Below, piece after piece: positions 1 to 5,521 of a DNA stretch of 5,521 nucleotides (positions within the stretch are counted from its first letter, which is position 1; every line of letters begins with the position of its first letter). Origin of the DNA: a virus (lineage: Duplodnaviria > Heunggongvirae > Uroviricota > Caudoviricetes); the IMG/VR virus record IMGVR_UViG_2695420569_000017; one strand, given 5' to 3'. Made by a program: the position numbers and the translations under genes. The notes beneath the pieces were generated by a model. The model saw only the letters and a list, made by a program, of their open reading frames with translations. It was not told the origin of the DNA and searched no databases.

Positions 1-1631
1 ATCCGGTCCGGCGCGGGGTGTGCGGTGATGTCCACACTCACCGGCTTACCGCTGCCGTTAATCAGGTTCACCGCCGATGTACCTGTCTCCGGCAGGGTAA
101 CCTCACGGTCCAGCGTCAGGGTGCGGGTGGCAGCATCAATGGACAGGACACGTCCGCCGGTCAGGGTCCCGGCATAGTCATTATCACAGATTTCAATAAT
201 GTCACCGGGTGTGTGCCGCAGCCCCTGAGACCCGAGCGTGAAATCCACCGTCTGCGTTTCCAGCAGTTCGGTCTTTATCACCCACAGTCCGGCACGGTGG
301 GCCTGACCGCGGCTGGTACAGCCGAACGCGTCCATCTTCAGCAGGTTGCGTCCGTAGCGCAGTATGGCTTCCGGGTCTTCCACCAGTTCCGTGGAGGTCT
401 GCCAGCCGTTCTGCGGGTCGGTGTAATTCACCTCCACCGCCGTGTGCCGGTCCTTCAGGGCACTGAAGCTGTAGCGGAACCCCACGCCGTTATCATCCAC
501 CACCACATCGCTGTTGGTGTACGGCCACACCACATCCGACAGGCGGTCCTGAACAAACGTCAGCATCTGGCCGTTCCATACCGGCATACAGCGCATCGCC
601 GAGCAGAAATCACTGAGAACATCCCACGCCTTACGCTGTTGTGCCAGGTACGCATTGAAGGTCATCCGCGGCTCGGTGCCCCCGAAGCCATCCGGCACCA
701 TCTGGTCGCAGTACTGCCCGATGGCATACAGCGCCCACTTGTCCACATCCGCCGCCCCCAGACGTTTTCCCATGCCGTAGCGCGGGTGAGTCAGCATGTC
801 CCACAGACACCAGGCCGGATTGTTGCTGTATGCCGGTTTCAGGCTGCCGTCCCAGATACCACTGTACGTGCGTTTTTCCGGGTCATAGTTTGACGGCACC
901 TGGATGATGCGACCGCGGATATGGTAGTTCACCGTCATCTGCTGACCACCAAACTGCTCCGCATCCACCTGCAGCCCCACAATCGCCGTGTTCGGGTAGC
1001 ACTGTTTCACATCGATGATTTCGGTGTATGACGACCAGAGCGTCTTATTCTGCAGCTGGTCTGTGGTGCTGTCCGCCGTCTCCCTGACCATCCGGATGTT
1101 AAAGGGCCGGGGCGGCAGATTCTCCAGAATCACCGACGCCAGGAACTGCGAGGTGGTCTTGCCGTTAATGGTGACATCCTTTTCCGTCATCCATTTACCA
1201 CCACGCTCAAGCTGAATCAGCAGGCGGACAGACGTCGGGTTACGGTCACCCTTTGAGGTGGTCTCCACCAGTGACTGCACCCCGAAGGTAACCCGCAGGC
1301 GGTCAATGTTCGCGGACGTAATGGTGCGCGTCACCGGCTTTGCCTTCGTCACTTCCACGCCCAGTCCGGTTTCAGCTCCGGAGGACTCAAAGCCTTCCGG
1401 TGGTGTCTGCTCCTGCTCCCCGGCACGCCAGACCGCAGTCATACCGTGTATCACGGGATTACCGTCCGTGCCCGTCAGCGGGGTTTTGTTCACCAGAATA
1501 CTCTGCAGGCCTTTCACCGGGCCTTCTATCGGTCCCTCACCAATCGCATCAATCACGCTCATCATCTGCGTGGATTTGAGATTATCCTTCGCCTCACGAG
1601 GCGTGTGTGCCTTACCGCCACCTTTTCCCAT
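1..1631 (-). CDS. J: Tail tip / host-specificity protein J (central tail fibre), N-terminal ~543 codons; 3' end lies beyond the window start
   Basis: Reverse-complement translation from ATG at 1631..1629 gives MGKGGGKAHTPREAKDNLKSTQMMSVIDAIGEGPIEGPVKGLQSILVNKTPLTGTDG..., which matches the N-terminus of lambda gpJ as I recall it. I hand-checked codons around 1551-1568 (QMMSVI). The frame stays open to position 1, which is why the ORF track (stop-terminated ORFs only) does not list it. Gene order after I is as in lambda. Confidence 0.9.
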   Translation of the reverse strand, partial: MGKGGGKAHTPREAKDNLKSTQMMSVIDAIGEGPIEGPVKGLQSILVNKTPLTGTDGNPVIHGMTAVWRAGEQEQTPPEGFESSGAETGLGVEVTKAKPVTRTITSANIDRLRVTFGVQSLVETTSKGDRNPTSVRLLIQLERGGKWMTEKDVTINGKTTSQFLASVILENLPPRPFNIRMVRETADSTTDQLQNKTLWSSYTEIIDVKQCYPNTAIVGLQVDAEQFGGQQMTVNYHIRGRIIQVPSNYDPEKRTYSGIWDGSLKPAYSNNPAWCLWDMLTHPRYGMGKRLGAADVDKWALYAIGQYCDQMVPDGFGGTEPRMTFNAYLAQQRKAWDVLSDFCSAMRCMPVWNGQMLTFVQDRLSDVVWPYTNSDVVVDDNGVGFRYSFSALKDRHTAVEVNYTDPQNGWQTSTELVEDPEAILRYGRNLLKMDAFGCTSRGQAHRAGLWVIKTELLETQTVDFTLGSQGLRHTPGDIIEICDNDYAGTLTGGRVLSIDAATRTLTLDREVTLPETGTSAVNLINGSGKPVSVDITAHPAPDR

Positions 1632-1737
1632 ACAGCCTTCCCCTGAATAAATTAACCGCCACTTGCCATTCCGTACAGAAGTCGGATATCCTTCGCCCGA
1701 AAAGCATGAAACACATTTCTGCCATGCTAAAGAGAAC

Positions 1738-1770
1738 CCCCGGTATCAGCAGATACCGGGGTTTTCTTTC
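1738..1770 (+). terminator. Rho-independent terminator: 10-bp GC-rich perfect stem, 4-nt loop, T-rich tail
   Basis: CCCCGGTATC (1738-1747), loop AGCA (1748-1751), GATACCGGGG (1752-1761), then TTTTCTTTC (1762-1770) on the plus strand. The minus strand has an A-rich leader and only a weak T-rich trailer, so the main activity is expected on the plus strand. Confidence 0.7.
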
Positions 1771-1836
1771 ATGCCCACCGATAATCCTGTTGGTTAAAAC
1801 CGGTAATGGCATAAAAATTCTGAATATCTTCACATT

Positions 1837-1864
1837 TTCACACACTGACTGTGGCGCTTATAAT
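1837..1864 (+). promoter_or_regulatory. Sigma70-like promoter: -35 TTCACA, 16-nt spacer, consensus -10 TATAAT
   Basis: TTCACA at 1837-1842 and perfect TATAAT at 1859-1864, with an A/T-rich upstream stretch (1811-1836, ATAAAAATTCTGAATATCTT). Predicted transcription start is near 1871. The orientation is opposite to the tail operon. Confidence 0.5.
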
Positions 1865-1870
1865 TTCGCT

Positions 1871-1968
1871 GCGTTAGTGTTTTTTTGCCCGAGTAACAAA
1901 AACAACTCCTTAACATTGATCTTCATTTGTCTGTCCCCGCAGCTCCGCGATCACTGCGGGATTTTTTT
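1871..1968 (+). ncRNA. Putative prophage-encoded small RNA (~100 nt) running from the predicted promoter to an intrinsic terminator; identity unknown
   Basis: The promoter at 1837-1864 is followed about 70 nt later by a terminator hairpin and T7 tail (1935-1968). The interval has no start codon with a ribosome-binding site and no ORF. It contains an internal T7 run (1880-1886) and a CA-rich stretch AACAAAAACAAC (1895-1906), an architecture typical of Hfq-dependent sRNAs. Boundaries are predicted, not measured. Confidence 0.45.
1935..1968 (+). terminator. Rho-independent terminator: GC-rich stem followed by a T7 tract
   Basis: CCCGCAG (1936-1942) pairs with CTGCGGG (1954-1960) around an 11-nt loop, followed by A then TTTTTTT (1962-1968) on the plus strand. 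The minus strand has no T-tract after the stem, so read-through from I to J on the minus strand is not blocked. Confidence 0.65.
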
Positions 1969-1973
1969 ATGTT

Positions 1974-2654
1974 TTATCCCTGTCGCCCGACAACCACGAC
2001 CGTTCCGCCCCCGCCTTCATCACGGGTGCTGATGTCCTGGGATATACGGCGGGAGCCAACCAGCATTTCCCCGTAAGGCACCGGCATCGGGTTCCCCTGG
2101 GCAATCATGTTATCCAGCGAGGAAAAGTACGTGTTCTGTCTGCCGTTATCCGTTGCGCGGTAATCCGGTGTTTTTGCCTTCGGGGCCAGCATCTGGGCCA
2201 CTCCGCCCAGAATCATGCTGGCTCCAAGTGAAAACAGCATCGTGGTGGCAGAAAAACCACCGGCTGCCAGGGCTGAACCCCATAACGCCATTGATGCCCC
2301 GGCAGTGAAGAAAGAGCCCACGATGGCTGCCGCCCCCAGCACAATCTGCAGTCCACCCTTTCCGGCCCCGGCCAGTCGCGGCACAATGTGGATGACCGTT
2401 CCCTCACCCAGCTGTTCGTGAAGACGGGCGTACACCGCCTCCGGTGCCGTGTCATCACCGGCAATACGTATCTGGTACCAGCCTTCGTTCATCTGACGGC
2501 GGAATCCGGGCACCTGTAACGACAGCGCCCGGATGGCTTCCGCTGCCGTGTTCACATACAGGCTGAGGCGGCTGCCAAATCGTTGTAAATCCCCGTGAAG
2601 GCAGATGCGGACCAGTGGCGGTGACGCCAGACAGAATGCGTTCGTCGTTGCCAT
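1974..2654 (-). CDS. I: Tail tip assembly protein I (226 aa)
   Basis: ORF-track protein MATTNAFCLASPPLVRICLHGDLQRFG...QNTYFSSLDNMIAQGN...GEMLVGSR closely resembles lambda gpI as I recall it (about 223 aa), including a glycine/alanine-rich hydrophobic core. ATG at 2654 is preceded by the SD-like GAGAGG. The start sits inside the 3' end of K, as in lambda. Confidence 0.9.
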   Translation of the reverse strand: MATTNAFCLASPPLVRICLHGDLQRFGSRLSLYVNTAAEAIRALSLQVPGFRRQMNEGWYQIRIAGDDTAPEAVYARLHEQLGEGTVIHIVPRLAGAGKGGLQIVLGAAAIVGSFFTAGASMALWGSALAAGGFSATTMLFSLGASMILGGVAQMLAPKAKTPDYRATDNGRQNTYFSSLDNMIAQGNPMPVPYGEMLVGSRRISQDISTRDEGGGGTVVVVGRQG

Positions 2655-3295
2655 TTTTCAGAATACCTCTCCCGTTTACTCAGTTGTTCAGGCAGATGGT
2701 GAAGCAGTTCACCGTTGCCACAGTAAATGGCGGCATGATTCGGCACCGATGCGCCAAAGCAGCACAGCAGGATATCGCCTGCCTGTGCAGAGGACGGAGA
2801 CACCCGGCAAAAGCCGTTTTCCGCCAGGTTGTCCAGGTACAGGTTCTGGCCGTTGCGCCACCAGTCATCCTCACGCACAAAATCCGGCAGCGTTATCCCC
2901 GCCAGATGGTAGGCATCCCGGAACAGGGTGTAACAGTCCGTCACCCCGTGCTCAAAGCGCCGTCCCGTCAGGTGCGGCACGCAGCGGAATTTGTGAATGT
3001 CACCCCGGCAGACCAGCCACCAGGGCAGTGCGCTTTTTATCTGCAGCCGCCGGTCAGCCTCGCTCAGCCAGGGCAGCCCACCGGGATGACTGTGGACCAG
3101 TGCCACAATCTCCCCCTGCATCTGTGCCTGCAGCCAGTCTTCCGGTGCGATACGAAAATACGCCTCCGGCTCTGCAGAAATATTCACACAAGGGATATAC
3201 CACTCCCCCTCCGGCGTGCTTATCACGAAGCCGCACGACTCCGCAGGCGCACACCGCCGGGCATGCGCCAGAATCGCTGATTCAGTCTGTGTCAT
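2552..3295 (-). CDS. K: Tail tip assembly protein K (MPN/JAMM-like plus NlpC/P60-like domains), 247 aa from the ATG at 3295
   Basis: The in-frame product MTQTESAILAHARRCAPAESCGFVISTPEGE...VALVHSHPGGLPWLSEADRR...GVTDCYTLFRDAYHLAG...NHAAIYCG matches lambda gpK. It contains a JAMM-type HxH...S..D motif and an NlpC/P60-type Cys (DCYTL) with downstream His residues. The 334-aa track ORF (2552..3556) is an N-terminal over-extension into L. The start at 3295 is the first ATG after the L stop but has a weak Shine-Dalgarno, so start-codon choice is uncertain. Confidence 0.8.
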   Translation of the reverse strand: MTQTESAILAHARRCAPAESCGFVISTPEGEWYIPCVNISAEPEAYFRIAPEDWLQAQMQGEIVALVHSHPGGLPWLSEADRRLQIKSALPWWLVCRGDIHKFRCVPHLTGRRFEHGVTDCYTLFRDAYHLAGITLPDFVREDDWWRNGQNLYLDNLAENGFCRVSPSSAQAGDILLCCFGASVPNHAAIYCGNGELLHHLPEQLSKRERYSEKWQRRTHSVWRHRHWSASAFTGIYNDLAAASACM

Positions 3296-3305
3296 AAACC
3301 GGGAT

Positions 3306-4004
3306 TTACTGCGAAAGTTTATTAATGGAAAGGAAACCGCCAAAATTAGCCACCATGCCGCGCATCTCACACCCGCGCATGCACTTGCTGCATCTGTCCT
3401 TACGGATATCCGTGGTGGGTTTATCGAACTCATCCGCCACAGCCCCGCCCGTGTAACCACACTCATCAGAGCGGTAGGTCCACATACAGGTGTTCGCCAG
3501 CATGATGCGACCGGGAAACAGCGCCCCGTCCGTCTCGGTCGGTGTGGCCAGCACAAACGAGGCTGTCATGGCCGTCAGCTCTGACATCTGCTCCACCACC
3601 CAGCGGTCGCTCAGCTCCTGCTCCGGGTCCGCTTCCGGATTGCCCGCCACAAAATTCACCGCATCCAGAAAACGGGCATACACCCGGCGGCGGACCACCG
3701 TGGCCCCCACCAGGCTCTGCAGGTCCTCCGCCATCCCGGTGACCAGACCAAACAGATTGGACACCGTCAGCGACGGTCTGGCACTGCTGCCCTTCCCGTT
3801 CATCTCAAAGCCACTGCCGTCAATCGGGTATGCCTGGTACTTCCGCCCCTGCCAGGTCACCGGCTCCCCTTTTTCATTCAGCTCATTGCAGAAAAAATAC
3901 CGCTCACCGCCCTGTACCGTCAGGTCGATTTCCCAGAGTACCACCCGCGGTGACTGCTCTGATTTAACCGACTCGCTCAGACTTTCTTCGTGAATATCCT
4001 GCAT
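3306..4004 (-). CDS. L: Minor tail / tail tip assembly protein L (232 aa)
   Basis: ORF-track protein MQDIHEESLSESVKSEQSPRVVLWEIDLTVQGGERYFFCNE... has the same length as lambda gpL (232 aa) and a cysteine-rich C-terminus (CMWTYRSDEC...CSKCMRGC). Its ATG overlaps the M stop (ATGA at 4004). Confidence 0.92.
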   Translation of the reverse strand: MQDIHEESLSESVKSEQSPRVVLWEIDLTVQGGERYFFCNELNEKGEPVTWQGRKYQAYPIDGSGFEMNGKGSSARPSLTVSNLFGLVTGMAEDLQSLVGATVVRRRVYARFLDAVNFVAGNPEADPEQELSDRWVVEQMSELTAMTASFVLATPTETDGALFPGRIMLANTCMWTYRSDECGYTGGAVADEFDKPTTDIRKDRCSKCMRGCEMRGMVANFGGFLSINKLSQ

Positions 4005-4333
4005 CAGTTCACCACCTGCTTAAACTCCGCGCTGAACTCAACGCGCAACATCCCGACCCGCGCAGACCACCCGGCACAGGTCACCTTTATCTGCCGGTAT
4101 GCATAGGGTGGCTTCCACAAAAATGCCTTCCAGCCACCGTGCTCTGCCAGGAACGCTTCCAGATGCCGGGCCTCCTCCCGGGTCACGGAAAGCGTCACCC
4201 TGTATGTTTTCAGGTCAGCATTCAGCCCTGCCGCCATACGCTGTGAGTACCCGTCACCAAAACGCACTTCACGCACCGACGGCTGCGAGTTCACCTCCAT
4301 ATCCGGCTTCACTTTCCAGCGAAAGGTTTTCAT
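4004..4333 (-). CDS. M: Minor tail protein M (109 aa)
   Basis: ORF-track protein MKTFRWKVKPDMEVNSQPSVREVRFGDGYSQRMAAGLNADLKTYRVTL... has the same length as lambda gpM (109 aa) and sits between H and L. Its ATG at 4333 overlaps the H stop (ATGA). Confidence 0.9.
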   Translation of the reverse strand: MKTFRWKVKPDMEVNSQPSVREVRFGDGYSQRMAAGLNADLKTYRVTLSVTREEARHLEAFLAEHGGWKAFLWKPPYAYRQIKVTCAGWSARVGMLRVEFSAEFKQVVN

Positions 4334-5521
4334 CCACCGCTCCCTGATAACATACCGCCATCACGCAACTGCAGCCGGAGTTCATCCTGTGCCCCCTTGC
4401 GGGCCATCTCATACACCGCTTTCATCAGCTGCGGCCCTGCCCGCCCGTTGGGGCCGTCGTTCTGAATCACCACGTGATTGTTCTGATTAAAATTAATGCC
4501 TTCCGCCCGCCGCATCTGCGCCGGACTTCCGGCACCGCCGACATAACCACCTTCCGCATAGCCCCGCATCAGGCGGTACAGATTGCCGACACCAATCCGG
4601 CTGGTCGCCTCCTTCGTGAAGACAAACTCCCCGCGATGAACAATCCCCGCAGGTTCATATTTACCCCCCCGTCCCCGTAAATCCCCCGGTCGCGAAATGG
4701 AAGTTCGCCGCCGCAGCCTGAATGGCCGTCCCCGTGGAGGCAGACGCACCACCACCGAAAGTACCGCCAATGGCGCTGCCGATACTCCCGACTATCCCCA
4801 CCATCGCCTGCTTCAGAAAAATCTCTGTCAGCATGGACAGCACAGAACGGGTGAAACCACGCCAGTTCTGTTCGCTGCCGGTCAGCATCGCTGCCATATT
4901 CTGTGCAATACCGTCAAAGGTCTGCGTGGCCGCGTTTTTAACCTGCGAAAAACTGTCCGTCGCACTTTCCGCCCACTCGCCCCAGCCGGACTTCATCCCG
5001 GCCATCCAGCTTCCACGAAGCTGCTCCTCCGCAGACCAGGTGTTCTTCAGTGCAGATGTGGCCTTCGCCAGCGCAGCCGGATTATCACCGTACACCTCAC
5101 GAAGGCGCTGCTCTTCCGACTCCCGCTGCGCCTGACGGTCGGTGAGTCCGCGGGCTTTTGCGCTGATTGCCGCCTGCTTCGCGCTCTGCTGCTGTTCAAA
5201 CCGCGCCGCCTGCTGTGCCAGCTCATTCAGCCGCTTCTGGTGTTCAATCTTGTCTCCCAGCTCAGCCAGCTGGCGTTTGTACTCCAGCGTCTCTTTCTCA
5301 TGAGCCAGCAGGGATTTTTCCTGCTCAGATAACTGCCGTTTCGTGGCGGCCTCTTTCAGGACCACATACTGATTTTCCGCTTCCCATAAATCCCGGCGCT
5401 GCTGGCTGATTTTCTCATTCACACCGCTGTGTTTTTCCAGCGTCCTGAGCTCGGTTTCAAGCGCCAGCATGGCTGCATGCGCCCGGTCTTCCTGGCGCTC
5501 ACCGGCAGACACCTTCACACC
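4330..5521 (-). CDS. H: Tail tape measure protein H, C-terminal portion (5' end beyond window); reading frame interrupted by an apparent +1 frameshift in a G7 run at 4664-4670
   Basis: Two adjacent minus-strand ORFs in different frames (4661..5518 and 4330..4770) together reproduce the lambda gpH C-terminal region: ...ATGGFTGTGG ends at a stop in one frame and GGKYEPAGIVHRGEFVFTKEATSRIGVGNLYRLMRGYA... continues in the other. Removing one G from the G7 run (C7 on the plus strand) restores ...FTGTGGKYEPAGIV.... The upstream part is Q/E/K-rich and coiled-coil-like, typical of tape measure proteins. Confidence 0.8.

Follow-up and report, generated by a model that had tools for sequence, protein, structure and literature searches.

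A pasB allele and a putative bidirectional terminator module share the I-J spacer of a lambdoid tail operon

PasB is an Hfq-dependent small RNA (sRNA) that was found by RIL-seq in 2021 in EPEC (PMC8550237). Its gene lies in prophage PP6 of EPEC O127:H6 E2348/69 (NC_011601.1, 1466343..1466261, minus strand, 83 nt; Northern probe AATCCCGCAGTGATCGCGGAGCT; Pearl Mizrahi et al. 2021, PMC8550237, Table S6). In uninduced EPEC, a discrete PasB transcript of about 83 nt is seen on Northern blots (PMC8550237). The RNA ends in a U-tract of 7, has a higher level in the nonactivating condition, and shows log2 fold changes of -6.8 (activating condition) and -2.4 (nonactivating condition), which we took as delta-hfq versus wild type (PMC8550237, Table S2). 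It had 37 RIL-seq interactions and was RNA2 in at least 98.7% of its chimeras (PMC8550237). The discoverers found no common target motif for PasB, which has no entry in their motif table (PMC8550237), so the PasB seed is a predicted one. A later distribution survey counted 1,158 PasB hits, described PasB as embedded in an operon of phage structural genes, and placed its seed directly upstream of the terminator (Zhu, Shabalina and Storz 2026, bioRxiv 10.64898/2026.05.13.724894).

Three more Hfq-bound sRNAs, EcOnc22, EcOnc23, and EcOnc24, come from the EHEC Sakai prophages Sp15, Sp14, and Sp11, respectively (Tree et al. 2014, PMC4104026, Table S2); on Northern blots they appear as a band of about 85 nt, and they are destabilised without hfq (PMC4104026). 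AgvB and AsxR of EHEC prophages resemble PasB in being short Hfq-bound prophage sRNAs, encoded by promoter-RNA-terminator units at insertion-tolerant sites, and in forming a family in which the 3' part is conserved, the 5' part varies, and ARN motifs occur. Unlike PasB, they are located close to stx and lysis genes, downstream of PR', measure 51 to 60 nt, and share no sequence similarity with it. We know of no sponge activity of PasB. A further point of comparison is the lambdoid moron (lom and bor of lambda; prophage sodC). Morons are reportedly recognised, following Juhala et al. (2000), as extra DNA between adjacent genes that has its own promoter and terminator, a deviant composition, and expression from the repressed prophage.

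We analysed a 5,521-nt stretch of viral DNA (IMG/VR record IMGVR_UViG_2695420569_000017), here called the window. It is filled by a lambdoid tail operon on the minus strand in the order H, M, L, K, I, J (open reading frame [ORF] list, Pfam, and RefSeq), running from the end of the tape-measure gene through M, L, K, and I to the first 543 codons of J. A RefSeq-annotated E. coli O157 region is 100% identical over 401 bp around the I-J spacer (window 1600-2000), and its gene order agrees. The J start codon is the ATG at 1631-1629, preceded by the Shine-Dalgarno sequence GGGGAAGG at 1643-1636; the RefSeq start of I is at 2555. The I stop codon ends at 1974, so with the J start at 1631 the spacer covers 1632-1973, or 342 bp. 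The features discussed below are as follows.

1..1631, minus strand: J, tail-tip/host-specificity gene, 5' part (Pfam FNIII-A_GpJ, 8e-41, and Phage-tail_3, 4e-38; RefSeq gpJ in the region identical over window 1600-2000)
1632..1810, no strand assigned: J-proximal module, 179 bp (E2348/69 homology begins only at 1811; E2348/69 and Sakai Sp15 have unrelated sequence at this place)
1663..1692, plus strand: hypothetical weak promoter-like site, TTGCCA-18-TATCCT (scan, 9/12 only)
1729..1769, no strand assigned: bidirectional intrinsic terminator, with A-tract 1729-1737, stem 1738-1747/1752-1761, loop AGCA, and T-tract 1762-1769 (terminator scan of both strands; inverted repeats I1 and I2)
1811..1973, plus strand: pasB module, comprising upstream block, promoter, sRNA, and terminator (98.8% identity to E2348/69 PP6 over 163 bp; PasB-family profile match at 1806-1968, E = 4e-45)
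1817..1836, plus strand: family-conserved upstream block TTCTGAATATCTTCACATTT, which includes the palindrome TGAAnnnnTTCA and directly precedes the -35 element (57 unique family units)
1837..1864, plus strand: pasB promoter, with -35 TTCACA 1837-1842, a 16-nt spacer, and -10 TATAAT 1859-1864 (sigma-70 scan, 11/12)
1886..1968, plus strand: PasB sRNA in its published 83-nt boundaries (alignment to E2348/69 PasB; Northern probe match)
1936..1968, plus strand: pasB terminator, with stem CCCGCAG/CTGCGGG 1936-1942/1954-1960 and U7 1962-1968 (terminator scan, fold)
1974..2654, minus strand: I, tail assembly gene (Pfam Lambda_tail_I, 5.8e-15; RefSeq annotation)

Window positions 1886-1968 match PasB of E2348/69 at 82 of 83 nt, the sole mismatch being A1913 in place of C. 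The promoter and the terminator are identical between the two loci in the alignment, and the scan found the same promoter site in both. The complement of the published Northern probe has a single, mismatch-free site in the window, at 1941-1963. The genomic setting is also shared: in E2348/69, gpJ and the tail assembly gene flank PasB and are both encoded on the opposite strand, and the two loci differ in the one single-nucleotide polymorphism and in the J-side flank. Its sequence, its antisense I-J position, and its own promoter motif and Rho-independent terminator motif with a long U-tract thus identify the plus-strand unit of the spacer, at the level of sequence, as pasB, an already-known gene. 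Expression, Hfq dependence, and RNA partners are published for the near-identical EPEC E2348/69 allele. The A1913 allele is probably the commoner one (863 records match the window module at 99% identity or more), and it may correspond to PasB-2 of Zhu et al. (2026). The pasB module of Sakai Sp12 is 100% identical to that of the window. The Hfq-CRAC orphan peaks of Tree et al. (2014) include none listed for the identical Sp12 I-J spacer, its pasB module included (PMC4104026); pasB of the Sp12 type may be weakly expressed under virulence-inducing conditions.

The preliminary description of this DNA had given an I-J spacing of about 60 bp for lambda and read the gap of roughly 340 bp as an AT-rich, moron-like insert with RNA cargo, antisense to the tail operon and active in the lysogen. 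It had listed a complete promoter-terminator unit on the opposite strand, a second strong terminator, and no plausible coding capacity. The lambda spacing is indeed 60 bp (I ends at 15444 and J starts at 15505; the lambda locus was fetched separately), and GC content is 0.39 to 0.48 within the spacer versus 0.55 to 0.65 in the flanks. Apart from TTCACA-16-TATAAT, no strong sigma-70 match occurs in the 5.5-kb window; this site is followed on the same strand by the terminator at 1936-1968, and the second hairpin, at 1738-1761, was likewise recovered. Like the lambdoid morons, the window therefore has added DNA at a junction whose two genes are neighbours in lambda (342 versus 60 bp, with most close relatives already at about 240 bp), promoter and terminator motifs of its own, and a deviant GC content; the near-identical allele gives a Northern signal in uninduced EPEC (PMC8550237). 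Morons carry protein cargo, whereas the cargo of this unit is a regulatory RNA. Because the unit is the known pasB gene, the RNA moron reading was right, yet already published.

Other known RNAs did not account for the unit. An Rfam 15 scan of the window at E values of up to 1 gave only a chance snoRNA match inside J, so that the scan proposed in the preliminary description returned no sRNA family for the spacer, and ARAGORN found no tRNA or tmRNA genes in the window. AgvB, first suggested by a CA-rich tract, was rejected: AgvB lies 3' of PR', whereas the window unit is in the tail operon, it needs CACAACA, and the AgvB and AsxR models (RF02702 and RF02703) have no window match at E values of up to 1. 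HnrS (EcOnc10-12), a 66-nt multicopy late-region sRNA with a CUUCU seed, was rejected as well, as its Sp12 copy lies between Rz-like (lysis) and terminase genes and not between I and J. A full-text literature search for the hairpin and PasB core sequences found no paper.

To describe the family, we surveyed 80 IMG/VR loci with a J N-terminus at least 92% identical to that of the window (individual loci carry L numbers below); 57 unique PasB-family units from these related loci were kept after filtering. The sequence GCGTTA, 7 nt downstream of the -10 element, is kept across the aligned units; from it we predict that transcription starts at G1871, which gives a primary transcript of 98 nt (1871-1968). 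The published 5' end, U1886, was taken from read coverage and is 15 nt downstream of the predicted start; processing in the U-run, or coverage that is imprecise, may explain this gap. The upstream block TTCTGAATATCTTCACATTT recurs at each unit of tandem PasB-like arrays, and together with TGAAnnnnTTCA it may be a regulator site or an UP-like element. Within the RNA, an A-rich (AAN)4 tract, AAC-AAA-AAC-AAC (1895-1906), is followed by the conserved single-stranded core UUGAUCUUCAU (1916-1926) upstream of the terminator stem. In an alignment of 27 distinct family variants (RNAalifold), the terminator stem was the only conserved structure, with one compensatory G-C to A-U change, and the best-conserved unpaired block was GUUAAUCUUC(A/G)U, upstream of the stem, of which UUGAUCUUCAU is the window form. 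The fold of PasB RNA is of ordinary stability (z = -0.9). The layout, as read from these motifs, is that of an Hfq-dependent trans-acting sRNA with a predicted seed and predicted Hfq contacts.

The explanation we favour, and consider very probable as a whole, combines the pasB transcription unit, a trans-acting RNA, and a terminator or insulator function of the J-proximal module. The pasB module (1811-1973) would be a self-contained unit, transcribed convergently with the late tail operon. Its TTCACA/TATAAT promoter would be where the host RNA polymerase starts in a lysogen, producing an RNA of about 83 to 98 nt that ends at the CCCGCAG/CTGCGGG hairpin and U7, 5 nt before the I stop codon. Hfq would stabilise the RNA, with the U-tail and the AAC-AAA-AAC-AAC tract as putative contacts, and PasB would pair in trans with host and island mRNAs, most likely via the unstructured core UUGAUCUUCAU just upstream of the terminator. 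The J-proximal module may, in the lysogen, halt unmodified polymerase on the tail strand before J and, in the other direction, halt antisense transcripts leaving J before they reach the pasB promoter; in lytic growth, Q-modified polymerase would presumably read through it.

PasB could instead act mainly in cis. The RNA is fully complementary to the I-J part of the late mRNA; on this view it, or the convergent transcription as such, would lower J expression or set its timing, or would steer how the tail transcript is processed, and contacts in trans would be secondary. We regard this as quite unlikely. PasB-family units in the related prophages examined do keep the I-J place and the antisense orientation and are always paired with a tail-strand hairpin upstream of J, as a role in cis would have it. 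Against it, PasB RNA overlaps neither the J ribosome-binding site nor either coding sequence, and arrays of two to four units with different bodies, together with the 37 trans partners from RIL-seq, fit a trans-acting regulator. The I-J position by itself reflects an insertion-tolerant junction, because sodC occupies the same site in other prophages, in the same orientation, as a parallel to the window unit.

Three Sakai loci that correspond to EcOnc22-24 (L088, at 1337-1427, from Sp15; L089, from Sp14; and L090, from Sp11) carry, like the window, a unit in the I-J spacer on the strand antisense to the tail operon. They share with window PasB the upstream block, the GCGTTA start, a UUAAUCUUCAU core, and the CCCGCAG/CTGCGGG terminator; they differ in having only about 74% identity to the window module and a different 5' body. 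EcOnc22-24 appear to be PasB-family members, on a coordinate mapping that assumes a genome-version offset of about +132 to +149 deduced from HnrS; once shifted by this amount, the published peaks land on the PasB-like units. The HnrS gene probably lies at 2372-2437 of L086 (Sakai Sp12). This stretch, roughly 66 nt long, has a CUUCU motif as well as a U7 terminator and sits between DNase-like and endopeptidase genes, and its position implies that the coordinates of Tree et al. are shifted by about 132 to 149 bp relative to NC_002695.2. The EPEC paper (PMC8550237) and the 2026 preprint (Zhu et al.) make no link between EcOnc22-24 and PasB.

The spacer was first described as a single insert of about 340 bp. 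It does hold extra DNA relative to lambda; its parts, on these alignments, are two independent modules, pasB (1811-1973) and the terminator module (1632-1810). The 179-bp module pairs with different pasB variants (L012 and L084), and it showed no homology to the PasB-unit profile (nhmmer --max with E values of up to 100 found only 1806-1968), which rules out a decayed PasB unit. Its main feature is the hairpin at 1738-1761, with 10 bp, 7 of them GC, which scores as a terminator on both strands and is stronger than the pasB terminator; the segment 1699-1770 has a minimum free energy of -31.9 kcal/mol (z = -7.0). In E2348/69, the J-side flank is about 78 bp with a tail-strand terminator, versus 179 bp with a bidirectional terminator in the window. 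A tail-strand terminator between the pasB promoter and J is present in both E2348/69 and the Sp15-type locus L054, at a position that matches the window hairpin. We take the module to act chiefly as a terminator or insulator, the insulator role being conjectural.

Lambda itself has a CCGCC-n4-GGCGG hairpin with A and T runs beside it in its 60-bp spacer (L005, about 955-990), where PasB loci have the tail-strand terminator; this hairpin failed the terminator scan. At the foot of the terminator stem, the window has a C at 1737 where most copies of the module have an A, and other variants carry small indels in the A-tract (1728-1738). A search for the exact hairpin in one genome per species gave no match, which is uninformative because the query bears this rare extra C.

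An alternative reading of the J-proximal module is that it encodes a second, unrelated plus-strand sRNA of about 70 nt (about 1699-1769), transcribed from TTGCCA-18-TATCCT to the strong hairpin, so that the spacer would hold two tandem sRNA genes. The layout (a promoter-like site, then two hairpins, then a U-tract), the near invariance of the module in 1,446 genomes, and the occurrence of tandem sRNA units in related I-J spacers speak for it. We consider it unlikely: the promoter match is weak, and the window holds no more such matches than shuffled sequence (3 versus a mean of 1.8). The candidate has no homology to PasB units and no Rfam match, the same Sakai Sp12 spacer lacks a listed Hfq peak, and the symmetry of A-tract and T-tract gives the hairpin the look of a plain bidirectional terminator. 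Covariation offers no test here, because all copies of the module are near-identical.

We also weighed a protein-coding role, in the form of a 77-aa or 66-aa minus-strand ORF (1612-1845) or a 44-aa plus-strand ORF, and find it very improbable. The minus-strand ORF is annotated as hypothetical in one GenBank record (phage ASU11), and RefSeq has nothing annotated at its position in the 1,446 genomes. Neither the 44-aa nor the 77-aa ORF matches a Pfam or PHROG family, the ATG at 1812 lacks a preceding Shine-Dalgarno sequence as read from the DNA, and the minus-strand ORF crosses the hairpin of the terminator and extends over the J start in a different frame. The earlier statement that the spacer lacks plausible coding capacity agrees with these results.

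With pasB and a terminator module as its preferred content, the window spacer can be placed among those of its relatives, with gap sizes taken from the loci where they were measurable. Most measured I-J gaps were 234 to 260 bp with one PasB-like unit each. The window type has gaps of 341 to 343 bp, also seen in Sakai Sp12. Gaps of 421 to 425, 715, and 907 to 929 bp hold two, three, and four tandem PasB-like units, respectively, and a gap of 851 bp holds a Cu/Zn superoxide dismutase gene (sodC). In tandem units, conserved promoter blocks recur about every 220 bp (222/232/218 bp), and the RNA bodies and some terminators differ. Tandem PasB-like arrays are not mentioned in the 2026 Pas sRNA survey (Zhu et al. 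2026). In the arrays of L046 (424-bp gap), L065 (715 bp), and L054 (910 bp; locus 1091-2000), all units are antisense to the tail operon. The sodC loci (L009, L019, L021-L024, and others; Pfam Sod_Cu, 3.9e-32) have the gene likewise antisense to the tail operon, and after it comes the 3' half of a PasB-like unit. In one viral contig (L085; gap, window orientation, about 110-246), an insertion opening with a transposase-like frame, MTKNTRFSPEVRQRAVRMVLESQGEYD, interrupts the pasB promoter.

Since a PasB-bearing spacer of about 240 bp is common in this E. coli phage lineage, the 60 bp of lambda is the exception among the loci surveyed, and the part that distinguishes the window from its relatives is the 179-bp J-proximal module. 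The preliminary description had named an ancestral spacer of about 340 bp lacking promoter activity as a finding that would speak against an insert. The usual state in the lineage is a spacer of about 240 bp with PasB. It had also looked to an alignment of the junction with lambda and related prophages for the insert boundaries and flanking direct repeats. The alignment gave a module boundary at 1811, and there were no target-site duplications at the module borders, where we saw only short repeats at about chance level. An AT-rich 8-nt inverted pair lies at 1810 and 1964. An exact 11-nt repeat, TATCCTTCGCC, occurs at 1583-1593 and 1687-1697, that is, in the start of J and in the left module, and an 8-nt repeat, ACCGCCAC, occurs at 1614-1621 and 1655-1662 in an order swapped relative to the TATCCTTCGCC copies. 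Both repeats may be recombination traces or chance.

A broader proposal is that the I-J junction is a dedicated site for regulatory-RNA cassettes. PasB-family genes would duplicate there into as many as four units and exchange their target-recognition parts, and the 179-bp module would be one more cassette, coding for a second sRNA (about 70 nt) unrelated to PasB or acting as a regulatory terminator that governs J expression. We offer this tentatively, as a possibility rather than as the expected outcome.

Among 5,426 complete E. coli genomes, 1,813 carry the PasB-family module, in up to 11 places per genome and never annotated, and 1,446 (27%) carry the 179-bp module, every copy with at least 95% identity and no annotated feature. 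RefSeq and GenBank annotation and Rfam 15 contain no pasB entry. In one genome per species, the PasB-family pattern was found only in E. albertii and in a few short contigs that are probably contaminants.

The pasB finding itself is already known, and what we add are modest extensions and not a new kind of system. The gene is expressed (in the published EPEC allele) and connects the prophage to host gene regulation. Its absence from annotation in spite of its presence in a large set of genomes is a practical point, and assigning EcOnc22-24 to the PasB family would bring two literatures together. Insertions recur at the I-J junction, which holds sRNA units (one alone or several in tandem), sodC, or the terminator module, and its variants form a natural series for the diversification of sRNA seeds.

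Follow-up and report, generated by a model that had tools for sequence, protein, structure and literature searches.

A putative two-way intrinsic terminator between tail genes I and J of a lambda-like Escherichia coli prophage

What is a strong terminator-like hairpin doing inside a phage tail operon, in the gap ahead of gene J and next to the promoter of a small RNA that is transcribed the other way, and which of the two strands does it serve? The question is raised by a 5,521-nucleotide stretch of an IMG/VR virus record (hereafter the window), in which the minus strand bears the tail operon (H-M-L-K-I-J) of an E. coli prophage that is lambda-like and of the PPompW/ASU11 type.

The I–J gap, its hairpin and the PasB gene

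On the minus strand, the window encodes, in this order, a partial H (tape-measure), M, L, K, the tail assembly gene I (1974–2654, which precedes the spacer in the late operon) and the first 1631 bases of the tail-tip / host-specificity gene J (1–1631; translation MGKGGGKAHTPREAKDN..., annotated as J in phage ASU11 and in the PPompW phages). The start codon of J occupies positions 1631–1629, with a Shine-Dalgarno sequence, AGGGGAAGG, around 1636–1644. The gap between I and J measures 342 bp, as opposed to 60 bp in lambda, and its GC content is 39–48%, compared with 55–65% in the flanking genes. Positions 1600–2000 are 99.8% identical to the PPompW-type prophages of Shiga-toxin-producing E. coli and to phage ASU11. 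Identity to ASU11 amounts to 99.7% in the gap itself (1632–1973), 95.9% in J, 97.4% in I, 92.5% in K-L-M and 91.5% in H; the gap is more similar than its flanks and so has moved recently and independently of them, in keeping with mosaicism. In H, a run of seven C residues (4664–4670, minus strand), one base longer than in ASU11, splits the gene into two overlapping reading frames (4661–5518 and 4330–4770). Either the prophage is defective through a frameshift, or the homopolymer was misread in sequencing.

The hairpin lies between the end of I (1974) and the start of J (1631), upstream of the J ribosome-binding site. Motif scanning and folding place it, on both strands, at 1738–1761, where CCCCGGTATC (1738–1747) pairs with GATACCGGGG (1752–1761) in 10 perfect base pairs, seven of them G-C, around a loop (1748–1751) with the sequence AGCA (plus strand) or UGCU (minus strand). 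The hairpin alone has a folding energy of -18.5 kcal/mol on the plus strand and -19.1 kcal/mol on the minus strand. As RNA, the segment 1725–1775 reaches -27.2 kcal/mol on the plus strand, where shuffles give -10.3 +/- 2.4 (z = -7.0), and -26.0 kcal/mol on the minus strand (z = -5.2); none of 200 shuffled sequences did as well on either strand. These values bear out a preliminary description of the window, which had recognized here a strong intrinsic terminator with a 10-bp perfect GC-rich stem and a T-rich tail on the plus strand. That tail reads TTTTCTTTCA from position 1762; its U-run, TTTTCTTTC (1762–1770), immediately follows the stem, with UUUUCUUUC starting within the 0–2 nt past the stem that we allowed. 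The minus strand has GTTCTCTTTA after the stem, and its U-run, in the sense of the late operon (1729–1737), is the complement of AAAGAGAAC, which in the window is GUUCUCUUU. The A-rich left flank AAAGAGAAC and the T-rich right flank TTTTCTTT prolong the palindrome to 1729–1769. A single palindromic hairpin with an A-run on its 5' side and a T-run on its 3' side has the layout of a bidirectional terminator. The terminator of the PasB RNA (see below) is the only other strong terminator-like hairpin in the window, the remaining hairpin matches having stems of 5–6 bp, almost all within coding sequence. The structure is very probably a functional Rho-independent terminator of a known kind; from sequence comparison we infer termination in vivo, its strand and its purpose, as set out below.

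The small RNA encoded in the same gap is PasB, an Hfq-dependent 83-nt sRNA known from RIL-seq in enteropathogenic E. coli (EPEC) E2348/69, where it is encoded between I and J of prophage PP6. The window's PasB (1886–1968, plus strand) matches that of E2348/69 at 82 of 83 positions, and the published Northern probe, AATCCCGCAGTGATCGCGGAGCT, is the exact reverse complement of 1941–1963. The RNA has its own terminator at 1944–1968. A promoter scan detected the pasB promoter at 1837–1864 on the plus strand (TTCACA-16 nt-TATAAT, 11 of 12 matches, conserved in related loci), from which the primary 5' end is predicted at about 1871, some 15 nt upstream of the published one; the 83-nt RNA may be a processed form, or the published end may be approximate. 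From the end of the T-run (1770) to the start of the -35 hexamer (1837) there are 67 nt, close to the 65 nt estimated earlier, and the hairpin itself is 76 nt upstream of the pasB -35 and some 105–107 nt from the J start codon. Standing upstream of the -35 rather than downstream of the sRNA, the hairpin does not qualify as the terminator of the pasB cassette.

AgvB was considered as the identity of this sRNA and ruled out, its site being downstream of pR'. In the pasB alleles compared (loci L020, L029, L055, L057, L063 and L080, among others), the terminator and a block upstream of the -35 (GAATAAAAnTTCTGAA...TTCACATTT) are common to all, and the promoter spacing and the 5' (seed) part of the RNA vary; the allelic differences in the seed part suggest different target sets. 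Tree et al. (2014) describe EcOnc22, EcOnc23 and EcOnc24 of enterohemorrhagic E. coli (EHEC) Sakai as Hfq-bound candidates of about 85 nt that are destabilised without Hfq. These three are PasB-family alleles in the I–J gaps of Sakai Sp15, Sp14 and Sp11, respectively, and the sequence of one CLASH read attributed to EcOnc24 is that of the sRNA in the Sp11 gap (NC_002695.2, ~2166830–2166889; old Sakai coordinates run ~128–136 below those of NC_002695.2). None of the paper sections consulted states this equivalence.

Variation of the gap in related prophages

The gap was classified in 72 IMG/VR loci in which J is 93–100% identical to that of the window and both I and J could be placed. In 51 of them, a gap of 234–260 bp (type 2) contains pasB together with a different hairpin between the pasB promoter and J; E2348/69 PP6, Sakai Sp11 and Stx1a and Stx2c phages have this arrangement as well. 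The arrangement of the window, pasB and the window's hairpin in 342–343 bp (type 1), is found in eight loci. The remaining 13 have a gap of ~850 bp with a sodC cassette that brings its own plus-strand terminator.

On the late-operon strand, the type 2 hairpin reads CAGGCAYCC-TCCG-GGRTGCCTG followed by TTGTTTTTG. On the strand that corresponds to the plus strand of the window, it is preceded by an A-run and has no T-run after it, so it is expected to terminate transcription of the late-operon strand alone. This hairpin and its U-run are constant among loci whose adjoining J leaders fall into four or more unrelated versions and whose sRNA bodies represent several alleles. Stem positions form standard pairs in 98% of cells, and one pair is altered on both sides (CG to UA), a weak covariation that was reached by 39 of 500 shuffles; two variants give G-U pairs on the sense strand (10 loci) and one gives a mismatch there (2 loci).

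In the loci with sodC, which encodes a Cu,Zn superoxide dismutase, the cassette replaces the pasB promoter and the pre-J hairpin, and the promoterless 3' two-thirds of pasB remain (L012 and 12 others). A uniform scan detected no sense-strand terminator in these 13 loci, and none was seen in the 13-nt I–J gap of phage mEp013, which has no hairpin; the element is dispensable. With its pasB alleles and sodC, the I–J gap is a hot spot for inserted cassettes.

The window's hairpin belongs to a lineage-specific segment (1632–1810) whose limits on both strands, set by alignment and gap classification, are the J start codon and a conserved block ahead of the pasB promoter. These 179 bp stand in for a shorter segment of most PasB loci. 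Of 5426 complete E. coli genomes, 1446 have them at 95% identity or more, and the matches listed carry no annotated feature on the segment. An exact-match scan with one genome per species detected the hairpin only in Escherichia albertii. A search for distant BLAST matches in phages returned just the same 13 records and no origin elsewhere, and the apparent second place of the hairpin in each phage record proved to be the palindrome matching itself. No Rfam family was detected at E < 0.8 anywhere in the window. A coding reading of the hairpin was considered and rejected: the reading frames that run across it (77 and 66 amino acids on the minus strand, 44 on the plus strand) had no Pfam match and no PHROG match below E = 0.17. 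The annotation of ASU11 includes the 66-aa frame, as a hypothetical protein.

Among 115 IMG/VR copies of the segment, the flank that precedes the stem is AAAGAGAAA in 97 (giving the minus-strand tail UUUCUCUUU), AAACAGAAA in five, AAAGAAAA in four, as in Sakai Sp12, where the stem occupies 2217497–2217520 of NC_002695.2 and the palindrome is perfect across 18 bp per arm, and AAAGAGAAC, with the C at 1737 of the window, in two. The plus-strand T-run is altered in a single one of the 115 loci, which has one T fewer, and a stem variant, CCTCGG, of one window-type locus forms a G-U wobble on the plus strand only. Window-type copies are near-identical and hence give a covariation test of the structure no power; assignment of the strand by wobble pairs or variant counts was likewise abandoned for both the window type and type 2, in which the variants are too few. 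Two rearrangements have breakpoints at the palindrome, a possible fragile site. In strain NZRM4165, the A-run is fused directly to the interior of gene I by a deletion that takes out the hairpin, pasB and the end of I; in one further locus (L147), the sequence diverges within the 5' arm of the stem.

Strand and role of the hairpin

Hairpins were scored in the style of d'Aubenton-Carafa, by hairpin energy per nucleotide and a weighted U-run score. The d formula was used uncalibrated, with modern energies, and gave d = -15 with a simple parse for the experimentally supported PasB terminator, so the values are rough. The window's hairpin has d = -9 on the minus strand, under the threshold, versus +33 (tail score nT = 4.15) on the plus strand, the highest among all hairpins compared. 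On this same rough scale, the common variant (A at 1737) has d = +22 in the sense and +33 in the antisense orientation, and the Sakai Sp12 variant has d = +34 on the minus strand. The sense-strand U-run, present in the common and Sakai variants, is weakened in the window, whose minus-strand tail opens with a G on account of the C at 1737; this lowers the score from +22 to -9. In this window, the plus-strand orientation is the stronger one, owing to the A-to-C change at 1737, and the window taken alone favours it. In the uniform scan, the hairpins of lambda, HK633, Klebsiella phage F13 and type 2 loci scored above zero in the sense orientation and below it in antisense, and only the window-type hairpin was positive on both strands.

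Unrelated sense-strand hairpins thus recur before J in lambda, HK633, F13 and type 2 loci, and a pre-J role on the minus strand fits this recurrence best. At little better than even confidence, we favour the reading that the window's hairpin is a two-way Rho-independent terminator with a conserved role on the minus strand, the sense of the late tail operon, and represents the pre-J terminator of this lineage. The preliminary description had mentioned that the hairpin might attenuate tail-operon read-through into J; the recurrence of pre-J hairpins argues for that part of it, but the window's own minus-strand tail, with its lowered score, speaks for a weakened version of the element.

Lambda-like tail operons would, on this account, commonly retain a stem-loop with a U-run in the short gap between I and J. 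In the present lineage, the pasB cassette would have been placed between I and the pre-J terminator, and everything between the J start codon and the pasB promoter would have been exchanged for a 179-bp piece with an unrelated, stronger and palindromic terminator. In a lysogen, which has no Q, polymerase leaving I or running antisense through pasB would be released before J and the genes beyond, which are predicted to be shielded from transcription in that state. Q-modified polymerase of lambda reads through terminators; after induction, such polymerase coming from pR' would pass this one, and the hairpin would stay in the late mRNA some 105 nt ahead of J. By virtue of its A-run and T-run flanks, the element might also stop plus-strand antisense polymerase from J before the pasB promoter, a secondary and lineage-specific property.

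That late-strand RNA runs out of gene I in uninduced cultures is shown by a single RNase E CLASH hybrid from uninduced Sakai, which consists of minus-strand RNA complementary to the pasB terminator (ECs2162/ECs2945 3'UTRs, in Sp11 and Sp15, old coordinates 2166752-2166730 and 2902797-2902774, minus strand). No minus-strand promoter-like site was found within 1700–2300.

If the preferred reading is right, the hairpin adds one example to a rule that seems to have drawn little notice, namely that lambda-like tail operons retain a pre-J terminator despite overriding it with an antiterminator of their own, and cassettes such as pasB and sodC get inserted next to it. It calls for no new mechanism; its use would be in annotating prophage transcription units and in making clean pasB deletions that spare the J leader, as the hairpin marks the upstream boundary of the pasB unit.

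The preliminary description had also offered two plus-strand roles, both of them possible and neither gaining independent support here. The first is insulation of the sRNA promoter from antisense transcription out of J. In the form considered here, which we regard as unlikely although it fares best among the alternatives, the hairpin would work essentially on the plus strand only and halt polymerase arriving antisense from J, or from further left in the prophage, ahead of the pasB promoter 67 nt downstream, which might otherwise be occluded. Of the two orientations in the window, that of the plus strand scores best (d = +33 versus -9 by the rough score above), the T-run is altered in one of 115 loci as compared with three variant forms of the A-run in 11 loci, and one stem variant turns into a wobble pair on the plus strand alone, but these variant counts are too few for significance. 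There is no plus-strand promoter-like site in the 1.6 kb of J contained in the window from which such polymerase might come, and untranslated antisense RNA is normally removed by Rho, which also counts against this role. Moreover, the 51 type 2 loci among the 72 relatives, as well as the strain in which PasB was characterised, have no plus-strand U-run at this place, so PasB evidently needs no shield.

The second proposal, a terminator for another small plus-strand RNA, is improbable. Such an RNA would measure ~70–110 nt and be antisense to the J leader, and its promoter would be at 1663–1692 (TTGCCA-18-TATCCT, 9 of 12 matches) or at 1625–1653 (TTCCCA-17-TAAATT, 8 of 12). Both are weak, as had been said of the elements around 1663–1691, and about 1.8 such sites are expected by chance in the window. 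A transcript of 1699–1770 (72 nt) would have a typical sRNA shape, with a 5' hairpin, an A-rich linker and the terminator hairpin with its U-tail, and folds at -31.9 kcal/mol (z = -7.0), a z-score that comes mostly from the terminator itself. Conservation provides no test, since the segment is almost invariant. In Sakai, which carries the same segment in Sp12, the I–J gap of this prophage has no Hfq peak among the 60-odd candidate sRNAs, and the RNase E CLASH tables examined have no entries for ECs2235/ECs2236. HnrS (EcOnc10–12, a 66-nt RNA with an intrinsic terminator, from Sp9/10/12) was tried as the plus-strand RNA that ends here and rejected, as its sequence maps between the lysis and terminase genes.

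We give equally little credence to a role as an RNA stability or processing element of the late mRNA, which would guard the I-proximal fragment from 3' exonucleases or the J-proximal one after cleavage of a PasB:anti-PasB duplex. Read-through by Q-modified polymerase means that in lytic growth the hairpin can only fold in mRNA, the late transcript includes, just ahead of it, a full complement of PasB, and similar pre-J hairpins occur in a Klebsiella siphovirus. A stability hairpin needs no U-run, yet the sense-strand U-run is kept in every version.

A further reading, to which we assign slightly less weight still, is that the terminator sets the 3' end of a minus-strand anti-PasB RNA coming from I or upstream of it, which would be a perfect complement of PasB ending in an Hfq-binding hairpin with a U-tail and might act as a sponge. 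In both spacer types, a sense-strand terminator directly follows the region antisense to pasB, an arrangement that would suit such an RNA. The level of the RNA would follow late or stray transcription of the tail operon and so couple the state of the prophage to the PasB regulon.

Least of all do we expect the hairpin to be without current function, whether as a terminator that outlasted its cassette or as a scar of recombination that travels with the pasB module. In favour of this, the gap is a cassette hot spot and the segment a low-GC island, the near-identity of its copies may reflect recent spread and not selection, and the sodC loci manage without the element. Against it, a non-homologous replacement has again put a sense-competent terminator in this place, and four further lineages have one there too.

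Comparison with known terminators of phages and bacteria

The closest counterparts of the window's hairpin are found in the same gap of other phages. In lambda, the I–J gap contains AAACCGCC-TGCG-GGCGGTTT followed by TGTCATTTAT (J02459, 15463-15482), 24 nt before J. This hairpin is terminator-like on the late strand and unannotated in the J02459 record. It is present in 79 of 80 lambda-like IMG/VR loci, with the stem unchanged and the loop variable in 75, and with a stem variant, GAGCCGCC...GGCGGCTT, that has one compensatory pair change in another four. Like the window's hairpin, it is a sense-strand stem-loop with a subsequent U-run, UUUUGUCAUUUAU, ahead of J. Unlike the latter, it has a stem of 5–8 bp and no pasB cassette beside it, and it is competent in the sense orientation only (d from +10 to +19, versus -17 to -27 in antisense, by the same rough score). 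Our literature search yielded no paper on a lambda I–J terminator, and the sole annotation that we saw is in the record of HK633 (NC_019719.1), where the depositors marked a rho-independent terminator, GCCACC-TCCG-GGGGGC followed by TTTTTTT (14462-14484). This one also lies between an I-like (gp18) and a J-like (gp19) gene, combines a GC-rich stem-loop with a U-run on the sense strand and is located inside an operon that is served by an antiterminator. It differs from the window's in its unrelated sequence, in being one-directional, in its distance of 11 nt rather than 107 nt from J and in having no sRNA gene between I and the terminator.

In the siphovirus F13 of Klebsiella, the I–J gap carries AGCCTGGGGGC-GTA-GCCTCCGGGCT followed by TTTTTGTCG on the sense strand; its relatives we take to be T1-like virulent phages. 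The type 2 hairpin resembles that of the window in its place between the pasB promoter block and J, in its 9–10 bp GC-rich stem and in its sense U-run. It cannot be aligned with the window's hairpin, has no plus-strand U-run (antisense d from -13 to -62, again on the rough scale) and lies 42–66 nt from J.

E. coli has bidirectional intrinsic terminators between convergent genes. They share with the window's hairpin the palindromic stem and the A-run and T-run flanks, but no convergent gene pair ends at the latter. Transcription toward it would come from I and the late operon on the minus strand; on the plus strand there are only weak promoter-like sites upstream, and no transcription unit is known to reach the hairpin from that side.

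Moron cassettes of lambdoid phages, units that bring along a promoter and a terminator for their gene (Cumby et al. 2012, PMC3594210), provide a similar setting, as the hairpin lies in a low-GC insert of the late operon beside an autonomously transcribed sRNA cassette. Unlike a moron terminator, it is upstream of the pasB promoter and outside the pasB unit. Also comparable is tR', the terminator of Stx phages at which the StxS sRNA ends (Sy et al. 2020, PMC7547250). It too is located inside a Q-controlled late transcription unit, where it works in the lysogenic state and gives way to Q; it differs in its position directly after pR', its mapped 3' ends and its known RNA product.

The segment that contains the window's hairpin cannot be aligned with those of the lambda, HK97-type or type 2 hairpins. 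The resemblance is one of position and architecture only, which makes the hairpin an analogue, not a homologue, of these pre-J terminators, and the features in which it is unusual among them are its bidirectionality and its location 107 nt from J, beside the pasB promoter.

Follow-up and report, generated by a model that had tools for sequence, protein, structure and literature searches.

The I-J tail gene spacer of a lambdoid prophage very probably carries the gene of the Hfq-dependent small RNA PasB

Reading of a 5,521 nucleotide stretch of viral DNA (the window) had suggested that positions 1837-1968 of the plus strand encode an independently transcribed, Hfq-binding prophage small RNA of about 100 nt, lying between two tail genes and opposite to them. 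The locus raises the question of whether a promoter-like and a terminator-like sequence that close together delimit a real sRNA gene, and if so, which RNA it is and how that RNA is likely to act.

Gene setting of the module

Comparison with PHROG profiles revealed that the window represents the distal part of the tail genes of a lambdoid prophage and that every gene in it is on the minus strand. The genes are:

1-1631, minus strand: 5′ part of J, the tail tip / host specificity gene (phrog_31 and phrog_1727, E = 0; annotations at homologous loci)
1631-1629, minus strand: start codon of J; the first 543 codons are present and the rest runs off the window
1974-2555, minus strand: tail assembly gene I (phrog_32, E = 1.9e-69; RefSeq annotations at homologous loci)
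2552-3295, minus strand: K (PHROG profile)
3306-4004, minus strand: L (PHROG profile)
4004-4333, minus strand: M (PHROG profile)
4330 to the window end, minus strand: tape measure gene, in two frames (PHROG profile)

The spacer between I and J is 342 bp long, and the promoter-RNA-terminator module is located in its I-proximal half on the plus strand, with the stop codon of I 6 nt past the U-tract of the RNA. The placement in the I-J spacer and on the opposite strand was thus correct, and the names of both flanking genes are those given by the PHROG profiles.

Two further features of the window concern its tail genes. The tape measure gene is divided between ORF 4664-5518, corresponding to positions 648-942 of phrog_24, and ORF 4333-4770, corresponding to positions 938-1055, and a stop codon is also found at the very edge of the window in this region (4330-5521, minus strand); the split reflects either a frameshift in a defective prophage or a sequencing error. 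The window is also mosaic: positions 1-4020 are ~95.8% identical to the prophages of O157 644-PT8 and Sakai Sp12, and this similarity stops at 4020, at the L/M boundary.

Promoter, terminator and predicted transcript

The elements of the module, all on the plus strand, are:

1811-1836, plus strand: A/T-rich block CATAAAAATTCTGAATATC, upstream of the -35 hexamer
1837-1842, plus strand: -35 hexamer TTCACA (promoter scan)
1859-1864, plus strand: -10 hexamer TATAAT (promoter scan; spacer of 16 nt)
1871-1968, plus strand: predicted primary transcript of 98 nt, with its start placed from the -10 position
1886-1968, plus strand: PasB as published, 83 nt (Table S6 of PMC8550237 mapped onto the window)
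1895-1906, plus strand: A-rich stretch AACAAAAACAAC, (A-R-N)-like, read from the sequence
1904-1924, plus strand: single-stranded core AACUCCUUAACAUUGAUCUUC, unpaired in the alignment consensus and centroid folds
1936-1968, plus strand: intrinsic terminator (consensus scan, RNA folding and alignment consensus fold)

The predicted promoter, TTCACA-16-TATAAT (1837-1864), was recovered by the consensus scan with 11 of 12 positions matching, and is the best of three promoter-like sites in the window at a threshold of 9/12, at which shuffled sequence yields a mean of 1.8 such sites. The A/T-rich block in front of it may be an UP-like element or the site of a regulator.

The GC-rich hairpin with seven Ts was likewise found where it had been placed. 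The scan, for which 4.2 terminator-like sites are expected in shuffles, located a hairpin at 1944-1960 followed by ATTTTTTT; RNA folding gave a better stem of 7 bp, CCCGCAG (1936-1942) with CTGCGGG (1954-1960), around an 11-nt loop, and A1961 and then T7 at 1962-1968 lie directly 3′ of this stem. On the minus strand the same hairpin is followed by GACAGACAAAUG and has no U-tract, so it would terminate plus strand transcription only and let the tail mRNA pass.

The hairpin and U-tail are the presumed site for the proximal face of Hfq, and the A-rich stretch at 1895-1906 is a candidate contact for its distal face. The fold of the whole molecule is not more stable than those of shuffles (z = -0.9), which is normal for a largely unstructured sRNA yet gives no independent support. 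Within the single-stranded core, AACUCC(UU) is similar to the 3′ end of 16S rRNA and complementary to GGAG, the Shine-Dalgarno core; the core of the RNA is likely to be the base-pairing (seed) region.

The module corresponds to PasB

PasB (E2348CN_0006) is an sRNA of prophage PP6 in EPEC O127:H6 strain E2348/69 (Pearl Mizrahi et al., Sci Adv 2021, PMC8550237), where it occupies 83 nt on the minus strand of NC_011601.1 (1466343..1466261), between E2348C_1436 and E2348C_1437 (Table S6, PMC8550237). The Northern probe used for it, AATCCCGCAGTGATCGCGGAGCT (PMC8550237), has an exact match to positions 1941-1963 of the window on the minus strand, and the RNA that it targets is therefore one of the plus strand. 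The reference PasB of E2348/69 and the window are identical at 82 of 83 nt, and alignment of promoter and RNA together with PP6 revealed a single difference, A1912 in place of C, which is position 27 of PasB. At its 3′ end the RNA carries a U-tract of seven residues, the length also given in Table S5 of PMC8550237, where an intrinsic terminator of this kind calls for at least four.

The PP6 locus is itself an I-J spacer, with the same synteny and strand as in the window, antisense to the tail genes. The two loci thus share the promoter, RNA body and terminator (bar the one base) and the position between I and J, and they differ in the J-proximal half of the spacer, which is longer and of different sequence in the window, with 187 bp to the upstream block of PasB compared with 93-94 bp in the short type. 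We conclude with high confidence that the module at 1837-1968 (plus strand) is the gene of PasB, an Hfq-dependent prophage sRNA, in an allele that differs from that of E2348/69 at position 27. A variant named PasB-2, also differing from PasB at position 27, is described in a preprint (Zhu, Shabalina and Storz, bioRxiv 2026, 10.64898/2026.05.13.724894), and the window allele with A1912 would fit this variant.

The 5′ end can be placed in two ways. The only credible promoter predicts a start at ~1871 and an RNA of 98 nt; counting 83 nt back from the last U (1968) puts the published 5′ end at 1886. The start near 1871 in the original prediction therefore agrees with the position of the TATAAT box but lies 15 nt upstream of the 5′ end drawn from published read coverage. 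The 5′ end may lie between 1871 and 1886, with the transcript processed or one of the two estimates off, and PasB may be a 98-nt primary transcript with or without trimming at its U-run.

EcOnc22, EcOnc23 and EcOnc24 of EHEC Sakai are alleles of PasB

EcOnc22, EcOnc23 and EcOnc24 are Hfq-CRAC peaks on the plus strand of the Sakai prophages Sp15, Sp14 and Sp11, respectively (Tree et al., Mol Cell 2014, PMC4104026). On Northern blots EcOnc22 ran at 'about 85 nt', and in delta-hfq it was 'destabilised' (PMC4104026). In the current Sakai record the coordinates of all three fall in the I-J spacers of Sp15, Sp14 and Sp11. As the coordinates of Tree et al. refer to NC_002695.1, the shift to NC_002695.2 was estimated from two fixed RNAs, HnrS (by its mazF-complementary 15-mer) and AgvB (by its Rfam match), and is ~ +130 to +145 bp in the 1.9-2.9 Mb region; with this shift applied, the Hfq-CRAC peaks fall in the RNA body. 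Used unshifted, the coordinates in Table S2 of Tree et al. 2014 misplace the EcOnc peaks in NC_002695.2.

The EcOnc22/23/24 probe, which starts GGGAGAGAACGATGAAGATTAAC, has an exact minus strand match in each of Sp11, Sp14 and Sp15, immediately 5′ of the shared terminator, and no match in the window or in Sp12. EcOnc22-24 and the window have in common the -35 hexamer, the terminator stem with U7, the AACUCC/AAUCUUC core, the place and the strand. They differ in the -10 hexamer (AATAAT in EcOnc22-24), in the terminator loop (CTCCGCTAACT in EcOnc22-24), in the 5′ third of the RNA and in the bases just before the terminator, and the EcOnc22-24 RNA is 7 nt shorter. From the equivalent start, the Sp11-type module is predicted to give a 91-nt RNA, compared with the ~85 nt observed.

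EcOnc22/23/24 are thus a ~77-79% identical allele of PasB at the same place, a link that is not stated in the 2021 paper (PMC8550237) or in the 2026 preprint. Since both are alleles of one family at one position, the Hfq-CRAC, Northern and RIL-seq data obtained for them can be pooled. Sakai Sp12 carries an identical copy of the window module; Tree et al. list 63 Hfq-CRAC peaks, and this copy is not one of them (PMC4104026).

Published behaviour of the RNA

PasB was found by RIL-seq and confirmed by Northern blot, and its stability is Hfq-dependent (PMC8550237); in the comparison of wild type and delta-hfq its log2 fold changes were -6.8 and -2.4 (PMC8550237). Thirty-seven RIL-seq interactions were recorded, 30 of them with a CDS or 5′UTR, and PasB takes the second position in ~99-100% of its chimeras; chimeric fragments numbered 258 under activating and 1820 under non-activating conditions (PMC8550237). 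Its baseMean of 482-1082, compared with 2-27 for the flanking tail genes (PMC8550237), indicates that PasB is made from its own promoter in lysogens.

These data bear out an independently transcribed, Hfq-binding prophage sRNA close to the predicted ~100 nt, with Northern bands of 83 nt for PasB and ~85 nt for EcOnc22-24. The link to Hfq holds for both alleles, through crosslinking or co-purification together with loss of the RNA in delta-hfq. The existence of the RNA, its approximate size, its Hfq dependence and its many Hfq-mediated partners are accordingly published for a near-identical allele, the PasB experiments having been done on the E2348/69 allele, which differs from the window by one base. 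Its exact start site, its seed, the direction of regulation and any physiological role are inferences.

A literature search on PasB returned two papers only, with no validated target and no phenotype reported. PasB had already been described, with its discovery in 2021 and a survey of its distribution in 2026 (Zhu, Shabalina and Storz, bioRxiv 2026, 10.64898/2026.05.13.724894), and its rediscovery adds no new biology. New here are the equivalence of PasB and EcOnc22-24, the catalogue of variants and a few side observations in the spacer. A reading based on sequence only had nevertheless recovered a true Hfq-dependent sRNA gene.

Distribution and conservation

The module was found in 1612 of 5426 complete E. 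coli genomes, in 147 phage records and in more than 120 viral contigs, a recurrence far beyond chance. The 301 bases around it match E. coli genomes and Stx-converting and other lambdoid phages, always adjoining 'tail assembly protein I'. Among divergent I-J spacers, homology begins at ~1811, just upstream of the -35 hexamer (matches cover positions 112-301 of the query).

Viral contigs carrying the terminator provided a set of 129 copies with 38 distinct variants. The commonest allele among these copies is that of the window (35 copies), and the E2348/69 allele is present 12 times. Upstream of the promoter, the motif TCTGAA (1820-1825) and A1814 are invariant in the 38 variants, and most of the A/T positions flanking TCTGAA are kept in at least 70-90% of them. 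The -35 hexamer TTCACA is invariant (38/38). The -10 hexamer occurs as TATAAT, GATAAT, AATAAT, TATCAT and once as GATAAA, with positions 2 and 6 invariant or nearly so. Just 3′ of it the block CGCTGCGTTA is conserved, and CTGCGTTA, also just 3′ of the -10, is invariant or nearly so. In the RNA body, AACUCC and AUCUU are kept in nearly all variants, as is the terminator; the A-rich character of 1895-1906 is kept in all of them while its sequence varies. The variable parts are the U-run, which has 6-9 U and shows 1-nt indels, the segment from it to the A-rich stretch, and the nucleotides immediately 5′ of the terminator.

RNAalifold on the variants gave the terminator as the sole consensus structure. 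No covariation was seen in the terminator stem, which is fixed by the pattern used for collection and invariant in the 38 variants, and a 5′ hairpin between the U-run and the A-run is not a consensus structure in the variant alignment. Rfam searches at permissive thresholds gave no family for the window, nor for the E2348/69 and Sakai loci; a weak match to snoRNA sR28 (E = 0.8, 1531-1569) was dismissed as noise. As Rfam has no model for the PasB family, the gene is unannotated in ~30% of complete E. coli genomes.

Among species-representative genomes, the PasB terminator was found in two only, both times on a short contig: NZ_JBHTEB010000006.1 of Streptomyces flavalbus (3408 bp), which shares 95.7% identity with the window across 3.1 kb, and NZ_FWPT01000051.1 of Parendozoicomonas haliclonae (460 bp), 81% identical over 446 bp. 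Both contigs are most likely contamination with E. coli prophage DNA.

Open reading frames across the module

The claim that no ORF lies between promoter and terminator does not hold, as the interval is crossed by a plus strand ORF (1607-2032) and contains a minus strand ORF of 22 codons (1926-1858). A protein-coding frame conserved across homologues, which would have spoken against an RNA gene, was sought and is absent, neither strand's ORF being conserved. The minus strand ORF (MKINVKELFLLLGQKNTNAAKL) is antisense to PasB and its stop codon overlaps the TATAAT box; where G replaces T before TATAAT, the frame extends to 41 aa.

The conserved sequence could alternatively reflect a small protein of 22 aa encoded on the tail-operon strand (ATG at 1926, MKINVKELF...). 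The ATG is preceded by GGGGA or GGAG at 6-7 nt in most variants, the frame is open to a common C-terminus, ...NVK(S/I)FRNFIPS, in two divergent groups and reaches 39-41 aa in some relatives, and it has been annotated automatically as 'hypothetical protein' in phages PhiR12_1 and ASU11. The variants themselves make this reading very improbable. The start codon is absent from 7 of the 38, the peptides range from 10 to 41 aa and have unrelated tails owing to the 1-nt indels in the U-run, and in the two commonest alleles a stop codon overlapping the TATAAT box ends the peptide at 22 aa. Variable columns number 8/20, 14/20 and 15/20 at codon positions 1, 2 and 3, so that the second position is as variable as the third. 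The N- and C-terminal stretches that look conserved in the peptide are encoded where the sRNA core and the promoter lie, and a PHROG profile search gave no match. The plus strand ORF 1607-2032 is broken by the same U-run indels. On the indels, the lost ATG, the codon-position variability and the lack of a PHROG match, a small protein was rejected for either strand.

The locus, as identified here, and its variants therefore present a conserved promoter, core and terminator and no conserved coding frame. This is the canonical architecture of an Hfq-dependent trans-acting sRNA, with its own promoter, an unstructured seed, a Rho-independent terminator with U-tail, and no conserved ORF.

Proposed mode of action and alternatives

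The best-supported account of PasB is that of a trans-acting, Hfq-dependent sRNA which pairs through its unstructured core. PasB has a sigma-70 promoter of its own and is transcribed within the I-J spacer, opposite to the late tail operon, up to the intrinsic terminator that lies six bases short of the I stop codon. Lysogens accumulate it as an RNA of ~83-98 nt while the adjacent tail genes are almost silent, and Hfq stabilises it, presumably via the 3′ hairpin/U-tail and the A-rich stretch. The AACUCC...AUCUUC middle most likely pairs in trans with the 5′UTR or early coding regions of mRNAs from the core and accessory genome. As AACUCC is complementary to the Shine-Dalgarno sequence GGAG, translational repression is the most probable outcome, and this complementarity would fit the predominance of CDS and 5′UTR partners. 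In the preprint by Zhu, Shabalina and Storz (bioRxiv 2026, 10.64898/2026.05.13.724894), a seed located 'just upstream of the terminator' is proposed. The AACUCC...AUCUUC core offers a concrete region for mutation.

Because the RNA lies opposite the tail operon, its main role could instead be in cis, by pairing with the I-J spacer of the late tail mRNA or by collision of its transcription with late transcription. After induction, this would reduce or uncouple the expression of J; alternatively, it would clear away leaky tail transcripts in lysogens. Full complementarity to the tail mRNA follows from the geometry, the promoter faces the late operon, and the same single position in the tail operon is kept in all three spacer architectures (described below), in phage and prophage records alike. 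However, PasB ends more than 240 nt from the start codon of J here and ~150 nt from it in the short spacer type, and at this distance it cannot mask the ribosome-binding site of J. Where PasB is abundant there is hardly any tail mRNA (baseMean 2-27, PMC8550237), the 37 trans partners in RIL-seq are mostly CDS or 5′UTR (PMC8550237), and a pure antisense RNA would need neither a conserved unstructured core nor Hfq. Given the distance from the J start and the near absence of tail mRNA, a cis-antisense action is possible but not favoured, and we consider it unlikely to be the main role.

That PasB serves mainly as a sponge (anti-sRNA) for another sRNA, like AgvB and AsxR, has a precedent in the same prophages, and one of its RIL-seq partners is the region next to PasA (19 chimeras, PMC8550237), with a possible 8-bp match between GUCUGUC in PasB and GACAGAC in the PasA-adjacent region. 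RNAduplex proposed an implausibly long structure for this pair, of which only the local 8-bp match is credible. Against a sponge, PasB has no sequence or structure relation to AgvB or AsxR by Rfam, and 30 of the 37 partners are CDS or 5′UTR with none counted as an sRNA (Table S5, PMC8550237); we regard this role as improbable. A chance pairing of promoter-like and terminator-like sequences that yields no transcript might be suspected, since consensus scans alone give false positives at the shuffle rates quoted above. This is refuted by the published Northern blots, Hfq-CRAC and RIL-seq on two alleles, one of them near-identical to that of the window, and promoter and terminator are moreover conserved across the 38 variants, so that its probability is practically negligible.

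Comparison with other prophage sRNAs

The Rfam models RF02702 and RF02703 (AgvB, AsxR) had no match in the window at E <= 1, whereas the AgvB model scores 96.5 bits in Sakai Sp10 as a positive control; identity with these anti-sRNAs was rejected for lack of a match. AgvB and AsxR are like PasB in being prophage-encoded and Hfq-binding (Tree et al. 2014, PMC4104026), and unlike it in occupying a moron site downstream of PR′, in their length of 51-60 nt and in acting as sponges (PMC4104026).

HnrS (EcOnc10/11/12), which represses hha, resembles PasB in being multicopy, Hfq-associated and located in EHEC/EPEC lambdoid prophages (PMC13502914), and also in its expression in lysogens and in having an unstructured seed with a terminator 3′ of it (Poudyal et al., PLoS Pathog 2026, PMC13502914). 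It was considered as a candidate on account of its several copies (Sp9, Sp10 and Sp12) 'within late genes', and was ruled out by locus and sequence: HnrS is 66 nt long, lies between the lysis and terminase genes and is unrelated in sequence to the window. The window lacks the 15 nt of HnrS that are complementary to the 3′ end of mazF; in Sakai Sp12 this 15-mer is found at another locus.

Other elements of the I-J spacer

The J-proximal part of the spacer was found in three architectures, of 93-94 bp, 186-187 bp and 272 bp. In the window it contains one further structured element:

1730-1769, both strands: strong hairpin with a perfect 10-bp core (1738-1761) and an A-tract/U-tract (scan and fold)

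This hairpin, which has the look of an intrinsic terminator acting in both directions, is located between J and the PasB promoter, outside PasB, and is followed by TTTTCTTTC; the fold of 1699-1770 has an energy of -31.9 kcal/mol (z = -7.0). A weak promoter-like site, TTGCCA-18-TATCCT (1663-1692, plus strand; 9/12), lies upstream of it. Positions 1699-1769 (plus strand) could represent a second RNA of ~70 nt, or a bidirectional terminator insulating J from PasB; neither the literature nor Rfam gave support for a second RNA upstream of PasB (1663-1769, plus strand). The 177-bp segment was found in 13 phage records only, all more than 99% identical.

The 272-bp type is represented by four phages (L014, 9809-10271, minus strand; L021; L041; L102), in which an extra cassette stands in tandem with PasB. 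It has a TCTGAA..TCTTCACA block as in PasB, a body with CAACTCCTTAAGG, the core CAACUCCUUAAGG and a terminator CTCCCG...CGGGAG with T6; no convincing -10 hexamer was seen in the cassette of these four phages.

These architectures suggest the tentative, and on balance doubtful, idea that the I-J spacer is a modular slot for sRNA cassettes, comprising the PasB/EcOnc alleles, the tandem cassette and the possible RNA at 1699-1769. If true, the AACUCC core, which resembles an anti-Shine-Dalgarno sequence, would mark a family of prophage RNAs that reduce translation of mRNAs from the host or from rival phages.

In the short spacer type, a hairpin CAGGCACCC-CGGA-GGGTGCCTG lies between PasB and J (2195-2254 in L008, Sakai Sp11), and it is also present in Sp14, Sp15 and PP6 of E2348/69. 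Its U-tract, UGUUUUCU, is on the tail-sense strand only, so the hairpin looks like an intrinsic terminator just before J, which Q-antiterminated transcription presumably reads through.

What the first reader, a model, noticed from the sequence alone, without database searches (positions are those of the whole stretch)
4661..4672. Tape-measure gene H split by a +1 frameshift at a C7/G7 homopolymer
The two H-derived ORFs abut exactly at a seven-base homopolymer; a six-base run would give a continuous ...GFTGTGGKYEPAGIVHR... as in lambda gpH. Three explanations are possible: a homopolymer-length sequencing or assembly error; a real inactivating mutation, which would mark the prophage as tail-defective or cryptic even though M, L, K, I and J look intact; or, least likely, a slippage-prone tract that toggles H expression. 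As read, H would lose its last ~145 residues.
Basis: seen in the sequence. Interest (0 to 1): 0.5.

Follow-up and report, generated by a model that had tools for sequence, protein, structure and literature searches.

The report
Inherited frameshift in prophage tape-measure gene
A lambda-like prophage in one E. coli clone carries a real, inherited one-base insertion that cuts its tail tape-measure gene short; this is ordinary prophage decay, not a sequencing error and not a new mechanism.

Summary
On the coding (-) strand a G7 run (window 4664-4670) puts gene H into a TAA stop at 4663-4661. Removing one G restores ...GFTGTGGKYEPAGIVHR..., which is collinear with lambda gpH and with intact E. 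coli homologues.

The window is the whole contig CYAW01000103.1 (E. coli, GCA_001286145.1). G6 is the normal state:
- Among complete E. coli genomes, 311 records have G6, 4 have G5 and 0 have G7.
- Among the 101 tract-bearing loci fetched by then, 99 have G6, 2 have G5 and 0 have G7.

G7 is nevertheless not a random read error. Seven assemblies (four WGS accession series, each counted here as a separate submission) carry G7 on a 100 % identical H-M haplotype. They differ by private SNPs, and they have two different I-J/J modules downstream. This is therefore a single slippage mutation inherited within a clone.

H has no other lesion, and M, L, K, I and the J part present are intact. These correspond to lambda gpH 744-853 and include the segment 818-849 that binds gpI in the tail tip. 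The prophage is predicted to be tail-defective unless complemented or reverted. I found no support for programmed recoding or phase variation. Interest is low.

The parts
4664..4670 (-). G7 homopolymer (C7 on + strand), the site of the one-base insertion relative to the usual G6
   Evidence: G6 in 311 complete-genome records, G5 in 4, G7 in 0. G7 in 7 draft assemblies sharing one haplotype.
4661..4663 (-). Premature TAA stop created in the H frame by the extra G
4664..5521 (-). Gene H (tail tape measure), upstream frame. It is cut by the contig end at 5521. It contains the Tape_meas_lam_C domain and the glycine-rich region and ends ...GFTGTGG.
   Evidence: Pfam PF09718 E=2e-22 at residues 170-244 of this piece. 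Alignment to lambda gpH and CEA601S H.
4330..4662 (-). Gene H C-terminal 110 codons plus TGA, now out of frame. It corresponds to lambda gpH 744-853 (most of gpHC, including the gpI-binding residues 818-849).
   Evidence: gpHC and gpI contact from PMC12617516.
4004..4333 (-). Gene M (109 aa), intact. Its ATG overlaps the H stop (ATGA).
   Evidence: PF05939 on the same gene in L118.
3306..4004 (-). Gene L (232 aa), intact. It is a rare allele seen on 13 contigs.
2552..3295 (-). Gene K (247 aa; JAB + NlpC/P60), intact
1974..2654 (-). Gene I (226 aa from the lambda-like start; also annotated as 193 aa from 2555), intact. It overlaps the K 3' end as in lambda.
1..1631 (-). Gene J, N-terminal 543 codons, open to the contig end

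Best explanation
This is a genuine one-base insertion (G6 -> G7), of the kind made by replication slippage. It lies in the tape-measure gene H of a lambda-like prophage and is inherited vertically in one E. coli clone. It moves the ribosome into a TAA stop immediately after ...GFTGTGG. The product therefore ends at the equivalent of lambda gpH residue 743 and lacks the last 110 residues. In lambda, that tail end of gpH (gpHC, residues 818-849) is held by gpI inside the tail tip. The inference is that the truncated ruler cannot be anchored to the tip initiator, so the prophage cannot build its own tails unless one of three things happens: a co-resident lambdoid prophage supplies H, recombination replaces the gene, or a G is lost again.

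Shown: the lesion, its uniqueness in the window, its single-haplotype inheritance, and the intactness of the rest of H and of M-L-K-I-J(5').

Inferred: the slippage origin, the loss of function and the tail defect.
For: The tract and stop are in the sequence. G6 restores a protein collinear with lambda gpH and with intact E. coli H.

The window equals contig CYAW01000103.1 of GCA_001286145.1, whose proteins are named as E. coli.

G7 is also present in these contigs, all 100 % identical to the window over 4004-5000 wherever they overlap it:
- CYAX01000120
- CYDM01000113
- CYBE01000102
- DBBVCM010000083
- JAUKZW010000127
- PQSD01000190

The carriers have private SNPs (window 5373, 5147, 5141, 3624, 3411, 2202). 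They also have two different I-3'/spacer/J modules beyond ~2094, so they are distinct isolates.

The nearest G6 haplotypes differ by 2 SNPs. Every other tract-bearing sequence examined is G6 or G5, apart from one Logan contig described under rivals.

In the sister contig that holds all of H (L124), removing one G gives an uninterrupted 857-aa ORF that is 98.3 % identical to an intact H found on 62 contigs.

No other uncompensated indel was found in the window.

The role of the gpH C-terminus comes from PMC12617516.
Against: No raw reads could be inspected, and the sequencing platform of the carrier assemblies is unknown. Four of the seven carriers share one WGS accession series (CY..), presumably one project. 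No expression or tail-assembly data exist. Low-level read-through of the tract by frameshifting cannot be excluded computationally. The functional consequence rests on analogy with lambda gpH, where the necessity of the last 110 residues is inferred from structure and from my own knowledge of classical genetics, and was not tested here.
Confidence: 0.85

Rival explanations
1. A homopolymer-length sequencing or assembly error: the real genome has G6 and H is intact.
For: Homopolymer miscalls at exactly this tract are common in public data. G5 occurs in error-laden long-read assemblies whose neighbouring genes are also fragmented (L104, L105, L108, L110, L113). G5 is in the record of the isolated phage PhiR5_1, whose sister record PhiR12_2_star has another 1-nt deletion nearby. 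One Logan contig has G7 together with a second 1-nt deletion 209 nt upstream. No complete genome has G7.
Against: The identical G7 recurs in seven assemblies under four WGS accession series, taken here as four independent submissions. It is strictly linked to one 997-nt haplotype. About 100 other short-read-type contigs carrying the same 39-nt context all read G6, with one G5. The window shows no other uncompensated indel. A context-driven systematic error would hit G6 carriers of all haplotypes.
Confidence: 0.06
2. A leaky or recoded site. Ribosomes shift +1 at GGG-GGG-UAA (P-site tRNA-Gly re-pairing on GGU while the A site holds a stop), or RNA polymerase slips on the G run. Either would give a small fraction of full-length H, which might suffice because only about six copies are needed per tail.
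For: The sequence has the general form of a +1 shift-prone site: a re-pairable P-site codon followed by a stop (own knowledge of the prfB-type mechanism). There is a precedent for low-level compensatory frameshifting on a G-run indel in herpes simplex thymidine kinase (PMC5009743). gpH copy number is six per tail (PMC12617516).
Against: The arrangement is not conserved: all relatives outside one clone encode H in one frame with G6 or with an interrupted run (lambda has ACC GGC GGC). No RNA structure beyond chance lies around or downstream of the tract (z = 0.09) and there is no Rfam match. The upstream GGGG lies 6 nt from the P-site codon, not the 3 nt that stimulates prfB (sequence plus own knowledge). 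Efficiency cannot be computed.
Confidence: 0.05
3. A phase-variable (contingency) tract that reversibly switches H, and so tail production, on and off within populations.
For: Three lengths of the tract (G5, G6, G7) exist in public sequences.
Against: All 8 contigs (7 assemblies) of the G7 haplotype are G7. No G6 sequence with the identical haplotype was found, even though the carriers have diverged by SNPs and by a downstream module swap. Non-G6 lengths are about 1 % in complete genomes and are mostly attributable to read error. Runs of 6-7 G are shorter than typical contingency tracts (own knowledge).
Confidence: 0.03

Closest known systems
Phage lambda tape measure protein gpH and its processing into gpH* and gpHC
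   Same: The gene order T-H-M-L-K-I-J is the same. The repaired homologue of the same haplotype (L124) is ~78 % identical to lambda gpH over its full length. Both have the Tape_meas_lam_C domain and the glycine-rich region. The break lies within the gpHC region, about 50 residues downstream of the estimated start of gpHC (~residue 690) (PMC12617516).
   Different: In lambda the split is a post-assembly proteolytic cleavage of a full-length protein that is already anchored in the tip. Here the C-terminal 110 residues are simply not translated in frame, and no credible start codon would make them separately. Lambda has no homopolymer at this position (ACC GGC GGC).
Annotated 'frameshifted' tape-measure pseudogenes at the same tract in other E. 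coli prophages (e.g. O145 RM9873-C1, G5)
   Same: It is the same gene and the same homopolymer with a one-base length change. PGAP flags it as a frameshifted pseudogene, and the rest of the tail module is intact.
   Different: Those are -1 (G5) singletons in long-read assemblies and may be technical. The window's allele is +1 (G7) and is shared by a clone.
Defective lambdoid prophage pool of E. coli O157 Sakai (Asadulghani et al. 2009, PMC2669165)
   Same: These are lambdoid prophages with single morphogenesis defects that sit beside related prophages. They can be complemented in trans or repaired by recombination. The short contig ending in shared prophage sequence, and the two different J modules behind the same H allele, fit such a pool.
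   Different: Neither complementation nor co-resident prophages were tested for this strain.
Herpes simplex virus thymidine kinase G-run 'savior' indels with compensatory frameshifting (reviewed in PMC5009743)
   Same: Both involve a one-base change in a run of about 7 G in a viral gene, where a trace of frameshifting can restore some product.
   Different: That is a eukaryotic system under drug selection with measured frameshifting. Nothing comparable has been measured here.

Membership tests
Lambda-type tail tape measure protein (gpH family) | Pfam TMP_2 (N-terminal) and Tape_meas_lam_C domains | tested here: met
   PF09718 E=2e-22 in the window's H fragment. PF06791 plus PF09718 in the full-length relative. 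The window lacks the N-terminal part because the contig ends.
Lambda-type tail tape measure protein (gpH family) | Position between the G/T chaperone genes and M-L-K-I-J | tested here: met
   M, L, K, I and J follow in the window. G and T precede H in sister contig L124 and in relatives.
Lambda-type tail tape measure protein (gpH family) | Single uninterrupted reading frame through the C-terminal tip-binding segment | tested here: not met
   TAA at 4663-4661 follows the G7 run. The C-terminal 110 codons are in the +1 frame. This is a pseudogene of the family.
Sequencing/assembly artefact | Not reproducible in independent assemblies and unlinked to haplotype | tested here: not met
   G7 occurs in 7 assemblies under four WGS accession series, all on one identical haplotype.
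Sequencing/assembly artefact | Raw reads disagree with the assembly | not testable with these tools
   No read access.
Programmed ribosomal frameshift site | The two-frame arrangement is conserved among relatives | tested here: not met
   Relatives encode H in one frame. G6 is in 311 complete-genome records and 99 of 101 fetched loci, and lambda has no run.
Programmed ribosomal frameshift site | Stimulatory element (structured RNA or a correctly spaced SD-like sequence) | tested here: not met
   Fold z-score is 0.09 and there is no Rfam hit. The GGGG lies 6 nt upstream of the P-site codon.
Programmed ribosomal frameshift site | Measured frameshift product | not testable with these tools
   Needs a reporter assay or mass spectrometry.
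Phase-variable homopolymer (contingency locus) | Tract length varies among very close relatives | tested here: not met
   8 of 8 contigs of the haplotype are G7, and no identical-haplotype G6 was found.
Phase-variable homopolymer (contingency locus) | Within-culture length heterogeneity | not testable with these tools
   Needs deep sequencing of reads.

The most novel reading that the evidence does not exclude
The G7 allele is not dead but leaky. A few per cent of ribosomes shift +1 at GGG-GGG-UAA, or RNA polymerase drops a G, and this makes enough full-length tape measure (about six copies per tail) for a low yield of infectious particles. The clone would then keep a throttled but recoverable prophage, as a bacterial counterpart of the herpesvirus TK 'savior indel'.
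Probability: 0.05. Interest if true: 0.5.

Novelty: already known. Interest (0 to 1): 0.12.

Why it matters
The practical value is in annotation and in prophage-viability calls. In this clone, H should be annotated as one frameshifted pseudogene rather than as two 'minor tail protein H' genes. The prophage should be scored as tail-defective on its own, even though its tail module otherwise looks perfect.

The case also gives a useful rule. The ACG-GGG-GGT tract in this H allele group is a recurrent site of length miscalls (G5) in long-read assemblies. A split H at this position should therefore be trusted only when, as here, it is reproduced across independent assemblies on one haplotype. Beyond that it is ordinary prophage decay.

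Tried and rejected
- **Other homopolymer errors in the window.** I looked for these as a sign of an error-prone platform. There are none: all other alignment gaps against four relatives are compensated pairs in divergent stretches.
- **G7 in curated collections.** I found none in complete E. coli genomes, phage records, IMG/VR, JGI/ENA metagenome contigs or GTDB species representatives. The allele appeared only through exact-protein look-ups of the window's K and L alleles and of the frameshift-specific 146-aa ORF.
- **Independent translation of the C-terminal piece.** The in-frame starts are TTG 4770, GTG 4755/4752/4749 and ATG 4569. None has a convincing, properly spaced Shine-Dalgarno sequence. 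The upstream ones add 29-36 junk residues. Rejected.
- **The Logan contig's -1/+1 pair as a functional compensation.** Stops lie in the shifted interval. Rejected.
- **RNA elements.** Rfam gave nothing and folding around the tract is no better than shuffles.
- **Publication on phages PhiR5_1/PhiR12.** I searched to learn whether a G5 phage is viable. No publication is in the library.
- **A second lesion in CYBE01000102.** This turned out to be a ~448-nt duplicated join to a 95.8 %-identical H 5' part. It is most likely a chimeric assembly and I did not pursue it.

Full report
**What is in the sequence**

The tail genes lie on the - strand. The + strand has C7 at 4664-4670, which is G7 on the coding strand. 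It is the only G/C homopolymer of six or more bases in the 5521-base window.

The H reading frame enters from the contig end at 5521. It reads ...ATGGFTGTGG and stops at TAA (4663-4661). The rest of H (KYEPAGIVHRGEF...SGSGG, 110 codons) follows from 4662 to the TGA at 4332-4330, one base out of register. With six G the two parts join as ...GFTGTGGKYEPAGIVHR. This is collinear, residue for residue, with lambda gpH 737-753 and with the intact 868-aa H of E. coli CEA601S.

The upstream piece carries Pfam Tape_meas_lam_C (E = 2e-22). The truncation removes 110 residues (lambda gpH 744-853), not ~145.

**Surroundings**

- M (4333-4004), L (4004-3306), K (3295-2552) and I (2654-1974) are open and of normal length.
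- The first 543 codons of J (1631-1) are also open.
- Against four close relatives, every other alignment gap in the window is a compensated pair inside a divergent patch. The extra G is the only net indel in coding sequence.

**Where the window comes from**

Exact-protein look-ups of the window's K and L alleles returned a 5521-base contig, CYAW01000103.1 of assembly GCA_001286145.1. It is identical to the reverse complement of the window. Its H fragment is deposited as 'Minor tail protein precursor H [Escherichia coli]'.

**How unusual G7 is**

| Collection | G6 | G5 | G7 |
|---|---|---|---|
| 5,426 complete E. coli genomes (exact 84/83/85-mer records) | 311 | 4 | 0 |
| All 101 tract-bearing loci fetched by then: 98 from a length-tolerant pattern scan of IMG/VR, public metagenome contigs and one genome per species, plus 3 fetched earlier | 99 | 2 | 0 |
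| Phage records with this local context | 3 | 1 | 0 |

The two G5 loci in the second row are one IMG/VR contig and phage PhiR5_1. Lambda itself has ACC GGC GGC here, with no run at all. G6 is therefore the functional state of one allele group of H.

**Error or mutation?**

The census alone would have suggested an error. Technical miscalls at this tract clearly exist:
- G5 turns up in megabase-contig assemblies whose neighbouring tail genes are also shredded by frameshifts (L104, L105, L108, L110, L113).
- G5 is in the record of phage PhiR5_1. Its sister record PhiR12_2_star has another single-base deletion about 120 nt downstream.

The protein look-ups, however, showed that the window is not alone. 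G7 is present in CYAX01000120, CYDM01000113, CYBE01000102, DBBVCM010000083, JAUKZW010000127 and PQSD01000190. With the window that makes seven assemblies under four WGS accession series (CY.., DBBV.., JAUK.., PQSD), taken here as four independent submissions.

Over window 4004-5000, all of them are 100 % identical to the window wherever they overlap it. The nearest G6 sequences differ by two substitutions.

The carriers are not copies of one data set. They have private SNPs (window 5373, 5147, 5141, 3624, 3411, 2202). Four contigs (three of them G7 carriers) diverge from the window from about 2094 leftwards, into a different I-3'/spacer/J module.

About a hundred other contigs with the same local sequence read G6. 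A context-dependent systematic error would not respect haplotype in this way. I conclude that G7 arose once and is inherited in a clone.

The frameshift-specific 146-aa ORF also exists on one Logan contig (ERR10497850). That contig is on a different haplotype and has a second one-base deletion 209 nt upstream. Stops lie in the shifted interval, so this is either noisy data or a second, further-decayed occurrence.

**State of the gene**

Sister contig DBBVCM010000083 holds FI, FII, Z, U, V, G, T, H, M, L, K and I. In it, H has only this lesion. Removing one G gives an uninterrupted 857-aa ORF that is 98.3 % identical to an intact H found on 62 contigs. The inactivation is therefore recent relative to H divergence. 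It has still persisted through SNP accumulation and a downstream module exchange.

**Predicted consequence**

In lambda, gpH (853 aa) is cleaved after tail assembly, in its glycine-rich region, into gpH* and a ~14 kDa gpHC (from ~residue 690). Residues 818-849 of gpHC are seen bound to gpI inside the tail tip (PMC12617516).

The stop here falls at the equivalent of residue 743. The product keeps the ruler part but lacks the tip-bound segment. The inference is that H cannot be anchored to the initiator, so the prophage cannot assemble tails by itself.

No plausible separate start codon would supply the C-terminal piece. Complementation by co-resident lambdoid prophages is well documented in E. 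coli O157 (PMC2669165). It is plausible here, since the contigs break in shared prophage sequence and two J modules sit behind the same H allele. It is untested.

**Rivals**

- **Programmed or leaky frameshifting.** GGG-GGG-UAA has the general shape of a +1 shift site, and HSV thymidine-kinase G-run indels are a precedent for compensatory slippage (PMC5009743). However, the two-frame arrangement is confined to one clone, no RNA structure exceeds shuffled controls (z = 0.09) and nothing matches Rfam. I give it about 5 %.
- **Phase variation.** All eight contigs (seven assemblies) of the haplotype are G7 and no identical-haplotype G6 was found. I give it about 3 %.
- **Read error.** I give it about 6 %, pending the reads.

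**Verdict**

This is a real, clonally inherited homopolymer frameshift that turns the tape-measure gene of an otherwise intact-looking lambdoid tail module into a pseudogene. It is an ordinary kind of event and of low interest. The useful outcomes are the corrected annotation and the caution that this tract is also a frequent site of long-read miscalls.

Noticed in passing
window 1632-1973 (I-J spacer): This 343-nt non-coding spacer has no counterpart in lambda, where I and J are ~60 nt apart. It has three features: a perfect 10-bp GC-rich hairpin at 1738-1761; a near-consensus + strand sigma-70 promoter at 1837-1864 (TTCACA-16-TATAAT, 11 of 12); and a + strand terminator-like hairpin at 1944-1960 followed by T7. 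All of these are antisense to the tail operon. In E. coli O145 RM9873-C1 the same position holds sodC on the opposite strand. The spacer may therefore be a moron slot, a remnant of one, or a small antisense transcript.
   Followed up: partly
window ~1811-2094 versus L116, L119, L121, L122: Four sister contigs are identical to the window from H through most of I: L116, L119 and L121, which carry the same G7 H allele, and L122, which starts downstream of the tract. All four switch to a different sequence from ~2094 leftwards (I 3' end, spacer, J). This indicates a recombinational swap of the host-range module behind the same frameshifted H.
   Followed up: partly
L126 (CYBE01000102.1) 1046-4069: The H region is ~449 nt longer than normal. 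A ~448-nt stretch is present twice and joins a 95.8 %-identical H 5' part to the G7 haplotype. This is a chimeric assembly of two prophage H genes or a real internal duplication.
   Followed up: no
L103 (Logan ERR10497850_1572) 1-330: This contig has a second, independent G7 at the same tract on a different haplotype (10 mismatches in 966). It also has a 1-nt deletion at the position of window 4879 (ACCGGC -> ACCGC). Stops lie in the interval, so the pair does not restore H. The platform is unknown.
   Followed up: partly
L002 (PV340545.1, phage PhiR5_1) ~3838-3951; L003 (PV340551.1, PhiR12_2_star) ~4005-4053: Two deposited genomes of isolated E. coli C phages have H annotated as two CDS. PhiR5_1 has G5 at the same tract. 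PhiR12_2_star has a 1-nt deletion in a GG(T)GG stretch ~120 nt downstream. These are either homopolymer read errors in the records or viable phages with a split H. No publication was found in the library.
   Followed up: partly
window 2552-2654: I, read from its lambda-like start (226 aa), overlaps the 3' end of K by 103 nt, exactly as in lambda (K 14276-14875, I 14773-15444). Many automated annotations instead start I 33 codons later, giving 193 aa.
   Followed up: no
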